From: Candidatus Nomurabacteria bacterium GW2011_GWC2_42_20
Lineage (GTDB): Bacteria; Patescibacteriota; Minisyncoccia; Phycocordibacterales; UBA1550
DNA: 64,000 nt
Reading direction: 5' to 3'
Assembly: GCA_000998425.1 (NCBI GenBank)
Contig: LCDG01000003.1
Span: 1,619-65,618, forward strand
Shown here piece after piece: positions 1-64,000 of the stretch. The number at the start of each line of letters is the position of its first letter. The first letter of the stretch is position 1. Under the pieces are notes generated by a model. That model ran no database searches and had not been told where the DNA came from. It was given only the letters and a program-made list of their open reading frames with translations. The translations under genes and the position numbers were made by a program.

Positions 1-220
1 GGATATTTGAAAAAATGAGTTCGGGCGAAATGTTTTTGCCGTCGCAGGTAAAACGCGCGGGAATCACTCCGTTCGTCTCAAATGCAGGGCTAGTGATGGT
101 GAATGTCATGGACTTTTGCTGTGGTTCTGGGGTGGGCGCTTGCGGTGCTTTTGGCAGCACATACCAACTTAGAATCGCTAGAAAAATTATCCCAGTGATT
201 ATCAAAATCAAACCGCGCAT
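1..220 (-). CDS. PEBP/YbhB-YbcL family protein (partial; continues beyond window start)
   Basis: Minus-strand ATG at 218-220 gives MRGLILIITGIIFLAILSWYVLPKA (signal/TM), then MTFTITSPAFETNGVIPARFTCDGKNISPELIF, which matches the YbhB/YbcL PEBP family. No stop is reached before position 1, so the ORF is absent from the track. Confidence 0.5.
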   Translation of the reverse strand, partial: MRGLILIITGIIFLAILSWYVLPKAPQAPTPEPQQKSMTFTITSPAFETNGVIPARFTCDGKNISPELIFSNI

Positions 221-247
221 GATCTAAATTATAACACAAATACCCTA

Positions 248-874
248 TTACTTTACATAAAATTTCCCGAGCGGGCAATTCGCGTGACTGTGCTTCCGTG
301 CCGAGCAGTACTCGCGTCCGTAAAGAATAAGCGTGTGTGAAAAACGAACGCAGTCTTTTTTAGGGACAATTACCATTAGATCTCGTTCGATTTTGTGCGC
401 TTCGCGGTACTTCGTGAGACCAAGGAGTCGTGACAAACGGATGACGTGTGTATCGACGGCGATGCCTTCACTTGTGCCATATAATTCTCCGAGAACAACA
501 TTTGCAGTTTTTCTGCCGACACCAGGAATAGTTATCATCTCCATCATCGTCTTTGGAATCTTTCCACCAAAATCTTTTTTTATTGTTTGCGCGGCGGCAA
601 GAATATTTTTTGCTTTAGCTTTGTAGAAACCTGTTGAATAAATATCTTTTTCAAGTTCATCAGGTTTGGCATTTATATAATCGTTTAATGTTTTGTATTT
701 TTTAAAAAGCTCTTTCGTGACCTCGTTCACTTTTTTATCGGTGCATTGCGCAGACAAAATAACAGCAACGAGAAGTTCCAATGGTTTCGCGTAATGAAGA
801 GCACATTTTGGTTCAGGAAACAGTTTGGTAAGAACCGTAAGTATTTTAGGCAGGTTGACGTTTTCTTTTTTCAT
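248..874 (-). CDS. nth: endonuclease III (HhH-GPD DNA glycosylase, 4Fe-4S)
   Basis: HhH-GPD fold with GVGRKTANVV helix-hairpin-helix and a C-terminal C-x6-C-x2-C-x5-C cluster loop (CVRFSHTLILYGREYCSARKHSHANCPL). Confidence 0.9.
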   Translation of the reverse strand: MKKENVNLPKILTVLTKLFPEPKCALHYAKPLELLVAVILSAQCTDKKVNEVTKELFKKYKTLNDYINAKPDELEKDIYSTGFYKAKAKNILAAAQTIKKDFGGKIPKTMMEMITIPGVGRKTANVVLGELYGTSEGIAVDTHVIRLSRLLGLTKYREAHKIERDLMVIVPKKDCVRFSHTLILYGREYCSARKHSHANCPLGKFYVK

Positions 875-918
875 AAGTAATAAATGACCCGTGTTGTCTA
901 TAAGAAGTATTACACGAC

Positions 919-2814
919 TTATTCCACTGTTACCGATTTTGCAAGATTGCGAGGTTTATCGACATTGTTTCCTAGCGCGCGAGCGTAGTGATAGGCAAAA
1001 AGTTGAAGCGGAAGAATCTCTAGAGCAGGATATAGAAGCTGATTTTTTAGAGTTGGGATTATTATGACTTCAATATCTTGTAGTACTAAATTTTGCGCGC
1101 CTAGCTCGTCAGTAACGACAATTACATTTCCACCCTTAGAGAGAACTTGTTCCAAAGAATTTTTATTTAATGCAAAGAGATCGTCATGCGGCATAATGAT
1201 GATTGAGAGAGCATTATTATCAATAATTGCTATTGGTCCATGCTTAAGCTCGCCCAGCGGGTAGCTCCCTGTTTCAAGATATGTTAATTCCTTGAACTTT
1301 AGTGATGCTTCGATACATATCGGCACGTGGATCCCGCGTCCGAGGAAATTTATTGTTCTAATTCCTTTGCTTGCGTAATTCTCGGCAAGCCTCTTTATTT
1401 CAGACTCAGTTGTCTCCAACGTTTTTATCATTAGATTCGGAATTTTATTGAGCTCGTTCAAAATACTTTGTCCTTCTTGTGGCGTCATACCTCTTTCTCG
1501 CGCTAATTTTATTGCAAGTAAATAAAAAATGGCAAGTTGTGCAATAAAGGCTTTGGTAGACGCCACGCCAATCTCAAACCCTGCCCTTGCGTACACCCCA
1601 GCATCGACAGCTTCTGCTATAGCGCTTCCAACAACATTCACAATACCAAAGGTAGTATAACCTTTACGACGCGCTTCCTTTACCGACTCAAGAGTATCTG
1701 CTGTTTCTCCAGACTGGCTTACCGCAAAAAGTATTGCTTCCTCGGGGCTTATTGGCACCTTTTTATAACGAAACTCTGATGCGATTTCATTTCTAACAGG
1801 GAGATTGGCTAATGTTTCAATGAGTATTCCGCCAACAAGTGCCGCATTGTGTGCTGTACCACATGCAACAGTAATCACCTGCCTAGCGTGACGTAGCATA
1901 TCCTCGTAGTCGATTAATCCACCCAAAACCGCGTCACCAGTTGTCTCATCATAACGCCCCAGTATTGTGGTTCTAAAAACAGAGGGTTGCTCATGAATTT
2001 CTTTTTTCATAAACGACTCATACTCCCCCATTGACATGTCTTCTCGTGAATGATCAGTAATCGTTGTTGTTTCCTTTGTAATTAAGTTTTCTCTGTCCTG
2101 TATCGTACCGATTTTGTACGATACATTCCCGCTACCAATTGAAAGGTCGGCGTACTCTCCATCTGCAAGAGTAATAAAAGTATTCGTGTATGCGAGAATT
2201 GCGTTTGAACTTGATGCGGCGATTAAGGTATCTTTGAGCACACCAAAAAGGAGCGGACTACCGTGTTTTGCTAGGAGAAGACGATCTGGTTCATTTGATG
2301 AAATTAATGCAAGGCCAAAGCTACCATCGAGGCACGCAGCTGTGTCTAGGAATGCATCCTTAACCGAACTCCCTTCTTTTATTTTTTGCTCTATAAGGTG
2401 TGGTATTACCTCGGTATCTGTTGTGGATGAAAATGTGTGGCCGAGCGCGATAAGTTCCTTTCGCAACAATTCATGATTTAATATCGTCCCGTTATGCACA
2501 ATCGCCAGTGTATCTGTGCAATCAAAGTGCGGATGAGCATTTTCCTCAGATGGCTTACCGTGCGTTGCCCATCTATTGTGACCAATGGCTACAGAAAGTC
2601 CGTCGCTAGTAACTCCAAGCTCCTCTGAAATCTGTTGTGGCACGAAAACATCGCTCGGCGCGCCAAGTCTATGTACCCGCCTGATTTCCCCTGTATTGAT
2701 AATCGCTATACCAGTACTGTCGTAACCACGATACTCAAGATTTTTTAGGGATGAAATAATCTCAGGAACTAGATTACGTTTTTCGCTAGTGATGATGCCT
2801 ACAATGCCACACAT
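919..2814 (-). CDS. glmS: glutamine--fructose-6-phosphate aminotransferase
   Basis: N-terminal MCGIVGII class-II glutamine amidotransferase nucleophile, two SIS domains, C-terminal ...KSVTVE; length 631 aa. Confidence 0.95.
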   Translation of the reverse strand: MCGIVGIITSEKRNLVPEIISSLKNLEYRGYDSTGIAIINTGEIRRVHRLGAPSDVFVPQQISEELGVTSDGLSVAIGHNRWATHGKPSEENAHPHFDCTDTLAIVHNGTILNHELLRKELIALGHTFSSTTDTEVIPHLIEQKIKEGSSVKDAFLDTAACLDGSFGLALISSNEPDRLLLAKHGSPLLFGVLKDTLIAASSSNAILAYTNTFITLADGEYADLSIGSGNVSYKIGTIQDRENLITKETTTITDHSREDMSMGEYESFMKKEIHEQPSVFRTTILGRYDETTGDAVLGGLIDYEDMLRHARQVITVACGTAHNAALVGGILIETLANLPVRNEIASEFRYKKVPISPEEAILFAVSQSGETADTLESVKEARRKGYTTFGIVNVVGSAIAEAVDAGVYARAGFEIGVASTKAFIAQLAIFYLLAIKLARERGMTPQEGQSILNELNKIPNLMIKTLETTESEIKRLAENYASKGIRTINFLGRGIHVPICIEASLKFKELTYLETGSYPLGELKHGPIAIIDNNALSIIIMPHDDLFALNKNSLEQVLSKGGNVIVVTDELGAQNLVLQDIEVIIIPTLKNQLLYPALEILPLQLFAYHYARALGNNVDKPRNLAKSVTVE

Positions 2815-2815
2815 A

Positions 2816-3406
2816 TTATTGGATATGAATTATTGGATACTGGGCAAACTCTGGCAATAAATTTTTACCGTGCAAAAGGCGGGAAAATGCTTCTGCTTCA
2901 TATTTAGCTCCATTTAACCCATGATGGGGTTTAGGCTCTTCTGGCAGGCCTAGGTATTTTAAAATGGTATCGAGACTCAAATCTGCTCTGTCGTTTTTGT
3001 GCTGTATTGCGACATCGCGCTTCACCATGTCCATATATGCCATTGAGTTGAGGTCGAGTGTGCGATATGAAAAATGCCATCCGATACTCGATCGCGCGAA
3101 AGAATTGTTTAGAAAATCACGGTCAAAGGATGGGTTCTGACCAGCAAGTGTTTTGTCTTCGCATTGCTCTACCCAATGCAAAAAGTTTTCCATGAGTTCT
3201 TTTAGTGAATGTTTTTTGGAGTCCATACATTCCTGTTTCGTGAATCCGTTGACTGCGAGCGCGTCACTCATTATACTCGCGCCATCCCACATACGACATT
3301 CGCCATAAAATTGGCGCTCTGGGTGCTCGAAATCTACAGCACCAATACTTAGAATTGAGTGTTTTTGCGGATCGAGTCCTGTAGCTTCAATATCGGCAAC
3401 TATCAT
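2816..3406 (-). CDS. DEDDh-type 3'-5' exonuclease (DnaQ-like)
   Basis: MIVADIEATGLD Exo I motif, and later H-x4-D-like HHGLNGAKYEAEA. Confidence 0.7.
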   Translation of the reverse strand: MIVADIEATGLDPQKHSILSIGAVDFEHPERQFYGECRMWDGASIMSDALAVNGFTKQECMDSKKHSLKELMENFLHWVEQCEDKTLAGQNPSFDRDFLNNSFARSSIGWHFSYRTLDLNSMAYMDMVKRDVAIQHKNDRADLSLDTILKYLGLPEEPKPHHGLNGAKYEAEAFSRLLHGKNLLPEFAQYPIIHIQ

Positions 3407-3460
3407 ATCAGCTGATTATATCACAAATCCAATTACCCCACCTACTTAGTAATTTGCTAT

Positions 3461-4477
3461 TTAAAGTGAAGAGAATTGTTTACTTACTTTACCTGTCGCT
3501 AGAATTTTTTCTGTAAAACCGATGGTTTCCTTGGAGAACCAATCATTCGCTACATATCGCTCAAGATCCTCTACTGTGTGCGCGTCTGAACCACCAAGGG
3601 CGAGCAATTCATACTTTTTTGCCATATTGCGAAGCGCGTCACGTTCTGTGTTCATCTCTGCCTCACCAATTGTTCCATACTCGCGAATGCCATACACAAC
3701 CTCAACTCCATCAAGACGTTTCTCATATAGCAGACGTTCAAGCACGTGAAGCGGCATTTTTTGTTGAACCGTAAAATAATGCGCCAGTATAGCCACCCCG
3801 CCAGACTCGCGAATAAGTTTTACCGATTCATCGAGATCTGGCATGTATTCGTGCTCCGCATACCCATTTCGAAACGCATTCGGGGTAAGAAAAAGCGCGT
3901 ACGGGTAATTGTTCTCCCCTTTTTGCATCATACGTGTGTATTGTTCCTGGATTGCAGGATTGGTGGAGGCTTCTGTAGCCATTTCTATACGAATTTTTTC
4001 GATTACGACATTGTTCTCGGGGTATTTTTTAATAGCTTGAACTATGTGCGGCCTGCCAACAGACTCCCCTCCCGACATTTCAAGACAGTCGGTTTCTGTG
4101 ATTTTAAATCCTAAATTTTGAAGATTATCAACAATCTTCCTCATTCTTTTTCTTCGAGCATCTTGCGCTAGCCTGCAGTGAGCAAGAAGCTTTTTGTTTT
4201 TTGGGTTAACAAAAAGTCCTATAATGTGCATTGCGCCTGTCTCTGGATAAAGCTCCGTTGGTAGATTTGCTGTAATTTCAATACCTATCACCCACTTTGT
4301 TTTTTCTTCGCGAAGTGTTTCAAGTTCAGAAATTATTGTATCTGTTGGTACAGAATCGTGGTCCGTAAATGCGACAATAGAGATCCCTAGCGTTTGAGCC
4401 AATTCAAACATTTCACGATGGGATAGTTTCCCGTCAGAAAGTGTCGTGTGCGTATGAAGTGATTCAATTGATGTCAT
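3461..4477 (-). CDS. PHP-domain metal-dependent phosphoesterase
   Basis: LHTHTTLSDGKLS and AFTDHDS motifs at the N-terminus are typical of the PHP (polymerase/histidinol phosphatase) family. Confidence 0.75.
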   Translation of the reverse strand: MTSIESLHTHTTLSDGKLSHREMFELAQTLGISIVAFTDHDSVPTDTIISELETLREEKTKWVIGIEITANLPTELYPETGAMHIIGLFVNPKNKKLLAHCRLAQDARRKRMRKIVDNLQNLGFKITETDCLEMSGGESVGRPHIVQAIKKYPENNVVIEKIRIEMATEASTNPAIQEQYTRMMQKGENNYPYALFLTPNAFRNGYAEHEYMPDLDESVKLIRESGGVAILAHYFTVQQKMPLHVLERLLYEKRLDGVEVVYGIREYGTIGEAEMNTERDALRNMAKKYELLALGGSDAHTVEDLERYVANDWFSKETIGFTEKILATGKVSKQFSSL

Positions 4478-4495
4478 ACAGTTATTTTAGCATGC

Positions 4496-4918
4496 TCAGA
4501 GACCTTTGCATGTTGCCGATGGTGTATACCCTCGAGCCTCTGCCTCCGTTTTTGATGTGAAATGTATTATATTTGCTTGAGCTATTTTTTGTACGCCAGT
4601 GCACCAAGGATAATAATACTTTGTACCATTCTTTGAGCCAACGAGTTGGTCTCCTGCTGAATTTATGATACTAGCAGCTTGTCCGCCTGCTAGTGCTTTT
4701 TGATAGGAAGTCTCCTTGGTAGCTTCTGTAATATTTTCAAACCGAACAGGTGTTTTTGACCCCTCTATTTTAGAGAGTCGTCCAAGCCCAAAAGATGCAA
4801 AAGCAATAAGTATTAAAATTAGCCCCAAGAATACGTCATCTGGGATAATCCTTAAATTTACTTGTTTACGTACGTTAATCCCCTTGATTTTTTCAACTAT
4901 CTTCTGTATACTTGTCAT
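4496..4918 (-). CDS. membrane-anchored protein with degenerate Ada-like metal-binding domain
   Basis: One N-terminal TM helix. The C-terminus (KYYYPWCTGVQKIAQANIIHFTSKTEAEARGYTPSATC) resembles the Ada N-terminal Zn-binding fold (IYCRPSC...ENVRFF..EEA..AGFRPCKRC) but keeps only 2 of 4 Cys. Confidence 0.35.
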   Translation of the reverse strand: MTSIQKIVEKIKGINVRKQVNLRIIPDDVFLGLILILIAFASFGLGRLSKIEGSKTPVRFENITEATKETSYQKALAGGQAASIINSAGDQLVGSKNGTKYYYPWCTGVQKIAQANIIHFTSKTEAEARGYTPSATCKGL

Positions 4919-4966
4919 TACTTTAGATTATAGGCGTTTTATAGATATTTACGAAATTTTTACACC

Positions 4967-5239
4967 ATGGCAACACGAAAAGCTGGCGGATCCGCCAAAA
5001 ACCTAACTGATTCAACAGCAAAGTACCTTGGTACTAAGCTTTATGATGGAGAGACTGCAAAGGCTGGCTCAATTATTGTGCGTCAGCGAGGTACAAAGAT
5101 TCTTGCAGGAACCAATGTTGCTATCGGCAAGGACCACACCCTCTACGCTCTCAAGGAAGGAATTGTAGAATTCTCTGAGAAGCGCAAAGGAAACTTTGAT
5201 GGCACAACTACGCGTCGCAAGGTAGCGAGCGTGAAATAG
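4967..5239 (+). CDS. rpmA: 50S ribosomal protein L27
   Basis: [16 protein letters not shown]... with the conserved L27 N-terminus and GTKLYDGE...RQRGTK motif. Confidence 0.95.
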
Positions 5240-5254
5240 AAACATTATACACGA

Positions 5255-5290
5255 AACTCCGACTCATTAATGAGTCGGAGTTTCTGTTGT
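5255..5290 (+). terminator. Rho-independent terminator after rpmA
   Basis: Hairpin aactccgactcatt/aatgagtcggagtt followed by tctgttgt. Confidence 0.6.
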
Positions 5291-5365
5291 GCCTCGTGGT
5301 GTTGTTGACTTTATTCAGCAAATCTTGTACAATTAAAAGAGATAGTCAATGAATGGGGGCGTACA

Positions 5366-5686
5366 ATGCTAGACGAGAATCCAGCACGTAATGAGTGCGA
5401 TGAATGGATGAGAATATCTAAAACAAATGAGCTTCTAGGTCCCGAATGTTTTGTTCTTGTTAAGAATAATTTTCACCTACACTTTGCAAATAATTTCGTT
5501 GGACGTATATATCGCGAACAAAACGCTTACAAAGAATGCTTTAAAGGCAATTCGAATTTTCCAAGGCTTGCCGAATATTTAATTGCTCGTGGTAATCGCC
5601 CATCTATAATATATATTGCGCTATTGTACGAGGCATATAAAATGATGCGCATATATGCAGAATCAAACTGGGAAATGTTCCAGTAA
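5366..5686 (+). CDS. hypothetical protein
   Basis: 106-aa ORF with a GGGGCG ribosome-binding site before the ATG and its own downstream terminator; no recognisable domain. Confidence 0.35.
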   Translation: MLDENPARNECDEWMRISKTNELLGPECFVLVKNNFHLHFANNFVGRIYREQNAYKECFKGNSNFPRLAEYLIARGNRPSIIYIALLYEAYKMMRIYAESNWEMFQ

Positions 5687-5690
5687 TCCT

Positions 5691-5726
5691 AGGATCGTCT
5701 TACCTATAAGACGATCCTTTTTATTT
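5691..5726 (+). terminator. Rho-independent terminator
   Basis: aggatcgtctta cc tataagacgatcct followed by ttttattt. Confidence 0.55.
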
Positions 5727-6164
5727 AACTGCTCCCACTACAACCTTAAGTGTCGACTTATTCTTTTCAATAACCACTGGGATTTCATATGTGCCAATTT
5801 CTTTTAGTGGGCGGTCGAGCATGATATAGTCTGGATGCATATCAATATGTGCAGATCGTTTGAGCTCTGCCAAAAGTTCTTCTTTATGGATACTTGCAAA
5901 GAGATGTCCCTTCTCGTTAGCCTTACCTAGAAGAGTGATGGTCGCACCAGAAAGTACCTCGAGATTTTTCATCAATAACTCAGTATGAACTTTTTTTAGT
6001 GTTGCATCTGTTGCCATTTTACTTTGTATACGCGCAAGAACCTCCTTTGTAGCAGGCTCAGCTATTCTTTGCATAACAAGATGTCGCCCATACCCATCTG
6101 CAACATCTTTGACTTCATATTTTTTACCTACACGCGGGACATCTTTTAAAAATACAATTTTCAT
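5721..6164 (-). CDS. rplI: 50S ribosomal protein L9
   Basis: MKIVFLKDVPRVGKKYEVKDVADGYGRHL is the typical L9 N-domain. Confidence 0.9.
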   Translation of the reverse strand: MKIVFLKDVPRVGKKYEVKDVADGYGRHLVMQRIAEPATKEVLARIQSKMATDATLKKVHTELLMKNLEVLSGATITLLGKANEKGHLFASIHKEELLAELKRSAHIDMHPDYIMLDRPLKEIGTYEIPVVIEKNKSTLKVVVGAVK

Positions 6165-6168
6165 AATA

Positions 6169-7401
6169 TTATCGTTTAAAATCAGGGTCTTTTAAGATTG
6201 CTACAGCTTTATCCATCTGAGGATCAAGTTTTTTCTCTATATCATTCTTTGTTATCTCTACCTTTACATCTGGTTCAAGACCATTTTCTGAAATTGATAA
6301 TCCATTTGGAGTGAGCCATTTTGCAATAGTAACCTTGAGCGAGGTTTCTGGTGTTATCTCAATAAGTTCCTGCACGGATCCTTTGCCAAAGCTTTTTTCA
6401 CCGACAAGTTTTGCAATTTTGTGTTCATGAAGGGCGCCGGCGAGAATTTCTGAGGCTGACGCAGAACCCTCGTTGATAAGAATCACCATCTTCAAATTCT
6501 CAGTGAATACATCGTACCCTCTGCTCTTTTCTGATTTTTGCTTTGACTTTATCCCACCGTCCTCAATGACGACAGTTTTCCCTATCGGAAGAAAGAAGCT
6601 CGCCATATCAACAGCTGCTTCAAGGTATCCGCCTGGATTACTACGCAGATCAAGCACTAGCTTATCGGAGCCTGATTCAATAAACTCACGAAGAGCTCCA
6701 CGAAATAGATTTGCGGAGTTTGCCGAGAAGTTATAAAGAGAAATCACAAAAACACCGTCATCGCGAAGCTCTGTGTCTATGGTTGGGATATTTATAATAT
6801 CGCGCGTCACATTGATATCTTCCACTCCCCCATTTCTCTTAATAACAAGCACAACGGTGCTCCCACGCGGGCCACGAATATGCTGGACGGCTTCCTCTAC
6901 CGTCATGCCACCTGTATAAAGTTTATCAATTTTTAAAATTTGGTCGCCAGGCAGTATTCCTGCGCGTTCTGCCGGGGTGCCTTTAAGTGGCGCAACAACA
7001 GTAATCACCTTGTCTTTTAAAGCAATCTCCATCCCAACCCCCTCAAAGCTTCCTCTAACCTCCTCCTCAAATGCTGTCGTTTCCTTTGGTGGGAAAAACA
7101 CAGTGTACGGATCACCATAGGAAGCTGTTAACCCCTCAATAGCCCCCCATACTTTTGCCTCGTCGCTTGGTATAGATGATGATGCAGAAGTTGCGACAAA
7201 TCGGTTTTCTAATACGTCAAGCGTTTTCCATAAAGGATTAAGGTCAAGCCTATTTTGTGGTGTAGTATTCGTGGCCTCGTACGTACTCACAACAAGAAGA
7301 GCGTTTTTCTGACCAATTTGCATACCAGCGCCGAATGCGCCAACAACTCCAATGATGGTCAGAACAGTAAGAGTATTTTTACTAATAGATGATTTCATCA
7401 C
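6169..7401 (-). CDS. ctpA: C-terminal processing peptidase (S41) with PDZ domain
   Basis: N-terminal TM/signal, PDZ region (GILPGDQILKID), and S41 catalytic region with GSASASEI and LVGEKSFGKG motifs. Confidence 0.85.
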   Translation of the reverse strand: MMKSSISKNTLTVLTIIGVVGAFGAGMQIGQKNALLVVSTYEATNTTPQNRLDLNPLWKTLDVLENRFVATSASSSIPSDEAKVWGAIEGLTASYGDPYTVFFPPKETTAFEEEVRGSFEGVGMEIALKDKVITVVAPLKGTPAERAGILPGDQILKIDKLYTGGMTVEEAVQHIRGPRGSTVVLVIKRNGGVEDINVTRDIINIPTIDTELRDDGVFVISLYNFSANSANLFRGALREFIESGSDKLVLDLRSNPGGYLEAAVDMASFFLPIGKTVVIEDGGIKSKQKSEKSRGYDVFTENLKMVILINEGSASASEILAGALHEHKIAKLVGEKSFGKGSVQELIEITPETSLKVTIAKWLTPNGLSISENGLEPDVKVEITKNDIEKKLDPQMDKAVAILKDPDFKR

Positions 7402-7491
7402 GTGTAGTATCGCAAAAGTTTACAATCTGGTCAATGTTTGTTGAAATCTAATTTGATGATATTAAATATTTAATATGTTATAATTTCAAGC

Positions 7492-8409
7492 ATGATTTCG
7501 CGATACAAATATAAGGACCTCGTTTGGGTAGACGTACTATCGCCAACTCCAGAGGAAGTACGTGTTCTTATGGATGAATTTAATATCCACCCATTGGTCG
7601 CAGAGGAGCTTTTGACCCCAACCCTTCGTTCAAAGGTGGATCTATATGATGATTTTATTTATCTCATTCTGCACTTCCCAACAATATCACATAAGCACGA
7701 TGGAGGTAGGGATCAAGAAATCGATTTTATTATTGGTGATAAGTTTATTATCACATCGCACTACGACTTTGTTGATCAGCTTCACGAATTCTCAAAAGCA
7801 TTTGAAGTAAATTCAATTCTAGAAAAATCGAATATCGGGGATCATGCTGGGTTTATTCTATTTTATATACTAAAAGATCTTTATAAGATGCTTGATGGCG
7901 AGCTCGAGCATATCAGTCACGACTTTAACGAAATTCAGGCAAAGATTTTTGGTGGGAATGAGCGTGACATGGTTAATTCCATTTCGCACCTAAATCGTGA
8001 TCTGCTTAATTTCAAACAGATTCTTCGCCCACACAAAGAGGTTCTCGAGTCATTTGAGATTGCCGGCACTAAATTTTTTGGTGAAGATTTTTCCTATTAT
8101 TTACATACTGTTGTTGGTGAATTCTACAAAATATCATCGATTCTCGATGGGCACCGTGAGACAGTACTCGACCTGCGCGACACAAATGATTCACTTCTTA
8201 CTACAAAAACAAATGACATCATGAAAACTCTCACAGTAACTGCTTTCATTATTCTCCCTCTCACATTTATAGGGCAAGTATTTGGAATGAGCGTTTCAAG
8301 CATACCGCTAGCTAGCAACCCAAACGCATTCTGGATTATATTGGCCACAATGGGCGTCGTCGGCGTCTGCCTTTTTAGCTACTTCAAGTTTTTTAAGAAA
8401 TGGATGTAA
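7492..8409 (+). CDS. corA: CorA-family divalent cation transporter (variant GMS motif)
   Basis: Cytoplasmic N-domain then two C-terminal TM helices. The loop after TM1 reads QVFGMSVS where canonical CorA has YGMNF. Confidence 0.8.
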   Translation: MISRYKYKDLVWVDVLSPTPEEVRVLMDEFNIHPLVAEELLTPTLRSKVDLYDDFIYLILHFPTISHKHDGGRDQEIDFIIGDKFIITSHYDFVDQLHEFSKAFEVNSILEKSNIGDHAGFILFYILKDLYKMLDGELEHISHDFNEIQAKIFGGNERDMVNSISHLNRDLLNFKQILRPHKEVLESFEIAGTKFFGEDFSYYLHTVVGEFYKISSILDGHRETVLDLRDTNDSLLTTKTNDIMKTLTVTAFIILPLTFIGQVFGMSVSSIPLASNPNAFWIILATMGVVGVCLFSYFKFFKKWM

Positions 8410-9752
8410 GACTGTTTAATACACTCTCGCGCTCTATCGAGAAACTCGAGCCGATTAATGATAATGAGATTCGAATGTACCACTGTGGTCCTACAGTTTA
8501 CGACTACGCGCATGTTGGGAACCTACGTGCCTTTATTGTAAATGATACATTGAGACGAACACTTGAGTACCTAAATTACAACGTAAAACAGGTGATGAAC
8601 ATCACAGATGTTGACGACAAAATGATTGCTCGCGCAAGGCAAGAAGGGGTTACGATTCAAGCTCTTGCGCGAGAGTATACAAATTTCCTACTCGCTGATT
8701 TTAAAGCGTTAAATATCCTCACACCACACAAAATACCGCATGCTACCGAGCATATTGGTGGTATGGTCGTGATGATTGAAAAGCTGATTCGCGATGGATA
8801 TGCGTACACTACTTCAGACGGAATATATTTTGATGTTACTAAATCAAAAAATTATGGCTCTCTCGCGCAGCTTGATCTTGACGCAAGCACTGAGTCGCGA
8901 ATAGAGAGTACAGGAGAGAAGAGGTCACATCGAGACTTCGCTCTCTGGAAGTTTGAATCCAAGGACGACAACGGAGTAGCTTATGATGCATCTTTCGGGC
9001 GAGGAAGACCTGGTTGGCATATTGAATGTTCAGAAATGGCATGCGACTCACTTGGAGAAACAATAGATATTCATACAGGTGGTGTTGACCTTATTTTCCC
9101 ACACCACACGAACGAGATTGCACAATCAGAAGCAGTAAATAAGAAGCCTTTTGTGCGTACGTGGGTTCACACTGAATTTGTTATGATAGATGGCCAAAAA
9201 ATGTCTAAATCACTTGGCAATCACACAACACTAAAAACTGTCACAGAGCGTGGCTTCTCCCCCCTCTCCTTTAGATATTTCGTATTAGGCACTCACTATC
9301 GTTCAAAGCTCAATTTTACGTGGGATGCGCTTGATGGCGCTCAGAATGCATTAAAAAAATTAAATGAATCATTTCGCGAACTTCCAGATGGTGGGACCCC
9401 CGTACCGACTGAGCTCGCGAATTTTGAAAATGCTTTATGTAACGATATGCATATTACATGGGTACTTGCGCGCATATGGCAAATCCTAAAAGAGGAACCT
9501 AGTATCCCCCCTGCAGATAAAAAAGCGACAATTCTTGAATTCGACAAGGTGCTAGGTCTTGGACTCGTAAATGTAAAAAAAGAAACGATACCAAGCAATA
9601 TAGTAGCTTTGGCCAAAGCTCGTGAGGAAGCTCGCAAAAATAAGGATTGGATAAAATCGGATAAAATCCGTGAGGAAATCAATTCCCTTGGGTGGAGTGT
9701 TGAGGACACAGATAAGGGCCCAAAAATCATAAGATTAGACGTTCAGGAATAG
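8400..9752 (+). CDS. cysS: cysteine--tRNA ligase
   Basis: HIGH-type motif (CGPTVYDYAHVGNLRAF), zinc-binding Cys, and KMSKS motif (KMSKSLGN). Confidence 0.95.
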   Translation: MDVRLFNTLSRSIEKLEPINDNEIRMYHCGPTVYDYAHVGNLRAFIVNDTLRRTLEYLNYNVKQVMNITDVDDKMIARARQEGVTIQALAREYTNFLLADFKALNILTPHKIPHATEHIGGMVVMIEKLIRDGYAYTTSDGIYFDVTKSKNYGSLAQLDLDASTESRIESTGEKRSHRDFALWKFESKDDNGVAYDASFGRGRPGWHIECSEMACDSLGETIDIHTGGVDLIFPHHTNEIAQSEAVNKKPFVRTWVHTEFVMIDGQKMSKSLGNHTTLKTVTERGFSPLSFRYFVLGTHYRSKLNFTWDALDGAQNALKKLNESFRELPDGGTPVPTELANFENALCNDMHITWVLARIWQILKEEPSIPPADKKATILEFDKVLGLGLVNVKKETIPSNIVALAKAREEARKNKDWIKSDKIREEINSLGWSVEDTDKGPKIIRLDVQE

Positions 9753-9836
9753 TTTTTGTGGCATAATTTTGTATCCACCGCTTATCCCCTATTTTTTCCA
9801 CGATTTTGTTTTTGTGAGAATTGAAGCTGTGCTAGA

Positions 9837-11249
9837 ATGGCCGATATGGCAGATACAAAAAACCGACAATTCAAATCAAGAGAGCTCCGCATTCCTCCTC
9901 AAAACATTGATACAGAAAAAGCGCTTCTTGGATCCCTAATGCTTCGCCCAGAGGGTATGTATGATGTTGGGGATGTTGTCACAAGAGAATCATTTTATGT
10001 AGACAAGCACCGCATGCTTTTCGATGCAATGCTTGAACTCCATACTCGACATGAGCCAATAGACCTGCTTTCAGTGTCTACTCGACTAAAGGAACGTGGT
10101 AAATTTGACAATATTGGTGGCGGAAGTTATTTGGCCGAGCTTGTAGATACCGTCCCCTCCTCTACAAACGCAAAACATTATGCTGAGATTGTTCAAAGAA
10201 AATACATTTTAAGACTACTTATTGAGGCGGCGGAACACATCTCTGAGTTAGGATACAATGAGGCTGAAGCAATAGAAAATGTGCTTGATGAAGCAGAAAA
10301 GAAAATATATGCGATCACAAATTCAAGTGTCACGAAAAAATTTATCGGCCTGAAAGACACTCTTGAAGAAGCGTGGGAGCGCCTTGATAAAATGCACAAA
10401 TCTGGTAGCGAGCTACGTGGAGTGCCTTCTGGTTTCCCTGCACTCGATACACTGCTTTCAGGCTTTCAAAAATCCGATCTCATCATCCTCGCTGCTCGCC
10501 CTTCGATGGGTAAGACAACCCTCGCGCTTGATATTGCCCGCCAAGCAGCGATTCATCACAATGTTCCTGTTGGAATCTTTTCACTTGAAATGAATACACA
10601 GCAACTCGTCGACCGCCTGCTATCGGCAGAGGCGCGCGTAAATGCATGGAAGCTTCGTACGGGGAAGCTTTCACTTGATGAGGATTTTGAAAAATTACGT
10701 GGCTCACTCGACAGACTTTCTAAAGCACCGATTTTTATCGATGATCAATCTGGAAATACGATTATGAAAATGCGTTCTGCAGCTAGAAAACTCAAGAGCG
10801 AGCATGGGCTTGGGCTCATCATTGTCGACTATCTCCAGCTTATGAATACATCAAAAAATCATGATTCTATGGTCAACCAAGTGACAGAGATATCTCACTC
10901 TCTCAAGGCGCTAGCAAAGGACCTCGATGTGCCAGTGATTGCGCTTTCTCAGCTTTCTCGCGCAGTGGAGGCTCGTGGTGGCAAACCTCGCCTATCTGAT
11001 CTTCGTGACTCAGGTTCTATTGAGCAGGATGCCGATGTTGTTATGTTTATTCACCGCGAGGACAAGCAAGACAAGAATGCCGAGAAGACCAACATTGCGG
11101 AGATTCTTGTAGAAAAGCATCGCAATGGCCCTGTCGGCGCCATTCAGCTCTACTTCGATGAGGAAAAATCAACGTTTATGTCTGTTGATAAGCAACATGA
11201 GTATGCAGGTGCCACACGCAGTTCTGGTGGGAATTTTGATGATTTTTAA
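9837..11249 (+). CDS. dnaB: replicative DNA helicase
   Basis: DnaB N-domain, Walker A (ARPSMGKTT), SQLSR helicase motif, IDYLQL motif; 470 aa. Confidence 0.95.
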   Translation: MADMADTKNRQFKSRELRIPPQNIDTEKALLGSLMLRPEGMYDVGDVVTRESFYVDKHRMLFDAMLELHTRHEPIDLLSVSTRLKERGKFDNIGGGSYLAELVDTVPSSTNAKHYAEIVQRKYILRLLIEAAEHISELGYNEAEAIENVLDEAEKKIYAITNSSVTKKFIGLKDTLEEAWERLDKMHKSGSELRGVPSGFPALDTLLSGFQKSDLIILAARPSMGKTTLALDIARQAAIHHNVPVGIFSLEMNTQQLVDRLLSAEARVNAWKLRTGKLSLDEDFEKLRGSLDRLSKAPIFIDDQSGNTIMKMRSAARKLKSEHGLGLIIVDYLQLMNTSKNHDSMVNQVTEISHSLKALAKDLDVPVIALSQLSRAVEARGGKPRLSDLRDSGSIEQDADVVMFIHREDKQDKNAEKTNIAEILVEKHRNGPVGAIQLYFDEEKSTFMSVDKQHEYAGATRSSGGNFDDF

Positions 11250-11251
11250 AT

Positions 11252-11872
11252 ATGAGTTCAATTGAAAACCTATCACATCTTTTCATGAAATTCCCCGGTA
11301 TTGGCACACGCCAAGCAAAACGCTTTGTGTATTTTCTGCTTGCGCAAGATCCGTACTTTGTGGATAGTCTAGCTCGCGAAATATCCGCATTAAAGAAAGA
11401 TATTGCACAATGCGCTGGGTGTTTTCGATTCTACCAAAAACGCATATCATCAAATTCAAGCACGCTTTGTGATATTTGTGTTGATGATGCAGACAGCAGT
11501 ACTCTTATGGTTGTGGAGAAGGATACAGATCTTGAAAGCGTTCGTCGCAGTGGAGGCTACGCAGGCAGATACTTTATTTTAGGAGGCACTATCCCCGTGC
11601 TTGAACGTGACCCTGCTTCAAAAATTCGCATTAGAGAGCTTTTAGAGCGAATAGAGGGTTCTGCAACAGATGGCCTTACGGAAATAATCCTAGCGCTTTC
11701 CGTAAACCCTGAGGGGGATTTTACTCATGATTACATACTCAAGGTGATCACACCACTTGCAGAACAGCTTGGAATCACCATAACCACATTAGGTCGCGGG
11801 CTATCCACAGGCACCGAGCTTGAGTACTCTGATAGCGATACTCTTAGGCATGCTTTGAAAAACAGAGGGTAA
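11252..11872 (+). CDS. recR: recombination protein RecR
   Basis: HhH (FPGIGTRQAKR), C4 zinc finger (CAGCFRF...CDIC) and Toprim domain. Confidence 0.95.
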   Translation: MSSIENLSHLFMKFPGIGTRQAKRFVYFLLAQDPYFVDSLAREISALKKDIAQCAGCFRFYQKRISSNSSTLCDICVDDADSSTLMVVEKDTDLESVRRSGGYAGRYFILGGTIPVLERDPASKIRIRELLERIEGSATDGLTEIILALSVNPEGDFTHDYILKVITPLAEQLGITITTLGRGLSTGTELEYSDSDTLRHALKNRG

Positions 11873-12011
11873 TTTAGTAGTCACAGTACATTTTCAATTC
11901 ATACATCCGTGGTTATAGCCATAAATATATGTTAGTTGATTATTGAGCGGGATATGTTAGTCTATTTTGTAGAAAGCTTTTGTACCTAAACAGAGAAGAA
12001 AGGATAGAAAA

Positions 12012-12257
12012 ATGGCACAAACCTTGAAAGAGTATCTTCAAAATCCACATGCGGTGATAGTTGAACTTTGCGGATGCGGATGCGGTGAGTCATTAGAGAA
12101 AAATGACCCGCTCGGCCCGCAATTTATGGTCGTTGATTGTAAAAAGGTTTTCGTTAATCCTGACTGCTACTTTGACCAGATTGGCGAAGAAATCGACAAG
12201 CACCCAATCGGTGGACGCGGGATTCATGGTCCTGGATGCAAATCACCAATTGACTAG
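12012..12257 (+). CDS. small Cys-rich hypothetical protein
   Basis: 81 aa with CGCGCG, DCK, PDCY and GC motifs; an upstream AGGA-type ribosome-binding site and a downstream hairpin terminator. Confidence 0.35.
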   Translation: MAQTLKEYLQNPHAVIVELCGCGCGESLEKNDPLGPQFMVVDCKKVFVNPDCYFDQIGEEIDKHPIGGRGIHGPGCKSPID

Positions 12258-12264
12258 AAACAAA

Positions 12265-12300
12265 AAACCTCTGAATCAGTAGATTCAGAGGTTTTCTTAT
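12265..12300. terminator. bidirectional intrinsic terminator (small ORF / rplU)
   Basis: aaacctctgaatc agt agattcagaggttt flanked by A-run and T-run; lies between convergent genes. Confidence 0.55.
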
Positions 12301-12318
12301 TTAAAGCTAAAGCCTTGA

Positions 12319-12636
12319 TTACTTGATAGCGTCTATCGTTACCTTCATAAAAGGCTGGCGATGGCCGTTTTTCTTGAAATAGCGGGATTTGTTACGATAT
12401 CGAATAACGACAACCTTCTTTCCGCGCCCCTCCTCCTTGAGTGTAGCATGAACAGATGCACCCACTACCGTTGGAGCGCCAACCAATGTCTTAACGTCAT
12501 CATTAACAAGAAGAACCTGATCAAAAACGATCTTATCCCCTACTTTTGGCTCACCTGGCAGCTTCTCTATAAGAAGAGTTTCACCTGGGGCTACCTTATA
12601 TTGCTTGCCACCTGTCTGTATTACTGCAAAAATCAT
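12319..12636 (-). CDS. rplU: 50S ribosomal protein L21
   Basis: MIFAVIQTGGKQYKVAPGETLLIEKL is the classical L21 N-terminus. Confidence 0.9.
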   Translation of the reverse strand: MIFAVIQTGGKQYKVAPGETLLIEKLPGEPKVGDKIVFDQVLLVNDDVKTLVGAPTVVGASVHATLKEEGRGKKVVVIRYRNKSRYFKKNGHRQPFMKVTIDAIK

Positions 12637-12777
12637 AATCTGTCTATTCTACACGAAATTATAGAAAACGCAAGCGAATTTGCCTACAATCGCGCCAAAA
12701 TCAGATTTTCCACATAAGCATGCTACAAAAACTGTAAGAAATTGACAAAATCACTAACCTCGTGCTATTGTTAAGTC

Positions 12778-12896
12778 GTTGGTATGCGCGCTTCTCCTCC
12801 CTGAGCGCTCGCATGCTAGCCCTTGGCCCCACATTTTTACCACTAAAAAGACCTGGCCACCCGGAAGCACCACCCCTTTGCTTCCGGTTTTTTTTT
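12778..12896 (+). ncRNA. candidate small non-coding RNA (orphan promoter + terminator, no ORF)
   Basis: TTGACA (12742-12747), 18-nt spacer, TATTGT (12766-12771). About 120 nt downstream is a strong hairpin ccggaagca/tgcttccgg plus T9 (12861-12896). No plus-strand ORF lies between them. Confidence 0.3.
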
Positions 12897-12911
12897 GCAA
12901 AAATTACTTAT

Positions 12912-14054
12912 CTACTCACCGGAAACTGGTTTTTCAATTAGGATAGGATCAATACTTGCAGTCTCCCCTGTAATTTTCACCATATCCTTGTCTACCTTTT
13001 TGAGTTCATTGTACGCCATGTTGTAATGGTTCACAGTAGTTCCAAGTGTATTGCCAAGTTTCTTCATGTACTCTTCGTATGCGACTAGGTGCTTCCTCAG
13101 TTCCTCAACGCGACCAATTATTAACTGCGCGGATTCTTCAATTTTAAATGCGCGAAAGCCATATAATACAGACTGCAAATATGCCGAGAACGTTGTTGGC
13201 GACACAATGATCACTTTTTTTTCATTTGTGGCATAGTCAATCAAACTACGAGTGTTCACTTTTACAGAACCTACTTCGTTGATTAGCAGGTCATAATAAA
13301 TACCTTCTGCCGGGATAAACATAAATGCAAATGGGAGTGTCCCCTCTGCTGGACGCACATATTTTGCAGTTTCATCTATTCGCTTTTTAAGATCATTCCG
13401 AAAATCTTTTTCGAGCTCCTCCTTGCGTGTTTGGTCTGATTCATTCACGACACGATTATAGTTATCAAGAGAAAACTTTGCATCCACAGGAATCATTCCA
13501 TCTTTAGTAATGATAACAGCATCAACAGTCTCCCCGCCCTTGAATTGGTGCTGGAGCTTGTATGCTGTTGGCGGTAAAATATTTGAAAGAATTAGCTCAA
13601 GCGCAGCCTCGCCTAGGTTCCCCCTCTGCTTTTGATGAGTAAGAACTTTTTCTAGGTTCTGAAGTTGGTCTGTAATTCCGAGCACTTGCTTACTGGTCTC
13701 ATTTGCAGTTGTCATTTCTTTTGCCACATTACTGAGATTTCTTTCAACCTGTTCATTGATTTCGCGAATAAGCTTTTGAGATTCGCTAAACTGCATGTGG
13801 ACCGCCTGTTGCATTTCCTTGTTTGAAGACCCGACCTTGGCATCTACTGTTTTCATAAAGTCCCCAAGTTGCGTCTGAAAGTTGCCAAGCTGATTTTGAA
13901 TGAGAACCAAGGCATCCCCTTGTGACCCTCCAAGGGTTTCATTTTTTTTGCGTAAAAACAAAACTACTACAACCGCAGCAATAGCGCCTAGGGCTAGTCC
14001 TATAAAAATTAATAAAATTGAGTACATAATTATTTTAGAGTCCATACGCACCAC
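12912..14054 (-). CDS. rmuC: DNA recombination protein RmuC
   Basis: N-terminal TM, long coiled coil, and a C-terminal RmuC nuclease-like region (IITKDGMIPVDAKFSLDNY...). Confidence 0.8.
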   Translation of the reverse strand: MVRMDSKIIMYSILLIFIGLALGAIAAVVVVLFLRKKNETLGGSQGDALVLIQNQLGNFQTQLGDFMKTVDAKVGSSNKEMQQAVHMQFSESQKLIREINEQVERNLSNVAKEMTTANETSKQVLGITDQLQNLEKVLTHQKQRGNLGEAALELILSNILPPTAYKLQHQFKGGETVDAVIITKDGMIPVDAKFSLDNYNRVVNESDQTRKEELEKDFRNDLKKRIDETAKYVRPAEGTLPFAFMFIPAEGIYYDLLINEVGSVKVNTRSLIDYATNEKKVIIVSPTTFSAYLQSVLYGFRAFKIEESAQLIIGRVEELRKHLVAYEEYMKKLGNTLGTTVNHYNMAYNELKKVDKDMVKITGETASIDPILIEKPVSGE

Positions 14055-14232
14055 TCAATGTAGACATAAGTGCGGGGATCGCAATCATAAGTCCGACCAA
14101 AGGCAGTACAAATAGCGCTACTGTGGCATAAAATGTCCACAAAAAATACTTGCGTGTTTTTTCTGACGAAATATAGATTTTTTGTAAAAGCTCGTCCTGT
14201 GTCTGAAGGCGATTTAAAATTTCTTGTTCCAT
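14035..14232 (-). CDS. small two-TM membrane protein
   Basis: 65 aa with two hydrophobic helices, directly upstream of and slightly overlapping rmuC. Confidence 0.3.
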   Translation of the reverse strand: MEQEILNRLQTQDELLQKIYISSEKTRKYFLWTFYATVALFVLPLVGLMIAIPALMSTLSGAYGL

Positions 14233-14310
14233 TACGCCATTTTACCACAGATGGGCAAAAGAAAAACCCTTGTGCAAAAATACACAAGGGTTCCTAAAAA
14301 TAGAAAATTG

Positions 14311-15075
14311 TTACTTTTTCTTGTCCAGATACATCGCTTTGTCTGCGACCCCGATAATTTCTTCGAGGGTATGAGCCATGTGCGCATCAGATGTTGATGC
14401 CACGCCAAACGACGCTCTGATAGGCACTTGTTTGCTGTCAGGACATTGCATAAATACGCCTTCGAGCTTGTCCTTGACCGCAATTACAATCTCAACTGCC
14501 CTATCGTAACAAATCCCAGGAAGCAACACTACAAATTCATCGCCACCCCAACGACTAATTATGTCGGTTTCGCGAAAAGACTGCTTCAAAAAATTTGCAA
14601 AAATGCTTAGCGCACGATCTCCATATTGATGACCGCAAGAATCATTGATAATTTTGAAGTCGTTTAAATCGACAAACAAGATTGAAAAATTTTCATCATC
14701 GATGTTTGCAACCTTTTTATTTTTGAGCAAATATTCTGCGCGAGAAAGAAGCGAAAAGTGATGCTTTATCTGCACTTCCATTTCATACCGAGTAAACAAT
14801 CCGGTTAGATTGTCGTAAACGGCGCGTTTTTCTGCCAATGCGAGATTTTGCAAAAGTATGCGAGTGTTTCTATTGGCCATCTCAAGCTCAATCGCCTTCT
14901 CCCTCAATGATGCAACTGCGTCGTCGTAGCAACCTTGCAATTGACTTAACTTATTTCTAAGCTCGTCATTTTCTGCCTCGCAATTTAGGCAGAGCATTCC
15001 GCCTGCGCTTAATTTATCCGCCATCACCTTCTCCTTTATTAAAAGACCAAAATAATACCGACCCCAGTATAGCAT
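14311..15075 (-). CDS. GGDEF-domain diguanylate cyclase with N-terminal coiled coil
   Basis: RWGGDEFVVLL active-site motif; typical GGDEF fold residues (FVDLNDFKIINDSCGHQYGD). Confidence 0.85.
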   Translation of the reverse strand: MLYWGRYYFGLLIKEKVMADKLSAGGMLCLNCEAENDELRNKLSQLQGCYDDAVASLREKAIELEMANRNTRILLQNLALAEKRAVYDNLTGLFTRYEMEVQIKHHFSLLSRAEYLLKNKKVANIDDENFSILFVDLNDFKIINDSCGHQYGDRALSIFANFLKQSFRETDIISRWGGDEFVVLLPGICYDRAVEIVIAVKDKLEGVFMQCPDSKQVPIRASFGVASTSDAHMAHTLEEIIGVADKAMYLDKKK

Positions 15076-15157
15076 AATTTATATACATGTGTCAATATTG
15101 GTCATAATGGTAAAAACGCTTACAATGTACGGATTAATTGGTAATTTATAAAAAATA

Positions 15158-15613
15158 ATGTCACTACATGAACAAATAAAGGCTGAGGTGAAACCTGCAA
15201 TGATGGCAAAGGATGCAGTTCGTCTATCGGTGGTACGCAATATGCTATCAGCGTTTACTAACGAGCTTGTTGCTACAGGAAAAACACCGCAGGATGTCCT
15301 AGATGATGCAGGGGTTCTCAAGGTCATTAAACGCCTTTCAAACCAACGCAAGGACTCAATAGAGCAGTTTGTAAACGGCGGGCGACCAGAGCTCGCAGAA
15401 AGCGAGCAGGCAGAGCTTGCGGTTCTAGAGAAGTACCTCCCCACCCTCATGTCACGCGAGGAAATTATGGTCGTTGCTCTCGCAAAAAAGGAAGTACTTG
15501 GTGTAACAGACAAATCAAAAGCTGGCCAACTTACCGGCGCTATCATGAAGGACCTTGCTGGTAAGGCAGACGGTGGCGATGTAAAAGCAGTTGTTGATGG
15601 ATTATTCGCGTAA
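15158..15613 (+). CDS. yqeY: GatB/YqeY-domain protein
   Basis: Full-length match to the YqeY pattern (EQIKAEVKPAMMAKDAVRLSVVRNMLSA...). Confidence 0.85.
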   Translation: MSLHEQIKAEVKPAMMAKDAVRLSVVRNMLSAFTNELVATGKTPQDVLDDAGVLKVIKRLSNQRKDSIEQFVNGGRPELAESEQAELAVLEKYLPTLMSREEIMVVALAKKEVLGVTDKSKAGQLTGAIMKDLAGKADGGDVKAVVDGLFA

Positions 15614-15614
15614 T

Positions 15615-16916
15615 CTACGATAATTTACCGCGCAGTTTTCGATGATACCCTATCGCAAAGCGATGTGCTTCACTGTTTGCGAGCAGGATTGCGCGGTCGT
15701 GTTTTTGAACTAGCGCTTTATCCCCGAGAAAACCTTTTGGCTTGTGTAGCTCGTCCTTCACAACACCAACGACTGGGATGATCAACCCACACTCATTAAG
15801 GACCTTCTCTGCAGTGTTAACCTGAGCCTTCCCTCCATCTACAACAATTAGCTTCGGCATTGGCCACTCTGGATGATTGAAACGACGCTCAAGAATCTCG
15901 CGCAAGGATGCATTGTCATCGTTGGTACTAGTTTTGATTTTAAATTTTCTATACTCGCTTTTCCTGGGTTCATTGTCTTCTAACACAACCATTACACCTA
16001 CTGTATGTGTACCTGAAATATGCGCTACATCGTACGCTTCAATCCGAACAGGTAAAGCCTCATGTAGGCTAACAGCAGAAGCACGCAGAAAATCCGCCCT
16101 TAATAAAGCAACATCCCGAATATGATTAAGTGCGAAAATCGCCTTCTTTATTTTTCCTGCTTCTTCAAAATTTTGATTCCTTGCTGCTGTCTTCATTTCA
16201 CGCTCGAGCCTCACAATAAGAGTTTTTTTCTTCCCCTCAAAAAAGAGTTTAATGCGCTGAATTGTTTTTGCATACTCTGTTTTTGTTATAGAACCTGAAC
16301 ACACACCAGGGCAAAGTCCAATCTGCGCATTAAAGCACTGTCTGCATTTACTAGTCAGTTGTAAGTTGTTAGTTGTTAGTTGTTTGCAAGGCACACACCT
16401 GTCTCTAAATGGAAAAATTTTACGAACGATAGAGAGCGCTTCGCGTAAAACGCTACCTTGTGGAAACGGACCAAATGAATATTTTACTTCATCAATTCGC
16501 AAGTTCACTTCTCGACCGCGCATGGTAATCACACGAGGAAAATCCTCCTTTGTAATGACAATATAATTAAAACTTTTGTTATCCTTTTCCTTAGTGTTAT
16601 ATATTGGCTGATGTTTTTTAATTAGTGCCGCTTCTAGGATAAGTGCTTCAAGCACGGAGTCAGTTTCAATGAAATCAACAGACTTTGCGGCTTCAACCAT
16701 TCCTACAATAATAGGCCCACGAGTAGCTATGAGGTCGCGACGAAAATAGCTCGCTACGCGCGTACGAAGTGATGTTGCCTTGCCTATGTATAAAATCTCG
16801 TGCTTCCGAATAGGCTTACTAACGCCTTGGACGCAACCTCGAAATATATATACACCAGGCGTATCAGGAAGTTTTCGAATCAGCTGATTCGCGTCTTGGA
16901 CGTAAAGTTTTTCCAT
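15615..16916 (-). CDS. uvrC: excinuclease ABC subunit C (short form lacking C-terminal HhH2)
   Basis: GIY-YIG (GVYIFRG...ILYIGKATSLRTRV), Cys-rich segment, UVR domain (FEEAGKIKKAIFAL), and RNase H-like endonuclease domain (IEAYDVAHISGTHTVGVMVV). Ends at 433 aa with no HhH domain. Confidence 0.85.
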   Translation of the reverse strand: MEKLYVQDANQLIRKLPDTPGVYIFRGCVQGVSKPIRKHEILYIGKATSLRTRVASYFRRDLIATRGPIIVGMVEAAKSVDFIETDSVLEALILEAALIKKHQPIYNTKEKDNKSFNYIVITKEDFPRVITMRGREVNLRIDEVKYSFGPFPQGSVLREALSIVRKIFPFRDRCVPCKQLTTNNLQLTSKCRQCFNAQIGLCPGVCSGSITKTEYAKTIQRIKLFFEGKKKTLIVRLEREMKTAARNQNFEEAGKIKKAIFALNHIRDVALLRADFLRASAVSLHEALPVRIEAYDVAHISGTHTVGVMVVLEDNEPRKSEYRKFKIKTSTNDDNASLREILERRFNHPEWPMPKLIVVDGGKAQVNTAEKVLNECGLIIPVVGVVKDELHKPKGFLGDKALVQKHDRAILLANSEAHRFAIGYHRKLRGKLS

Positions 16917-16987
16917 ATTGCGGTTCCTTAAAAGAGAGTATATAGTAAATATGGAAATTGTCCTTCATCAACAAATAGGGGGTTATT

Positions 16988-17524
16988 ATGTCGCAGTCTC
17001 GAGAGCTGATTGTATGTCAGCGATTGCAGTTTTCAGTGCTTTTCCCAGAAGTACACAGGCTAGTAAGATACGCCCTCGTGCGCTATTTTCATGTCCTACA
17101 ACTTCGTTGCGTGAAGCCGCTTTTGGACGTATGTGCAGAGAAACTGACTCGTCACATTATTGCACTACCAGAAAAACGCAACGCCTTTACAAGGCCATTT
17201 CTGGACCTTGGAGAAATTCATGGATTCGCAGAAGAGCGAATAGACACACTTGTTCATTGTTGGCACAATGAGATAAGTATGTATGACGATCCGGATATAG
17301 CCAATGTCGTTTTGCCAAAGATTTTTAAATTCACTCGCGAACAAGTGCTTTTGAAGGAGCCTGATGTATATCCGTTTTATCTTTCAGAAAATGATATCGC
17401 TGTTCTTTCAATGCTACTCGTAAAAAACACTACTGTTTTCTACAGAGGAGCAAACTGGTGGTCCAACAAGCGCCAAATTGAACGTACCCTCGGGTGTTGG
17501 TTCATTACTCCAAACCAGAACTAA
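16988..17524 (+). CDS. hypothetical protein
   Basis: 178-aa ORF followed by an intrinsic terminator; no recognisable domain; an overlapping alternative ORF (16918..17271) is less likely. Confidence 0.3.
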   Translation: MSQSRELIVCQRLQFSVLFPEVHRLVRYALVRYFHVLQLRCVKPLLDVCAEKLTRHIIALPEKRNAFTRPFLDLGEIHGFAEERIDTLVHCWHNEISMYDDPDIANVVLPKIFKFTREQVLLKEPDVYPFYLSENDIAVLSMLLVKNTTVFYRGANWWSNKRQIERTLGCWFITPNQN

Positions 17525-17526
17525 CA

Positions 17527-17568
17527 AATAGACATCTCGCCATCGTGCGTGAGATGTCTATTTCTTTT
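17527..17568. terminator. bidirectional intrinsic terminator
   Basis: atagacatctc...gagatgtctat hairpin followed by ttcttttt; coordinates +/-2. Confidence 0.55.
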
Positions 17569-20167
17569 TAAGGACCTTCTTCAGATATTTGCCTGTATGT
17601 GAATTTGGACTCAGAGCGATTTGCTCTGGCGTACCACGCGCAACTATTTGCCCTCCACCCTCTCCGCCCTCAGGACCTATATCTATTACATAATCTGCAC
17701 TCTTAATGACATCCATATTATGCTCAATAAGCAGCACGCTATTTCCTTTATCAACCAATTTTTGCAGGATTTCAATAAGCTTGCGTACGTCCTCATAGTG
17801 AAGGCCTACCGTCGGCTCATCAAGAAGATAAATCGTTTTTTCTATGTGTGGGCGATAGAGCTCGGACGAAATCTTTACTCTTTGCGCTTCACCACCAGAC
17901 AACGTTGTTGCTGATTGTCCAAGCTTAAGATACCCTAGTCCGACATCATTTAACGTTTTTATTCGATCATAGATTGCTGGAATATCCACAAAAAAATCAA
18001 TTGCTTCTTCAACCGTCATTTCCAAAATGTCGTAAATATTTTTCTTTTTGTATCTGATCTCAAGCGTGTCTTTTTCAAAACGTTTTCCACGACAAACATC
18101 GCATGTTACATATACAGTTGGAAGAAAGTGCATCTCAACAGCTATCGTGCCATTACCTTGACATGTCTCACATCTCCCACCTTTTACATTAAACGAAAAT
18201 CGACCTGGCCCCCATCCACGCAAGCGAGCCTCAGATGTTTCTGCAAACAAGTCACGGATAAATGTAAATGCGCCTGTGTACGTTGCTGGATTTGAGCGTG
18301 GAGTACGACCAATAGCAGACTGGTCAATGAGCACTGTACGAGATAGGTATTCTGTACCAGTAAAGCTTTCACAATTATAAATATCGTTTGTACGATACTT
18401 ATACTCCAATCGAGCCTGTAAATTTCTATGAATAAGCTCGTACATAAATGTAGACTTACCGGACCCTGACACACCTGTGATAGCTACAAGTTTACCGAGT
18501 GGAATATCAGCATTTAGACGTTTGATATTAAAAATAGTACCTTCACGAATACGCAGATGTCCCTTATCTGTATCGCGCCTTTTTGGAAGTGGCACAGCCA
18601 CTTCGCCACGCAGATAGTCAAGAGTAAGTGACTTGTACTTTTTAGGGTTCGTAATGAGCTCGTCTAAATCACCTGAGACAACAATATTGCCTCCGTGCAC
18701 CCCCGCGCCTGGGCCAATATCTACCATATAGTCTGCCGCAAAAATAGTATCTTCATCGTGCTCCACAACAATAATAGTGTTTCCTATGTCACGAAGTTCC
18801 TTGAGCGTTTTTATAAGACGGTCATTATCCCGTTGGTGAAGCCCGATAGTTGGCTCGTCAAGCACGTACAGAGCTCCAACAAGGCGCGAACCAAGCTGAG
18901 ACGCAAGGCGAATACGTTGACCCTCGCCACCAGAAAGTGTCCCCGCGCGCCTGCTTAGTGTGAGATAGTTTAAACCTACCTCCAGCATGAAAGTAAGCCG
19001 ACTTTGAATTTCTTTTACAACTGGAACCGATATGTCTTTATCTCGTTCTGAAATTTTCAGGTTTGCAAAAAAATCTGATGCCTCCGCGATGGTCATGTCT
19101 ACAAGCTCAACAATATTTTTCCCGCTTACGAGAACATTTAGAGCTTCCTTGCGTAGTCGCGCCCCATCGCAATCTGGACATTTCTCGTTTCCAAAAAAAT
19201 GTTTTGTGCCAAGCCCATTACAGAGGGCGCATGCGCCGTATGGAGAGTTAAATGAAAATAATCTAGGTTCGATTTCTGGGTATGAAAAACCGTCATTTGG
19301 ACACGCGAAGCGGTTAGACATAACTGTGTCTTTTGTGTCTATCTTCCCGTCATTAAATACAATGCGAACAAGGCTCTGTGATTCATCAAGCGCTTTTTCA
19401 ACGGCTTCTCCAAGCCTTTCTCTTCCTCTCTCTTTTCCTTTAAAATCAGAAAGTAGTATCTCATCCACAAGCACATCAATCTCGTGTTTTTTTGTTTTTG
19501 AGAGTTCGATTTTTTCGCGTAGATTGTGCATCACGCCATCAATGCGAACCATCAAAAATCCCTTGCTCAAAAGGTCGTAAAGAAGCTGATAATACTCACC
19601 TTTGCGTCCACGTACCATAGGCGCGAAAATACGAATTGAGACTGCTTTTTTACCAGCAGAACCCTTCACGTCATCCATAATAAAATTAATAATTTCTTCA
19701 TTACCGAGACGTTTAATTTCTGTGCCGCAGACAAGACAGTGTGGCTTTCCTATCCGCGCATAAAGTACACGTAAATAATCGTATATCTCAGTAATAGTAG
19801 CTACAGTTGAGCGAGGGTTTGATGAATGAGATTTTTGATCAATAGAAATAGATGGGGATAGTCCCGTAATCTCATCCACATCTGGTTTCTGCATTTGATT
19901 CAGGAATTGACGCGCATACGCTGAAAGCGACTCTACATAGCGACGCTGACCCTCCGCAAAAATAGTATCAAAGGCAAGCGAAGACTTCCCAGACCCAGAA
20001 AGTCCTGTAAAAACAATCATTTTGTCGCGTGGTATCTCTACACTGATATTTTTAAGATTGTGAGTACGCGCGCCACGCACAACAATCTTGTCTAAAGGTT
20101 TGTGTTTTTTATTTTCAGCCATGGTAATTAAAAACTTTAGTATACCAGATTTTTTAAAATATGGCAA
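17558..20167 (-). CDS. uvrA: excinuclease ABC subunit A
   Basis: Two ABC ATPase modules ([22 protein letters not shown]; LSGGE signatures) and Zn-finger Cys pairs; 869 aa. Confidence 0.95.
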
Positions 20168-20248
20168 TGGTATTGCTCACCATTTTCTTGTATGGTACCC
20201 TTTTAGCAGTACAAGGTTTCCCCTTGATGTACAAAATGGGAGGTTAAA

Positions 20249-20776
20249 ATGAAACAATATCTTATTGGCATCCTCATTCTTGCTTTACCTATTTACGGGT
20301 ACGCGGAAGGATATTTACCAAATAGTGTCAAAATTGGGATTATTGATTCTCTTGAGGCTGAATCGCTTGAAAAGGAACAAAGAATCACAAACAGTTCAGA
20401 AGGAGTGAATTCATCAATAATTAAGACTGATTTTTACACAAAGAACCATCGCGAATACGCCGACATGCGCGCGCGACGAGAAATGCTGTTATCTGCGATA
20501 CAATTATCCGTAACGAAAAAGATTTCTGTTGATGACGAGCTTGATGTTTTTGGGAGAGTTGGTGTTTATAATTATCAAATTGAAGCACTCGCAAGGAGGC
20601 ATTCATCCCGAAACAATTTGAGCTTTCCCTGGGGTAGTGTCGGTAGAGAAACGGCACCAATAGCAAGCATTGGTATCGAAGCAAAGCCATTTCAGCATTT
20701 TTCATTTCGTGCCGAGTACCAAAGAGCTGGATCGGCGACTTCAAGTTCACTTTCTGTTCTTTATAAGTTCGAGTAA
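20249..20776 (+). CDS. secreted hypothetical protein
   Basis: N-terminal signal peptide (MKQYLIGILILALPIYGYA); no recognisable domain; ends in an aromatic residue pattern. Confidence 0.4.
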   Translation: MKQYLIGILILALPIYGYAEGYLPNSVKIGIIDSLEAESLEKEQRITNSSEGVNSSIIKTDFYTKNHREYADMRARREMLLSAIQLSVTKKISVDDELDVFGRVGVYNYQIEALARRHSSRNNLSFPWGSVGRETAPIASIGIEAKPFQHFSFRAEYQRAGSATSSSLSVLYKFE

Positions 20777-20797
20777 TGCAGGCGTGTAGCATAATTT

Positions 20798-20835
20798 AAT
20801 AACTGCCACTGTGGACCAGTGACAGTTATTTTTTA
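20798..20835. terminator. bidirectional terminator between secreted ORF and uvrB
   Basis: Near-perfect palindrome aataactgccactgtgg/accagtgacagttatt followed by ttttt. Confidence 0.5.
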
Positions 20836-22848
20836 CTCCAATATTTGCTTCCTAAGTAGCGCGAGTTCATCTCTTAGAATTGCTGCTGTTTCAAAGTCGA
20901 GTTCTTTCACAGCCTTGGACATCTCCTTCTCTTTAAGCTTTATTAGTTTTTGAGGATTTTTTGCAAAGATCTGCGCATCAATATCTAGATTTAATTTTAC
21001 AGCCTTCATGTGATCGGTCTCTAGATGCTCTGTAATATCTTTGATTTGCTTGATAATAGTTTTTGGGGTAATACCGTGCTCCTTGTTGTACGCAATCTGA
21101 ATAGCGCGCCGACGATTTGTTTCCGAAACTGCGCGCTCAATAGAGCCTGTTATTTTTTCAGCGTAAAGAATTACTCGCCCATGAACGTTACGAGCAGCAC
21201 GACCAATAGTTTGTATGAGTGCAGTATCAGAACGCAGGAAGCCTTCTTTATCGGCGTCTAGTATGCCGATAAGGGTGACTTCAGGCAAATCGAGCCCTTC
21301 ACGGAGCAAGTTCACTCCCACGAGACAGTCGAATGCCCCCTTGCGAAACCCAGTTAAAATTTGAATACGTTCGAGTGTTTTAATGTCACTATGCACATAC
21401 TCAGCCTTAATCCCCTCTCCCTTTAAATATTCGGAAAGGTCTTCCGCCATTTTTTTTGTGAGAGTAGTGGCAATAACCCGACCGCCTTTCTTGACCGCAG
21501 TTTTTGTTTCAGTAATAAAGTCTTGAATTTGCCCGGGGTATTTTCCTTTTTCTAAAATAGGACGAATTGAGATTTCTGGATCAATGAGCCCAGTTGGACG
21601 GATGACCTGCTCAACTACCTGCTCGCTGTTCTCCTTTTCGTAAACAGATGGTGTTGCTGATGTAAAAATCATTTGCCCTACGCGCTCATGAAATTCCTCT
21701 GAACGAAGCGGGCGGTTATCCATCGCAGATGGCAATCGAAAACCAAATTCTACAAGAGTTTTCTTGCGCGACTGATCGCCAGCATACATTCCACCGATTT
21801 GCGGAATCGTTACGTGTGATTCATCTATAATAGTGAGAAAATCAGGCTTTCCGTCTTTTGTGCGTGGGAAATATGAGAGGAGAGTGTCGGGGGCAGAACC
21901 TTCGGTACGCCCCGACATATGACGCGAGTAATTTTCAATGCCGTTGCAATATCCAACCTCACGTATCATTGCAAGGTCGTATGTGGTGCGACGCTTCAAT
22001 CGTTCTGCTTCCAAAGGCTTCCCTTCTTTTTCAAACTTTTTAAGTTGAGCGTCTAGTTCTGCTTTTATTTTTTTAATAGCGCGTGTTTTTTCTGCCTCAT
22101 TAGTAATAAAATGTTTAGCTGGAAAAATAAAAATAGAAATGGGGGTGTCTACAATTTTTTGAGACACTGGGTCAACCTTGTTAATTGATTCAATACCTTG
22201 AGCGTTGAGTGTGATACCCCATACTATTTTTTCAGAAACTGGCATTATTTCAATAAGTGTCCCAATAGAGCGAAACGTTCCGGGGGTAAGGTCAGCATTC
22301 GTGCGAGTAAAGTGAATGTTGATGAGCTTCATCATTAACGACTTGCGGTCAATTTTCTGTGCGGTAAAAAGCTTCATATTTTCTTTTTCGTATTCCGCAG
22401 GACTTCCTAAGCCATAAATACAAGAAACAGACGCAACGATAATCACGTCCTTTCGCGTGAGGAGCGCCTGAGTGGATGCGTGACGAAGCCTATCAATTTC
22501 TTCATTAATCTGCGCGTCCTTTTCAATATACGTATCTGTCGTTGGCATATACGCCTCTGGTTGGTAGTAGTCATAGTACGAAACAAAATAGTGTACCGCA
22601 TTGTCTGGGAAAAATTCTTTGTACTCCTGCGCTAGCTGAGCAGCGAGAGTTTTGTTGTGCGCAATAACGAGCGTGGGCTTGCCGACAGAAGCTATGACGT
22701 TCGCCATCGTGAAGGTCTTCCCAGAACCTGTAACCCCAAGCAATGTCTGCGCGCGCATCCCCTTTTTAATGCCATCCAAAAGCTCCTTAATCGCCTTTGG
22801 TTGGTCGCCTGCCGGTGGCCAGTCGGATTTTAGATTAAACATGGTCAT
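20833..22848 (-). CDS. uvrB: excinuclease ABC subunit B
   Basis: Helicase motifs (GVTGSGKTFT, DESH), beta-hairpin region, and C-terminal UVR domain (KELDFETAAILRDEL). Confidence 0.95.
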   Translation of the reverse strand: MTMFNLKSDWPPAGDQPKAIKELLDGIKKGMRAQTLLGVTGSGKTFTMANVIASVGKPTLVIAHNKTLAAQLAQEYKEFFPDNAVHYFVSYYDYYQPEAYMPTTDTYIEKDAQINEEIDRLRHASTQALLTRKDVIIVASVSCIYGLGSPAEYEKENMKLFTAQKIDRKSLMMKLINIHFTRTNADLTPGTFRSIGTLIEIMPVSEKIVWGITLNAQGIESINKVDPVSQKIVDTPISIFIFPAKHFITNEAEKTRAIKKIKAELDAQLKKFEKEGKPLEAERLKRRTTYDLAMIREVGYCNGIENYSRHMSGRTEGSAPDTLLSYFPRTKDGKPDFLTIIDESHVTIPQIGGMYAGDQSRKKTLVEFGFRLPSAMDNRPLRSEEFHERVGQMIFTSATPSVYEKENSEQVVEQVIRPTGLIDPEISIRPILEKGKYPGQIQDFITETKTAVKKGGRVIATTLTKKMAEDLSEYLKGEGIKAEYVHSDIKTLERIQILTGFRKGAFDCLVGVNLLREGLDLPEVTLIGILDADKEGFLRSDTALIQTIGRAARNVHGRVILYAEKITGSIERAVSETNRRRAIQIAYNKEHGITPKTIIKQIKDITEHLETDHMKAVKLNLDIDAQIFAKNPQKLIKLKEKEMSKAVKELDFETAAILRDELALLRKQILE

Positions 22849-24108
<1,260 letters not shown>

Positions 24109-24155
24109 TTAAACAAGGAAAGTTCCTAAACAATACAAAGAGAAAGGAAGTAATT

Positions 24156-24683
24156 ATGCACTCAATCAGCATTATTACAGCAATGACAAACGATAAGCGA
24201 GTCATTGGGAATAAAGGCGAAATGCCATGGGGACGCATGCTAAGAGACCTTGAGTATTTCAAGAAGCTCACAATGGGGTTTCCTGTCGTTGTTGGCTACA
24301 ATACACTGGTATCAATCAGTGAAATGTCAAGACGTAGCACGAACCTGCTTCCAGGTCGCACGCTGTGTGTTTTAACTCGCGACCAAAACAAATTGACGAG
24401 GTTCACTGATTGCATCTGGCTTCCAGATGTTATGTCTGTGATAAATTTAAGTCAAAGGATACGTGTGTTCATTGCTGGGGGAGAAAATGTTTACCGCCAA
24501 TTTATTGACCTCCCAGAAGTACGTACAATCTACATGACAAGAATCATTGCCAATTACCATGGGGATACTTTTTTCCCAAACTATTCCGCAGATGATTGGC
24601 TGACCATACAGCGAGAAAACCACGCTGTTAGCGAAAAAAACAAACATCCTCTCATTTTTGAAACCTTGATTCGCAGAAAATAA
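24156..24683 (+). CDS. folA: dihydrofolate reductase
   Basis: Start trimmed to the internal ATG at 24156, which has an AGGAAG ribosome-binding site. ISIITAMTNDKRVIGNKGEMPW...GFPVVVGYNTL matches the DHFR consensus. Confidence 0.85.
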   Translation: MHSISIITAMTNDKRVIGNKGEMPWGRMLRDLEYFKKLTMGFPVVVGYNTLVSISEMSRRSTNLLPGRTLCVLTRDQNKLTRFTDCIWLPDVMSVINLSQRIRVFIAGGENVYRQFIDLPEVRTIYMTRIIANYHGDTFFPNYSADDWLTIQRENHAVSEKNKHPLIFETLIRRK

Positions 24684-24700
24684 CAATCAGCTCACTAACA

Positions 24701-24728
24701 AAGCCCTACTTGCGTAGGGCTTTTTATC
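24701..24728 (+). terminator. Rho-independent terminator after folA
   Basis: aagccctac ttgcg tagggctt followed by tttat. Confidence 0.55.
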
Positions 24729-24739
24729 TATACAAAAAG

Positions 24740-25879
24740 TTAATCATATATAACTCTTTTAACAACATCCACCAAGCCTTTATCAAACTGGGCTGGAAGA
24801 ACTTGATCTGGTTTTGGATCGGCTACATACCTAGAAAGCGCTTCTGCTGCGCTAATAAACATTTCTTCATTAAATTGCTTAATTCTGTTATCGAGAGCAC
24901 CACGAAAAATCCCAGGAAATGCAAGTGAGTTATTAATTTGATTTGGGAAATCTGATCTGCCAGTAGCAACTACAAATGCTCCAGCTTCTTTGGCAACATC
25001 AGGCATGATTTCTGGGATTGGGTTTGCAAGAGCAAAAATAATTGGCTTCTCTGCCATCGTGCGGACCATCTCTGCGGTCAAAAGTCCCGGCTTTGAAACA
25101 CCAATAAAAATATCTGCTCCGTGTAGCACTTCAGCAAGTGTGCCAGTTTTTTTATCACGATTTGTAACTCGCGCAAGTGCCTGCTTTTCCTCATTTAACC
25201 CTTCTCGTCCATCGTATATTGCACCCTGTGTATCACAAACAATAAAATGCTTGAACCCATATGCTAAAAGAATTTTTGTAATCGCGGTTCCAGCTGCACC
25301 TGCTCCGCTCATTACGACCTTCGCGTCTTCCTTTTCAGTGCCACGAAGTTTTAGCGAATTTATAAGACCTGCAAGGACCACCGTTGCCGTGCCATGTTGA
25401 TCGTCGTGCATCACCGGGATAGGTAGCTCTGCGCGTAATCTCTCCTCTATTTCAAAACAACGTGGAGCTGAAATATCCTCCAGATTAATCCCGCCAAACA
25501 CCGGCGCAATATTTTTTACAAGAGCAATAATTTCCTCCACATCCTGAGTGTTCACGCAAATAGGAAATGCATCGATTCCGGCAAACTCTTTAAAAATCGC
25601 GGCTTTCCCTTCCATCACTGGTATCGCAGCATGAGCACCAAGGTTGCCAAGTCCAAGTATTGCAGAACCATCAGAAACTATAGCTATCGTGTTTCCTTTA
25701 ATTGTGTACTCGTATGCAAGCTCTACGTCACGTCCTATCTCGCGTGAGACCTCTGCAACTCCTGGCGTATATGCAAGCGAAAGCTCCGCTCTATTTGTAA
25801 GAGGAACCTTGCTTATAACCTCAATTTTACCGCGATGCTCCTTGTGAAGCTCGAGTGATTGTTTATATACATCATCCAT
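24740..25879 (-). CDS. NAD(P)-dependent malic enzyme
   Basis: Malic enzyme N-domain (LAYTPGVA) and Rossmann NAD-binding domain (GAGAAG). Confidence 0.85.
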   Translation of the reverse strand: MDDVYKQSLELHKEHRGKIEVISKVPLTNRAELSLAYTPGVAEVSREIGRDVELAYEYTIKGNTIAIVSDGSAILGLGNLGAHAAIPVMEGKAAIFKEFAGIDAFPICVNTQDVEEIIALVKNIAPVFGGINLEDISAPRCFEIEERLRAELPIPVMHDDQHGTATVVLAGLINSLKLRGTEKEDAKVVMSGAGAAGTAITKILLAYGFKHFIVCDTQGAIYDGREGLNEEKQALARVTNRDKKTGTLAEVLHGADIFIGVSKPGLLTAEMVRTMAEKPIIFALANPIPEIMPDVAKEAGAFVVATGRSDFPNQINNSLAFPGIFRGALDNRIKQFNEEMFISAAEALSRYVADPKPDQVLPAQFDKGLVDVVKRVIYD

Positions 25880-25880
25880 A

Positions 25881-26729
25881 TTAGTAACGCATTCTTGCGT
25901 ATGCTAGTGAACCATATAATCCTCCAAAATCGCCAAGTTCAGCCTTTTCTATGCGTGGCGCCCTCGGAAAGATTTTTAAAATTTCAGCGAGATGCTTGCG
26001 AACTGCAGAGATAGGAATACCAACTTCGTTCATCATTGAGCCTCCTATCACTACTATATCTGGTGACCAGTGCACAATTGTATTATTAAGCCCGTACGCA
26101 AGGAATTTTGCAAGCTCGTCCCACACGGCATCATCATGAATCTCGTACGGTTTCATCCCAAAACGTTTTTCAACTGCTGTTCCCGACACATACGCCTCCA
26201 AATCATTCCCTTCACACGTTGGACAAAGAGAATTGTCTGGATCAATAATCTGATGTCCAGGCTCAAACCCAAGCGACGACCTATCGATCTTCCCATTAAT
26301 AACACGCACACCGCCAACACCTGTACTCACCGTAATATACGCAACAATAGATTCACCTCGCCCAGCCCCAAAATGAGCCTCGCCTAAGCCAACTAGCGCT
26401 GCATCGTTTTCTATCTCAACTGGGACCTTGTAAGATTCATGGAGGGTATTTTTAATGTCATGGCCCACCCAGCCACCCAAATTCGGACTTTTTACAAGCA
26501 TTGTTTGCTCCGTGTTTAGTGGTCCAGCGATGCCACCAACTATTGCGGTTACTGAACGATTTTGATCCGCAAGCTCCTGTGCTATATTATCAATAACACG
26601 CTTGAGTGTGTCTATACCTTCACCAAAGTCCTTTGGTGTTGAAACTACGATAGGATTACCAAGAAATTTCTCACGATCTGCTGCGACAACACGCATCTTT
26701 GTTCCGCCTATATCAAAAAGTATGTACAT
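25881..26729 (-). CDS. ROK-family sugar kinase (glucokinase-like)
   Basis: DIGGTKMRV N-terminal ATPase motif and ROK zinc motif with CPTCEGNDLE. Confidence 0.75.
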   Translation of the reverse strand: MYILFDIGGTKMRVVAADREKFLGNPIVVSTPKDFGEGIDTLKRVIDNIAQELADQNRSVTAIVGGIAGPLNTEQTMLVKSPNLGGWVGHDIKNTLHESYKVPVEIENDAALVGLGEAHFGAGRGESIVAYITVSTGVGGVRVINGKIDRSSLGFEPGHQIIDPDNSLCPTCEGNDLEAYVSGTAVEKRFGMKPYEIHDDAVWDELAKFLAYGLNNTIVHWSPDIVVIGGSMMNEVGIPISAVRKHLAEILKIFPRAPRIEKAELGDFGGLYGSLAYARMRY

Positions 26730-26772
26730 ATGCTCACATTCTAGCAGGCCAGCGAGAAAATGTAAAAAACAC

Positions 26773-28767
26773 CTAATCCTCCTTATAAAGCGGGTTGCAC
26801 TTCAAACAAATACCAAGCTCTTCTAATTTATCCAGATATTTTACAACTGTCATAACATACTCGGAATGACTCCACGTAAGAGGTGTTGCGGAAAGCGGTT
26901 CTCCGTTGTATGGATGCAATTGTTCTGAAAAAATTCCAGACTCTGTCGTATGTTTTACTGCCCACGAAAGCCATTGATGTACTGGCGCAAAATCCGATTC
27001 CTTTTTAGCGCGCGCAATATGGTACTGAGCAAGCCAGAGAGTGGTGATAATCCATGGATTCCCTGGGACTCCTACTACATCGCGAAAATAAACGTCACCT
27101 TCGTATCGCGCGACTCCTCCAACATTAGTTTTAACAACAATGCGGTCTTCGATCTGTTTTATTGCGCGAGAAAGACGAGGATCATCTATATCTAGAACGC
27201 CGAAAGCAAAAATACCATAAACGCTCGACATATCAAGTGTGCGGTCGTATGAAATAGTGCCATCATCAGCAACATTGATCATCTTTACAAAAATTCCAGA
27301 CTCTTCTTCGTATAAAAAGTTTAATATTGATTGACGAATTTCAAACGCGGCAGTGGTATATATATGCTCACTCTTTTCTTTTCCCAAAAGTTTTGCGAAT
27401 TTCGCCGCACACATCAAGGCCTCATACACAGCTGCGGACGTGAATGTATGTATCCCAAATTTTTCTTCCCATAGATCGTATGATGCTTTCGGAAGACGTG
27501 TTGTTGGATCGCGATACTCAACCATAAAGTCCGCTGCTCTTTTTACAAGGCTATTGTAAACCTTCTCAATAAATTCCAAATCCCTGGATTGTATATAGTG
27601 ATGCCAAAGTGCAATAAGAACAAGTGCTGTTTCGTCTTCTTGAATTGGAAGCTCTATTTTCCCATTTTTCATCCATGGATGCCACGAACTACCGAGGGAT
27701 TCATCTGGACGATATTTATGCATAAAATACCCATCATCTGTAATGACATGTTCGCAAAAATCAAAAAATCTTTCCGCAACATTAAAATCACCCGCCATAT
27801 CAAATGCCATAGCAGAAAATGCTCCATCGCGTGGCCACATATAGCTATATGTATCACGGCCGTTTTGCAGCATGTCTGAATCTGCAGACGCAATAATAGC
27901 TCCGTTGTTGTCTGCGTGAGTGCGTATAGCAAGAAGCGATCTTTTAAACAGCGCTATCTCGTCTTGTGTAAGCCCGTAAAATGTAAAATTATATTTATTT
28001 ACCCATGCGTGCCAATAATCACGAGTTGTTCTCATCAAATGCCCGGGGTTCCTCTCAAGAGTATATTTATTTAACTCAAGCGCCTCCTTAATAGATTCAG
28101 CCGCAACTACCCAATAATGAATTATTTTCGATTCATGTGGAGGAATGTCCAAATAAAATCCCATAACGGAGTCAGATGGTCCATGCTCTATAAGGTTTTT
28201 TGCAAGAATCCCATCCTCTGCATCCTTAAAACTTCCTTCCTTCCCTTCAATCTTGAATATTCCGGCTGTATAGTCGTCAAAACCACCATTAGATGACTGT
28301 CCATTAATTAAGAAAACTCTTTTCCCGTTATAATGAACAATCACATGATTTATTGGGTCAAAATATGAAGTATCCCCGCGGTGTGATTCGTATATTTCAA
28401 ATTCGTGCCCAAAGAATAGCCTGACTGAACGCTCTCTGTCGGAATCATTTGTAACCTTTACCTCACGCAGAAAAATATTTTTTTCATTGTATACTGTGTC
28501 AGATAAATTTAGAGTGACACCAAGCGTACTGTTTTTTGCGACTGTCTCACCAAGCAGTGACTGGTCTGATGAGTGAATTTGTATGTCCCAATTTGGATTA
28601 TCGAACCAATTGAGCTGATAATCAACAAACACTCCTACGCGATGTGTATAGTGTCCCCCAATATGATTTTCAAGACCTACATATGGGAAATAGAAGTCTC
28701 GCACTTGTGCGCGCTTGTCCATGCATACAAGAATATTTCCATTACCAAGTGAAAGGGACTTTGACAT
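26773..28767 (-). CDS. glycoside hydrolase family 15 (glucoamylase-like)
   Basis: N-terminal beta-sandwich and a (alpha/alpha)6 catalytic region with the GH15 hallmark YMWPRDGAF. Confidence 0.8.
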   Translation of the reverse strand: MSKSLSLGNGNILVCMDKRAQVRDFYFPYVGLENHIGGHYTHRVGVFVDYQLNWFDNPNWDIQIHSSDQSLLGETVAKNSTLGVTLNLSDTVYNEKNIFLREVKVTNDSDRERSVRLFFGHEFEIYESHRGDTSYFDPINHVIVHYNGKRVFLINGQSSNGGFDDYTAGIFKIEGKEGSFKDAEDGILAKNLIEHGPSDSVMGFYLDIPPHESKIIHYWVVAAESIKEALELNKYTLERNPGHLMRTTRDYWHAWVNKYNFTFYGLTQDEIALFKRSLLAIRTHADNNGAIIASADSDMLQNGRDTYSYMWPRDGAFSAMAFDMAGDFNVAERFFDFCEHVITDDGYFMHKYRPDESLGSSWHPWMKNGKIELPIQEDETALVLIALWHHYIQSRDLEFIEKVYNSLVKRAADFMVEYRDPTTRLPKASYDLWEEKFGIHTFTSAAVYEALMCAAKFAKLLGKEKSEHIYTTAAFEIRQSILNFLYEEESGIFVKMINVADDGTISYDRTLDMSSVYGIFAFGVLDIDDPRLSRAIKQIEDRIVVKTNVGGVARYEGDVYFRDVVGVPGNPWIITTLWLAQYHIARAKKESDFAPVHQWLSWAVKHTTESGIFSEQLHPYNGEPLSATPLTWSHSEYVMTVVKYLDKLEELGICLKCNPLYKED

Positions 28768-28829
28768 ACATAAAGTATACTAGAATCTGTCGTAAAAACA
28801 ATCCAAAACCGCTGTGACACTGTTGAAAA

Positions 28830-30065
28830 CTATGACAACTCTTTTACTTTTATCTTTTTTGCATGCATTGGATGCCCTACAATGCGCAAGCGTAAATCTT
28901 GGAGTGCGTTCATGTACGCGATGAATGCTTCGTAAGGTGTATTGTATGGATTAAAATATTTATGCACATCGCCATCATTGAACCACTTGGTGCACATATA
29001 GTAGAAATGATCAGATGTTTGCAGTTTCCGCCAATCGCTGATGAGCTTGTCATCGTTGGTAGCAAGCACATCTTCTTCAAGCTTGTAAATGCTCTGAATT
29101 GCATCGTGCTGCATTGGGTTTGAGAGCCACGCTGAAAGATCCCGCTCCACATCGGCCCATGACATATAGTTGTGCACATCAAGCTCTGATACTGGCTCAT
29201 ACCGCGCAATTGCCTCGCTTGGTGTTATAAAGTCGTTGTCTGGGTGTTTATAGATCTCCTCAGGCAAATGACGAAGGAAATTAAAGATACCTGTGTCCTC
29301 CCACTGATGCTCTCCAAATGTCTCATAATCCATAAATAGATTAATGACGTGCCCATTCCCATTTACTTGTGACGCCCATTGAGCAAACTTTGGCGCTGTT
29401 AGAGGAAAATCAGCCCACTCTTTTGATGAAAATCGAAAAGCAATATCATCTGAAAGGCGATAATTTTTGAGCAGGAGCTTCAGGTTTTGTGCCCCTTGAG
29501 GGCGATATAAAAAATTTGGACTCTTCCATCCAAGTACGTGGTCTGCCCCTTCTGCTATGATCCCCTTGTACCCCATTTTTTCTACCTCATGCGCAAGCGC
29601 ATTATTATAAATAAGCTCGGTATTGCGAAATACTGTCGGCGTAACACCAAAAAGCTCCTCGATTTTATCACGGTGCATTTTTACCTGACGACGAAACTCT
29701 TCTGGCGAATACAGAAATGATAGCGAATGATAGTACGTTTCCTCGAGCACCTCTACACGTCCTGTGTCAATAAGCTTCTTAAAAGACTCAAGTGTCTCTG
29801 GATTAAACTCCTGAAGCTGATCAAGAAATACCCCCGAAAAAGAGAAGCTGATTTTGAATTCTGGATGCTTATTTAAAAGCTCAAGCATAACCGCATTTGC
29901 TGGCAGATAGCACTTCCCTGCTACTTTGTTGAGGATCTTTTTATTGTTGATTGAGCGATCTGAATCGTCATTAAAATACTCGCTATCTTTCCCAATATCA
30001 AATACGCGATAATCCTTTACTCGAAACGGTTGGTGAACTTGAAAATAAAAGCAGATTGACGCCAT
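28830..30065 (-). CDS. glycoside hydrolase family 57-like alpha-glucan enzyme
   Basis: N-terminal CFYFQVHQPFR resembles the GH57 catalytic-domain start (HQHQP-type); assignment by motif only. Confidence 0.55.
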   Translation of the reverse strand: MASICFYFQVHQPFRVKDYRVFDIGKDSEYFNDDSDRSINNKKILNKVAGKCYLPANAVMLELLNKHPEFKISFSFSGVFLDQLQEFNPETLESFKKLIDTGRVEVLEETYYHSLSFLYSPEEFRRQVKMHRDKIEELFGVTPTVFRNTELIYNNALAHEVEKMGYKGIIAEGADHVLGWKSPNFLYRPQGAQNLKLLLKNYRLSDDIAFRFSSKEWADFPLTAPKFAQWASQVNGNGHVINLFMDYETFGEHQWEDTGIFNFLRHLPEEIYKHPDNDFITPSEAIARYEPVSELDVHNYMSWADVERDLSAWLSNPMQHDAIQSIYKLEEDVLATNDDKLISDWRKLQTSDHFYYMCTKWFNDGDVHKYFNPYNTPYEAFIAYMNALQDLRLRIVGHPMHAKKIKVKELS

Positions 30066-30090
30066 AGATTACTAGTATATCAGATTATGA

Positions 30091-31323
30091 TTAGATATAG
30101 CGAGTTTCCGATGTTGCCCCGCTTTCGCAAATAACTTTTTCATAATAATCGATGCATTTACGACTTGCGGCGTCCCATGTAACTTTTCTCACTTCCTCAC
30201 GACTGTTCCCCCAAAGAGTTTGCCAGAGCGAACGGTGCGACACAACACCGAGAATTTTGTTTGCCATATCTTCAGTATCCCAGAAATCTGTTTTGAGTGC
30301 ATGAGTGAGCACCTCGGACACGCCAGATTGTTTTGAAATAAGAACTGGTGCGCCGGCAATGATGGATTCTAGTGGAGTAATACCAAATGGTTCTGAAACT
30401 GATGGCATCACAAATAAATCCGCTGCGCGATACACAGCATTCAGATCATCACCACGTAGAAATCCAACAAACACGACATGGTCAGAAATACCGAGGGATG
30501 CAGCCTCAAGCATCATTTGCCTTTCCATATCACCACTCCCAGCCACAAGGAAAAGCACATTTGGATTTACATCAAGCACCCGCTTTGCAGCGCGAATAAA
30601 ATATTCTGGGCCTTTCTGGATAGTGATACGCCCTGCATACAGCACAATTTTTTGCCCAGCTTTTTTAAGATCTGAAAGTTTGTCTGGTATATTTGCGTAA
30701 TCACATTCATCGATACCATTGTGAACCACCTCGATCTTATGTTCTGGGATCCCATAATGCTCGACTATTTTTTGTTTTGTAAAATTTGATACAGCAATAA
30801 TCCCGTCGGCGTATTGCATGCTCTCACGTTCAATTTTGTAAACATCCTGATTTACCCCTTGTCCGCCAGTACGATCAAACTCTGTAGCATGCATATGAAG
30901 AATGAGCGGTTTCCCAGAGATTTTTTTTGCCTCGACACCAGCAAGAAAAGAAAGCCAGTCGTGCGCATGAATTACGTCAAAATGTTCTTTTTTTGCTATG
31001 TCGCGTGCGCGCAGGGCATAGCGACGCACCTCCTGCATGAGAGTATTACCATAAATATCTGAGATTATTTTATCTCGTTCGTAAATATATCCCTCAGATG
31101 TAACGTACGGTTTGAGTGGTGTCTCGATTTCCAAAAACTTTACCTTTCGTGTATCGGCAAAAAGAATGCTCATAAAGTCTGCTGACACACCAACTTTTTT
31201 GGGAAGGATAAAAAGTACATCAATTTTTCGTGAAGACAGAGCGCGTGTAAGTCCAAAACACGCTGTGCCTAGACCACCGCTGTTATGAGGAGGAAATTCC
31301 CATCCGAACATTAGTACGCGCAT
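30091..31323 (-). CDS. glycosyltransferase (glycogen synthase-like, GT4/GT5)
   Basis: MRVLMFGWEFPPHNSGGLG N-terminus typical of archaeal-type glycogen synthases; GT-B C-terminal domain. Confidence 0.65.
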   Translation of the reverse strand: MRVLMFGWEFPPHNSGGLGTACFGLTRALSSRKIDVLFILPKKVGVSADFMSILFADTRKVKFLEIETPLKPYVTSEGYIYERDKIISDIYGNTLMQEVRRYALRARDIAKKEHFDVIHAHDWLSFLAGVEAKKISGKPLILHMHATEFDRTGGQGVNQDVYKIERESMQYADGIIAVSNFTKQKIVEHYGIPEHKIEVVHNGIDECDYANIPDKLSDLKKAGQKIVLYAGRITIQKGPEYFIRAAKRVLDVNPNVLFLVAGSGDMERQMMLEAASLGISDHVVFVGFLRGDDLNAVYRAADLFVMPSVSEPFGITPLESIIAGAPVLISKQSGVSEVLTHALKTDFWDTEDMANKILGVVSHRSLWQTLWGNSREEVRKVTWDAASRKCIDYYEKVICESGATSETRYI

Positions 31324-31474
31324 ATATTTTTAAAAAGCTTGAGCTCATTGTAACACGTGTAAATAAAAAATGTGTAAAAAATATAATGTGGATAACTTAT
31401 TCAATGTGCTAATTCTTACCACTACGACAAAACTTGATTTTTATATTAAATTGTGATATAATTGCACTTATATT

Positions 31475-32194
31475 ATGGAACCTATTGAATTCCCAGTTCG
31501 TCTCAACCGCTATCTTGCTCACAAGGGTTACTCCACGCGCCGTGGCGCCGATGAGCTGATTACCAAAGGTTTGGTAAAAATTAATAATAAGATTGCTGTC
31601 CTAGGCGACAAGGTTGAATCTCCTGATGATATTGTTGAGGTTTCTGCTAAGGTGATTGCAAAAATTGAGGGTTCGTATCGATACCTCGCGTATTACAAGC
31701 CGAGAGGCATTTCCACGGACACACAGACAGAAGGTGAAAGCATTAAGTCGTCGCTCCCAGCACTTCGCGGACTATTCCCTCTTGGCCGTTTGGACAAGGA
31801 CTCAGAGGGACTCGTCATACTGACCAACGATGGTCGCCTGACTGATCGCGTCCTTTCACCAGACCGTGTGCACGAGAAGGAATATTTAGTAAAAGTAGAT
31901 AAAAAAATAACCGACACATTTATCCGCCATTTAGAGCGTGGCGTTTTGATAGAAACCTACAAGACCAAACCCTCAAAGGCTCGTCGCGCAGGAGAGACAC
32001 TCTTTCGAATCGTGCTCACCGAGGGGAAAAAACATCAGATCCGCCGAATGTGCGCAGCCGAAGGCTACCAAGTCCTTGAGCTCAAACGATTACGTATTAT
32101 GAACATAAAACTCGGAGACCTCAAAGAAGGCGCGTATCGAGACATCACAGGTGAAGAACTAGCTGAACTAAAGAAAAGTATAGGATTACAATAA
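31475..32194 (+). CDS. rsuA: rRNA pseudouridine synthase (RsuA/RluB family) with S4 domain
   Basis: S4 domain (VRLNRYLAHKGYSTRRGADELI) and catalytic GRLDKDSEGL motif. Confidence 0.8.
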   Translation: MEPIEFPVRLNRYLAHKGYSTRRGADELITKGLVKINNKIAVLGDKVESPDDIVEVSAKVIAKIEGSYRYLAYYKPRGISTDTQTEGESIKSSLPALRGLFPLGRLDKDSEGLVILTNDGRLTDRVLSPDRVHEKEYLVKVDKKITDTFIRHLERGVLIETYKTKPSKARRAGETLFRIVLTEGKKHQIRRMCAAEGYQVLELKRLRIMNIKLGDLKEGAYRDITGEELAELKKSIGLQ

Positions 32195-32302
32195 GAGCGG
32201 TATACCCTTATATTATGACGGCGACTCGGACGCTGTGTGTATGAGAGCACTCATCAGCACGATTCTCAATGGCATATTGACCTACTGGGTCGCTTGTCAT
32301 AA

Positions 32303-32340
32303 TAAAAAAAACACGTAATTTGTAAATTACGTGTTTTTTA
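32303..32340. terminator. bidirectional intrinsic terminator
   Basis: A8-acacgtaatt tgta aattacgtgt-T6; sits between the convergent rsuA and dgkA. Confidence 0.5.
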
Positions 32341-32682
32341 TAAATAGCTCCAAAAAATTATTGCTCCAATCACAGCTGAGACAAAACACACAATAAGAAC
32401 AAACCCTCCCATGATGTCTTTTACCTTACCGATTACAGGGTCGATGTTTGGCTCAACCTTGTTGCATAGGTCCTCGACTGCCGTGTTTAATATCTCAGCT
32501 GAGAGAACTGCACCGACACACCCGACGATAATCATCATGTCTCGCATTAAAAAATTCAGATAGTATGCTGAACACAAAACAATAACAGCAATAACTACCT
32601 CAATTCGAAAGTTTATCTCTTCACGCCACACCACACGTATGCCGTTTATTGCCCAACCAAAGCTCTTAGGTATTTTATCCAT
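32338..32682 (-). CDS. dgkA: diacylglycerol/undecaprenol kinase DgkA family
   Basis: Start trimmed to the internal M (MDKIPKSFGWAINGIRVV...). Three TM helices and the DgkA motif LNTAVEDLCN; trimming removes the overlap with the upstream gene. Confidence 0.65.
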   Translation of the reverse strand: MDKIPKSFGWAINGIRVVWREEINFRIEVVIAVIVLCSAYYLNFLMRDMMIIVGCVGAVLSAEILNTAVEDLCNKVEPNIDPVIGKVKDIMGGFVLIVCFVSAVIGAIIFWSYL

Positions 32683-32708
32683 ATTCAATTGATTATAACA
32701 AATATCAT

Positions 32709-33110
32709 TTAAAATTCCTGGTGCTGACCTTGCTTTGCCTCCCATTCTGCCACCATGCTTTCGCCCATTCCAAGATAATGCGCGACTTCATGAAGAACGG
32801 TTTCGCGGACAACCGTGCGGACGAGTTTTGTGTCTCCTGATGCAGCCCTCTCGGTTGGGCCCTGGTAGATTGTTATCACATCCGGAAGCGTCATGCCTAC
32901 GCCATAGTTATCTCCGCGCGCTGTAAGCGGAATGCCTTTGTACAATCCTAGGAGATCCTGCTCTTTTGTTAAATGGTTCTCGCCACGCACATCTATAGAC
33001 ACTTCATACTCAACAACAAAGACAACGTTTTTAATTTTATTGCGAAAGTGTAGTGGGATTTTTTCAACCTCGTCGATGACAATTTGTTCGAATTCTCCGC
33101 GTGGTATCAT
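32709..33110 (-). CDS. zincin-like metallopeptidase (DUF1025-like)
   Basis: HEVAHYLG HExxH motif near the C-terminus in a roughly 130-aa protein. Confidence 0.4.
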   Translation of the reverse strand: MIPRGEFEQIVIDEVEKIPLHFRNKIKNVVFVVEYEVSIDVRGENHLTKEQDLLGLYKGIPLTARGDNYGVGMTLPDVITIYQGPTERAASGDTKLVRTVVRETVLHEVAHYLGMGESMVAEWEAKQGQHQEF

Positions 33111-33163
33111 TATCAGGAAAGTATATCATCACTTTTGTGTATCAGGAAACAGTGTACTATTTC

Positions 33164-34003
33164 TTATAAATTGTTACGGAAAAAATCATTAATCCTTTTT
33201 TTGTACGTTTCCTCAAATACGCCGTGAGTAAGATTTTCTTGAAACCAAAATTCTGCACGTGAGTTCCCTCTCAGTGCTTCCTGAAGCAGGAGAGCATTCT
33301 TGAATGGAATTACCTCATCGTCTTTTGAGTGAATAATTAGAATGGGGACTTGAATATTTTTTACTGCATCTATTGGTGCTACTTTGTTTATATTGATACC
33401 AATAAACAATTTGGCCCAAAGCTCGGTGAGCCACGCGAGTGGGTAATCAAGGAATGGCAGACGATAAAGTTCCCGAGCCATCAAATCTAGTCGTGCATAC
33501 CCTGCTTCAGAAATAACGGCTTTTATTTCTGGTGTTTGTGATGCCGCCATAAGCGCAACAGCACCACCCATTGAAAAACCAAAAACTCCTATCTCTGTAA
33601 TGCCACGTGATTCCAAATATTTTATTGCCTCAACAAGATCGTCTGTTTCTTTTGCGCCAGCGGTAGAATACGATCCTTCGCTTTGTCCAAAATAACGAAA
33701 ATCAAATAAAAATAAATTATATCTATCATTCAAAAAAGCCAATGAAGGGAGAATGTCCCCTTTGTCGGCAGGATATCCATGAAGAAGCACGATTGTTTTA
33801 GCACCATTCTCTGCTTTCTTACTTGGAATAAACCAGCCCGAGAGTGTAAGCCCATCTTCTGTATTAAAGGTTGTCTCTTCGTATGTGAGACCGATATCAC
33901 TCGGTGTGATCATTGAATGTATTTTGGGTGGTCGAATCGATATAAGAAATCCCCACAATGAAATAACGAGAACGGATGCTAGAATAATGAGAATAATTTT
34001 CAT
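33164..34003 (-). CDS. alpha/beta hydrolase (membrane-anchored)
   Basis: N-terminal TM helix, GFSMGG nucleophile elbow, Asp/His later. Confidence 0.7.
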   Translation of the reverse strand: MKIILIILASVLVISLWGFLISIRPPKIHSMITPSDIGLTYEETTFNTEDGLTLSGWFIPSKKAENGAKTIVLLHGYPADKGDILPSLAFLNDRYNLFLFDFRYFGQSEGSYSTAGAKETDDLVEAIKYLESRGITEIGVFGFSMGGAVALMAASQTPEIKAVISEAGYARLDLMARELYRLPFLDYPLAWLTELWAKLFIGININKVAPIDAVKNIQVPILIIHSKDDEVIPFKNALLLQEALRGNSRAEFWFQENLTHGVFEETYKKRINDFFRNNL

Positions 34004-36717
34004 TGTGGTATTTCCTTATGGCGCGTCACATCAATATACATTCTGTAGAAAAACTTTCGTATTTCCTCAGCAACAATAATAGACGATGCGATAACAAATA
34101 TTGCACCCCATTCTGGAATAGAGAGTGGCGTTGTGTGCAAAATCTTTTGACCAAAGCTAGTGTATAGTGCAAATATTTGGAGCAAAATAACAATTGTAAG
34201 CGCCCCAAGTAGATAAATATTTGAGAATGGATTCATTTGAAAAATTGATAATTTGTGCGATCGACAATTCAGCGCATTCATCCATTGAAATACTGCGAGG
34301 AGTGTAAGAGATATTGTCCACGCTTTCATCGGATCTCCAAATGCATAATTCCCAAAGAGATACACTGTTCCTATTGCCATCACACTTGCCATAATAATGA
34401 TACGAGCTGTCATAAGCCGATCTACAAGCCTCCGAGAATCTCTAGATCGCTTTTCTAGTAGTAACTCTTTATCTTTTGGCTCCATAGCAAGTGAAACATC
34501 AAGAAACCCGTCGGTCACAAAATTTAGCCAAATAATTTGCGCAGGCAGTATAGGCACCATATATCCCATAACTATGGCACCAGCAATCGTCAGAACCTCT
34601 CCTGCGCCTGTTGAAAATAGATATAAAATAACCCTTTTAATAGTTTTATATATACTTCTTCCCTCCTCGATTGCTGAAATAATACTATTCATATTATCAT
34701 CAAGAAGCACAATGTCTGACGCTGATTTTGCGACCTCTGTACCAATCACACCCATTGAGACGCCAAGATCAGCCGCAGTTAGCGAAGGAGCGTCATTTAC
34801 GCCATCGCCAGTCATTGCAATGGTATTCCCATTAGCCTTAAATGCGCGAATAATGCGAAGCTTATGTTCGGGGGTGACGCGAGCAAACACAGATACAGTT
34901 GCTATAACATCAGCAAGCTCAATGTCAGACAATAGATCCATTTCCCTTCCTGTTAAAATTTTGTCTCCTTCATGGAAAATCCCAGCATCAACTGCTATAG
35001 AGTGCGCAGTGATACGATGATCCCCAGTAATCATTACTGTGCGAACACCTGCCCGAGCGGCATGCAATATTGTAGAGGCAGCCTCAATGCGAAGCGCATC
35101 GTGCATGCCAAGAAAACCCACAAACGTCGCGCATGGAGGATTGCCAGCACTAGGTAATTCATTTACTCCAATAAGTGTGGCCAACGCAATAACCCGAAGC
35201 CCCTCCTTAGACATTCCAATCATCACGGATTCAATCTGCTGGCGCATCTCAGCATCAAGCCTGATACTATTGCCATCACGCCATACTGTGTCACAAAAAT
35301 CCAACACTATCTCAGGCGCGCCAGAAAGCGATAGAGTGCTTGTATCACCAGTTTTATTCAGCACAGCATGATATTTTAAATTGTAATCAAATGGCAACTC
35401 TGCAATGACAGGTGATTCATTCTCAAGAATATCCTTATGAAACCCAAGCTTTTGTGAAAGAACAAGCATGGCTGCTTCTGTCGGATCCCCAGAAATGTTC
35501 CATCGTTTATCTTCTTCATTAAAGAAGACGTGTGCATTTGCGCACAAAGAGGATATTTTACCAACAGCTAGCAGATCTTGATGATTAGCCACCTCGATGC
35601 GAACCCCGTCTAAAATGACATCTCCATGCGATTCGTACCCTACTCCACTTATGTCAAAAAACCTGCTATTTGTATAAATTTTTTGAACCACCATTTCATT
35701 TTTTGTGAGCGTTCCAGTCTTATCTACAGCAAGTATATTTATTTGTCCAAGTGCTTCTACTGCCTGCATTCTCTTTACAAGCGCATTTTGTTTACCCATT
35801 CGCCATACACCAGTTGCTAGAACAATAGTTAGAACGATAGGCAGACCCTCAGGAATAACAGATACCGAGAGAGCAACAACAGTTAGAAACATTTCTGTTG
35901 GCGCTCTTCCTGAGATAACCCCAATGACAAAAAGCAATAATGCTACAACTGCCGTAACATATATGATTAGTCTCGCTAAATGATCTATCTCAATTTTAAG
36001 TGGTACATCTGTGCTAATCGCAGAAATCTCTTTTGCGATAACCCCTATTTCAGTATTAATCCCAGTTCCAACAACAATGGCGCGCCCTGAACCTACGGAA
36101 ATATTCGTACCCTTGAAAAGCATGTTGCGTCTATCGGCAACATCTAGACCCTCCCACGTAGGCGTTTCAGATGATTTACGTGTCGGAGTCGACTCCCCAG
36201 TAAGTGTTGCTTCGTCTACTCTTAGGTTCCGCACCGAGATAATACGCGCATCTGCAGGGACCCTCTCCCCTTCTTGCACAATGAGAATATCGCCAGGAAC
36301 AATCTCATTATCTGGAATAATTACTTCTCTTCCATCACGCAAAACAGTTGCTTTAGTTTCTACAAATTTTTGCAGACTAGCGAGCGTATTCTGAGCGCGA
36401 CCTTCCTGAACAGAGCCAATAACTGCATTTATAATCAGCACAGCAAAGATAACCCCAGCGTCAATCGCTTCTCCGAGAATAAGTACTGCTCCACCAGCCG
36501 CAATGAGCACATATATTAGAGGGCTCTGAAATTGCCTCAGAAATACTTTAGCTAAACTATCTGGTTTTGTCTCAGGTAGTTTATTTTCACCGTATTTTTT
36601 AATACGAACCAACACCTCATCACTACTCAATCCATGCTCGTCAGTTTCAAGCAACCTAAAGACGTCTTCAACAGATTGTGTATGCCACACTTGCCGTTTT
36701 TTCAAGGGCTCGCTCAT
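34000..36717 (-). CDS. P-type cation-transporting ATPase (P2-type, Ca2+/Mg2+-like)
   Basis: DKTGTLT phosphorylation motif, TGES, GDGVNDAPSL, and about 10 TM helices; 905 aa. Confidence 0.9.
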   Translation of the reverse strand: MSEPLKKRQVWHTQSVEDVFRLLETDEHGLSSDEVLVRIKKYGENKLPETKPDSLAKVFLRQFQSPLIYVLIAAGGAVLILGEAIDAGVIFAVLIINAVIGSVQEGRAQNTLASLQKFVETKATVLRDGREVIIPDNEIVPGDILIVQEGERVPADARIISVRNLRVDEATLTGESTPTRKSSETPTWEGLDVADRRNMLFKGTNISVGSGRAIVVGTGINTEIGVIAKEISAISTDVPLKIEIDHLARLIIYVTAVVALLLFVIGVISGRAPTEMFLTVVALSVSVIPEGLPIVLTIVLATGVWRMGKQNALVKRMQAVEALGQINILAVDKTGTLTKNEMVVQKIYTNSRFFDISGVGYESHGDVILDGVRIEVANHQDLLAVGKISSLCANAHVFFNEEDKRWNISGDPTEAAMLVLSQKLGFHKDILENESPVIAELPFDYNLKYHAVLNKTGDTSTLSLSGAPEIVLDFCDTVWRDGNSIRLDAEMRQQIESVMIGMSKEGLRVIALATLIGVNELPSAGNPPCATFVGFLGMHDALRIEAASTILHAARAGVRTVMITGDHRITAHSIAVDAGIFHEGDKILTGREMDLLSDIELADVIATVSVFARVTPEHKLRIIRAFKANGNTIAMTGDGVNDAPSLTAADLGVSMGVIGTEVAKSASDIVLLDDNMNSIISAIEEGRSIYKTIKRVILYLFSTGAGEVLTIAGAIVMGYMVPILPAQIIWLNFVTDGFLDVSLAMEPKDKELLLEKRSRDSRRLVDRLMTARIIIMASVMAIGTVYLFGNYAFGDPMKAWTISLTLLAVFQWMNALNCRSHKLSIFQMNPFSNIYLLGALTIVILLQIFALYTSFGQKILHTTPLSIPEWGAIFVIASSIIVAEEIRKFFYRMYIDVTRHKEIPQ

Positions 36718-36737
36718 TACTATTCATTATAGCAAAT

Positions 36738-37187
36738 TTACTTTTTGATTGTGTTGATTACAAAATCTAAAACTGCCTCACCGTGTCCTTCTGGTTTTAC
36801 ATTTTCCCAAATGTGAACAATGGTCCCTTCTTTGTCTATTAGAAATGTTGTTCTGGCGACACCTGTAAGTGACCATACGCCAAGTGCGTCTAAGAGCTCG
36901 TGCTTTGTATCTGCCCAGAGCGAAAACTGAAGTTCGTGGTGTTCCGCAAATTTTTTGTGAGATTCCTCACTGTCTGGACTAACTCCCACAACTGCAACAC
37001 CAATCTCTTTAAACTTTCCATGTGCGTCGCGGATACTGCACGCCTCCTTCACACATCCTGGAGTTTCGTCCATAGGGTATGCGTATAAAACGACATACGA
37101 ACCCAGAAGGTCACGCAAGGAAACCAACACCCCCTTGTTGTCCAGGACCAAAATATCTATCGGCGCTTTTTCTCCTTTTTTTATCAT
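36738..37187 (-). CDS. bcp: peroxiredoxin Bcp (thiol peroxidase)
   Basis: AhpC/TSA fold with peroxidatic Cys in PGCVKEAC. Confidence 0.85.
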   Translation of the reverse strand: MIKKGEKAPIDILVLDNKGVLVSLRDLLGSYVVLYAYPMDETPGCVKEACSIRDAHGKFKEIGVAVVGVSPDSEESHKKFAEHHELQFSLWADTKHELLDALGVWSLTGVARTTFLIDKEGTIVHIWENVKPEGHGEAVLDFVINTIKK

Positions 37188-37240
37188 CTGTTAAGTATAC
37201 CACCAAAAAAAGAATACGACACAACCTATATATAATAAAT

Positions 37241-37495
37241 CTATGTAGGTTGTGAATTTATGAAATCCGTCTTTTCCACCCTGCTCCACCTTTTGAACTC
37301 CGCTTCACGGGCGCGCGCGACGCCAAAGCCTTGAACCTCTTCTGAATATCTCAAAACAACGGGTCTGCGAATTTTTGTATAATGCGCGCCACTTTTTAGA
37401 TTATTGTGGGAATGCAGCCTCTTTTCAAGATTACTAGTGCTCCCCACATAAAATGTCCCATCGGCACATTCAAGGATATATACAAAGTGCGACAT
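37241..37495 (-). CDS. GIY-YIG nuclease family protein
   Basis: [28 protein letters not shown] is the canonical GIY-YIG domain; 84 aa. Confidence 0.8.
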
Positions 37496-37508
37496 TGGTG
37501 TACAGCTT

Positions 37509-37922
37509 TTATTTTAGACCGTGCTCATGAAAACATTCAACATACTTGCGGTCTTCTCCTAAAATATGCCCTGTCCACCAACTCCCTAGGTAATCCATTA
37601 AATCAAACGGTAACGTGTTTGACTCGTTTGATTCATATGATTTTGAAAATTGAGCTATTTTTTCTTTATATGCATCGTGTGACTTTGTGTGCGGGACCTT
37701 GTCTACGTAATTAAATTCCTCAAAGTGTTTTTCTTCTGTGGAAAAATGGTAATCTGCGTAATCAGTGAGTTCTTTGAGGATCGTTTGCATTTCTTCCTTT
37801 TCTGTAGATGCCCGCATTGCATTATAAAGCTTATTTATAATGCCAATTAATTTTTGATGCTGTGGATCAATTTCTGAAATACCAAGATTATAAGACTCTC
37901 TCCATGCAATCAAATCGTTCAT
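37509..37922 (-). CDS. hemerythrin-like (bacteriohemerythrin)
   Basis: Repeated H..E/HxxxE iron-ligand pattern ([33 protein letters not shown]). Confidence 0.8.
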
Positions 37923-37983
37923 TTTATTTATTATTTATTATTTAGAACAATTGTATCACATCATTTACATAAACAAAGCTTGT

Positions 37984-39483
37984 TCAGTTCATTTCCTTGT
38001 AGAGCTTTTCCCAAATAGCGTACATGGCATACGTATCTAGTCCGCAATAAACCTTTAAATCATTTGCAATCTCCGCACTCCGCTCTAGGCTTGTTCCAGA
38101 CGCAAGCATTTCCCACCATGCATTTGACGCCTGACCACCCTCCTTTATGCCGAGATCCTTATACGAAAGCTCTGGCACAAGAGCTGGTAAAACTTTTTTT
38201 ATTGACGTGCTTCCGCGAAATTCGGGGTGTACAAAATGCTGTTTTTTGAACACATCCATCAGATCATAGAGCATACTGTTCACACGCTCCATCGTAGCCT
38301 TGTGCTGTGGCATACGCAATGCAAGCTCTCTGTTCACACCGGCTTCAAACGATTTATTCCATGCAATGACTGTCCCCACTACGCCGATATGTTCTTCTAA
38401 GAGTTGCGCGACACGTTCCGACGGATCGCTCATTTCCTCGTGCAAATATTCCACGTGTTTCATTTCTGCCCCTGACTTCTCTAGAATATGAAGGGAGAAT
38501 TGGAATGGGATTCTTTGATACGGACTGTAGCCGTCAAAAGCAGGTATCGCAGGTGCGTAAGTTTCATAATCAAAAAAATAAAGTGGAAATTTGAGATCCT
38601 TCAATTCTTCGCTAATGCCGTTGCTGTCTATAATAGACTTCCCTTTTCGATGTACGGCAATTTGGTTTATCTGAATATCTGAAAACTCCATATCCTCTGG
38701 GACATTTTCAATATCAAAAATTCTTGAATCAATCAACGTTTCCAGTTTTCGCTTACTGCTACCAATACGTGAAATGTCATGCACTGAATAGTCAGGGACC
38801 TCTGGGTTTGAATATTTAAATGTGGTGCAGTGCTTACTTCTACCATTATAGATACACTCGCAGCCACCAACTGGTTCCTTCTTGCATGTTAAATACTCCT
38901 TCGCGGTTTTCATTTGCTCTTCAACGATTGGAAGCCCTGCAAGAACTTTTTCTGTCTGCTCCTCAATTAAAAATAATTCAGGGATATTAAGCGCGCCAAA
39001 ACGCACGTAGTCCTTGTTCAGATGCACTAGAAAATATCGTCCAACAGGAACATCTGCGCGACTAAGCACAGACGCCTGAAATGTAAGATCATCGATATGG
39101 TTGTGGTCAGTCCCGCCCTCTTTGAGCGAGTTTGTGCCCTTTATTTCGTACAAATCCCAACAACCATTTTTTTCATCCCACACGAGCGCGTCGTTACGTG
39201 CAATAAATCCGTCTACAATAAACGTGGCCTGAAAAATGGCTGGAACTTTCGATGCCATAAAGCGCGCTGTTTCCTCTACGGCGCTTTCACCGGTCTCTAC
39301 AACCTCTATCCCACCAGGAAAAAGATTTCTGGCGTATGATTCCACCTCGTTCCCCTGCTCCATCAAATTCTGCTCAAATGCAGACATTTCAAATTTTTCA
39401 AAAAGCTCTGGCTTATGTAATTTTAGCCAGGTATTTTTCGGACAAAAAACATAGTCAAGAAATGTAGTTTTAGATATTATCAT
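37984..39483 (-). CDS. DUF2779-like protein (RecB/Cas4-like PD-(D/E)xK N-domain + RNase H-like C-domain)
   Basis: N-terminal TTFLDYVFCPKNTWLK and D...EIK; C-terminal FFDYETYAPAIP exonuclease-like motif; Cys cluster GGCECIYNGRSKHC. Confidence 0.5.
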   Translation of the reverse strand: MIISKTTFLDYVFCPKNTWLKLHKPELFEKFEMSAFEQNLMEQGNEVESYARNLFPGGIEVVETGESAVEETARFMASKVPAIFQATFIVDGFIARNDALVWDEKNGCWDLYEIKGTNSLKEGGTDHNHIDDLTFQASVLSRADVPVGRYFLVHLNKDYVRFGALNIPELFLIEEQTEKVLAGLPIVEEQMKTAKEYLTCKKEPVGGCECIYNGRSKHCTTFKYSNPEVPDYSVHDISRIGSSKRKLETLIDSRIFDIENVPEDMEFSDIQINQIAVHRKGKSIIDSNGISEELKDLKFPLYFFDYETYAPAIPAFDGYSPYQRIPFQFSLHILEKSGAEMKHVEYLHEEMSDPSERVAQLLEEHIGVVGTVIAWNKSFEAGVNRELALRMPQHKATMERVNSMLYDLMDVFKKQHFVHPEFRGSTSIKKVLPALVPELSYKDLGIKEGGQASNAWWEMLASGTSLERSAEIANDLKVYCGLDTYAMYAIWEKLYKEMN

Positions 39484-39528
39484 TTCCTCATTCTATCATA
39501 AACAAAAAAACACTCTATTGAGTGCTCT

Positions 39529-39756
39529 TTATTCAGAATTTCTGGGAAGCCAGTCCATTAGCTTTTTGCGATGCTGATCGAGGGACCAAAGGTCGCCATG
39601 TGTAAAGAGAGCAGTGTGCGCATCTCTAAATTTTTGCAGAAGCGCTGATGTGGCTTTGGGCCAACCAGCTGGCATATTTTTATTATAAGACTCAAGAAAT
39701 TCTGATACAGATATCAAAACAGGGGCTTCCTTCATGTTTTTCTTTTGTCCGAGCAT
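39529..39756 (-). CDS. hypothetical protein
   Basis: 75-aa ORF, no recognisable domain. Confidence 0.3.
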   Translation of the reverse strand: MLGQKKNMKEAPVLISVSEFLESYNKNMPAGWPKATSALLQKFRDAHTALFTHGDLWSLDQHRKKLMDWLPRNSE

Positions 39757-39793
39757 CTATTCATAATACCACAAAAAATCCTTAAAAACAAGC

Positions 39794-40597
39794 TTAAAAT
39801 AGATTTCGCAAAAGGCTCACAATTGTAATCGGCCCAACACCCCCCGGAACTGGGGTTATAAACGAAGCCTTACTCTCGCAAGCTGGGTCAATGTCACCAA
39901 CGAGTTTTCCTGCTTGCTCGCTTGTGCCTGCGTCTATTAAGACCACGCCATCTTTTATCATCTCTGGTTTGATGTCATGAGGGACGCCAATCCCAGAAAT
40001 AATAATGTCCGCGTTTTTATACAAAGCAAGTTTTCCTTTTTCACTTGTTTTTATATCAACAACATCATGCGGAACCTTCATTCGCTTAAGCATCAAATGC
40101 ACGGGCTCGCCAACAAGTCGCCCCTGCCCAACCACAACAATTTTCTTGCCTAAGAGTTTAATATTGCATGACTCTAGTATCTCGCGTACAGCCTGCGCGA
40201 CGGGTGGAGTCCTGTCTATTTCTCCTTTTGCATAGCTTTCTTTTGCAATCGTTCCAAGAACGTCAATATCCTTGTGTGGCGGGACTACGTCAAGCACAGT
40301 TTGCGTGTCTATCCCTGCTGTAAAAGGAAGCTGTGCGACTATTCCATCATAATCCTTTTCTCCGAGCTCGCGCACAATTTCTACAGCATCCTCTGTATTT
40401 TTAGTGTCTGGATATTTTTTAACATCTACTGCAACTCCCACACGCTCCGCGACGCGTGACTTCATTTTTACAAATTGCTCTGTCGCGCCATTGCCTCCAA
40501 ACACTACAAAGCAAACCTTTTTAGGTACAGAAAACAACAGCTCTGTGGACAGCTTTTCTTCCAACGATTTTGCGATTTTGTTACCATCAACAAGCAT
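39794..40597 (-). CDS. folD: bifunctional methylenetetrahydrofolate dehydrogenase/cyclohydrolase
   Basis: VVVGQGRLVGEPV NAD(P)-binding motif and PGGVGPITIVSLLRN C-terminal motif. Confidence 0.9.
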   Translation of the reverse strand: MLVDGNKIAKSLEEKLSTELLFSVPKKVCFVVFGGNGATEQFVKMKSRVAERVGVAVDVKKYPDTKNTEDAVEIVRELGEKDYDGIVAQLPFTAGIDTQTVLDVVPPHKDIDVLGTIAKESYAKGEIDRTPPVAQAVREILESCNIKLLGKKIVVVGQGRLVGEPVHLMLKRMKVPHDVVDIKTSEKGKLALYKNADIIISGIGVPHDIKPEMIKDGVVLIDAGTSEQAGKLVGDIDPACESKASFITPVPGGVGPITIVSLLRNLF

Positions 40598-40604
40598 TAT
40601 TATT

Positions 40605-40991
40605 TTACTCTGTTGTCACTCCGTCAAAATGTTCCTCTTGCTCATCTGACTTGGTTTGGTGTATCGTACCGTCTTTGTGCTCAGCTGGTGAGTAAATACT
40701 ATAGAGCTTGAGATGTGTGCCGCCAGTGTTAATAACATTATGTTTTGTCCCCTGCGGAATCACCACCGCAAATCCATCAGAAACATTATGCTCTACTCCA
40801 TCAAGAATTACTTTGCCCTCCCCTTTTTCAAAACGTAGGAACTGATCTAGGTGGTGTGTTTCCTCTCCAATCTCATCTCCAGGCGCAATACTCATCAGCA
40901 CAAGCTGACTGTTTTTTGCCGTATGGAGCACTCGACGATAATCAGTGTTCTCCAGAGTCGCCTTTTCAATATTTGTAATATATCCTTTCAT
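40605..40991 (-). CDS. cupin-domain protein
   Basis: Cupin motifs G(X)5HxH-like HHLDQFLRFEKGEG and GTKHNVINTG. Confidence 0.7.
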   Translation of the reverse strand: MKGYITNIEKATLENTDYRRVLHTAKNSQLVLMSIAPGDEIGEETHHLDQFLRFEKGEGKVILDGVEHNVSDGFAVVIPQGTKHNVINTGGTHLKLYSIYSPAEHKDGTIHQTKSDEQEEHFDGVTTE

Positions 40992-41012
40992 ATCAAAATT
41001 GTACCATATTTA

Positions 41013-41047
41013 TATTACAAGAAAAAAGACGGTTCCTTAAGGAACCG
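41013..41047 (-). terminator. intrinsic terminator downstream of GC-rich ORF
   Basis: agacggttcc ttaa ggaaccgtct; on the minus strand it is followed by ttttttc. Confidence 0.5.
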
Positions 41048-41071
41048 TCTTGGTTTTACTGCACGCTGTGC

Positions 41072-41371
41072 TTAGTGCCCTGGAGCCTTGACGTCGTAGC
41101 CAATGCCGGCCAGGATTTGGACCGCCGCGACTTCGAACTCGCCCATTGTGGTCGAGAACGTCGGACCGCCGCTACCGTTTTGGATCAGGATGGTGTCGTC
41201 GATTTTCGTCGTCTTCAGGCTATTGACCTTTTGGCCATTTGCCGTCACACCATGGTGATGGTCCCACTTGTTGTCGGGGATATCCTGCGGGTTAACGCGG
41301 GCCATGAGGCCACCCTTGAGAATGACCGGAACGGTTTGGGTACGTTTGTTTCCCTGAATTGCAGTTTTCAT
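41072..41371 (-). CDS. hypothetical protein in a short GC-rich segment
   Basis: 99-aa ORF in a roughly 310-bp stretch of about 55% GC, against about 40% in flanking DNA. It has its own downstream terminator; no recognisable domain (HHHG, GSGGP). Confidence 0.45.
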   Translation of the reverse strand: MKTAIQGNKRTQTVPVILKGGLMARVNPQDIPDNKWDHHHGVTANGQKVNSLKTTKIDDTILIQNGSGGPTFSTTMGEFEVAAVQILAGIGYDVKAPGH

Positions 41372-41497
41372 AAAAACTCCTTATTGGTTGAAAGAACATT
41401 CACTTATGCCACACGACAAAAATGAAATCGACCCAGAAAAGGTCGATTCGGATATAGTACACTATTCACAAAAAATGTCAAATTTTCCTACAAGTGT

Positions 41498-42754
41498 CTA
41501 CAAAAACAGCAAATCGCGGTCTAACTCGTCTGCATCAGTGCCACTGGTCTTATGTTTCAACGCCTTCTGTGTTGAACCGAGGTGAACGATCCGTTTTCCA
41601 AGTTTGTACTCCAAAAGATCAATCTGTTTGTGTATTAGATCAAACTTGTCACTCTTTGTTGTGCCTCCAAACAGATCTGCCTGAGGCGTAAAATCGGCTG
41701 TTAGATCATCTAGTATTACTCCGGCTGTTCTATAAAGAATATCTTTTGAGTAGACCTTCTTAAATAGATTGCGAGTAATTGAAAGAGTAACTTCTGGAGC
41801 GTTTGAAGGCAATGATAGCGCGGAACTCGCAGACACTATTTTGAAATCTTTTGTTTTAAGAAAAATAGAAATTTTTTTTGGAACCAATTCATAATACCGC
41901 GCCTTTCTGCACGCGTCTTCTATATGCTTTGATATCTGAGACCACAAAAAAACTTTATCATTTGTAGCAGGATGAAATGTTCTCGTTTTTTGAATTGACG
42001 AATAGGTATTTTTTACATCAGTGTCTACATCCATTATTAAAATGCCATTGAGTTCATTCCAAATTGCTTCATACGGTTTTGAAAGACATTGCTTTACCCA
42101 TACTAAATCTTTTTCGCAAAAATCAACCGCTGTTTCTACACCTCTCCTTATCAATACCTCGGCAGTTTTTGGACCAATACCCCAAACTTTTCCAACAGGA
42201 ACTTTTGCAAGAAAGTTTGACGCTGTTTCTTTTTCAATAATCGTTAATCCGTTTGGCTTTACCCAGTTGGATGCGACCTTTGCTAAAACTTTTGTGGGCG
42301 CGAGTCCTATTGATACCGAAAGCCCCAGCTCGTCATTTATTTCTTTCTTGATTTGCTCCGCAATTTCCTTATATGTCTTTTTGAGCGTTCTGTCTAATCC
42401 AGTAATATCAGCGAAGCATTCATCTATACTGTATTCCTCTACGCAATACGCATACCTACTCACAATATCAAACATCTTGCCTGAATATTCCGCGTACGAT
42501 TTGTAGTCACCCGGAAGAATGATGGTACTCGGAAATTCTTTTTTAACTCTAAATATCGGCATTCCACGCACGACACCAAGAGCCTTCGCCTCGTATGAAA
42601 GAGCAGAGACAATCCCACGTTCCTCGCCTGTAACCACAGGGAGACCTTTTAGTTTAGGATTTTTTGCAACTTCAACCCCCACAAAAAACGCATCACCGTC
42701 TATATGCAAAATAACCTTTGATTTTGAGTTTTTTTGAAAATCATGCGCGTCCAT
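41498..42754 (-). CDS. dinB: Y-family DNA polymerase IV
   Basis: ILHIDGDAFFVGVEV catalytic motif and SIDE motif (YSIDECFADITG). Confidence 0.85.
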   Translation of the reverse strand: MDAHDFQKNSKSKVILHIDGDAFFVGVEVAKNPKLKGLPVVTGEERGIVSALSYEAKALGVVRGMPIFRVKKEFPSTIILPGDYKSYAEYSGKMFDIVSRYAYCVEEYSIDECFADITGLDRTLKKTYKEIAEQIKKEINDELGLSVSIGLAPTKVLAKVASNWVKPNGLTIIEKETASNFLAKVPVGKVWGIGPKTAEVLIRRGVETAVDFCEKDLVWVKQCLSKPYEAIWNELNGILIMDVDTDVKNTYSSIQKTRTFHPATNDKVFLWSQISKHIEDACRKARYYELVPKKISIFLKTKDFKIVSASSALSLPSNAPEVTLSITRNLFKKVYSKDILYRTAGVILDDLTADFTPQADLFGGTTKSDKFDLIHKQIDLLEYKLGKRIVHLGSTQKALKHKTSGTDADELDRDLLFL

Positions 42755-42761
42755 ACGCCTA

Positions 42762-43421
42762 TTATACTCTATCTGAATGTGTCATACGGAATGAGACAAA
42801 GATGACTACAAACAATATTCCAACGAGTGAAAAAAACTTTAACGCTTCTCCATATAGAACTGCTTCGCTAGCGTATGCGGAAATAATTGCAAAAGGAAGC
42901 TCTGAAAGAAAGGTGATTATTATATAAATTCCCGCGGGATAACGGATAATGCCAAATGCGTATCCGAGCTCGGCTGGGAGCGCAATGCGTAAAAGTAAAG
43001 CAGTAGAAAAAGTTGCTCTCTTTTTAACCATACTGCTCCAGTCATCAAGTTTTTCCGTTGATACAAAATATGAAACGGCCTTGTACCCAAGATAGCGCCC
43101 TATAATATACGCAATAATATCACCTATGAACCAACCAAATAATAAATAAATAATTGTTGGAATTGGTCCCCAAATCAGAGTCGCGATAGGGACCAGCGGA
43201 ATGTTTGTCAGCGGACTAACAAGAGCGGCGAGCGCCGATGTTAGAATAAACACAAAAATCGCGAGAAGTTTATTTTGTATAGCTAACTCCTTTAGCAAAT
43301 CGGCAATTACATAAAACGAATTCTGCAGAACGCTTGAATACCAAAACAAAAGGGCGATAATTACCGCAAGTGATAAAAAAACAACAAGGCGCCTGTTCAT
43401 GCCATAAGTATACCTCCACAC
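42762..43421 (-). CDS. DedA/VTT-domain membrane protein (paralog 1)
   Basis: Multi-TM protein with the motif IPLVPIATLIWGPIPTIIYLLFGWFIGDIIAYIIGRYLG, paralogous to the next gene. Confidence 0.6.
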   Translation of the reverse strand: MWRYTYGMNRRLVVFLSLAVIIALLFWYSSVLQNSFYVIADLLKELAIQNKLLAIFVFILTSALAALVSPLTNIPLVPIATLIWGPIPTIIYLLFGWFIGDIIAYIIGRYLGYKAVSYFVSTEKLDDWSSMVKKRATFSTALLLRIALPAELGYAFGIIRYPAGIYIIITFLSELPFAIISAYASEAVLYGEALKFFSLVGILFVVIFVSFRMTHSDRV

Positions 43422-43441
43422 CTACTTTTTATAAAGTAAAT

Positions 43442-44083
43442 TCATTCGCGGGCGCGTAGAGAGCTTCTGAATGCATGTACGTTAAACACGACGACGATTG
43501 CAAAAATGATGAGACCCGTGACGATTTGGTACCTTAACGATAAAACCGCCACATAGCTGAAAACAAACGCAAACGGCGTAACACCGATGGCGGTCGCGAA
43601 TGTATACTGCGCGAATCGCATGTTGCTGATAGCACCGAGCGAGTAGCTTAAAACATCTACAGGAAGGATCATGCGAAGGAACACGACGTTCCAAAAAAGA
43701 TACTTTTGAGGGATTGCGTACGCGGTGCGACGCAATGTTTCCTTTGGGAAAAACGTTGCGATCCATTGTTGCCCGTATCTACGCGCCAATGTAAACGCCA
43801 CGATAGCGCCGAGCGTCCATCCAGCAACAGAAAGGAGCGCGGTCAGCATTGGGCCCCATAGAGTCGTTGCCAGTGGCATTAGTGGCACAGTGCTTAGTGG
43901 CGCAATTATCACAGCGCTTGCCGCCGTTAATACTATGTACACAAACATGCCAAACGGACCCGAAAGAACGTTTTGAAAAAGAGGCGTCTCAATCCAGAGC
44001 CCTGCTACGTATGACATTATCGCAAATGCAACGAGAACACCTGCAATCAACAAAGTACCACGCAATTTCAAATTAAATTTCAT
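43442..44083 (-). CDS. DedA/VTT-domain membrane protein (paralog 2)
   Basis: VPLMPLATTLWGPMLTALLSVAGWTLGAIVAFTLARRYG aligns with the neighbouring paralog. Confidence 0.6.
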   Translation of the reverse strand: MKFNLKLRGTLLIAGVLVAFAIMSYVAGLWIETPLFQNVLSGPFGMFVYIVLTAASAVIIAPLSTVPLMPLATTLWGPMLTALLSVAGWTLGAIVAFTLARRYGQQWIATFFPKETLRRTAYAIPQKYLFWNVVFLRMILPVDVLSYSLGAISNMRFAQYTFATAIGVTPFAFVFSYVAVLSLRYQIVTGLIIFAIVVVFNVHAFRSSLRARE

Positions 44084-44173
44084 AGTATTAGTTTAATCAT
44101 GACGCATCGTATGTGTATGTGAGTGCGCGGGAGTAGCAAGGTGTCTGTTCATATAGTAAGTATGAACAAAAAC

Positions 44174-44476
44174 CTATTTTGATATGATGAACAGAATAGA
44201 GAAAAGTGTAAGCGTGATTATCGCAAAAGTTCCTATTGTTTTCAGAAATAGATTCAATGACTCTGCCTTTTTCCCTTCAATAAGAAGCTGAACTGGTTGG
44301 TAGAAAAATATATATGCCATAACTCCGGCAGAAAGCACAAAAAGCGAGAGCATCGCAATGCCAACCAACACCGGAGCAACAGGCTCAGGTGTTTTTTCTG
44401 TGTAAAACATACCAAGTGCAACTATCGTGATGTACAGTGTAGCGGACAGGGCGTTTATGATTGGGTTTTCGGTCAT
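44174..44476 (-). CDS. small 3-TM membrane protein
   Basis: 100 aa, three hydrophobic helices. Confidence 0.4.
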   Translation of the reverse strand: MTENPIINALSATLYITIVALGMFYTEKTPEPVAPVLVGIAMLSLFVLSAGVMAYIFFYQPVQLLIEGKKAESLNLFLKTIGTFAIITLTLFSILFIISK

Positions 44477-44534
44477 AGGTTAAGTGTACCAAATTTATAG
44501 CAAACAGAATCATCGCATTGCCTGTTTTTGTTCA

Positions 44535-44544
44535 AAGCTGGGAG
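44535..44544. repeat. degenerate direct repeat of tRNA-Gln 3' end (candidate distal att site)
   Basis: aagctgggag is identical to 50686..50695 at the tRNA-Gln 3' end. The flanking ttgggacgaa resembles the T-arm ttggaatcgaa. Confidence 0.35.
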
Positions 44545-44601
44545 TTTGGGACGAAGTGGGAACTTTATTACTGATAAAAAACTTTCATATTGTTAATGCC
44601 A

Positions 44602-45705
44602 CTAGCTCTGATCCGGCCAGAATTCGATAATAAAATCATGTTTACTATACGGATATCCATCATATTCTTTTACAAAACCATTATTTTTTACACTTATTTT
44701 TGCCTTCATCAAACTTAACGCCTTTTTTACAATAAAAAGACCTATACCTGTTCCATCTTGAGCTATTCCTGACTTATCTTCTTTTGGCTTTTTAACATTT
44801 CTCCCTTGTCTATTTTCTAGAAATATTGTTTCTTTCTCGTCGTCCTCTATAGATACGCTAGTCATCGATAAAATTAATTTTTTAGATCTTGAAGATAGGT
44901 CAGCTGTAATTTCGATGTCAGTGTCGTGTAAAGCATACTTGCTGATATTGTCAAAAATTTGCCATATGACAGCGTTAAATAAACTGTGAACCACATTTAT
45001 TTTATTTAGTGAGGCTAAATCAGTATTTATATTAATATTTATTTCTATATTTTTTTTCCTCAGTTCATCAACAAAAGGATTAGTTAACCGATACATCGCC
45101 TTTTGAATATTTACAGGAAGAAATGAACCTGTACTATCAGCATACCCACCTATGATTCGAAGAGTTTCTATTTGTGCGTCTAAATCTATTGCCCTGTGAG
45201 ACATCTGACATACATCATTAGCAGCTATGTCTGTGTTTTCCTCAATTCTTCTTTTGACCTCATCCTTAAATTCTATATATGGACGTCCCCTGGCTTTGTC
45301 TGAGATGAGCCTATCAAAATTATCTTTAAATCTTCTTTGAAATTTAATTAGGTTGTGAGAAAATCTTCTTGTAACTGCGTCAAATGATTGCCTTTGACTT
45401 GTTGCAATTTGATTAAATTTAGGAATAAAACCTAAATAAATATTACATGATCTTTGAATCGACCTATTCCCTTGAAATAATTCGTGATCAGCTTTAACGA
45501 TTAAACGCACAGATCCGAGACTATTACTTCTGTATATATTTCGGTATCCTTTTTCAGTAAAATTATCATTTTGTGAAATACTAAACTTTTCTGGAAGTGT
45601 ATGGAGTTGCCCGTATCGTGCTACAACACTACCTTTTTCGTTTTGTAGTTCAAAAAATATTATTCCGTCATTATTATCGAGACTCATGAATTTTCTTTGC
45701 GGCAA
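44602..45705 (-). CDS. cytoplasmic histidine-kinase-like protein (GHKL ATPase)
   Basis: No TM helix. Candidate H-box FSHNLIKFQ, N-box-like WQIFDNISKYA, and G2 box GTGIGLFIVKKAL. Overlaps the receiver gene by 32 nt. Confidence 0.65.
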   Translation of the reverse strand: MPQRKFMSLDNNDGIIFFELQNEKGSVVARYGQLHTLPEKFSISQNDNFTEKGYRNIYRSNSLGSVRLIVKADHELFQGNRSIQRSCNIYLGFIPKFNQIATSQRQSFDAVTRRFSHNLIKFQRRFKDNFDRLISDKARGRPYIEFKDEVKRRIEENTDIAANDVCQMSHRAIDLDAQIETLRIIGGYADSTGSFLPVNIQKAMYRLTNPFVDELRKKNIEINININTDLASLNKINVVHSLFNAVIWQIFDNISKYALHDTDIEITADLSSRSKKLILSMTSVSIEDDEKETIFLENRQGRNVKKPKEDKSGIAQDGTGIGLFIVKKALSLMKAKISVKNNGFVKEYDGYPYSKHDFIIEFWPDQS

Positions 45706-46180
45706 CTTCTATCTGATCAACAAAAACAAAGGCGTCAGCGTGTTTATCAATCCAGGCATCAGCAATAGAATGAACCTCGCTTCCTGGGATATGCCCTGCG
45801 TATCCTGAACAAAAAATTATAAACTTCTCAGGGTATCTTTTTTTGATACTTTTAAGTAAGCCTATCCCACTCTCTTTTGGAGTTAAGACATTTCCAACTC
45901 CAACATAATCCATAAAGATAATGTCAGCACTTTTTATATCTTCAGCGTCAAAATTTATAACATCATTAATTTGATTAACATTCCAGCCAGCATTTCTAAT
46001 TGTCGACAGAGTAACACCAAAGTCTTCATCGTCTATAAATAAAATTTTGGTTATTTTTTTTATCTCTTCTATCGACAGTACTTTTTTACCTGAATATTTT
46101 GCTTTTATCCACTTTTCAGCCTTATCCATGCCAACAGTTGCCAATATTGTGCAAACTTTAGTTGCTATTGTTTCTATCAT
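45674..46180 (-). CDS. stand-alone receiver (REC) domain protein with 40-aa N-extension
   Basis: CheY-like strand pattern ILFIDDE (acidic pocket), IIFMDY (phospho-Asp), and IIFCSGY. No output domain. Confidence 0.6.
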   Translation of the reverse strand: MIETIATKVCTILATVGMDKAEKWIKAKYSGKKVLSIEEIKKITKILFIDDEDFGVTLSTIRNAGWNVNQINDVINFDAEDIKSADIIFMDYVGVGNVLTPKESGIGLLKSIKKRYPEKFIIFCSGYAGHIPGSEVHSIADAWIDKHADAFVFVDQIEVAAKKIHESR

Positions 46181-46293
46181 ATATTTATTCTTTAGTTTTT
46201 TTGTGGCTTCACTTTTTGAGAAAGTTCTTTCTTGTTGAATTTCCCATATTTGTTAATGATAGTCTACCACAATGTGGGAGGATACGCATTGTT

Positions 46294-46788
46294 TTAAGGA
46301 GTAATTTTAGAATCGATCTGTGTTTTTAAATCCATTTCTTTTGGAATAGAGGTAATATGCAGAATAGGAATACCGCACTGGTTTAGTACTCTATCCACAA
46401 AGCCGTCACGAACCTGCCTCTCTGGTCTTTGGTGTGTGTAATCATCGAGTTCAATGACAAGAACAGGCGAAATATTTTGTTTATCGAAAAGCACAAAGTC
46501 TACTGATTTTTGGTCTATTTTATTTCTGTATCCACCCCTAAGAGAGCCTTTACCTTCAAGCATTACGATTTTATCAAGAGCAAGTTGTGGAAAAATGTAA
46601 TATTTACCATCAACAGCTCGTTCAAGAACACTCAAAAATTCTCGCTCTGCACGAGTAAGTAACCATGTCTTTTTTGAATACGGAAGCCATTCATCTTTTT
46701 CGTTTACCCTCCCACCTTTTCTCGTTAATTCGCCCACAACAAATCCAACAACCGCAACGATGACAGCAAATATAACAAGATTATTCAT
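46294..46788 (-). CDS. membrane-anchored DUF2726/NERD-like nuclease-fold protein
   Basis: N-terminal TM, then FLSVLERAV...FPQLALDKIV...KSVDFVLFDK...PVLVIELDDYTHQRPERQVRDGFVDRVLNQCGIPILH, the DUF2726 pattern. Confidence 0.55.
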   Translation of the reverse strand: MNNLVIFAVIVAVVGFVVGELTRKGGRVNEKDEWLPYSKKTWLLTRAEREFLSVLERAVDGKYYIFPQLALDKIVMLEGKGSLRGGYRNKIDQKSVDFVLFDKQNISPVLVIELDDYTHQRPERQVRDGFVDRVLNQCGIPILHITSIPKEMDLKTQIDSKITP

Positions 46789-47341
46789 GGTTAATATTAT
46801 CTAGAATTATTTTTGCTTCCGCAAGCAAATTTTTAGTTACGCTTAGGTTCCATGCTCGCATCGTGCTATGCCATTTCCGGTATTTAAGAAATTGCTCCCA
46901 TGTTAATTCGATTATTCTTTTAGGTTTATAATTCTTAAATATTTGCACAATAATTACATATTCAAATTTCTTTTCTAGCTGATTAATGTCATTATTATCT
47001 CCGCACCCATAAAATACACCAGTGGTAGTTCCTGGCTCCGAAACTGTTTTAATACTATACCTTTCTCCTTTGCGGCTTAACGCATCAACATTTTGAGTAC
47101 CTTCTGGTGCAGCTTGTAATTTTGACAAGCCAGCTATGAAATTATAAGTTTCTACCGCCAAAAATTCCCCTCTCTCGCCAACCATATTGTTTGTTCTTGC
47201 TAGGTTACGTCTCCTCAACTCTTGTTGGGTTTCACCGTAGTTTAGCCACAACTCCTCATTGTCTAATTGACCTAGATTTATTTTGTTCAAATCTTTATCA
47301 TGAGTAGAATTCTTCTCCTTTTTATTAGTTTCTATTCCCAT
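46781..47341 (-). CDS. hypothetical protein (possible PD-(D/E)xK-like fold)
   Basis: 186 aa; GERGEFLAVETYNF and VDALSRKGERYSIKT are faintly restriction-endonuclease-like. 8-nt overlap with the downstream DUF2726 gene indicates an operon. Confidence 0.4.
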   Translation of the reverse strand: MGIETNKKEKNSTHDKDLNKINLGQLDNEELWLNYGETQQELRRRNLARTNNMVGERGEFLAVETYNFIAGLSKLQAAPEGTQNVDALSRKGERYSIKTVSEPGTTTGVFYGCGDNNDINQLEKKFEYVIIVQIFKNYKPKRIIELTWEQFLKYRKWHSTMRAWNLSVTKNLLAEAKIILDNINHE

Positions 47342-47755
47342 AGCATTACTCTTACATATCCCATTTACTTAGTCCAGCAGAAAAGTGCCATCCTCAATAT
47401 CTTCTTGCTTGCAGAAACCGTATGATACATAATTTAACTATGCCTGCGGGCGAGAGTTTTTTCGACTGTCGATTACCTAAATTGAAGGCAGGCATAACAA
47501 AATAGCTCTCATAACTGAGGGCTTTTTTGCTGTCTAAAAACCGCAAAAATTCCTATATATCTAATGGATTTACATAGCGACCGCTTGCTATCATTAGCAA
47601 GTTAGTGTATTATCAAATTGTAGCTTGACGTCAGAAAATTTCTATCGGCTTGCTGCGGGCATCAATAAAACGATGTACCTATGAGCGAAATGACACATTG
47701 TGTCTGCCGTCGCTCCGAGCTACAAATATAAGCGTCACCTCAACGGGTGGCGCTT

Positions 47756-48208
47756 TTATTTTTTCTTCTTATTTTTCTTAAAATGAACTGAAATTATCTC
47801 AAGCTTCTCGTCTTGTAGTTCAAGGAGAACACGCAGTGACGGTTTCCCGACATGAGAGTAATCTTTTATATAGAAATGTTTTATGGGTGGCTCATATTCG
47901 TAAAAATCAAAATGAGTGATGGTTTCCTGCAGGTTATCTATAGCAAAAAATACAGCCGTCAAAGTCTGCTCTGCTGTGTGATTCTTGCTGAATTCTTTTT
48001 TGCGACTTTCAACAAAATGCTTCAAGGACTTGCGCGAAATATAAACTCTTATATTTTTATGAGGGTGACCTTTATGTTTAGACCCTCGAACGTCAAAGGC
48101 TCGTATTAGCTCAGTATGTTTTTCTATGAAGGATCCATGATCGAGATCGTAATACTCCCTCATTAGCTTTTTTATTTTATTTAATCTTCTTGGAATACTC
48201 GCTATCAT
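47756..48208 (-). CDS. hypothetical protein (lysine-rich C-terminus)
   Basis: 150-aa ORF in the island; no recognisable domain. Confidence 0.4.
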   Translation of the reverse strand: MIASIPRRLNKIKKLMREYYDLDHGSFIEKHTELIRAFDVRGSKHKGHPHKNIRVYISRKSLKHFVESRKKEFSKNHTAEQTLTAVFFAIDNLQETITHFDFYEYEPPIKHFYIKDYSHVGKPSLRVLLELQDEKLEIISVHFKKNKKKK

Positions 48209-48644
48209 AATTGCTCATATTACCATTTTTGACGCCTTGCAGGAATTTTCACGGTTTTGCGTCCATAACAGTGAAAAAGTACTCGAAAATACAACTTTTC
48301 ACGGTTATTACATTGAAGAAAAATTTTTGTTTACCATAATTTCAAAATATGATATATTAGAAGAGCTTGAAGCGTATCGAGTGTAGGCATGTGACGGCAT
48401 CACATGCGAAAAAATTCACTGCATTCTCTACCCCTTACTTCAAGGGGTGTTTCGAGTTTCAAATTCTCACAGGAACTCATCGAGGAAACAATTCAGTGCT
48501 TTAGAGAGGAGAATACTGAAGATATCTCTCCCGAAACCGCAAACGAGTATCTCAACTCGCTTTCGGGTTTTTTCCTTGCGCTTGCTGACAATCCATCCCC
48601 TCATCCAAAAGATGAGAACGGGGATGTTTGATGTACCTATATAA

Positions 48645-48692
48645 ATGCACGCTACTTTCTCGATCCTTAAGGGACGAGAAAGTAGCGTGCAT
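48645..48692. repeat. 48-bp near-perfect palindrome
   Basis: atgcacgctactttctcg (18) + atCCTTAAGGga + cgagaaagtagcgtgcat (18). Arms are perfect and the centre contains the ccttaagg palindrome. Confidence 0.7.
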
Positions 48693-48701
48693 AAGTCAAT
48701 T

Positions 48702-49178
48702 ATGAAAAAGAAGCAACCAAGTTATATAAAACTCTACCGTGCCGACCTTAGTGCCCCGCACATCAAGAACCTCTCTGATCGCGAGTTTAGGCTTTGGGTT
48801 GTCTTAAAAGTTCTTGCTGGTTGGGATCCACGACACGAGGAACACTTCATGGTCGTAAAAAGTTCAATCAGAGACTTGCAAGCGAGCCACCTTCCTACAT
48901 GGAAAAGTTCAGGAAAGTTTAGCTTAACGATTAACCAACTGATTGAGAAAGATATGATTAAGCGCATAGGTGTAGGGAAAATGAAACTTTTGAATCCTGC
49001 TCTACGAGAAGAACAAGATTTTCTTCTCAAGGAACAAAGTGTTCTTCTGGAAGAAAATCTTGTTTCGCAGAAAGAACGGGAACGGGTCAACGAAAAGCTT
49101 CAGGACATCAAAAACCTGCTTGCAAATAACGGTATTTTGAGAAAGCGCGAAAATAATATTCCGCCTAAAGAAATATAA
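48702..49178 (+). CDS. hypothetical DNA-binding (winged-helix-like) protein
   Basis: Start trimmed to the ATG at 48702, downstream of the palindrome. Basic, coiled-coil C-terminus. Sits immediately upstream of the recombinase. Confidence 0.35.
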   Translation: MKKKQPSYIKLYRADLSAPHIKNLSDREFRLWVVLKVLAGWDPRHEEHFMVVKSSIRDLQASHLPTWKSSGKFSLTINQLIEKDMIKRIGVGKMKLLNPALREEQDFLLKEQSVLLEENLVSQKERERVNEKLQDIKNLLANNGILRKRENNIPPKEI

Positions 49179-49239
49179 AGAAAAAAATGAAACTTAAACA
49201 AATATTGCTTCATTTAACCAAGGGGGCTATAGTAATTCC

Positions 49240-50718
49240 ATGAAATACATTATCTACTGTCGAAAATCCACGGAAAGCGAAGACAGACAACTTCTGTCAC
49301 TGGATGCCCAAGAACGGGAGCTTTTGGATATTGCTAATAAGCACAGCCTAGAAATTACAAAAGTTTTTCGCGAGAGCATGTCTGCCAAAGCACCTGGTCG
49401 CCCTATCTTTGACGAGATGATGAAAATCATTGAAAAAGGAAGAGCAGATGCTATCCTCTGTTGGAAAATTGATCGTCTCACGCGTAATCCTGTTGATGGC
49501 GGAAAAATTCAGTGGCTCCTGCAAACGAACAAGATAAAGTGCATTCAGACTTTCGAGAAAAGCTACTTCCCTAATGACAATGTTCTGCTCATGAGTATCG
49601 AGCAAGCAATGGCGAATCAATACATTCGAGACTTGAGCGTGAATGTAAAGCGTGGGCTACGAGAAAAATTGCTTCGTGGAGAATGGCCAAACAAGGCACC
49701 TTTTGGATATACAAACGACAAGGGGTCTAAGTTTGTCATTCCTGATCCTGTTCGTTCAAAATATGTTTCTCGTGCTTTTGAAATCTACCTCACGGGCTCA
49801 CATGGCACAAAAGATATTTCAGAAATTCTTTACAAGGAGGGTTTACGCACGGCTACAGGAAAGAAAATTTTGAAGGGGCGCATTCATAGCATTCTTTCCT
49901 CAATTTTCTACACGGGCATCATGGAAAAAGAAGGAAAATATTATGAAGGCAAACATAAGCCACTCATCTCAAAAGAAACTTTTGAGAAAGCTCAAGATCT
50001 TATGCACGGCCGTTCACGACCCCGCCCACAACGATTATTCTTCCCTCTTCGTGGCTTTCTCAAGTGTGAAAATTGCGGATGCGCCCTCACTGCATCTCTC
50101 AAAAAAGGTCATCACTATTACTACTGCACGGGAAACAGAGACTTTTGCAATGAACACAAAAGCTACATGCGAGAGGTGTACCTATATGAGAAAGTTTCTG
50201 CTGTCCTCGAATCAATTCATTTTTCAGAACGCAAGATCGAGATTATGTATCAGGCGGCCAAGGAGAGACTCGAGTTTGATAATGGGTACAACAACCAGAC
50301 TATATCCACCCTCCAAAACCATTTAAAATCGCTTGAGACGAAAGAATCCCTTTTGCTCGACACTTTCCTCGCTGAACAGATTACAAAGGATTTATACGAC
50401 GCTAAAATCCTCGCTTTGCGTAATGAGCGAGTTCAAGTTACCAAGCAACTCAAAGAAGCCGAATCACGACAACCTGTCGCGCTGTTGGAACCTACCAAAA
50501 ATGCTTTTTTAACCGCTAGTAGAGCCTCAAAAGAGTTTTTAGAAGGCGACGATTTGAAGAAAAGAAATATCCTAGAAAGTCTCTGTTGGAACCTTTCGCT
50601 CAAAGAGAAAAATATCCATACAGTGTCGCTCAAAAGTCCTTTCGACATCATGTCAAAAGCATCGAAAAATGACGGTTTGTGCACTAAGCTGGGAGGCTTG
50701 GAATCGAACCAAGATTGA
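49240..50718 (+). CDS. large serine recombinase
   Basis: Resolvase catalytic domain with Ser in YCRKSTESEDRQ, DRLTRN motif, recombinase domain, and zinc ribbon (CENCGC...YYYCTG). The C-terminus overlaps the tRNA-Gln 3' end. Confidence 0.9.
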   Translation: MKYIIYCRKSTESEDRQLLSLDAQERELLDIANKHSLEITKVFRESMSAKAPGRPIFDEMMKIIEKGRADAILCWKIDRLTRNPVDGGKIQWLLQTNKIKCIQTFEKSYFPNDNVLLMSIEQAMANQYIRDLSVNVKRGLREKLLRGEWPNKAPFGYTNDKGSKFVIPDPVRSKYVSRAFEIYLTGSHGTKDISEILYKEGLRTATGKKILKGRIHSILSSIFYTGIMEKEGKYYEGKHKPLISKETFEKAQDLMHGRSRPRPQRLFFPLRGFLKCENCGCALTASLKKGHHYYYCTGNRDFCNEHKSYMREVYLYEKVSAVLESIHFSERKIEIMYQAAKERLEFDNGYNNQTISTLQNHLKSLETKESLLLDTFLAEQITKDLYDAKILALRNERVQVTKQLKEAESRQPVALLEPTKNAFLTASRASKEFLEGDDLKKRNILESLCWNLSLKEKNIHTVSLKSPFDIMSKASKNDGLCTKLGGLESNQD

Positions 50719-50759
50719 CGGCTTCAAAGGCCGCTGTCCTACCATTAGACGATCTCCCA
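50689..50759 (-). tRNA. tRNA-Gln (UUG)
   Basis: Hand-folded cloverleaf: U1-A72 first pair as in bacterial tRNA-Gln, D-arm GUCU/AAUGGUA/GGAC, anticodon stem GCGGC/GCCGU with loop CUUUGAA, T-arm CUUGG UUCGAUU CCAAG, discriminator G; CCA not encoded. Confidence 0.85.
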
Positions 50760-50800
50760 AAGTTGCATTGTCTTACACAATACATTACCCATGCAACTGT

Positions 50801-51835
50801 TTACGCTCCACATATGCGGAGTAGCGCAATTTCCAAAGCAAGACCAGGCACGACTGCCACACGCACACTTTCGTAGGTTCGCAGGAGCTCTGCCAGCTCT
50901 TTTGATGTTAAGGTTTGAATTGCGTTTTTAGACATGTCTTCAATGAGCGCCATATCCTCTTGAGAAAAATCATCCGCCATTCCTTTGCGCGAGTCGGTAA
51001 CAAAACGAAACATCATTACCGCGCGCATTTTTCTAAGAAGAAGGTCAAGAAAAGTTTTTTCATCTACACCGCGTTCCATAGCAGTTTTTAATGATGTAAG
51101 TCCAGACGAAACATCACGGGCAACAATAGCGCGAAGGAACGAATTTACAAGGCGACTATCAGGCGCGCCTGTCACTTTCTCAACCTCCTCCTGTGAAATC
51201 TTTTTATCAGATGATGATGCGATAACCTTTTGCAAAATGCCAAGCGTATCGCGGAATGAACCATCTCCAAGAAGCGCAATAAGGCCCGCAGATGCTGGCT
51301 CTAATGTGTATCCCTCTTTTTTTGAAACAGTCTCAACGAGAGTTTTTAGTATTGCCTGAGAAGGTTTCTCAAAACGAAAACTCTGGCAACGCGAAACAAT
51401 TGTTTCTGGAATCTTATTTTCATCGGTAGTAGCTAGGATGAACACAACATGGCGTGGCGGTTCCTCAAGTGTTTTCAAGAGCGCAGGAAACGCCTCTCTC
51501 GAGAGCATGTGCGCCTCGTCGATAATGTATACTTTGTACGGAGAATGCATTGGCACCGTATGAACCGCGTCGCGAAGCGCGCGTATGTCGTCAATGCCAC
51601 GATTGGACGCAGCGTCAATTTCGTAAATGTCGTCATCGTGCGACCCTATCGCTCGTGCAAAGATGCGCGCAATAGAAGTCTTGCCAGTACCACGCGAGCC
51701 ACAAAAAAGATACGCATGAGAAATTGAACCTGCTTTAATAGCACCAAGTAGAGCTTTAATCACCTGCTCCTGCCCTATTACCTCTTCAAAAGTTTTTGGG
51801 CGATATTTCGTATACAGTGCGAGATTGGAAGACAT
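50801..51835 (-). CDS. dnaX: DNA polymerase III subunit gamma/tau (short form)
   Basis: YRPKTFEEVIGQE, Walker A GSRGTGKTS, DEAH box; 344 aa, domains I-III only. Confidence 0.85.
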   Translation of the reverse strand: MSSNLALYTKYRPKTFEEVIGQEQVIKALLGAIKAGSISHAYLFCGSRGTGKTSIARIFARAIGSHDDDIYEIDAASNRGIDDIRALRDAVHTVPMHSPYKVYIIDEAHMLSREAFPALLKTLEEPPRHVVFILATTDENKIPETIVSRCQSFRFEKPSQAILKTLVETVSKKEGYTLEPASAGLIALLGDGSFRDTLGILQKVIASSSDKKISQEEVEKVTGAPDSRLVNSFLRAIVARDVSSGLTSLKTAMERGVDEKTFLDLLLRKMRAVMMFRFVTDSRKGMADDFSQEDMALIEDMSKNAIQTLTSKELAELLRTYESVRVAVVPGLALEIALLRICGA

Positions 51836-51904
51836 GGTTGGTAGAATATAGAATATTGAATATAGAATATAGAATTAAATTCAATAATCGTTAGTATATC
51901 ACAA

Positions 51905-51936
51905 AGAAAAAACCCCGCGAAGTGCGGGGTTTCAAT
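51905..51936 (-). terminator. intrinsic terminator (minus strand) upstream of dnaX
   Basis: ccccgcga agt gcgggg hairpin followed on the minus strand by a T-run. Confidence 0.5.
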
Positions 51937-51960
51937 TAGCTTCTTATTCTTACATCTTAC

Positions 51961-52206
51961 CTAATCTTGAACAACGGTCTTATTTTTTACAAATTCCATT
52001 TCGCTCAAAAGATTTCCATGTTTATTTTCGGCACTGAGCAATTCTTGACGGAGAGCATCTCTTTCGATACTCAGTTCAATCCTTTGCATAAGGTATGGAA
52101 GCTCGTCTATTTTTATTTGAACCTGTTTCAACCGTTCGCGTATCGCAGACTCTTCATTTTTTGCAAGGGTGCAGATGGAGCTCAGTTCTCCAATTTCCAT
52201 TTTCAT
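51961..52206 (-). CDS. hypothetical coiled-coil protein
   Basis: 81 aa, heptad-like pattern, terminated by the hairpin above. Confidence 0.3.
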   Translation of the reverse strand: MKMEIGELSSICTLAKNEESAIRERLKQVQIKIDELPYLMQRIELSIERDALRQELLSAENKHGNLLSEMEFVKNKTVVQD

Positions 52207-52269
52207 AACACACCAAACCTTTCCTGTTTAAATGTTAGCAAATAGACTTTCCTAACTAGCAAACACAGT

Positions 52270-52644
52270 TCATGAGTAGTTAAGCAGGGTATTCTCACAA
52301 ATGGATGCGAGGGCAAAGCATTTCTGCAGGAAAGGTGAGTCCGAGATACTTATCCATTCTGGTGGTGTTTGCGAGAAGCTTGCTAGCTTGAACTTCTCGG
52401 CAAAATTAATTATTTCAACACCATCTGTTATTTCCTTGAGAATCGGTGCTGGATAATTATCAAATTCAAATAGACAATATTCTGCATATTCTAGATTGTC
52501 ATATGCAAAAACCCAATGACGCGAATCTGTAGTTTCTGCCGATGGCCGATATGCAAAGAAAATTCTCTTGTGCCCGTTTTCCGCCTTTACTTCAATGATC
52601 AAATTATGGCACTCAAAGTGCCGCACCACTTTCGCGAGAAGCAT
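52270..52644 (-). CDS. hypothetical protein
   Basis: 124-aa ORF, no recognisable domain. Confidence 0.35.
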   Translation of the reverse strand: MLLAKVVRHFECHNLIIEVKAENGHKRIFFAYRPSAETTDSRHWVFAYDNLEYAEYCLFEFDNYPAPILKEITDGVEIINFAEKFKLASFSQTPPEWISISDSPFLQKCFALASICENTLLNYS

Positions 52645-52712
52645 TTTGAGCCACCTTTCTTTTTAAAATTTACCTAATCAAAAAATACCACAACTAGCAG
52701 GTGACGTCAAAA

Positions 52713-53759
52713 CTAAATCGTCTTCAAAAAATCGCGAGCGATGCGCTCCACTTCATCGGCATTTTTTGCATCCATCATGTGTACGCGAAGCTCCTTTGCT
52801 CCGTCAAATCCATGCACGTATGCTTTATAGTGTTTTTTCATGATCGCAAAATTCTTTATGTCACCAAGAAGTTTTTCATAGAGATGCGTATGCTCAATGA
52901 GAATCTCAAATTTTTCTTCTAAGCTCGGAGGTTCTTTACGCATGCGGTCAAAAAGCCATGGAGTTCCAAACATAGCACGACCAAGCATCACACCGTCTGC
53001 TCCAGTTGCATCTACTTTTGATTTTGCATCGGCGAGGTCTTTTACGTCGCCATTACCAATGATTAGCGTACCCGTACCCTCTGCGAGTTTTTTAGCGCGT
53101 GCCACGTAGTCCCATTGCGCTGGAACAAGCGAGAGCTCCTTGCGTGTGCGCGCATGCACAGTGATCACAGCGGGTTTTGTTTCAAGTATTGCGCCGATCC
53201 ATTCCTCTAGACTTTCTTTGTTGTATCCGATACGTGTCTTTACAGACACAGGAAGCCCTCCAGCACCCTCCATTGTTGCTCGAATACATTCCTGAGCGAG
53301 TTTTGGATTTTTAATATGTGCTGCTCCTGCTCCTTGCTTCTCAATACTTTTGTCGGGGCAACCCATATTAATGTCTATACCATCAAAGCCGAGTTCTTTG
53401 ATAAGCTCTGCAGTTTTTTTCATATGCTCTGGGGTAGAACCAAAGATCTGCGCAACAATTGGATGTTCGTTTTTACTAAATGCAAGGTCGCGCTTTAAAA
53501 CCTCACGACCTGCGCTACAAAGACCGTCCGCAGAAACAAACTCTGTCCAAAAAACATCTGGGCCGCCACCTATCTCACCATGACGACTGTATTTTGCAAT
53601 CATCTGGCGGAACGCACAGTCGGTCACATCCGCCATCGGTGCAGACACAAAAAATGGCTTTGGCAATTTCGCCCAAAATCCCATATTTGGCGTCATAGAA
53701 TTATTTTTCACAACCTTACTCATTGCATGCACTCTAGCATACACAAACCAATCTTTCAT
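52713..53759 (-). CDS. dus: tRNA-dihydrouridine synthase
   Basis: FVSAPMADVTDCAFR N-terminal motif and TIM-barrel Cys (NMGCP). The start may be an internal Met. Confidence 0.85.
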   Translation of the reverse strand: MKDWFVYARVHAMSKVVKNNSMTPNMGFWAKLPKPFFVSAPMADVTDCAFRQMIAKYSRHGEIGGGPDVFWTEFVSADGLCSAGREVLKRDLAFSKNEHPIVAQIFGSTPEHMKKTAELIKELGFDGIDINMGCPDKSIEKQGAGAAHIKNPKLAQECIRATMEGAGGLPVSVKTRIGYNKESLEEWIGAILETKPAVITVHARTRKELSLVPAQWDYVARAKKLAEGTGTLIIGNGDVKDLADAKSKVDATGADGVMLGRAMFGTPWLFDRMRKEPPSLEEKFEILIEHTHLYEKLLGDIKNFAIMKKHYKAYVHGFDGAKELRVHMMDAKNADEVERIARDFLKTI

Positions 53760-53793
53760 CTATTGTATGACAGTAGATGATGAAAAGGTAAAC

Positions 53794-54654
53794 TTAATTT
53801 TCAAAACCGAAAATAACCTTGCTCCCAAATCTCATATCTATATAAAGAAGCTTTTTCTTTAAAGCTGTATTCTCTGGGAATTTGGCAGGGATTGATGAGA
53901 GAAGATTTTTTAGCAGATATTCAGGTTGAGAATCTTCCTTGAATCGTATCGTAACCCCATCAAGAAAAGGATGCTCTGCGCTCGTATGAATAGTAATCTC
54001 AAATTCTCCATTTTCCTTAACTAAAATACGAAATGGCCTTCCTATGTTGTCGCGAAGAATCCCAGAAAATTTGTCGGCAAATGCAAAACGATTAGTTGGA
54101 AGCGTGCTTCGCAAGTGCTCACCAATATTTTTTTCCACAAGCTCACTATAAAATTCAATATATATGCCACTTGGGAAAATTGGTGCTTGGTCAAAAACAA
54201 AACCATCCTTGTCTATAAACCAGCAATTCTTGGATTGATCTTTCTCGATATCAAATTGTGCACCACACCAAAGCGCATACGGCTTGCGCTCTGTTGCAAT
54301 GATTCCAATCGTATTATTATCAATGCGTTTTATGTGAACGCTTTCGAGTCTTGGAAATGTTTCTAGGAGAGCTTGCTCAATATCTTTTTTGGGGAACAAA
54401 TAACTATTTCCTCTAGAATATACAAAAAAATAATTACCAGTAAGCTTTTGACGAGCAATGGAGCGTACCATATCTTCTGATACAACATTTGTTTCAGAAA
54501 TTTCTATATTTTCGACTCGCCATTTAGCATTTTGCGATACACCCCCGCCAGCAACAAAAAATAGCAAAAAAAGCACTACAAGAATAAGTGTTTTACTTAA
54601 CCACACCCCAAAATGCTCTCTAATCTTATTAGCAACTGTGTGAAATCTTTCCAT
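53794..54654 (-). CDS. ftsQ: FtsQ/DivIB-like cell division protein (POTRA)
   Basis: Single N-terminal TM then a POTRA-like region (VENIEISETNVVSEDMV). Lies between dus and serS. Confidence 0.5.
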   Translation of the reverse strand: MERFHTVANKIREHFGVWLSKTLILVVLFLLFFVAGGGVSQNAKWRVENIEISETNVVSEDMVRSIARQKLTGNYFFVYSRGNSYLFPKKDIEQALLETFPRLESVHIKRIDNNTIGIIATERKPYALWCGAQFDIEKDQSKNCWFIDKDGFVFDQAPIFPSGIYIEFYSELVEKNIGEHLRSTLPTNRFAFADKFSGILRDNIGRPFRILVKENGEFEITIHTSAEHPFLDGVTIRFKEDSQPEYLLKNLLSSIPAKFPENTALKKKLLYIDMRFGSKVIFGFEN

Positions 54655-54680
54655 AAAAAAGGAACTGTGTGGGGCTCACG

Positions 54681-55946
54681 TTATCCGATTTTTTCTTTAC
54701 CTCCCATATATGGGCGAAGAACCTCTGGAATAATAATGCTTCCGTCCTCCTGTTGGAAATTTTCAACAAGCGGTACGAGGATACGTGGACATGCAATCGC
54801 AGTGTTGTTGAGCGAGTGCGCGAAACGAAGCTTACCTTCGGCATCTCGATAACGAATATTCAAACGACGAGTCTGAAAGTCATGGAAGTATGAAGCCGAG
54901 TGAGTCTCACGATAAGTGTTTTGTGATGGTACCCATGCTTCGATGTCATATTTTTTAACCTGTCCAAGACCAAGGTCCCCACCACAGTTCAACACTACGT
55001 GATACGGAATGCCAAGCTTCTGCATCAGCTTCTCGCTATTCTCCGTGAGATACTCATGGAATTTCACGCTCTCCTCGTGGCTCGCCTCACACAGGATCAC
55101 TTGCTCCCATTTGAAAAATTCATGAACACGAATTAAGCCTTTTGTGTCCTTACTGTGGCTCCCCGCCTCACGTCTAAAACTCGTCGAGAATGAAATATAT
55201 TTTTTAGGAAAATCTGACAATGAGAGTACCTCGTCCATATGGTACCCCATTGTAGCCACCTCAGCAGTGCCTGCGAGAAAATCTCCGTCTTGAGTTTTAT
55301 AAAGATCTTCTTCACCCTGTGGCAAAAAACCAGTGCCAATGAGCGGTGCACGTCGTACAAGTGATGGCACAATCATCGGTTCGAATCCTTCTTTAGAAAG
55401 TTCGTTCAACACAAATTGCGAGAGTGCAAACACAAGCCTTGCTCCATCACCCTTCAAAACATAGCCACGAAAACCAGCGACCTTTGTCCCACGTTCAAAA
55501 TCCGCCATATCGTGTTTTTCAAAAAGCTCAATGTGATCTTTTGGTGTAAATGAAAATGTTGGAATTGTCCCCCATGTTCTTACCTCCACATTGTCAGAGT
55601 CTTCTTTACCATCAGGTACAGACATATCAGGAATATTTGGTACTTGAACCATGAGTCCGTGCCATGTTTTCATAATCTCAGCGAGCTCTTCCTCCTTTTT
55701 TTGCAGGATATCCTTTGCTGATTTTGATTCCGCGATAAGTTTTTCTCGCTCCTCTTGATTTATTGCGCGAGGAACAGCATTTGCAATTTCATTTTGCTTG
55801 CCACGCATTGCCTCAACATCTGCAAGATGAGCTCTGCGTGCATCGTCAACAGTGACGAGCTCTGAAACATCAAATGTGATATTTTTTTTCTGAGCTGCCT
55901 CCTTTACTAATTCTGCGTTCTCGCGAATAAATTTAATGTCTAACAT
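54681..55946 (-). CDS. serS: serine--tRNA ligase
   Basis: Start trimmed to MLDIKFIRENAELVKEAA (canonical SerS N-terminus); class II motifs in the C-terminal catalytic domain. Confidence 0.9.
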   Translation of the reverse strand: MLDIKFIRENAELVKEAAQKKNITFDVSELVTVDDARRAHLADVEAMRGKQNEIANAVPRAINQEEREKLIAESKSAKDILQKKEEELAEIMKTWHGLMVQVPNIPDMSVPDGKEDSDNVEVRTWGTIPTFSFTPKDHIELFEKHDMADFERGTKVAGFRGYVLKGDGARLVFALSQFVLNELSKEGFEPMIVPSLVRRAPLIGTGFLPQGEEDLYKTQDGDFLAGTAEVATMGYHMDEVLSLSDFPKKYISFSTSFRREAGSHSKDTKGLIRVHEFFKWEQVILCEASHEESVKFHEYLTENSEKLMQKLGIPYHVVLNCGGDLGLGQVKKYDIEAWVPSQNTYRETHSASYFHDFQTRRLNIRYRDAEGKLRFAHSLNNTAIACPRILVPLVENFQQEDGSIIIPEVLRPYMGGKEKIG

Positions 55947-55984
55947 ATCCTGAAGTATACCAAACATGATAGAATGAGTAAATA

Positions 55985-56857
55985 ATGAAGGCATCACATT
56001 CATACACCATTGATACGCTCTCACGCGAGGAATTCCCTCCTGCTCTTTTAGAAATCCCTCAGGTGCCAGAAAAACTCTTCGTTGCTGGTGAGCTACCCAA
56101 TCCTTCTGAATACTACTATTTGTCTGTTGTTGGCTCTCGAAAATACACGAGCTATGGGAAGGAGGTGTGTGAGCGAATTATATCTGGGCTCGCTGGATAT
56201 CCTATTTGTATTGTGTCTGGGCTCGCAATGGGTATTGATGGCATTGCACACCGTGCAGCACTCGATGCAGGACTTCGTACAATCGCTGTACCTGGCTCGG
56301 GACTTGATCAGTCTGTCATTTATCCGCGCACACATCTTGGGCTTGCAAAAGAAATTATAGAAAATGGTGGCACTCTTCTTTCTGAATATGAGCCGGACTT
56401 TCGTGCGACACCATGGAGCTTCCCACAGCGCAACAGGATCATGGCAGGACTCTCGCAAGGGGTTCTAATTATAGAGGCCGAGGAAAAATCTGGCACACTT
56501 ATCACCGCGCGCATGGCTCTCGACTACAACAGAAATGTATTTACTGTCCCGGGTCCGATTTTTTCTGCGACCTCAAAAGGGACGAACAATCTTTTGCGAC
56601 AAGGCGCTACGCCTATCACCTCTGCAAAAGATTTGCTTGAGGAGATTGGATTTATAGAGCAACAAACAGGCACCCTAGACCTCACACTTTTCACACCCGA
56701 AGAGCAAGCAATCATCATTTTACTCGACGAGCCTCTTGCGCGCGAAGACATCCTCGCATCACTCGACACTCCGCCAGCACAAACACTTTCAACCCTCACA
56801 GTACTAGAAATCAAAGGCGTGATCCATGAACGTATGGGGAAAATTGAACGAGTATAA
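55985..56857 (+). CDS. dprA: DNA processing protein DprA
   Basis: Rossmann-like DprA core (GLAMGIDGIAHRAALDAG, PGSGLD) and C-terminal winged-helix-like tail. Confidence 0.85.
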   Translation: MKASHSYTIDTLSREEFPPALLEIPQVPEKLFVAGELPNPSEYYYLSVVGSRKYTSYGKEVCERIISGLAGYPICIVSGLAMGIDGIAHRAALDAGLRTIAVPGSGLDQSVIYPRTHLGLAKEIIENGGTLLSEYEPDFRATPWSFPQRNRIMAGLSQGVLIIEAEEKSGTLITARMALDYNRNVFTVPGPIFSATSKGTNNLLRQGATPITSAKDLLEEIGFIEQQTGTLDLTLFTPEEQAIIILLDEPLAREDILASLDTPPAQTLSTLTVLEIKGVIHERMGKIERV

Positions 56858-56962
56858 TTTCAAACTATCAGCCTCTTTTGTTTGACAAAAATATAATATA
56901 GTGCTATGCTTGCTTTAGAATCGTGACATTGTGTTGCGATAAATCCTAAGGAGGATCAAGAG

Positions 56963-57211
56963 ATGGACAGAGACTTTACCGTAATTGCAGTGCTTGTTGT
57001 AATCAGCGCAATTGCCGTGCTGGCAACAAAAGTGTACTTGGGTAACACTGTGGCTGGCATTGTCACAATTGTGGCAACAATTTTTGTCGCTGGCAAATGC
57101 CTTCTTTCATTAATGACAATAACAAAGCAAGAAAAAAATGCATTAGCCAAGAAGAATGGTTCTGAGGATATTTCATTCGCCCCGGTTGGGAGGATGTCTC
57201 AGTTCCCATAG
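56963..57211 (+). CDS. small membrane protein
   Basis: 82 aa, two hydrophobic helices; followed by a strong terminator. Confidence 0.3.
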   Translation: MDRDFTVIAVLVVISAIAVLATKVYLGNTVAGIVTIVATIFVAGKCLLSLMTITKQEKNALAKKNGSEDISFAPVGRMSQFP

Positions 57212-57228
57212 CAGCAAAGTATGAATAA

Positions 57229-57269
57229 TACCCTTTGCAAAACTAGGTTTTGTGAAGGGTATTTTTTTA
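57229..57269 (+). terminator. Rho-independent terminator
   Basis: ataccctt tgcaaaactaggttttgtg aagggtat followed by T7. Confidence 0.55.
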
Positions 57270-57316
57270 CTTTTCAATTTGCAAAATAAATCACTTCATA
57301 GTACTAATGTAATTTA

Positions 57317-59524
57317 ATGGCAACCAAACAATACAAACTCCTCATCGTAGAATCGCCGTCAAAGGCGAAGACTATTGGGAAATATCTTGGGGACGAATAT
57401 GTTGTAAAGGCGAGCGTTGGGCATATTCGCGACCTTCCAAAATCAAACAAGCAAGCTATCGATATCCCCGGGGGCTTTATTCCTTTTTACGAAATCTCAA
57501 AAGGTAAATCCGATGTGGTGCATGAGATTGACTCACTTGCAAAGAAAGCGAGCGAGGTGCTTCTTGCAACCGACCCTGACCGTGAAGGTGAGGCTATCGC
57601 ATGGCACATTGCAGAAGCATGCGGTCTAAAAAAACCAAAGCGTGTCACCTATCACGAGATCACCAAGAGTGCCATAGAGGAAGCCATCGCGCATCCACGC
57701 GAGATTGATGCCAACCTTGTGAAAGCGCAGGAGGCGCGACGCGTTCTAGACAGACTCGTGGGATACGACCTCTCGGGTCTCATTTGGAAAAAAGTTCGCT
57801 ACGGTCTCTCGGCAGGGCGCGTGCAATCCCCCGCTCTCCGCATTATCATGGAGCGCGAGCGTGAAATCCGTGCCTTTATTCCAGAGGCGTATTGGACCCT
57901 CACAGCAAAAGTAAAAACAATGAAAGGCGCCGAGCTTGAGCTTTCATGCACAGAGGAACCCAGTGATGAATCAATCGTAAAAAATATCCTAAAAATAGGT
58001 CGCGCAAATCAGTGGGTTGTGCGTGAGGTAAAAGAAAGCGAGGTGGGCCGTTCACCAAAGGCACCATTCATTACTTCTACACTTCAGCAGGCTGGTTCTT
58101 CACGCTTTGGATTTGCACCGTCACGCACTATGGGTATCGCGCAAAAGCTTTACGAAAAAGGTTTCATTACCTACATGCGTACCGACAGCACAACTCTCTC
58201 TAAAGACGCAACCACCGCGATACTTGCAGAAATTACGAAACGCTATGGCGCACAGTCAGCTGAGGCACGCGTGTATAAAACCAAGAGCAAAAATGCCCAA
58301 GAAGCGCACGAGGCTATACGCCCTACCGACGTGAGTAAGGACAACCTCGGCATCAATCCCGAAGAACAAAAGCTTTACCGTCTCATTTGGGCGCGAACCA
58401 TTGCATCACAAATGGTGGACGCGAAGCTTGCAAGAACAACAATACTCGCTAATGTGCGAGATTTCAGCGTGCCAAACTTTTCTGTCACTGGTTCGCGTGT
58501 CATCACACAAGGATGGCTTGCCGCAGATCCTGACTCTCGTAGTGAGGATGTCGAACTTCCAAAAGTTGCTGAAGGTGAGTCGCTCATTCTACTTTCTCTC
58601 GATGATGAGGCAAAATTTACCGAGCCACCAGGACGCTACTCTGAAGCAGGTCTCGTGAAGGAGCTTGAAAAGCGCGACATCGGTCGTCCTTCTACGTATG
58701 CGTCTATTATTAAAACGATTCAGGATCGTGGCTATGTCATTAAAGATGGTAAAGCACTCAAGCCGACAGACACGGGGGACGTCGTGAGCTCATTCCTCGA
58801 GGAACATTTTGCAAACTATATTTCAGACACCTTCACATCAGAGATGGAGAACAAGCTCGACGATATAGCAAACGGCGAGCGCGAGTATGTAAAAACACTC
58901 AAGGATTTTTATGGTCCATTTTCCAAAGACCTCAAGGCAAAAGACAAGTTAGATAAACAGACGACTCTCGGCGACGCAGACCCACAACACAAATGTCCAA
59001 AATGCAACAGCCCGATGATAATCAAGCTCGCGCGTACGGGGAAGTTTCTCTCGTGTAAAAAATATCCTGACTGCGACGGCGCGCGCATGATAGACGGCAC
59101 CGAGCTTGCCGGCCCGCGCGATACTGGAGAGCTTTGTCCAAAATGTGGAAAATCAAACCTATTTGAACGTGATGGGCGATTTGGAAGATTCATTGCCTGC
59201 GGCAATTATCCAAAATGTAAACATATTAAAAAAGACGAGACTGCCGCGCTCCTCAACCACACGGGTGTCCCCTGCCCAATGTGTAAAAAGGGTTTTATGA
59301 CAGAGCGCAAGGGTCGCTTTGGAATTTTTTATAGTTGTACTGGCTACCCAGACTGCAAAAATGCAATCAAAGCAAGGCCGACAGGCAGAATTTGTGAGTA
59401 TCCAAAAATTGACGGCACCCCTTGCGACTCACTCATGATGGAAGGCACGAAGACAATTCCAGAACGCTGTTCAAATAAATTGTGCCCAAACCATAATCCA
59501 CATAAACTAGAGAAGGTGAGCTAG
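57317..59524 (+). CDS. topA: DNA topoisomerase I
   Basis: Toprim (ESPSKAKTI), catalytic Tyr region, and three C-terminal C4 zinc ribbons. Confidence 0.95.
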   Translation: MATKQYKLLIVESPSKAKTIGKYLGDEYVVKASVGHIRDLPKSNKQAIDIPGGFIPFYEISKGKSDVVHEIDSLAKKASEVLLATDPDREGEAIAWHIAEACGLKKPKRVTYHEITKSAIEEAIAHPREIDANLVKAQEARRVLDRLVGYDLSGLIWKKVRYGLSAGRVQSPALRIIMEREREIRAFIPEAYWTLTAKVKTMKGAELELSCTEEPSDESIVKNILKIGRANQWVVREVKESEVGRSPKAPFITSTLQQAGSSRFGFAPSRTMGIAQKLYEKGFITYMRTDSTTLSKDATTAILAEITKRYGAQSAEARVYKTKSKNAQEAHEAIRPTDVSKDNLGINPEEQKLYRLIWARTIASQMVDAKLARTTILANVRDFSVPNFSVTGSRVITQGWLAADPDSRSEDVELPKVAEGESLILLSLDDEAKFTEPPGRYSEAGLVKELEKRDIGRPSTYASIIKTIQDRGYVIKDGKALKPTDTGDVVSSFLEEHFANYISDTFTSEMENKLDDIANGEREYVKTLKDFYGPFSKDLKAKDKLDKQTTLGDADPQHKCPKCNSPMIIKLARTGKFLSCKKYPDCDGARMIDGTELAGPRDTGELCPKCGKSNLFERDGRFGRFIACGNYPKCKHIKKDETAALLNHTGVPCPMCKKGFMTERKGRFGIFYSCTGYPDCKNAIKARPTGRICEYPKIDGTPCDSLMMEGTKTIPERCSNKLCPNHNPHKLEKVS

Positions 59525-59661
59525 GAAGCATGCTTTGCGTGCGCAAATCGTCTTCGTGGGGCGGAGCTATATCGAGTGAAGCGAGATAATGAGCCGGGGT
59601 CGAGAGTACTTAGTCCGCGCAGTGTGTACACACACGAGCAGACTTAGTAACTCGTAACCAG

Positions 59662-59734
59662 GACAATACCCGAACGTTGCTCAAATAAACTTTGTCCCAA
59701 CCATAACCCGCACAAACTAGAGAAAATTAAGTAG
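59662..59734 (+). repeat. second copy of topA 3' coding end (synonymously diverged)
   Basis: Encodes TIPERCSNKLCPNHNPHKLEKIK*, against topA ...TIPERCSNKLCPNHNPHKLEKVS*. 11 of 11 nucleotide differences in the first 21 codons are synonymous; a stop lies 4 codons upstream in that frame. Confidence 0.7.
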
Positions 59735-59797
59735 ATTGACACATAAATAGAGAAAAGGTAGTCTTCAAAGAGACACATTCACATAGAGGAGATTGTA

Positions 59798-60094
59798 ATG
59801 ATTGAAACACTAGGAGTAATTATTCTGTTTGTATTTATTTACTACATTCTTCCCACTATAATTATATGTGGAGGATATTTGTTGTATAAAATCTGGTCAG
59901 CAAATCCGTATGAAGTCGAGAAGGTTCAGCAAATGAAACACACAGTAAAGCTTGCAAATGCAGGTAATCAAAATGCCATTCTTGCATGCGAAGAAGACTA
60001 TCAAATTAGAAAAAGCATACGCTATGTTGACGGGCAGATCATTGCTCACTACTCAGTCCCATCTTGGATGACTTTGCGTGCCTTCGGTTTCTAA
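59798..60094 (+). CDS. small N-terminally anchored membrane protein (paralog 1)
   Basis: MIE start, one TM helix, motif KLANAGNQNAILAC. Preceded by TTGACAC-N17-TAGTCTT and an AGGAG ribosome-binding site. Confidence 0.45.
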   Translation: MIETLGVIILFVFIYYILPTIIICGGYLLYKIWSANPYEVEKVQQMKHTVKLANAGNQNAILACEEDYQIRKSIRYVDGQIIAHYSVPSWMTLRAFGF

Positions 60095-60105
60095 GCGACA
60101 CCTTC

Positions 60106-60140
60106 GTCCCCATTTGCTCAAGCGCAGATGGGGACATTTT
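60106..60140 (+). terminator. hairpin terminator after small ORF 1
   Basis: gtccccat ttgctcaagcgcag atggggac followed by atttt. Confidence 0.4.
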
Positions 60141-60185
60141 AAATTATAAAAACAAAAGGGATGGCTTCATCATTGCGTATGCGCA

Positions 60186-60263
60186 AAAAAAACAATCCAC
60201 GAGAGGTGTAGTAATAAACTTTGCCCAAACCATAATCCACATAAACTCAATAAACCTGAATAA
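60186..60263 (+). repeat. third copy of topA 3' coding end (heavily synonymously recoded)
   Basis: Encodes KKTIHERCSNKLCPNHNPHKLNKPE*. Differences include CGC->AGG (Arg) and TCA->AGT (Ser) codon-family switches. No ATG precedes it in frame. Confidence 0.7.
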
Positions 60264-60319
60264 TTGACACTTATGGGCGATAAGTATAGTCTTTGATCTA
60301 GACACTATTTAAGGAGGTT

Positions 60320-60586
60320 GTGATGATTGAAAAAATAAGTTTTTCACTGATTGGGCTCTTTGTTCTTCTGATGATTTGGCCGTGGCTCATGGAGCTGATT
60401 TTGTATGACAAGACGACACGTCAAACGCGTCAACGTCTACAACTTCTCATAAAACGAGCAAACAACGGCAATGACGCAGCTCGAAGGGCGTGCGACAGAA
60501 ATGGTCTCATCAACAAAGGAATGGTTCTTTGCGAGGATGGGATAAACGTGAAGAGTGTCTATTCCCTTCCGCATAGATGGCAATGA
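60320..60586 (+). CDS. small N-terminally anchored membrane protein (paralog 2)
   Basis: MMIE start, one TM helix, motif KRANNGNDAARRAC; the promoter and ribosome-binding module is homologous to paralog 1's. Confidence 0.45.
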   Translation: MMIEKISFSLIGLFVLLMIWPWLMELILYDKTTRQTRQRLQLLIKRANNGNDAARRACDRNGLINKGMVLCEDGINVKSVYSLPHRWQ

Positions 60587-60634
60587 CTCCATCGCTACTT
60601 CAAAACTGCATGACCATTTCAGGTCGTGCAGTTT

Positions 60635-61802
60635 TCATTTGTATTTCTCCATCATATCCCATATCGCACCAGCGACGTTACGTGGCTTGCCTTCAAATGG
60701 CAGATGGTGGTTATCGAAAAACGGCATGCTGTTGCACTCGATAATTCCACATCGCTTCTCCTTTCTCCACGAGTGGCTGATATCATTGATTATAAAATCA
60801 ATACCGACGATAGGCGCCTTCAAAACATCGGCAACTTGCTCAAAAAGCTCGACATTGTCAGGGTGCACCAAATCAGAGACATCGGCAGTCGTGCCACCCA
60901 CACTCCAATTCACTTTTTGATGAAATGTCACGCGCTTCCTCATTTATAGCACTATCATCAATTTTTATTTTTGAAAAATATGGGCCAGTGCGTGCTGGGT
61001 GTTTGTTGGCCTCATCCACAAGCTCTTGAATGGTACTCACCCCATCTCCTATCACATATGGCTGGTTCCGACGAAGCGTTGCTACAAGTTTTCCATCGAC
61101 CACAGTGGCTCGATATACTGCGCCAACAAGTTCCTCTTCTACAATTACCGATGGCGATATTTTTGTCGCTATAAAAAATGCGCGCACGAGCTCATTTTCA
61201 TCAGTAATATGAAGAGTCGTATGCCTAGAACCAGACCCATGGCGGGGCTTCACAATAACTGGCGTTTCAAGATTCTTAAAAACCTGCATCGCTCCTCTTT
61301 TTGTAATCACAGAGGATCCTTTTGCGACAGGAAATCCATATTTAATAAAATGTTTTTTGAGAGCATCTTTATCATCAATCCATTTCACCTGATGCTTTAT
61401 CTTCTGAGGTAGTGGTATCCCTTCATAAGTTATACGTTTACCATTTGGGAACTCCGCGATATAAATGTTTCTTGGTAGCCCAAAAAGTCTAAACTCCCAA
61501 ACATTTAAACCCCTCTTGTTGGCCTCCTTCCAAAGCATTCCTGCAAGTATTGAAACATCGCTATCTACTTCAATTTGTTTTTTTGCTAGGCCGGTTTGCA
61601 AGCACGCTCGAATGAAATGTGGAGTAACTAGATGCTCATATGAATGAATCTGAAAAAATAACCAATTCATTAAACTCCAGCGAGTGAAAAGTAGGTTAAA
61701 AACAGAGCTGATGATAATATCAGCATACACAATCCGGTGAAAGATTGCGTTGTTGCTCCCGCACTCCCTGCATTCCATTGGTTTTGGTAATTTAAATACC
61801 AT
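60635..61802 (-). pseudogene. cyanophycin-synthetase-like ATP-grasp ligase, frameshifted (no Mur-ligase domain)
   Basis: Two overlapping minus-strand ORFs (60873..61802 and 60635..60943). Together they match the CphA ATP-grasp half (VIVKPRHGSGSRHTTL; ATVVDGKLVATLRRNQPYVIGDGVSTIQELVDEANKHP; VGGTTADVSDLVHPDNVEL; EGKPRNVAGAIWDMM). The frame switches near 60945-60965. Confidence 0.5.
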
Positions 61803-61862
61803 AATTCATGCAGTATACCACGAATCTTTTTATGGTATTCCAGATTTCTTTTTGTTAAAATT

Positions 61863-63380
61863 TTGTGGCATAGTAAGCCAATGCTTCCGCCTAAAAAAAT
61901 TGACTCTTGCCCATCAATAAAGGAGATAATTTCACTCCTAAAAAATCCAACAAAGGACGATATTGCGCTTATAGAAAAGGCTTATGCCTTTGCAAAAACA
62001 GCACACGAGGGGCAAAAACGCTACTCTGGGGAACCATATTTCCTTCATGTGGCAAGCGTAGGGAAAACACTTTCGGCGATTAACATTGACGCCACTACAA
62101 TAGCTGCAGGAATCCTCCATGACACAATTGAAGACGCAGAAATACCTGCGCGAACAATTGAAAAAGAGTTTGGTAAAGAGGTGTTGTCTCTTGTAGAAGG
62201 AGTGACGAAGCTCGGGAAATTGAAGTACCACGGAGTAGAGCGACACGTAGAGAGTTTGCGTAAATTTTTTATCGCTATGTCGCACGATGTGCGCGTATTG
62301 CTCATCAAGCTCGCTGACCGACTTCACAACATACAAACATTGGAACACGTGCCAGAAGCAAAAAGGCACCGTATCGCCCTTGAAACACTAGAAGTCCACG
62401 CACGCCTCGCTGACAGATTTGGTATGGGAAAATGGAAAGCGATTTTTGAGGACTCTGCATTCCCGTATGCATACCCAAAAGAGTATGAGCAGGTTCTTGC
62501 GCTTATCAAAAACAAACGTGTCGTAGATGAAAAATATGCGGAAAAAATTCATCGCTCTATTCAAAAAGAGCTTGCAGCCAATGGTATCAAGACTGCACGA
62601 GTTGATTATCGAGTCAAAAATCTTTTTAGTCTCTGGAAAAAACTTGCGCGAAAGGAAATGGACCCCGACAAAGTGTACGACATTCTTGCTGTGCGTGTCA
62701 TTGTAAAAACTGTCGAGGATTGCTACAAAACACTTGGCATAATTCATAAACACTGGCGTCCGGTTTCTGGTCGCATAAAGGACTATATTGCAACACCAAA
62801 ATCAAATGGTTATAAATCGCTCCACACTACTATCTTTCGCGGAGATGGAGGGATTATAGAGATACAGATACGCACAGAGGAAATGCATGCCGAGGCTCAG
62901 TATGGTATCGCCTCTCATTTAGCATACAAAGAAAAAGGTTCTATACACGGAGAAACTGAGCGAAATCTTGCTTGGGTAAAGGAGCTTGCTAAATGGCAAA
63001 AAGAGGTCGCAAGAACAGATGATTTTATGGAGCATCTCCATATGGACTTTTTTAAGAACCGCACATTCGTTTACACTCCAAAGGGTGATGTGATTGATTT
63101 ACCAGAGGACTCGAGTCCAATTGATTTTGCGTATGCTATTCATTCAAATATAGGTAACCACCTGGCGGGTGCAAAAATAAACGGCAAGCTTGTATCGATT
63201 GAAACAAAACTTACAAATGGCGATATTGTTGAAATAGAAACAAAGGAAAGCGCGAGCCCAAAACGTAAATGGCTAGACTATACAAAAACTACCCTTGCCA
63301 AAAGGCACATCCGCACATATCTCGAAAAATCAAATCCTATTGAGCTACTAGCACAGAAATTTTTTGGGAAGAAAAAGTAG
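61863..63380 (+). CDS. spoT: bifunctional (p)ppGpp synthetase/hydrolase (RSH, short form)
   Basis: HD hydrolase domain (HDTIED), synthetase domain (RVKNLFSLWKKL...YKSLHTT), and TGS-like C-terminus; 505 aa, no ACT domain. Confidence 0.9.
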   Translation: MWHSKPMLPPKKIDSCPSIKEIISLLKNPTKDDIALIEKAYAFAKTAHEGQKRYSGEPYFLHVASVGKTLSAINIDATTIAAGILHDTIEDAEIPARTIEKEFGKEVLSLVEGVTKLGKLKYHGVERHVESLRKFFIAMSHDVRVLLIKLADRLHNIQTLEHVPEAKRHRIALETLEVHARLADRFGMGKWKAIFEDSAFPYAYPKEYEQVLALIKNKRVVDEKYAEKIHRSIQKELAANGIKTARVDYRVKNLFSLWKKLARKEMDPDKVYDILAVRVIVKTVEDCYKTLGIIHKHWRPVSGRIKDYIATPKSNGYKSLHTTIFRGDGGIIEIQIRTEEMHAEAQYGIASHLAYKEKGSIHGETERNLAWVKELAKWQKEVARTDDFMEHLHMDFFKNRTFVYTPKGDVIDLPEDSSPIDFAYAIHSNIGNHLAGAKINGKLVSIETKLTNGDIVEIETKESASPKRKWLDYTKTTLAKRHIRTYLEKSNPIELLAQKFFGKKK

Positions 63381-63390
63381 AAAAATAAAA

Positions 63391-63440
63391 AAGCGAGCAG
63401 ATTCTCGAAATTTCTAGAATCTGCTCGCTTTTATATTTTT
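63391..63440. terminator. bidirectional intrinsic terminator
   Basis: aagcgagcagattc...gaatctgctcgctt followed by ttatattttt; sits between the convergent RSH gene and parB. Confidence 0.55.
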
Positions 63441-63442
63441 GA

Positions 63443-64000
63443 TTACAATGAGAAATTCTTCACATTATATAGATCTTCGTCTGGGTCTTTTTCCATTACA
63501 TCTTCCCCGCCCTCTGCAAGCTCGTCAGCGGTAGCAGGGGTTGCCATTTCAGTTGGGGTTTCACCAAGTGGAATTTCTGCTACAATTGTTCCTACTTGCG
63601 CTGTCTGCATTTCCGCGTGCAAACGCTTCATAAAGTTGCGCACGTCATCATTGGAAAAGAAATCAATTACAATCTTTCCTCCAACCTCACGCTTTTCAAT
63701 TTGCACACGTGTTCCAAGCCTCTCAGTCAGCTCTGCCTCAAATTCCATTATTTCAGGGTCAAAATCGCGCCCAGGTTTACGAACCTTTTCTACTGCGATG
63801 CGTCTAGCTATGCGTTCAGATTCACGCACATTCAACTTTTTAAAAATTATTTCCTTGTACAGTGTGAGCTGTTCCTCCTTGCGGTCGCAAAGCATAAGAA
63901 GTGGGCGTGTATGTCCCTCTGTAATACGACGCTCTGCAAGTGCAGTGAGCATCTCGTCTGGAAGCATGAGTAAGCGTAATGTGTTTGATACGTACTCACG
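63443..64000 (-). CDS. parB: ParB-like partition protein (partial; N-terminus beyond window end)
   Basis: VSNTLRLLMLPDEMLTAL...GHTRPLL helix-turn-helix region and C-terminal dimerisation region. The reading frame stays open to position 64000. Confidence 0.65.
   Translation of the reverse strand, partial: REYVSNTLRLLMLPDEMLTALAERRITEGHTRPLLMLCDRKEEQLTLYKEIIFKKLNVRESERIARRIAVEKVRKPGRDFDPEIMEFEAELTERLGTRVQIEKREVGGKIVIDFFSNDDVRNFMKRLHAEMQTAQVGTIVAEIPLGETPTEMATPATADELAEGGEDVMEKDPDEDLYNVKNFSL

What the first reader, a model, noticed from the sequence alone, without database searches (positions are those of the whole stretch)
48645..48692. 48-bp near-perfect palindrome upstream of the wHTH gene and serine recombinase
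The arrangement is 18-bp perfect inverted arms (atgcacgctactttctcg / cgagaaagtagcgtgcat) around a 12-nt centre that itself contains the palindrome CCTTAAGG. No T-tract follows, so it is not a standard intrinsic terminator. It overlaps the first ATG of the annotated ORF, so the true start is probably the ATG at 48702. Location and symmetry fit an operator for the adjacent DNA-binding protein or a recombination site (res/att-like) for the serine recombinase 550 bp downstream.
Basis: seen in the sequence. Interest (0 to 1): 0.55.

Follow-up and report, generated by a model that had tools for sequence, protein, structure and literature searches.

The report
Conserved stem-loop inside a recombinase operon
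The 48-base palindrome is real and is kept able to fold into a hairpin in every related copy of a small mobile island of a Parcubacteria genome. It sits between two co-oriented genes, so it is most likely a hairpin in the messenger RNA that tunes expression of the DNA-binding protein and recombinase, not a recombination site or a classical operator.

Summary
Positions 48645-48692 form a 48-bp palindrome with 18-nt perfect arms and 22 of 24 complementary overall. It is unique in the window and folds far better than shuffled sequence.

It lies in a ~6.15-kb island integrated at tRNA-Gln. It sits 13 nt after the stop of a small conserved gene (ORF75, 48404-48631) and 9 nt before the true start (ATG 48702) of the winged-helix gene. 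That gene precedes a large serine recombinase.

Four related elements (76-87% winged-helix identity) carry it at the same place. Three outer base pairs changed on both sides and still pair, which needs at least four double changes on the tree. No interior pair is broken. The inner 32 nt hardly vary.

More distant relatives have ORF75-like and winged-helix genes that overlap (ATGA). Some carry unrelated strong hairpins at or near that junction.

No second copy or half-site exists, and the site is not at an island junction.

Best reading (confidence ~0.45): a cis-acting stem-loop in the ORF75-wHTH-recombinase mRNA that limits or times expression of the downstream genes. Rivals are a protein site on extruded or duplex DNA, a minus-strand terminator, and a neutral self-correcting palindrome. 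Interest is modest.

The parts
48645..48692 (+). 48-nt palindrome / hairpin: an 18-bp stem, a 1x1 mismatch (A.A or A.G), 3 more pairs, and a UUAA loop
   Evidence: Conserved with compensatory changes in L001-L003 and partly in L015.
48645..48652 (+). Outer left arm (pairs with 48685-48692). Pairing is conserved but sequence is not: positions 2, 5 and 8 co-vary with 47, 44 and 41.
   Evidence: tree
48653..48684 (+). Inner core CTACTTTCTCG-ATCCTTAAGGRR-CGAGAAAGTAG, almost invariant in sequence. Only positions 29 and 30 vary.
   Evidence: About 8 changes are expected at the gene-average rate (my calculation).
48404..48631 (+). ORF75, a small conserved protein gene. Its stop lies 13 nt before the hairpin.
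   Evidence: The frame is open in all variants. Homologues lie directly upstream of wHTH in L005 and L011, with more distant ones in L006, L009 and L016. P0092 is 100% identical.
48702..49178 (+). Winged-helix protein gene (158 aa). This is the true start, 9 nt after the hairpin, with no Shine-Dalgarno sequence.
49240..50718 (+). Large serine recombinase (Resolvase + Recombinase + Zn_ribbon_recom). Its last 30 nt overlap the 3' end of tRNA-Gln.
48330..48358 (+). Promoter-like site TTTACC-N17-TATATT with TG extension, conserved in L001 and L002. Inferred start of the ORF75-wHTH-recombinase transcript.
48388..48408 (+). Leader hairpin 1, which encloses the ORF75 ATG. One pair goes U:A (window), U.G (L002), C:G (L001).
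48246..48306 (.). Three copies of TTTTCACGGTT (+, -, +) between the divergent genes: the better operator candidate.
50688..50759 (-). tRNA-Gln(ttg), the right junction of the island
44510..44552 (.). Degenerate direct repeat of the tRNA 3' end and the sequence beyond it: the left junction of the ~6.15-kb low-GC island

Best explanation
The palindrome is a cis-acting stem-loop in the polycistronic ORF75-wHTH-recombinase mRNA.

Transcription probably starts at the conserved extended -10 promoter near 48358 and reads through ORF75. The 21-bp hairpin then forms 13 nt after the ORF75 stop and 9 nt before the SD-less AUG of the winged-helix gene.

There it uncouples the two cistrons. It limits or gates ribosome access to the downstream genes, or it acts as a processing and stability determinant. 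Either way, the winged-helix protein and the recombinase would be made at a lower or conditional level than ORF75.

The invariant apical 32 nt may be a recognition surface for a protein or nuclease. The outer 8 bp are needed only as a helix.

Shown: the hairpin potential, its conservation, the compensatory evolution, the gene order and the start codon. Inferred: that it is transcribed on the + strand, that it acts as RNA, and what it does to expression.
For: (1) Pairing under selection. In four elements 11-16% diverged in DNA, 97.6% of cells pair. Three pairs changed on both sides, and no interior pair is broken. On the best tree ((window,L001),(L002,L003)) this needs at least 4 independent double substitutions.

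(2) The only one-sided change inside the stem is U:A to U.G on the + strand. That would be a C.A mismatch on the - strand.

(3) The neighbouring leader hairpin 48388-48408 shows U:A, then U.G, then C:G on the + strand. This argues that the region is a structured + strand RNA.

(4) Position. It lies between two co-oriented conserved genes, downstream of the only conserved promoter-like site, with no promoter-like site between it and wHTH.

(5) In distant relatives the two genes overlap by ATGA. Strong hairpins of unrelated sequence lie in the tail of the ORF75-like gene. In L011 the hairpin ends 13 nt before the wHTH ATG and also has a CUUAAG apex; L005 has one too. In L010 a hairpin with G.U pairs on the + strand lies upstream of the short ORF that precedes wHTH.

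(6) In 5 of 6 lineages the most stable 70-nt fold of the whole locus lies within 450 nt upstream of wHTH.

(7) This genome rarely uses Shine-Dalgarno sites: 7 of 48 long ORFs have an SD-like motif. Many ORFs instead have a -10-like box just before the ATG (my reading of that listing). Internal cistrons are therefore likely to depend on coupling or local structure (inference).
Against: There are no transcript data.

The hairpin is almost equally stable on both strands (-36.3 versus -35.6 kcal/mol).

Only four full variants and one partial variant exist, so strand-specific evidence rests on one G.U pair here plus neighbouring or distant hairpins.

A DNA palindrome can also stay perfect by template-switch correction without selection (established mutational mechanism).

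The L006/L009/L016 clade has no hairpin at this junction, so the element is not indispensable to the module.

The covariance model finds no homologue in the distant loci, so the recurrence may be convergence.

The near-invariance of the inner 32 nt points to sequence-specific recognition that is not identified.
Confidence: 0.45

Rival explanations
1. It is a DNA-level protein site. A symmetric oligomer binds the palindrome as duplex or extruded cruciform. The binder could be the adjacent winged-helix protein, ORF75 or the recombinase. It would act as a roadblock or autoregulatory site inside the operon.
For: The inner 32 bp, with the CTTAAG centre, are almost invariant while the flanks vary. 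The adjacent protein has a winged-helix fold with weak matches to MarR, CRP and RepA_N DNA binders. L011 shares the CUCG..CTTAAG..CGAG apex.
Against: It lies about 290 nt downstream of the conserved promoter-like site and between cistrons. At 48 bp it is far longer than a winged-helix dimer site. Compensatory change in the outer arms is not expected for duplex recognition. A separate triple 11-mer repeat sits where an operator would be expected. The element is absent at this position in L005 and in L006/L009/L016.
Confidence: 0.2
2. It is an intrinsic terminator or insulator for the minus strand. It would stop antisense transcription from running into ORF75, the control region and the minus-strand cargo genes. 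One possible source of that transcription is read-through from tRNA-Gln and the gene upstream of it, which point into the island.
For: On the - strand the G+C-rich stem is followed by 2-5 U in all five variants, although neighbouring bases vary. Canonical hairpin-plus-T-tract terminators exist in this genome. The tRNA is on the - strand and its 3' end points into the island.
Against: No minus-strand gene or convincing minus-strand promoter lies upstream of it; the -10-like hits are at chance density. It is 2 kb from the tRNA end. The U-tract is short in the window and in L003. The hairpins of L011 and L017 have their U-rich tails on the + strand instead.
Confidence: 0.12
3. It is a neutral or nearly neutral quasi-palindrome. 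It arose by insertion or duplication between ORF75 and wHTH and is kept perfect by intramolecular template switching during replication, without a function.
For: Distant relatives have directly overlapping genes without it, so it is dispensable. Template-switch correction of quasi-palindromes produces exactly paired changes (established knowledge).
Against: It persists at one position across 11-16% DNA divergence. The inner 32 nt show only 2 variable columns where about 8 are expected. Strong hairpins recur at or near the same junction in unrelated sequence form in other lineages.
Confidence: 0.1
4. It is a recombination site (att-like or res-like) for the large serine recombinase.
For: Its size (48 bp) and dyad symmetry resemble the sites of large serine recombinases (established knowledge). 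It is about 550 bp from the recombinase gene.
Against: It is a single copy with no half-site elsewhere. The junctions of the integrated island are at 44.5 and 50.7 kb. The best half-site match to the junction arms is 15/24, in the wrong orientation and within chance. The central TTAA is symmetric. The three-subsite architecture of res is absent. The element is missing in relatives that keep the recombinase.
Confidence: 0.04
5. It is part of a replication origin or control region of an excised, replicating island whose winged-helix protein is a RepA_N-like initiator.
For: The best, though weak, structural matches are RepA_N initiator N-terminal domains (4pta, 4pql, 4pt7; E about 0.01, TM 0.42-0.45). 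The wHTH gene carries an internal inverted repeat with 25-nt arms and a 21-nt tandem unit.
Against: The fold matches are below significance and MarR and CRP proteins score alike. No Pfam RepA_N hit was found. There is no AT-rich unwinding region or iteron array next to the palindrome.
Confidence: 0.05

Closest known systems
Intercistronic mRNA stem-loops that set differential expression within operons (for example malE-malF REP hairpins and puf operon hairpins; my knowledge, not tested here)
   Same: A stable hairpin lies between two co-transcribed genes with no U-tract on the sense strand. Pairing rather than sequence is conserved in the basal stem.
   Different: This one is a single-copy element, not a dispersed REP family. 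Its apical 32 nt are sequence-conserved. Its effect on RNA decay or translation is untested.
Post-transcriptional control of integrase genes by RNase III-sensitive hairpins (lambda sib retroregulation of int; my knowledge)
   Same: A long, perfect hairpin of about 21 bp (about two helical turns) sits on the transcript that carries a recombinase gene of a mobile element.
   Different: sib lies downstream of int and works only in one integration state. Here the hairpin is upstream, between gene 1 and gene 2. RNase III cleavage is not tested.
attP/attB sites of large serine recombinases
   Same: Length of about 40-50 bp, dyad symmetry and proximity to the recombinase gene.
   Different: It is an almost perfect palindrome with a symmetric centre. 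It is internal to the integrated island, has no partner, and shows no significant similarity to the real junction arms.
Palindromic operators of MarR-type or other winged-helix repressors
   Same: An inverted repeat next to a winged-helix gene.
   Different: It is 2-3 times longer than such operators. It does not overlap a promoter. Its outer arms co-vary.
Intrinsic (Rho-independent) terminators
   Same: A G+C-rich stem-loop. On the minus strand a short U-run follows in all variants.
   Different: There is no U-tract on the strand that carries the flanking genes, and no gene on the minus strand to terminate.

Membership tests
Structured cis-regulatory RNA element | Base pairs maintained by compensatory substitutions across homologues | tested here: met
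   Three pairs have double changes, 97.6% of cells pair, and the slid controls pair at 29-52%. At least 4 events are needed on the tree.
Structured cis-regulatory RNA element | Transcribed on the strand on which it is proposed to act | not testable with these tools
   This is inferred only, from the conserved promoter-like site at 48330-48358 and the co-oriented flanking genes.
Structured cis-regulatory RNA element | Strand-specific tolerance of G.U pairs | tested here: inconclusive
   There is one U.G in the window hairpin, and U:A/U.G/C:G in the neighbouring hairpin. By my own reading of the printed arms, L010 and L006/L009 also have G.U pairs on the + strand. The cases are too few.
Structured cis-regulatory RNA element | Match to a curated RNA family | tested here: not met
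   Rfam gathering search found only the tRNA. The E-value search found only sub-threshold generic miRNA-precursor hits.
Large serine recombinase att site | Located at the junction of the integrated element, or present together with a partner site | tested here: not met
   The junctions are at about 44.5 kb and 50.7 kb. There is no second copy or half-site.
Large serine recombinase att site | Asymmetric central dinucleotide that gives polarity | tested here: not met
   The centre is CCTT|AAGG, symmetric.
Large serine recombinase att site | Half-sites resemble the arms bound by the same enzyme at attL and attR | tested here: not met
   The best matches are 11/24 and 15/24. About 3% of random 121-nt windows reach 15/24, and that match is in the wrong orientation.
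res site of resolvase/invertase-type serine recombinases | Three dimer-binding subsites next to a small serine recombinase gene | tested here: not met
   There is a single palindrome. The enzyme is a 492-aa large serine recombinase with Recombinase and Zn-ribbon domains.
Winged-helix (MarR-like) operator | Inverted repeat that overlaps the regulated promoter | tested here: not met
   The only conserved promoter-like site is about 290 nt upstream. The A/T box just 5' of the palindrome is not conserved.
Winged-helix (MarR-like) operator | Specific binding by the cognate protein | not testable with these tools
   This needs a gel shift or footprinting.
Intrinsic terminator | U-tract immediately 3' of a G+C-rich stem on the transcribed strand | tested here: inconclusive
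   The + strand tail is AAGUCAAUUAUG, so it is not met there. The - strand has 2-5 U in all variants, but no gene or promoter is identified on that strand.
Dispersed palindromic repeat (REP/MITE-like) | Many copies per genome | tested here: not met
   There is one copy in 64 kb. The exact 20-nt core has 0 hits in IMG/VR and 1 hit (the L001 MAG) in 185,579 species genomes. The rest of the source genome could not be searched.

The most novel reading that the evidence does not exclude
The hairpin at the ORF75/wHTH junction could be a dedicated recognition element, as RNA or as extruded DNA. One of the island's own proteins (ORF75, the winged-helix protein or the recombinase) would read its invariant apex, CUCG..CUUAAG..CGAG. 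This would form a previously undescribed switch that couples the state of small recombinase-borne defence islands of Patescibacteria to recombinase expression. The recurrence of junction hairpins in several lineages, and the shared CUUAAG apex in L011, would then reflect common descent with complete stem turnover.
Probability: 0.12. Interest if true: 0.6.

Novelty: new member of a known kind. Interest (0 to 1): 0.33.

Why it matters
If the reading is right, this is a small, cleanly delimited regulatory hairpin that controls a large serine recombinase operon in an uncultivated Parcubacteria lineage. Almost nothing is known about gene regulation or mobile-element control in that lineage.

It also corrects the annotation of the winged-helix gene start. 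It identifies a conserved three-gene module (ORF75, winged-helix protein, recombinase) that carries varied defence-like cargo.

It is not a new recombination mechanism. The general kind of element, an intercistronic stem-loop, is familiar.

Tried and rejected
(1) Second copy or half-site. The arm at up to 3 mismatches, the 24-nt half-site, the 16-nt core and a covariance model all found only the site itself. An 18/24 match at 37382 lies inside a coding region. I estimate its chance probability at about 0.15 expected per window, and I treat it as chance.

(2) Similarity of the half-site to the island junction arms: not significant, and in the wrong orientation.

(3) Bridging mini-ORF. In the window a 24-codon ORF (48631-48705) starts on the ORF75 stop (TGATG), reads through the hairpin and ends on the wHTH start (ATGA). 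It is not conserved. L001, L002 and L003 lack the ATG, and L015 has an immediate stop (my reading of the sequences). I rejected it as coincidence.

(4) A promoter just 5' of the palindrome (TATATAA). The box is not conserved in L001 or L002 and no -35 is present.

(5) A minus-strand promoter for a short antisense RNA. Only CATAAT, the reverse of the start codon region, was found, at chance density.

(6) Restriction-site idea. CTTAAG is under-represented (6 observed, 19.9 expected), but so are many other palindromic hexamers, so this is uninformative.

(7) Known RNA families: none.

(8) Pfam and PHROGs for the winged-helix protein and ORF75: no significant family.

(9) Literature searches for serine recombinase operators, ccrAB inverted repeats, DUF5659 and Parcubacteria islands gave nothing that bears on this element.

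(10) Searches for more relatives were limited. The IMG/VR scans found nothing. The JGI metagenome scan gave one locus. The GTDB scan gave only the L001 MAG.

Full report
**Observation.** The sequence at 48645-48692 is ATGCACGCTACTTTCTCG ATCCTTAAGGGA CGAGAAAGTAGCGTGCAT.
- The arms are 18 nt perfect, or 24 nt with 22 of 24 complementary and no spacer.
- The arm sequence occurs only as these two arms in the 64-kb window at up to 3 mismatches. Shuffles give 0.04 expected.
- As a single strand it forms an 18-bp stem, a 1x1 mismatch, 3-4 further pairs and a small apical loop. The energy is -36.3 kcal/mol against -11.6 +/- 2.7 for shuffles, z = -9.15.
A T-tract is missing only on the + strand. On the - strand the stem is followed by 2-5 U in every variant.

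**Context.** The window carries one tRNA, tRNA-Gln(ttg), at 50688-50759 on the - strand.
- A 492-aa large serine recombinase (Resolvase, Recombinase and Zn_ribbon_recom domains) is encoded at 49240-50718. Its last 30 nt overlap the tRNA 3' end.
- G+C drops to 0.34-0.39 between about 44 and 49 kb.
- A degenerate copy of the tRNA 3' end and the sequence beyond it lies at 44510-44552.
- This delimits an island of about 6.15 kb. Its minus-strand cargo has hits to HATPase_c, DUF2726 and (below the Pfam cutoff) DUF6998, plus two ORFs (168 aa, 150 aa) without a Pfam hit.
- The plus-strand module is ORF75 (48404-48631), the palindrome, a 158-aa protein (48702-49178) and the recombinase.
- ORF75 is 100% identical to a protein that NCBI names from 'Parcubacteria group bacterium GW2011_GWC1_42_11'. 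JGI metagenome contigs L012-L014 are 100% identical to the window over 3-5.4 kb.

**The neighbouring genes.** All homologues of the 158-aa protein start MKKKQPS. The upstream in-frame ATG at 48645 is AAG in L002 and ACG in L003.
- The protein belongs to a small family: 78 representative clusters at E <= 1e-3 among 1.84 billion.
- It has a conserved N-terminal domain and a C-terminal run of VQxxEQx-like heptads.
- The AlphaFold model (pLDDT 79) is a winged helix. PDB matches are weak and generic: RepA_N initiator N-domains, MarR and CRP, E about 0.01 and above. There is no significant Pfam or PHROG family.
- ORF75 stays open in all variants, while the overlapping frame has stops in L001 and L002.
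- ORF75 has clear homologues directly upstream of the winged-helix gene in L005 and L011, and more distant ones in L006, L009 and L016. It is a real gene.

**Comparative evidence for the palindrome.** Four related elements are available, with 76-87% winged-helix identity and 11-16% DNA divergence. A fifth contig breaks at the palindrome centre. All carry the palindrome at the same place.

| Position pair | Change | Where |
|---|---|---|
| 5/44 | A:T to G:C | L001 and L003 |
| 8/41 | G:C to A:T | L002 |
| 2/47 | T:A to C:G | L003 |
| 2 and 48 (outermost two pairs) | unpaired changes | L002 |
| 20/29 (window numbering) | U:A to U.G on the + strand | window |

- RNAalifold and the explicit pair count agree. 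97.6% of cells pair, three pairs have changes on both sides, and slid controls pair at 29-52%.
- The best-supported tree is ((window,L001),(L002,L003)), with 30 informative sites against 16 and 10. On it the 5/44 pattern needs two events, so at least four independent double substitutions occurred.
- The inner 32 nt (CTACTTTCTCG ATCCTTAAGGRR CGAGAAAGTAG) have only two variable columns. About eight would be expected at the average rate of the adjacent genes (my calculation).
- So the outer stem is conserved as a helix, and the inner stem and apex are conserved as sequence.

**Wider family.** More distant relatives (28-46% identity) were read in six further loci.

| Locus | Arrangement at or near the junction |
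|---|---|
| L005 | ORF75-like stop overlaps the winged-helix start (ATGA). No 48-bp palindrome, but a 14-bp hairpin in the ORF tail and an inverted repeat around the ATG. |
| L011 | Same ATGA overlap. A 16-bp interrupted hairpin with a CUCGC-UUAA-GCGAG apex lies inside the ORF tail and ends 13 nt before the ATG. |
| L010 | A long hairpin of about 30 bp with several G.U pairs on the + strand (E -35.8 on + against -26.9 on -) precedes the short ORF that lies just upstream of the winged-helix start. |
| L006 / L009 / L016 | No junction hairpin. An imperfect palindrome with 24-nt arms lies at the start of the upstream DUF5659 gene (L006 and L009). |

- In a scan of 70-nt windows, the most stable fold of the whole locus lies within 450 nt upstream of the winged-helix gene in the window clade, L005, L010, L011 and L017. 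It does not in L006, L009 or L016.
- A covariance model of the window-clade hairpin finds none of these. Common descent is therefore not shown.

**Why not a recombination site or classical operator.**
- There is no second copy or half-site.
- The island junctions are elsewhere.
- The half-site does not resemble the junction arms beyond chance.
- The centre is symmetric.
- The only conserved promoter-like element on the + strand is TTTACC-N17-TATATT with a TG extension at 48330-48358. That is about 290 nt upstream of the palindrome.
- The A/T-rich box just 5' of the palindrome is not conserved as a -10.
- Between the divergent genes lies a much better operator candidate: three copies of TTTTCACGGTT at 48246-48306. 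These are the only occurrences in the window, and they are conserved in L001 and partly in L002.

**Why RNA on the + strand is favoured.**
- The element is flanked by co-oriented genes and lies downstream of the conserved promoter-like site.
- The single one-sided stem change is a G.U on the + strand.
- The neighbouring leader hairpin 48388-48408, which encloses the ORF75 ATG, shows the textbook path U:A, U.G, C:G on the + strand.
- The distant hairpins tolerate G.U on the + strand.
- The genome rarely uses Shine-Dalgarno sites: 7 of 48 long ORFs have an SD-like motif. Many genes have a -10-like box right before the ATG (my reading of that listing). The winged-helix start has neither.
- An internal cistron here probably depends on coupling or on local structure (inference).
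- I therefore propose that the hairpin separates ORF75 from the winged-helix and recombinase cistrons and limits or gates their expression. This could work through ribosome access, processing or stability. This step is inference, and no transcript data were available.

**Caveats and rivals.**
- The hairpin is equally stable on both strands.
- The conserved short U-run on the - strand allows a minus-strand terminator or insulator reading. No minus-strand gene or convincing promoter feeds it.
- Perfect DNA palindromes can be kept perfect by template-switch correction (established knowledge), so paired changes alone do not prove selection. The persistence of the element and the slow inner core argue for function.
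- The invariant core leaves room for a protein that recognises the duplex, a cruciform or the RNA apex.
- The weak RepA_N-like fold matches, together with repeats inside the winged-helix gene, allow a remote origin-of-replication idea.

**Verdict.** This is a real, conserved, hairpin-forming element with compensatory evolution. It is most likely an intercistronic mRNA stem-loop of a recombinase operon in a Parcubacteria island. It is not a recombination site and probably not the operator. It matches no Rfam family, but it belongs to a familiar kind. Interest is modest.

Noticed in passing
window 48246-48306: The 11-mer TTTTCACGGTT occurs three times (+ at 48246, - at 48267 with one mismatch, + at 48296) and nowhere else in the 64 kb. 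It lies between the divergent 150-aa gene and the ORF75 promoter-like site and is conserved in L001 and partly in L002. It is a likely protein-binding (operator) array.
   Followed up: partly
window 48388-48408 and 48432-48448: There are two further conserved hairpins in the leader and 5' part of ORF75. The first encloses the ORF75 ATG and shows U:A, U.G, C:G covariation. The second (CCCCUU-loop-AAGGGG) is followed by a U-rich stretch.
   Followed up: partly
window 49011-49064 (inside the winged-helix gene); L005 942-1001: An inverted repeat with 25-nt arms and a 21-nt tandem unit encode the C-terminal EQ-rich heptads. Similar TGTTC-N8-GAACA units recur in L005. Together with weak RepA_N-like fold matches, this raises the untested idea of iterons inside the gene.
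   Followed up: no
window 50688-50718 and 44510-44552: The last 30 nt of the recombinase ORF overlap the 3' end of tRNA-Gln. The two island ends share an imperfect direct repeat of about 45 nt (about 73% identity) with an identical block, AAGCTGGGAG, where the crossover probably lies.
   Followed up: partly
L012 5384-5417, relative to window 50786/50787: A JGI contig that is otherwise 100% identical has a 34-nt insertion just upstream of the tRNA-Gln gene. Another contig (L013) ends one base past this point. This is population-level variation next to the tRNA.
   Followed up: no
whole window (gene starts): Only 7 of 48 long ORFs have a Shine-Dalgarno-like motif. Many have a TAnnnT -10-like box ending a few nt before the ATG (my reading of the listing), which suggests widespread leaderless mRNAs in this genome.
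   Followed up: partly
window 48631-48705: A 24-codon ORF starts on the ORF75 stop (TGATG), reads through the palindrome and ends on the winged-helix start (ATGA). It is present only in the window variant and is not conserved in L001-L003 or L015.
   Followed up: yes
L015 959 (contig end): The Logan contig ends at the centre of the palindrome. This fits my expectation that assemblers can break at long palindromes. Such breaks may hide further copies of elements like this one in short-read assemblies.
   Followed up: no
L006, L009, L010, L011, L016, L017: The winged-helix family is nearly always next to a large serine recombinase. The islands carry varied defence-like or phage-related cargo: CD_NTase_C, RloB + AAA_15, a DEAD/ResIII helicase, EMARD_N, DUF4365 and a Terminase_2 small-terminase-like gene in L017. 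This suggests a family of small defence or satellite islands; the named sources for the window clade are Parcubacteria and Minisyncoccia.
   Followed up: partly
window 37382-37405: There is an 18/24 match to the palindrome half-site inside a minus-strand ORF. It is not palindromic and is probably chance.
   Followed up: partly
window 5253-5284; 32303-32342; 63381-63440; 12264-12295: Other long inverted repeats occur in the window. One is a 16+16-nt perfect palindrome with no loop (5253). Three are hairpins flanked by A- and T-runs that look like bidirectional intrinsic terminators.
   Followed up: no

Follow-up and report, generated by a model that had tools for sequence, protein, structure and literature searches.

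Genomic islands and prophages can enter the 3′ part of tRNA, tmRNA or protein genes, with the replacement gene end carried in attP; integrases that act at tRNA genes use T-loop and 3′-end "sublocations", and SCC elements integrate at rlmH. In mobile group I and group II introns, an internal guide or EBS pairs with the exon at the insertion site, and homing co-converts the flanking exon. IS200/IS605 elements and their PATE miniatures use a DNA guide next to sub-terminal hairpins, and IS110/IS1111 elements use a bridge or seek RNA. Diversity-generating retroelements (DGRs) are common in CPR bacteria. Tycheposon-like elements are described as integrating into the 3′ parts of genes with a replacement end (bioRxiv 10.1101/2020.12.28.424599).

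Here we analysed a 64,000-nt stretch of DNA (the window) from Candidatus Nomurabacteria bacterium GW2011_GWC2_42_20, in which the 3′ end of topA occurs as three tandem copies, A, B and C, with a structured spacer, element Y, between A and B. With a probability of about 0.72, the three ends were left by two site-specific insertions that struck the same point of topA one after the other, each bringing its own gene end. Such a locus is like islands with an attP-borne gene end in that direct repeats of the target 3′ end flank the insert (tested also at tRNA genes), the incoming end joins the gene while the resident end is displaced (tested through the closest relative, L001), and repeated use of the site gives tandem arrays of displaced ends; T-loop or tRNA 3′-end junctions and the existence of integrase-less passengers are further common features. 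In contrast to those islands, the Y insert can be only ~130-210 bp without any gene, has a conserved, covarying and strand-specific fold, contains a target-complementary stretch that changes with the target, and has no associated integrase.

Y is also like group I and group II introns, being a sense-strand structured, RNA-like module with a guide complementary to the junction sequence, reoccupying one conserved site across lineages and having flanking gene sequence that moves along with it. It differs from them in matching no Rfam intron model, in having no intron-encoded protein and in its size of ~130 nt, which is below that of known self-splicing introns; because the Y unit carries a duplicate of the downstream "exon", topA is intact without splicing. 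With the PATEs of IS200/IS605 and with IS110/IS1111, Y would share a short internal guide picking the target by base pairing, as well as non-coding structured ends and an excess of miniature non-autonomous copies over autonomous ones. Unlike in those elements, no transposase accompanies any copy of Y, the guide is a single stretch of 5-18 nt, and insertion brings a copy of the target 3′ part.

Results

Three tandem 3′ ends of topA

The following features, all on the forward (+) strand, define the triplicate.

57317-59524, +, topA, the target gene, encoding DNA topoisomerase I of 735 aa (ORF; Pfam Toprim/Topoisom_bac/Zn_ribbon_Top1)
59447-59524, +, copy A (T1), 25 codons and TAG, the present genic end, peptide TKTIPERCSNKLCPNHNPHKLEKVS followed by the stop
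59657-59734, +, copy B (T2), the end presumably displaced by the A+Y insertion, peptide TRTIPERCSNKLCPNHNPHKLEKIK followed by the stop
60186-60263, +, copy C, the probable ancestral resident topA end, now displaced, peptide KKTIHERCSNKLCPNHNPHKLNKPE followed by the stop

The initial annotation had described a tandem, same-orientation triplicate of the topA end, and reading and translating the region bore this out: the copies share one strand and one codon register and have the stop at an equal position. The copy boundaries required a small correction: the nucleotide-level repeat starts at ~59449 in A and ~59660 in B. The junction between gene body and copy A lies at 59448/59449 (GGCAC/GAAGAC), and the ACC at 59657-59659 is the 3′ end of Y, not part of the copy B repeat. 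As had been claimed, all differences between A and B in the 21-codon core are synonymous (11 codons, 12 nt), and A and C differ by the codon switches CGC to AGG, TCA to AGT and TTG to CTT together with a P-to-H change; an E-to-N change is also present. Synonymous sites among the copies are essentially saturated. When 12 random substitutions were introduced, the peptide was unchanged in 0 of 200,000 randomisations, in agreement with the view that the pattern does not reflect neutral decay. Neither displaced copy is translatable in situ, again as annotated, B having in-frame TAG TAA 4-5 codons upstream and C having no start codon and, 15 codons before it, a stop in frame. Translation continuing from A into B was considered and rejected: the copy spacing, 199-214 nt at the topA site across lineages, keeps the reading frame in the window alone (210 nt), and stops lie between.

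The copies are 68-77% identical in pairwise comparison and form direct repeats of 63-78 nt, with A and B flanking Y and B and C flanking a 98-aa gene unit. No tRNA or tmRNA was detected in the region by ARAGORN. The same locus was found in ENA ERZ909595 and ERZ5996431, JGI 3300025308, GCA_000996455.1, GCA_004299265.1 and Logan SRR1658462, and its identity across several independent assemblies and samples excludes an assembly artefact. All contigs with the exact TopA or the exact 98-aa protein (20-23) had one arrangement in the filled state only, giving no support to the suggestion that A/B/C recombination switches the downstream module; exact-protein look-ups returned the full arrangement and no intermediate states of the window locus.

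Ancestry of the three ends

The closest relative, L001, has a TopA 97% identical to that of the window (topA 89% at the nucleotide level overall). Its topA continues directly into a C-type end (tail KLNKPE and stop), followed by the same promoter and downstream DNA. Comparison with a related genome, as had been proposed for the block downstream of topA, thus finds the C-type end in the genic position. Window and L001 are 88% identical over the 300 nt before the junction, and the genic end of L001 is 65% identical to copy A, 68% to copy B and 86% to copy C; the 67 nt after copy C are 94% identical to the DNA downstream of L001 topA. Copy A is 86% identical to its counterpart in L007 and 83% to that in L003, and Y is 82% identical to the Y of L007. 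Judged from these identities, the topA body up to ~59446 belongs to an L001-like resident lineage, copy C is the ancestral topA end, and A+Y is of foreign origin, copy A having been imported with Y. The proposal that each copy served as a working end in some lineage and that insertions were successive gains from the orthology of C, together with the promoter and gene after it, to the L001 end, from the 65% identity of A to L001 despite 88% upstream, and from the resemblance of A and Y to L007.

Element Y is a conserved structured module with an internal guide

The initial annotation had not recognised the spacer between A and B as structured; it is a conserved structured module, not junk, with the following parts.

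59525-59659, +, element Y, the A-B spacer, 135 nt, a structured RNA-like module (covariance model and covariation)
~59528-59544, +, hairpin 1 of the family fold
59550-59555, +, internal guide GTCTTC, fully complementary to GAAGAC, with which copy A begins (59449-59454)
59560-59566 (GGCGGAG) to 59591-59604 (GAGCCGGGGTCGAG), +, arm with a conserved GGA/GA internal loop
59653-59659, +, end of the long arm (...CGTAACC)

At the start of copy B (AGGAC, 59660-59664) the guide pairs at 5 of 6 positions, one of them G.U. The window Y scored 78.8 bits (E 1e-16) with covariance model R1 and 53.1 bits (E 1.5e-11) with R2 in cmsearch. RNAalifold on Y gave 32 compensatory pairs out of 46; in 79 distinct Y sequences, 94.8% of cells were paired and 42/46 pairs were compensatory (slid controls, 34-44%), the alignments being fitted to the model and the pair counts therefore somewhat inflated. 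Helix 2, which contains the guide, was paired in 91% of cells with 6/6 pairs compensatory. The fold contained 173 G.U pairs against 26 A.C, indicating that it is strand-specific.

Rfam 15 at the gathering threshold found only tRNAs and, elsewhere, one fluoride riboswitch, with no Y family, and relaxation to E<=10 for the region and E<=1 for 16 other Y loci returned tRNAs, the fluoride riboswitch and noise only. Full-text searches found no description of Y in the literature. Y thus matches no Rfam family or described element and is apparently uncatalogued. It has hairpins near both ends and no terminal inverted repeats, Y-only units are non-coding, and no larger Y copy with a transposase was seen among about 200 loci.

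Y recurs at topA and behind tRNA genes

Besides the window, at least 10 lineages have Y at the same topA site (L004, L005, L007, L008, L012, L016, L022, L044, L179 and L248, twice in L022). Two Y scaffold subtypes are found there, both in tandem in L004. The state of copy B varies: it is identical to A in L016 (74 nt), a mosaic with A in L007, L008 and L012, fully diverged at synonymous sites in the window and L004, interrupted by a 95-nt insert in L005, and decayed in L044 through a frameshift and the loss of a Cys and of the stop.

The Y family gave 122 matches in 100 metagenome loci, with several copies per 100 kb of the sequences examined, and a same-strand tRNA gene lies <=450 nt upstream in 53 of the 60 assessable matches. 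The family is thus abundant in Patescibacteria, mostly behind tRNA genes. After a tRNA-linked Y comes a second copy of the tRNA 3′ part, from the T-loop onward (ggttc/GAATCC... in the tRNA, gtgacc/GAATCC... after Y). Behind tRNA genes, the junction is either within the T-loop, following GGTTC, or at the 3′ terminus of the tRNA, and topA is a recurrent non-tRNA target; at the topA site and at tRNA T-loops alike, Y is always followed by the duplicate of the target 3′ part, which further supports the proposed succession of insertions. Members have a common layout of a target-3′-part copy followed by a ~130-nt conserved three-arm fold with an internal guide, and the guides, in helices of 5-18 bp, complement the bases that open the duplicated segment and covary with the target. 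Tandem arrays of Y were found at tRNAs in L202, L026 and L173. Cargo-bearing members (L187, and L205 with T1, a 271-aa ORF, Y and T2) resemble the unit of B and its gene.

A primer-binding site as in retroelements, with the guide set against the tRNA 3′ terminus, was considered and rejected: the helices begin at the junction in the T-loop, with no anchoring at the tRNA terminus or CCA. In viral contigs, 70 pattern matches were all attributable to chance and none was scored by the covariance model.

The proposed older insertion and its cargo

Downstream of copy B, two small gene units flank copy C.

59736-59741, +, -35 box TTGACA of the B cargo (cargo block 59736-60145)
59798-60094, +, gene for a 98-aa small membrane protein, no Pfam match
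60106-60135, +, intrinsic terminator and T tract after the 98-aa gene
60146-60185, +, junction DNA before copy C, no Y-like element detectable
60264-60269, +, resident -35 box TTGACA directly after copy C (resident unit 60264-60635)
60320/60323-60586, +, gene for an 87/88-aa small membrane protein of the resident downstream unit
60602-60635, +, terminator of the resident unit

The two proteins are weak paralogues (34% identity over 47 aa, E 1e-5). The one homologue found for the 98-aa protein, 63% identical to it, is encoded in L280 after a topA end, together with a degenerate Y and no copy B. A Y remnant before copy C had been suspected by eye (GGATGGCTTCATCATTGCGTATGCGC) and was rejected; at the B-to-C junction, neither cmsearch with filters off (R1 and R2) nor nhmmer found Y. 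By analogy and from the shared insertion point, the grounds on which it is assigned to the Y route, the B-to-C insertion may have occurred in the same way, with its Y later lost.

Recombinases

No ORF with a recombinase domain lies between 59525 and 60185, and the statement that no recombinase gene is adjacent was thus correct. The one recombinase of the window is encoded 9 kb upstream.

49240-50718, large serine recombinase at tRNA-Gln (Resolvase, Recombinase and Zn_ribbon_recom domains)

The 3′ end of this gene overlaps tRNA-Gln, and its island contains no Y and no second tRNA-end copy. Six loci with a recombinase of the window type (L282-L287, 5 distinct islands) are all at tRNA-Gln and all have a rolling-circle Rep gene, and Y was found in 0 of the 6; a link between Y and this recombinase was accordingly rejected. 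In L238, a recombinase homologue lies between tRNA-Tyr and Y, followed by the duplicated tRNA end, and a degenerate third tRNA-end remnant directly before Y suggests a nested insertion.

Discussion

The repeats, their breakpoints, the foreign origin of A+Y, the Y family, its covariation and the complementarity of guide and target are direct observations. In the sequence of events that we favour, the insertion point would be between GGCAC and GAAGAC, 25 codons before the topA stop, where the last ~25 codons and stop of the incoming DNA would join the gene body, leaving topA intact and pushing the former end downstream. The ancestor would have been topA-C-gene2, as in L001; a 529-bp piece (B, promoter, 98-aa gene and terminator) would then have inserted, followed by a 210-bp piece (A and the 135-nt Y). 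The differences among A, B and C would be almost only synonymous since, before transfer, every copy evolved as the functional end of topA in a related lineage of its own, and the displaced copies would be too young for decay. Mobility of Y is suggested by its presence and absence among genomes and by phylogenetic discordance; neither an empty and filled pair within one population nor a circular junction was seen. Base pairing may set the insertion point, and the insertion chemistry would be performed by a trans-acting enzyme or by the RNA itself.

An optional intron is an unlikely explanation of the locus. On this view A and Y together would be excised from the topA transcript, through self-splicing or processing by the host, and the guide would serve as internal guide sequence; the mRNA would end in B once spliced and in A otherwise, both copies being under protein-level selection. 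The sense-strand RNA-like fold of Y, the pairing of the guide with the bases that directly follow either would-be splice site, the intact B copies with synonymous differences only (window, L004, L012 and L022) and the richness of Patescibacteria in introns (PMC13011429) all agree with it. Where B is intact, as in several genomes, it might still be in use, splicing being one possible way. However, no group I or II model matched the window region (E<=10) or any of 16 other Y loci (E<=1), the last base of Y is C where group I introns typically have G, the L044 copy of B has a frameshift and lacks a Cys and the stop, that of L005 is split by the 95-nt insert, the tRNA is already completed by the first copy at tRNA genes, cargo-bearing versions exist, and splicing leaves the foreign origin of A unexplained. 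It is also quite doubtful that the large serine recombinase (49240-50718) or a relative acted in trans on small att-bearing circles with Y in the attP region. The window does encode this bona fide enzyme with its 3′ end over tRNA-Gln, the L238 homologue sits between tRNA-Tyr and Y with its duplicated tRNA end, and GGCAC/GAAGAC of topA is loosely like GGTTC/GAATCC of the T-loop; against this stand the absence of Y from all 6 window-type loci (5 distinct islands), an island in the window without Y or second tRNA-end copy, the possible nesting in L238 with its third tRNA-end remnant before Y, and the fact that such enzymes require neither a guide nor long identity.

It appears very improbable that the topA end, alone or with the small gene, was duplicated in tandem on the spot and that gene conversion from the selected copy, or selection for nucleotide divergence, then preserved the peptide as the DNA drifted. 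Perfect A/B identity blocks in L007, L008, L012 and L022 do resemble conversion tracts and the two small genes are weak paralogues, but a local copy would be of the resident lineage, yet A (65%) and B (68%) fall far below C (86%) in identity to L001; untranslated B and C moreover predict about three quarters peptide-altering changes, against 0/12 between A and B, and the spacer family also occurs at unrelated tRNA sites. The breakpoints already contradict local duplication. A programmed switch, in which recombination among A, B and C deletes or restores modules and so changes expression downstream of topA, merits hardly more than mention: deletions could arise between direct repeats of 63-78 nt, and a small gene with a TTGACA promoter directly follows B, as another does C, but a single arrangement was present in all contigs with the exact TopA or 98-aa protein, an identity of 68-77% makes a poor substrate for homologous recombination, and deletion would be irreversible. 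To a DGR, with the downstream copy as template repeat and the genic end as variable repeat, we give almost no credence. Near copies of a gene 3′ end lie downstream in the same orientation, as expected for a DGR, but the mismatch spectrum rules it out, since adenine is present in A at 4 and in B at 4 of the 18 A/B mismatches; the genes called within about 6 kb include no reverse transcriptase, and nothing is diversified, the changes being synonymous.

Within the reading of two successive insertions, a more specific and tentative possibility is that Y represents a novel kind of mobile element programmed by a guide, of which it would be the active ~130-nt RNA, transcribed with the host gene and choosing its insertion point by pairing. 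Its own ribozyme activity, or a host or trans enzyme, would then insert the unit with a replacement for the target 3′ end; insertion into essential genes (tRNAs, topA) would be harmless, and cargo genes would occasionally be carried.

Two successive insertions would resolve the paradox of copies that cannot be translated and yet show only synonymous differences, and would make the 3′ end of an essential gene a possible insertion hot spot when the insert supplies the gene end. The locus also brings to light a structured element of Patescibacteria that is very abundant, conserved and apparently uncatalogued; it marks tRNA genes and topA and covaries like a functional RNA, with a target-matching guide. 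Even if Y is no more than a passenger of some recombinase, it affects annotation through false partial tRNAs and gene-end fragments, and it bears on how variable regions in metagenome-assembled genomes are interpreted. If the guide directs insertion, Y would amount to a programmable insertion system of minimal size, in bacteria whose own genomes are very small, and to a route for small cargo genes between related species.

The topA 3′ end in three versions

The region from 59300 to 60700 was read and translated. topA is a 735-aa ORF (57317–59524), and its last 25 codons with the stop are present two further times, confirming the three same-orientation copies reported in the initial annotation; orientation, codon register and stop position are common to all three. 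The copies and the spacer behind the first, designated Y, are as follows.

59447–59524, same strand as B and C: copy A, the current genic end, peptide TKTIPERCSNKLCPNHNPHKLEKVS and stop
59525–59659 (59512–59669 by model, with flanks): Y, the only copy in the window
59657–59734, same strand as A and C: copy B, peptide TRTIPERC..KLEKIK and stop
60186–60263, same strand as A and B: copy C, peptide KKTIHERC..KLNKPE and stop

Of the 21 core codons, 11 differ between A and B, by 12 nt in total and by synonymous changes throughout, as had been claimed; the peptide was preserved in 0 of 200,000 randomisations with 12 random substitutions. The codon-family switches noted earlier between A and C (Arg CGC/AGG, Ser TCA/AGT, Leu TTG/CTT), together with a P-to-H change, were likewise recovered, and an E-to-N change was additionally found. 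Synonymous sites among A, B and C are saturated; in this clade they are saturated already at about 80% nucleotide identity. Translation bore out that neither B nor C can be translated in situ. The locus structure is identical across contigs of several independent assemblies and samples, which rules out an assembly artefact. The host belongs to groundwater Patescibacteria and is Paceibacterota/Yonathbacteria-like.

Resident and foreign topA ends

Scanning species-representative genomes yielded 80 topA loci, the closest being L001 (L-numbers denote related genomes or metagenome contigs), with 97% protein and 89% nucleotide identity. Its topA has a single end, KLNKPE and stop, and behind it the TTGACA promoter region also present after window C. 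Nucleotide identity to L001 is 88% over the 300 nt before the junction, 65% for A, 68% for B and 86% for C against the L001 end, and 94% over the 67 nt after C. These values and the single end of L001 identify C as the resident topA end. Relative to L001, window 59447–60185 (739 bp) is inserted DNA, with its left boundary at the repeat start. The ends nearest to A are those of L007 (86%) and L003 (83%); the window Y shares 82% identity with the L007 spacer, whereas the topA bodies share only about 79–80%. Two deep versions of the gene end exist (CGC TGT TCA AAT AAA TTG... and AGR TGT AGY AAY AAA CTN...), and either occurs at the A or the B position depending on the genome, as expected of an end carried along by the insert.

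Y is a conserved, RNA-like fold

A second topA end lies 199–214 nt past the first in L004, L005, L007, L008, L012, L016, L022 (several copies) and L044, and in the metagenome contigs L179 and L248. The topA spacers can be aligned and share a fold in which 32 of 46 pairs show compensatory changes. Searching with R1, a covariance model of Y, revealed more Y copies elsewhere in those loci, behind tRNA genes. A metagenome pattern scan gave at least 120 loci, and 100 of the matches listed contained 122 Y copies at E<0.01. Among 79 distinct aligned sequences, 94.8% of cells were paired and 42 of 46 pairs carried both-side changes, while shifting partners by 1–3 columns as a control lowered pairing to 34–44%. 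G·U pairs far outnumber A·C (173 versus 26), one G·U being nearly invariant; the fold is therefore assigned to the sense strand, as in RNA. Conserved unpaired bases are ..G.CGGAG.., ..CGAG.C..GGGGUC.GCG.. and, at the 3′ end, ..GUGACC.

Y at tRNA genes and its target-matching guide

A same-strand tRNA gene lies within 450 nt upstream in 53 of the 60 assessable strong metagenome Y copies listed, with nearly all isoacceptors represented. Usually the tRNA is followed by Y, and Y by a second copy of the tRNA 3′ portion, which begins exactly past T-loop GGTTC and extends a few bases beyond the tRNA end (tRNA junction ggttc/GAATCC..., post-Y junction gtgacc/GAATCC...). A second group starts directly at the tRNA 3′ end, with a repeat of merely 4–6 nt. 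At topA the repeat of about 78 nt runs from GGCAC/GAAGAC to the stop plus 4 nt, and the L016 copies are identical over 74 nt. The topA site loosely resembles the T-loop GGTTC/GAATCC (pattern GG..C/GAA..C), a likeness that may lie behind topA being a recurrent non-tRNA target.

In every context, the first 5–18 nt of the repeated segment find their complement in a Y stretch just past hairpin 1, and this guide varies with the target: GUUUUU or GUCUUC at topA, GAGGAAUCG-like at tRNA genes. The window guide (GTCTTC, 59550–59555) is a perfect complement to the start of A; against the start of B it has one wobble and one mismatch. Scaffold subtypes are common to different targets, the long third arm GAGUACUUAG...CUUAGUAACUCGUGACC being found in the window, L007, L013 (tRNA-Glu) and L238 (tRNA-Tyr), which implies retargeting.

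Cargo lies between the first repeat and Y in L205 (271-aa ORF) and L187 (183-aa ORF), and tandem Y arrays occur in L202, L026 and L173. In L202 (9564–9975, minus strand), three near-identical units stand head to tail behind tRNA-Arg with a 134-nt period, a multimer that could reflect repeated insertion or rolling-circle-like copying. A conserved, promoter-like block, AAATAGGTGCGAG(C/T)TTGGTACAATAGAGAC, directly precedes some Y copies that have no upstream tRNA (L193, L176, L238).

Other elements at and near these sites

The topA end is not a hot spot for Y alone. Displaced ends without Y occur in L064 (1492–1700), where the second end follows a 25-nt hairpin and has two extra upstream codons, and in L022 (8666–8722), where a heavily decayed fourth end lies 10 nt past the third. 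In L005 (3218–3312), an insert of about 95 nt that opens with a perfect palindrome (ATACCTTTTGTTTGCTGACAAACAAAAGGTAT) splits the displaced end, suggesting yet another small insertion element. In L004 (8417–8900), the second topA end is followed by a truncated further Y of the window/L007 subtype; only its 5′ third is present before unrelated sequence begins, and a small ORF for a GIY-YIG nuclease comes next. The site thus carries a stack of two Y subtypes, one of them disrupted. Partial tRNA duplicates of a second kind follow tRNA genes in L257, L218 (~4519), L252, L238 (~2750), L176 and L159; they are preceded by a T-arm-like mimic (...ACATGTAATGTT/C...) instead of Y and may represent a further family of insertion elements using this T-loop site. 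In the window, an ATP-grasp-like gene (60635–61802, minus strand) is read as two overlapping ORFs (60873–61802 and 60635–60943); other assemblies of the locus have a single 403-aa gene here, so that the split reflects either a frameshift/pseudogene of this strain or an error in the sequence.

A large serine recombinase at tRNA-Gln

The initial annotation had raised a distant recombinase acting in trans. A gene for a large serine recombinase (49240–50718) is present in the window and marks one edge of a low-GC island (44500–50760, GC 0.33–0.39) adjoining tRNA-Gln (50689–50759, minus strand); the last ~30 nt of the gene are antisense to the tRNA 3′ end. The island further contains DUF2726 and a histidine-kinase-like ATPase in addition to unknown ORFs, and no second tRNA-Gln end copy was found within the 64-kb window. 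Homologues (55–93% identity) lie at tRNA-Gln in many Patescibacteria, always adjoining a rolling-circle Rep gene. None of six recombinase-family loci (five distinct islands), all at tRNA-Gln and with Rep, contained Y, and the single co-occurrence, in L238, looks like a nested insertion; for this recombinase family, the idea was not borne out.

History and mechanism

In the newest event, a 210-bp A+Y unit would have entered GGCAC/GAAGAC, displacing B; in an older one, a 529-bp unit comprising B, a promoter, the gene for a 98-aa membrane protein (gene1) and a terminator would have entered the same point, displacing C. The latter resembles cargo-carrying Y-family members. Since no Y was detected next to C (covariance-model searches with filters off and two models; nhmmer), we infer the route of this unit. 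In L280, a topA end and a degenerate Y precede a 63% homologue of gene1; gene1 and gene2, the small gene after C, are weak paralogues, and such genes are usual topA neighbours in the clade. Displaced topA ends across genomes range from identical through decayed or interrupted, a spectrum consistent with insertion that is recent and recurrent, with neutral decay thereafter. The A/B/C divergence would have accumulated while each copy was a working topA end in related species, hence its near-purely synonymous character. The earlier proposal that successive insertions brought their own functional ends is supported by the L001 and L007 comparisons and by the recurrence of Y at this topA site and at tRNA T-loops.

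In the favoured account, insertion is site-specific, with guide pairing setting the position and the inserted unit including a replacement gene end; the putative catalyst would be either an enzyme acting in trans or the RNA. Were A+Y instead an optional intron spliced from the topA transcript, spliced mRNA would end in B, but B copies are decayed or split in some genomes, tRNAs upstream of Y are already complete, A is of foreign origin and intron-model matches are absent; splicing is accordingly disfavoured. The contigs offer no support for a programmed switch, the A/B/C recombination changing the downstream module that was also entertained at first. A DGR is excluded by the A/B mismatch spectrum, and local duplication with conversion by the breakpoint data.

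Y is abundant in Patescibacteria, yet it is missing from Rfam and the searchable literature: Rfam scans of the window region and other Y loci gave no family match, and full-text searches returned no description of a Y-like element. In a tentative reading, to which we assign a probability of roughly 0.3, the Y unit, as the vehicle of these insertions, constitutes a truly novel mobile element programmed by its guide. The principle of inserting into a gene 3′ end while supplying a replacement is known; what is unusual is the vehicle, ultra-small and gene-less, with a conserved covarying fold and a target-matching guide.

Follow-up and report, generated by a model that had tools for sequence, protein, structure and literature searches.

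How did the end of one topoisomerase gene come to stand three times in succession, with a promoter and a small membrane-protein gene behind the second and the third copy? The question is raised by the topA locus of Candidatus Nomurabacteria bacterium GW2011_GWC2_42_20, which lies within the stretch of 64,000 nucleotides that we analysed (the window). A sequence-only reading of positions 59735-60586 had described a cassette-like tandem array, in which each unit would consist of a gene-end mimic, a promoter and a small membrane protein. Its account of the duplicated ends was partial: copies B and C had been noticed, and the structured RNA element that lies between copies A and B, and that is probably the reason why the topA ends are duplicated, had been missed.

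Organization of the topA locus

The locus reads, in order, topA, copy A, the element, copy B, promoter, ORF1, terminator, copy C, promoter, ORF2 and terminator. Its features are as follows.

57317-59524, + strand: topA, 735 aa (ORF list; Pfam Toprim, Topoisom_bac and Zn_ribbon_Top1 on the identical gene)
59446-59457, + strand: target site CAC/GAAGACAAT within topA, codons G-T-K-T-I, complementary to the guide at 59547-59558 (inverted repeat I1)
59450-59524, + strand: copy A, the live topA end, i.e. the last 75 nt of topA
59525-59659, + strand: structured RNA element, a degenerate copy of ~135 nt between copies A and B (covariance model and consensus fold)
59528-59542, + strand: hairpin Pa of the window element
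59547-59558, + strand: guide of the window element
about 59560-59596, + strand: P2/Pb of the window element
59598-59659, + strand: P3 of the window element, ending GTAACC
59660-59734, + strand: copy B, a displaced topA end (RTIPERCSNKLCPNHNPHKLEKIK, then stop), which starts exactly at the guide-defined site
59736-59797, + strand: predicted ORF1 promoter and 5' leader, with TTGACA, 17 nt, TAGTCT, AGACAC and AGGAG (sequence reading; kept in 8 species)
59798-60094, + strand: ORF1, 98 aa, long-subtype small membrane protein (gene call, homologue P0007, family membership, hydropathy)
60106-60135, + strand: intrinsic-terminator-like hairpin 3' of ORF1, 12-bp stem with 7 G-C pairs, then a T run
60189-60263, + strand: copy C, an older displaced topA end (KTIHERCSNKLCPNHNPHKLNKPE, then stop), orthologous to the live end of the relative L007
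60264-60322, + strand: predicted ORF2 promoter and 5' leader, with TTGACA, 17 nt, TAGTCT, AGACAC and AGGAGG (90-96% identical to L007; kept in 8 species)
60323-60586, + strand: ORF2, short-subtype small membrane protein, 87 aa from the ATG (L011 orthologue 73% identical; AlphaFold pLDDT 75.5), or 88 aa if an upstream GTG is taken as the start
60602-60635, + strand: intrinsic-terminator-like hairpin 3' of ORF2, 14-bp stem, then a T-rich tail

From 59300 to 61900 the sequence is identical base for base across six independent assemblies, one 88-nt indel excepted, and an identical ORF arrangement was seen in six independent assemblies. The populations that carry the contig are from groundwater of the Rifle type. 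Out to 10 kb in both directions the locus is surrounded by serS, dprA, topA, an ATP-grasp-like gene, relA/spoT, parB and others; just one recombinase is encoded in this range, of the large serine type and about 9 kb upstream. ARAGORN detected neither a tRNA nor a tmRNA between 59000 and 61000.

Predicted promoters behind the topA-end copies

The B and C modules share about 150 nt, which run from the topA-end copy through the promoter and ribosome-binding site into the first codons. In both modules TTGACA is followed after a 17-nt spacer by TAGTCT, and then by AGACA, AGGAG, ATGATTGAA, the small ORF and a terminator. In the B module the -35 box TTGACA is at 59736-41, the -10-like box TAGTCT at 59759-64, AGACAC at 59771-76, AGGAG at 59787-91 and the ATG at 59798; in the C module TTGACA is at 60264-69, TAGTCT at 60287-92, AGACAC at 60300-05, AGGAGG at 60312-17 and the ATG at 60323. 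All elements of the shared regulatory architecture that the sequence-only reading had reported are therefore present, as is a separate hairpin terminator for each module.

The promoter/RBS block is kept in 9 sequences from 8 species, in all of which TTGAC, TAGT.TT, AG, GG.G and the G of the start codon are invariant. The -35 box fits the consensus perfectly, but TAGTCT agrees with TATAAT in just 3/6 positions of the -10 box, and because of this a generic sigma-70 scan called the promoter of neither module. Support for the B and C promoters, as predicted from sequence, is cross-species conservation and not consensus strength, and ORF1 and ORF2 would be transcribed from a conserved, predicted sigma-70-like promoter.

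The unit that had been called a cassette is conserved downstream of topA in related genomes. In these relatives the small gene follows topA, with its -35 box usually placed directly against the topA stop codon, and this native adjacency is the reason why a promoter stands behind a topA end. A cassette design, as first proposed for the array, is unnecessary for explaining the arrangement.

The small membrane proteins

ORF1 and ORF2 are 34% identical over 47 aa (BLASTP, E 2e-5) and profile searches place them in one family; the paralogy that had been claimed for them is weak but real. The family is narrow, being found in Parcubacteria only (22 clusters among 1.84 billion representatives), and members lie downstream of topA in L007, L008, L009, L011, L012, L050 and L327. 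ORF1 is called as a gene on the 22 contigs read and is 63% identical to its homologue P0007, and the comparison of ORF2 with its L011 orthologue (73% identity) gives a dN/dS of 0.09. The ORF1 and ORF2 modules are real genes.

The single transmembrane helix and the conserved region of the original description both extend to the family as a whole. Hydropathy analysis finds one N-terminal hydrophobic helix in 23/23 aligned members, K/R are enriched after this segment, and the motif A-N-x-G...A...C is conserved, with A, N, C and Y invariant and G and A nearly invariant. A Sel1/TPR-like fold, which had also been raised, is not supported: the small proteins had no Pfam match at E<=1, in the AlphaFold model of ORF2 a long helix is followed by a short one and by a beta-hairpin, and Foldseek against the PDB returned only insignificant partial matches, to winged-helix proteins (best E 0.49). 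NCBIfam, PADLOC and PHROGs gave nothing significant for them. The ORF body could not be aligned to L007 although the flanks are 90-96% identical, and closer relatives exist elsewhere for each ORF type separately.

The small proteins are, on these predictions, lineage-restricted, fast-evolving, single-pass proteins that are anchored at the N terminus and have a soluble part of ~50 aa. They share a length of ~85-107 aa, an N-terminal anchor, the lack of a known domain and a narrow range with other lineage-specific small single-pass membrane proteins of Patescibacteria. Unlike those proteins, the window family has a fixed place downstream of topA and a conserved promoter that abuts the topA stop, and its alleles are swapped between flanks that are otherwise 90-97% identical. 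Such allele swapping is a pattern typical of conflict or partner-recognition genes, and our guess is that the small proteins are cytoplasmic adaptors that are tethered to the membrane and evolve under diversifying or allele-swapping selection.

Copies B and C as displaced topA ends

The three ends form a 68-nt repeat family, in which the real end occupies 59447-59514 and the copies at 59657-59724 and 60186-60253 have identities of 81% and 75%, respectively. All of the repeats have a common left boundary between 59448 and 59449, the left edge of copy C coincides with the guide site, and copies B and C are 529 nt apart. Across 21 codons, copies A and B show 10 synonymous and 1 non-synonymous codon differences; summed over the window, L010, L013, L014, L018 and L028, the codon changes that separate live from displaced ends are synonymous in 55 cases and non-synonymous in 4. 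The displaced ends therefore retain frame, peptide and stop codon, and their divergence is nearly all synonymous.

The orthologue of copy C is the live topA end in L007, a relative whose TopA is 97% identical and ends in HKLNKPE. Window positions 60188-60334 correspond to L007 3313-3459 at 90% identity, copy C and its promoter are 90-96% identical to the live end and promoter of L007, and the nearest relatives of copy C are L008_A and L007_A. The last 60 nt of the window topA itself are only 68% identical to L007, versus 78-98% further upstream, and are 85-90% identical to L013/L009. By sequence, copy A is foreign relative to L007 and closest to L013/L009, and copy A and the element look co-acquired. 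In L010, L011 and L050 it is the downstream copy B that looks foreign; copy B is decayed in L050 and interrupted in L011, and copy C is decayed in the window. These comparisons show that B and C are not gene-end mimics, as had been thought, but former functional topA ends that were pushed downstream with the neighbour gene. The apparent array of mimics would then be a record of successive gene-end replacements.

Two other origins of the repeats were considered and rejected. Stop-codon read-through from copy A into copy B would meet intervening in-frame stops (the A-B spacing is 210 nt, in frame, here and about 200-215 nt in relatives). A DGR template/variable repeat pair does not fit the A/B differences, which involve all four bases and are synonymous, not adenine-specific; no reverse transcriptase lies within 10 kb of the locus.

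A structured RNA element between copies A and B

At least 100 copies of the element were found, including those at metagenomic loci, and most of the relatives sit just 3' of tRNA genes. The parts of the element are, in order, hairpin Pa, a guide of 12-19 nt, P2, whose GGAG/CGAG internal loop is conserved, and P3, which ends in GUGACC. The window copy scores 66.8 bits against the covariance model (E 7e-16), and it is degenerate and weakly folded (z -1.4). Copies that fold well are present, with their flanks, at L022 11480-11712 and L013 8100-8400, for example.

A structure-blind MAFFT alignment analysed with RNAalifold gave a consensus fold of 46 pairs, 32 of which show compensatory changes. 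When an alignment of 100 metagenomic copies was fitted to the model, 93.9% of cells were paired, compared to 63% in shuffled and 34-44% in slid alignments, and 0/500 shuffles reached the observed pairing. In these 100 copies compensatory changes occur at 44/46 pairs and one G.U pair is conserved, from which the structure can be assigned to the sense strand. The compensatory changes argue that the element is a conserved structured non-coding RNA. A further candidate contact, kissing of the Pa and Pb loops (CUGC and GCAG, respectively), was rejected, as the two show no consistent covariation in the alignment.

No family in Rfam 15 matches the element, and the window region had no match at E<=10. 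Group I/II intron and self-cleaving ribozyme models gave no match at E<=1 on 11 loci with well-folded copies, where only neighbouring tRNAs scored, and searches of full-text literature found no description of the family. The element represents a large and apparently undescribed RNA family.

Guides, target duplicates and distribution of the element

In each copy the guide is complementary to the target across a C/R site, and the element is followed by a duplicate of the target that runs from the C/R site to just past the gene end; at tRNA genes, the duplicate of the 3' part comes after GUGACC. The 3' part of the guide pairs with the 3 nt before the site and the 5' part with the first 9-16 nt after it, and the guide is able to pair with either the upstream target or the downstream duplicate. 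The start of the guide has a constant offset, and 24% of elements, versus 4.3% of mismatched controls, form 9 or more guide-duplicate pairs. Guide and topA target covary across species (CACG with CGTG, CACC with GGTG, CACA with TGTG and TAC with GTA), and the 3' triplet of the guide changes together with the 3 nt that precede the site (GAA with TTC, GTG with CAC and GTA with TAC). The length of the repeats, about 7-77 nt, tracks the distance to the gene end, and the units measure 130-750 nt.

The element has more than 20 types of target. In metagenomic loci carrying it, and among the matches listed, it lies within 120 nt 3' of 66/130 tRNA genes, i.e. it follows half of the Patescibacteria tRNA genes there. 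The topA sites are patchily occupied among close relatives, 9 being filled and many being empty with the target intact. Tandem arrays of elements occur in L028, L032, L116, L229 and L259, and several tRNA duplicates carry stem-breaking changes. Among viral sequences, for which 80 of about 120 pattern-matching stretches were tested with the model, the element was found on one contig (L116), and a second viral search pattern found no element.

Element similarity does not follow host similarity. The window element is 83% identical to that of L013, the elements of L010 and L014 are 86% identical where topA is 76% identical, and the elements of the window and L010 are at the alignment floor where topA is 79% identical. 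Copies at different tRNA genes gave a median of 0.43 within genomes versus 0.37 between genomes, so copies within a genome are no more alike than copies between genomes. There is therefore no sign of recent within-genome transposition, and bursts of it were rejected as a source of the copies; the dissimilarity would be expected equally of target-specific homing lineages and of an old cis element retained by the host. None of the copies has a recombinase, reverse transcriptase or nuclease associated with it, and a GIY-YIG ORF is nearby in L010 only. We infer mobility of the element from its anatomy and distribution only.

Two further signatures were sought. A possible second-element remnant upstream of copy C (60160-60188) scored 26, which lies within the shuffle range (mean 19.6, maximum 33), and has no statistical support. 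A reverse-transcription signature, i.e. a CCA that follows the discriminator in the downstream tRNA copy alone, was seen in 6/39 cases and is uninformative, because this equals the ~15% background of CCA-encoding tRNA genes.

A probable gene-end-regenerating insertion element

Together with the small genes and the former ends, the locus is probably best explained by a site-specific, gene-end-regenerating insertion element that has now decayed in the window. The displacement of topA ends would be tied to the ~135-nt structured RNA, whose guide complementarity across the C/R site would mark the insertion target. Insertion would leave the element and, downstream, a duplicate of the target from the site to just past the gene end. 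As the element always precedes the target duplicate, the gene would keep an intact end and the old end would become a relic. Repeated insertion, or recombination with donors carrying the unit, would have stacked the topA ends and the neighbour genes.

A more specific version, which we put forward tentatively, is that the ~135-nt RNA is the active part of an ORF-less programmable homing element of a new class, with RNA-guided insertion by its own ribozyme activity or by a trans-acting nickase, reverse transcriptase or recombinase. The guide would pick a C/R site, be it in the T-loop of a tRNA, at a tRNA acceptor end or in a protein gene such as topA, the mobile unit would consist of a replacement gene end, optional cargo and Pa-guide-P2-P3, and the ORF1 module of the window would have moved along with it, either as cargo or as a hitch-hiking neighbour. 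The free-standing homing-endonuclease genes of organelles and phages bring a foreign C-terminal segment and leave the old one as a pseudo-end, as in Allomyces atp6. They show the same order of host gene body, xenologous end, element and old end, and their ends also differ mostly synonymously; unlike them, the window and most copies have no endonuclease ORF, and the element is a non-coding RNA fold.

A structured RNA with a target-complementary segment that changes with the target is also a feature of group II introns (EBS/IBS), of the bridge/seek RNAs of IS110/IS1111 and of the omega RNAs of TnpB/IscB. The element differs from these systems in having no adjoining reverse transcriptase, DEDD recombinase or nuclease gene; in particular, no IS110-type recombinase or TnpB/IscB gene lies next to any examined copy. 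It also differs in its one contiguous guide (as opposed to bipartite loops), its size and fold, the lack of an Rfam intron or omega-RNA match, and the long target duplications that flank it.

Alternative explanations

The alternative that survives best, while unlikely, is a host-retained cis-acting RNA, i.e. an immobile 3' trailer or 3' UTR device that toggles between the real target and the decoy copy and controls processing, stability or folding, with the stacked ends and modules as by-products of its origin. This would account for compensatory changes that maintain the fold in at least 100 diverged copies, for old and dissimilar copies within one genome, for a sense-strand element with no terminator between it and topA, and for a guide that pairs with either target or duplicate. 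However, the element is dispensable, as the many close relatives with an empty topA site and an intact target indicate, and the window copy is decaying. Tandem arrays and xenologous gene ends are hard to explain from function alone, such a device has no obvious common role at both tRNAs and a topoisomerase mRNA, and its spread to more than 20 target types would still need an insertion mechanism.

Integrase-mediated accretion is improbable. Here the direct repeats would be att sites used by a tyrosine or other recombinase acting in trans, and the RNA fold would be incidental or regulatory. There is a resemblance to integrative elements at the 3' ends of tRNA and protein genes: in these too the incoming DNA supplies a new 3' end and leaves the target gene intact, the displaced old end stays behind as a partial direct repeat, repeated events lead to arrays, and the tRNA sites are in the T-loop. 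The element likewise has T-loop sites in tRNAs and tandem accretion arrays, and flanking direct repeats that start within the gene and extend to just beyond its end (A/B/C at topA and the tRNA 3'-end duplicates). The T-loop is reportedly a known sublocation for integrases in tRNA genes. Unlike integrative elements, the units are small and have no integrase in or beside them in at least 100 cases, their repeat length varies with gene-end distance, and they are defined by a conserved structured RNA with a target-complementary guide. Nor do att sites have a guide that covaries with its target, let alone at 3 nt beyond the repeat.

Still less probable is an intron-like element, in which the RNA would lose the stretch from the copy-A site to GUGACC, the guide would play the part of the P1/P10 internal guide of group I introns and copy B would be the translated end. 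The displaced ends with their conserved frame, peptide and stop would suit this, as would a guide whose pairing covers the final 3 nt of the would-be 5' exon and the first 9-16 nt of the would-be 3' exon. However, splicing is unnecessary because copy A already ends in a stop codon. The decay or interruption of copies B and C and the stem-breaking changes in several tRNA duplicates also speak against it, as do the lack of an intron or ribozyme model match and a core of two hairpins only.

A simple recent in-situ tandem duplication of the topA end, promoter and small ORF, followed by random drift, had been named by the sequence-only reading as the scenario that would overturn it, and is very improbable. 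The spacing of B and C and their same order of end, promoter, ORF and terminator would be expected from it, but the non-coding parts are about 75-85% identical and the ORF proteins 34%, which is the opposite of neutral drift. ORF2 has its orthologue in L011 and ORF1 its relative in P0007, copy C matches the ends of L007/L008 and copy A those of L013/L009, the differences between end copies are synonymous, and the unalignable ORF body lies between flanks that closely match L007. Finally, an integron-like gene-cassette array, to which the repeated units of site and gene bear a superficial likeness, can be given almost no credence, as each module has its own promoter (cassettes are promoterless), the only hairpins that bound the modules are terminator-like and no attC-like imperfect palindrome is among them, no intI-type integrase lies within 10 kb, and the repeats are copies of a protein-coding gene end.

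Implications

In its combination of guide, scaffold and 3' target copy the element resembles the pegRNA of prime editing. If the guide directs insertion, the gene-end-regenerating element would be a minimal, programmable, ORF-less system that edits the 3' ends of genes while the gene is preserved. Such a system, if true, would bear on mobile elements, on the genome evolution of ultra-small symbiotic bacteria and possibly on genome-engineering tools.

Two small-gene modules behind topA

Downstream of topA the window carries two further copies of the end of that gene, and each of these displaced copies (B, 59660-59734; C, 60189-60263) is followed by the same block, i.e. TTGACA, a 17-nt spacer, TAGTCT, AGACAC, an AGGAG(G) ribosome-binding site and ATGATTGAA, leading into a small ORF. 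The two promoter, RBS and small-ORF modules described in the sequence-only reading, each with a terminator-like hairpin, were confirmed at the following positions:

57317-59524, + strand, topA (ORF list)
59657-59724, first downstream copy of the last 68 nt of topA, 81% identity
59798-60094, ORF1, 98 aa
60106-60135, terminator-like hairpin of ORF1
60186-60253, second downstream copy of the last 68 nt of topA, 75% identity
60323-60586, ORF2, 87 aa counted from ATG
60602-60635, terminator-like hairpin of ORF2

The stretch 59300-61900 is identical in six independent assemblies, bar one 88-nt indel elsewhere, and the locus is therefore not an assembly artefact; its 20-kb context is also present in GCA_003508085.1 and several groundwater metagenomes. 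An ATP-grasp-like gene 3' of ORF2 (60635-61802, - strand) reads as two overlapping ORFs (102 and 309 aa) in the window, which lacks 88 nt at about 60939; six further assemblies from this population have the 88 nt, and there the gene is a single ORF of 403 aa. Between dprA and topA (56882-57263) lies another small membrane-protein gene (56963-57211, 82 aa), with a strong promoter match (TTGACA-17-TATGCT, 10/12) and a terminator hairpin of 17 bp; no family matches it, nor is it related to the ORF1/ORF2 family.

Among the relative loci that we fetched (numbered with L), a family member lies directly 3' of topA in L007, L009, L011, L012, L050 and L327, while in L008 it starts some 400 nt further on, so that conservation of the unit behind topA is borne out at seven loci. 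The promoter/RBS block is kept in nine sequences from eight species, with invariant TTGAC, TAGT.TT, AG, GG.G and start-codon G. The -10 box TAGTCT matches the consensus at only 3/6 positions and a generic promoter scan made no call there; the promoter assignment therefore rests on conservation. The TTGAC box abuts the stop codon of topA itself (L007, L009, L011) or of a topA-end copy (both window modules), i.e. the small genes have a conserved, predicted promoter whose native position is against the topA stop codon. The -10-like box and the downstream AGACA also form a short inverted repeat, AGTCT...AGAC[A/T] (59759-59776; 60287-60305), which could be an operator or a transcript 5' stem, instead of or besides promoter elements.

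The likeness of ORF1 to ORF2 is weak but significant (34% identity over 47 aa, E 2e-5), which upholds their paralogy. The genome is of Parcubacteria and Yonathbacteria-like, and ORF1 is identical to a protein listed under Parcubacteria group bacterium GW2011_GWC1_42_11. Eight relatives came out of a word-indexed profile search among 5.8 billion proteins, and HMMER, run exhaustively over 1.84 billion cluster representatives, found only 22, all of 85-107 aa; neither Pfam nor NCBIfam, PADLOC or PHROGs gave the small proteins a significant match. As the sequence-only reading had it, each protein has one predicted TM helix: all family members share a single strongly hydrophobic N-terminal stretch, and K/R are commoner after it than before, which by the positive-inside rule suggests that the C-terminal part would be cytoplasmic. 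The AlphaFold model of ORF2 (pLDDT 75.5) has two helices, a long one (3-47) and a short one (51-60), plus a beta-hairpin. Foldseek gave no significant match to this model, the top insignificant ones being partial and to winged-helix proteins, and the Sel1/TPR-like fold that had been raised left no Sel1/TPR signal. Residues A46, N47, C57 and Y80 (ORF2 numbering) are invariant, G49 and A53 nearly so, and dN/dS between ORF2 and its L011 orthologue is 0.09. The small genes are thus real and lineage-specific, and as modules they are an ordinary if fast-evolving gene family.

Pairwise identity within the family is only 26-73% among close relatives. L007, whose TopA is 97% identical to that of the window, has a long-subtype protein at the position of the short-subtype ORF2. 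The sharp drop in identity over the ORF body, between flanks that are conserved, suggests either that alleles were replaced here or that the body evolves very fast.

Identity of the window to L007 around ORF2
60211-60330: copy C, promoter, RBS, first codons; 90-96%
60331-60648: ORF body and terminator; 16-50%
from 60649: downstream gene; 93-100%

Displaced topA ends are former functional ends

The end copies had been taken for gene-end mimics; they are instead former functional topA ends. Copy C encodes ...NKLCPNHNPHKLNKPE*, exactly the live TopA ending of L007, and window 60188-60334 aligns with L007 3313-3459 at 90% identity; copy B encodes RTIPERCSNKLCPNHNPHKLEKIK*, and its differences from the live end (copy A, 59450-59524) are mostly synonymous. 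Eight other species have a second topA-end copy, which in six of them (L010, L013, L014, L018, L022, L028) still encodes the species' own peptide variant; it is decayed in L050 and interrupted in L011, where a ~90-nt insertion with a perfect 14-bp hairpin (ACCTTTTGTTTGCTGACAAACAAAAGGT) splits the displaced end (3191-3311).

Differences between live and displaced topA ends (synonymous, non-synonymous)
Window A vs B (21 codons): 10, 1
L010: 15, 0
L018: 8, 0
L013: 3, 1
L014: 1, 0
L028 A vs B: 3, 0
L028 A vs third copy: 15, 2
Sum: 55, 4

These sums indicate that the copies diverged under coding constraint: they are functional ends, either older or xenologous, and no drifted duplicates. The ends closest to copy C are those of L008 and L007. 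Along the gene the window topA is 78-98% identical to L007; over its final 60 nt this falls to 68%, against 85-90% with L013 and L009, and by this measure copy A is the foreign end in the window. Compared in 60-nt windows (L007, L009, L013), topA (57317-59524) is 78-98% identical to its closest relative, with others locally closer, and this fluctuation suggests that homologous recombination within topA may be frequent.

A structured RNA with a target-complementary guide

All species whose topA end is duplicated have, between the end copies, a non-coding stretch of ~135 nt that is conserved (59525-59659 in the window). Its consensus fold, derived from a structure-blind alignment of ten topA-site segments, has 46 pairs, with compensatory changes in 32/46. 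It has four parts: the hairpin Pa; the guide, which is single-stranded; P2, composed of GGC/GCC at its base, the conserved internal loop GGAG/CGAG and the variable hairpin Pb; and P3, a long hairpin running GGUCGCG...CUGUGACC. The tandem G.A-type internal loop of P2 (GGAG/CGAG) resembles a k-turn-like protein-binding site; in an alignment of 100 copies Pa is very often capped by a CUGC tetraloop, and the P3 tip bears a conserved GAGYGAGGCGAR motif. Rfam 15 holds no family matching the element. The guide and its target are:

59547-59558, guide AUCGUCUUCGUG, complementary to 59446-59457
59446-59457, target in topA (codons G-T-K-T-I), CACGAAGACAAT

Guide and target covary between species, as CACC/GGUG (L028), CACG/CGUG (L022, the window, L013), CACA/UGUG (most others) and UAC/GUA (L050), and all topA repeats start just 3' of the C of that target triplet. 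The window copy is degenerate, with the lowest score (66.8 bits), a GUAACC ending, one base lost at the start of B and an MFE z of -1.4 vs -3.3 to -6.1 in relatives.

The element at tRNA genes

A covariance model trained on the ten topA copies and run over the fetched loci gave strong matches elsewhere, directly 3' of tRNA genes. A scan of metagenome contigs added at least 100 model-confirmed copies in at least 80 loci among the matches listed. At the tRNA sites the guide shows complementarity to T-loop, T-stem and the 3' strand of the acceptor, and downstream of GUGACC stands a second copy of part of the tRNA, running from TTC|R in the T-loop to a point just beyond the discriminator; L022 is an example, with guide GAUGAGGAAUCGAA, its pairing partner TTCGATTCCTTCATC and the duplicate GATTCCTTCATCGCCCGCA. 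In an alignment of 100 listed copies fitted to the covariance model (the ten-copy fold alignment being independent of it), canonical pairs fill 93.9% of pair cells vs 63% when shuffled and 34-44% when slid, double changes occur in 44/46 pairs, and a G.U pair conserved among the copies puts the fold on the sense strand. Within element-holding loci among the matches listed, a copy lies at most 120 nt downstream of 66/130 tRNA genes of nearly all isoacceptor types; in 11 loci with well-folded copies Rfam recognised only the tRNAs.

The distance between the conserved CGGAG and the guide start is constant, and at least nine guide-duplicate pairs form in 24% of elements vs 4.3% of mismatched guide/duplicate combinations. 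The acceptor end/discriminator junction (...GC|AC...) is a second class of target, with short repeats of ~7 nt. The common rule is a C|R site, at which the last three bases of the guide pair with the 3 nt upstream, outside the duplicate, and the remainder pairs with the beginning of the duplicate; each repeat is as long as the stretch between its site and a point just beyond the gene end (~7 nt, 18-28 nt, or 66-77 nt at topA). These data establish an element family with a shared fold, a guide-target rule and flanking duplications. Among the 80 of about 120 pattern-matching viral-collection stretches run through the model, only one contig with the element was found (L116, IMGVR_UViG_3300033463_005745), whose tandem array (2840-3319) has at least three copies with one common guide (GUAGGGAUUUGAA) and one common duplicated tRNA segment.

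Distribution and proposed mechanism

Filled topA sites (the window, L010, L011, L013, L014, L018, L022, L028, L050) are interleaved among relatives with empty sites whose target is intact (L007, L008, L009, L012, L015-L017, L019, L049), and tandem element arrays occur in L028, L032, L116, L229 and L259. Element similarity does not follow host similarity, and copies in one genome at different tRNAs are no more alike than random pairs, which argues against recent intragenomic bursts. The pattern fits target-specific lineages homing between genomes, or long-resident copies.

Integrons and DGRs were considered and rejected. The element shares gene-end regeneration with integrative elements at tRNA genes, and end replacement with gene-end-replacing homing elements, but has no integrase or homing endonuclease; it shares a target-complementary guide with group II introns, bridge RNAs and omega RNAs, but lacks an intron or ribozyme core and an adjacent recombinase or TnpB. 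Since a defining feature of each tested family is missing, we rate the element as lying outside known kinds; full-text literature searches found no description of it. No recombinase, reverse transcriptase or nuclease was linked to the element. The nearest recombinase is a large serine recombinase (49240-50718, 492 aa; Resolvase/Recombinase/Zn_ribbon_recom) whose gene overlaps by ~30 nt the 3' end of a convergent tRNA-Gln (50688-50759, - strand); this overlap may be the edge of an integrated element, and the locus (49240-50759) has no copy of the RNA element.

The element, we infer, acts or once acted in site-specific insertion, and would in this way regenerate the 3' end of its target. The window evidence suggests that copy A would be the repeat travelling with it; L010, L011 and L050 suggest copy B. 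In L010 (8430-8936) the second topA-end copy is followed by a partial second element without the core, its Pa and guide 87% identical to the window's, and then by a 99-aa GIY-YIG-type ORF. In the window, a putative second-element remnant in front of copy C was not significant; the left edge of C falls at the guide site, a coincidence suggesting that this copy, like B, was moved by an event of this kind. The stacking of modules, each a gene end plus its neighbour gene, would have come about as such units inserted and recombined, giving topA-[A]-[element]-[B]-P-ORF1-T-[C]-P-ORF2-T.
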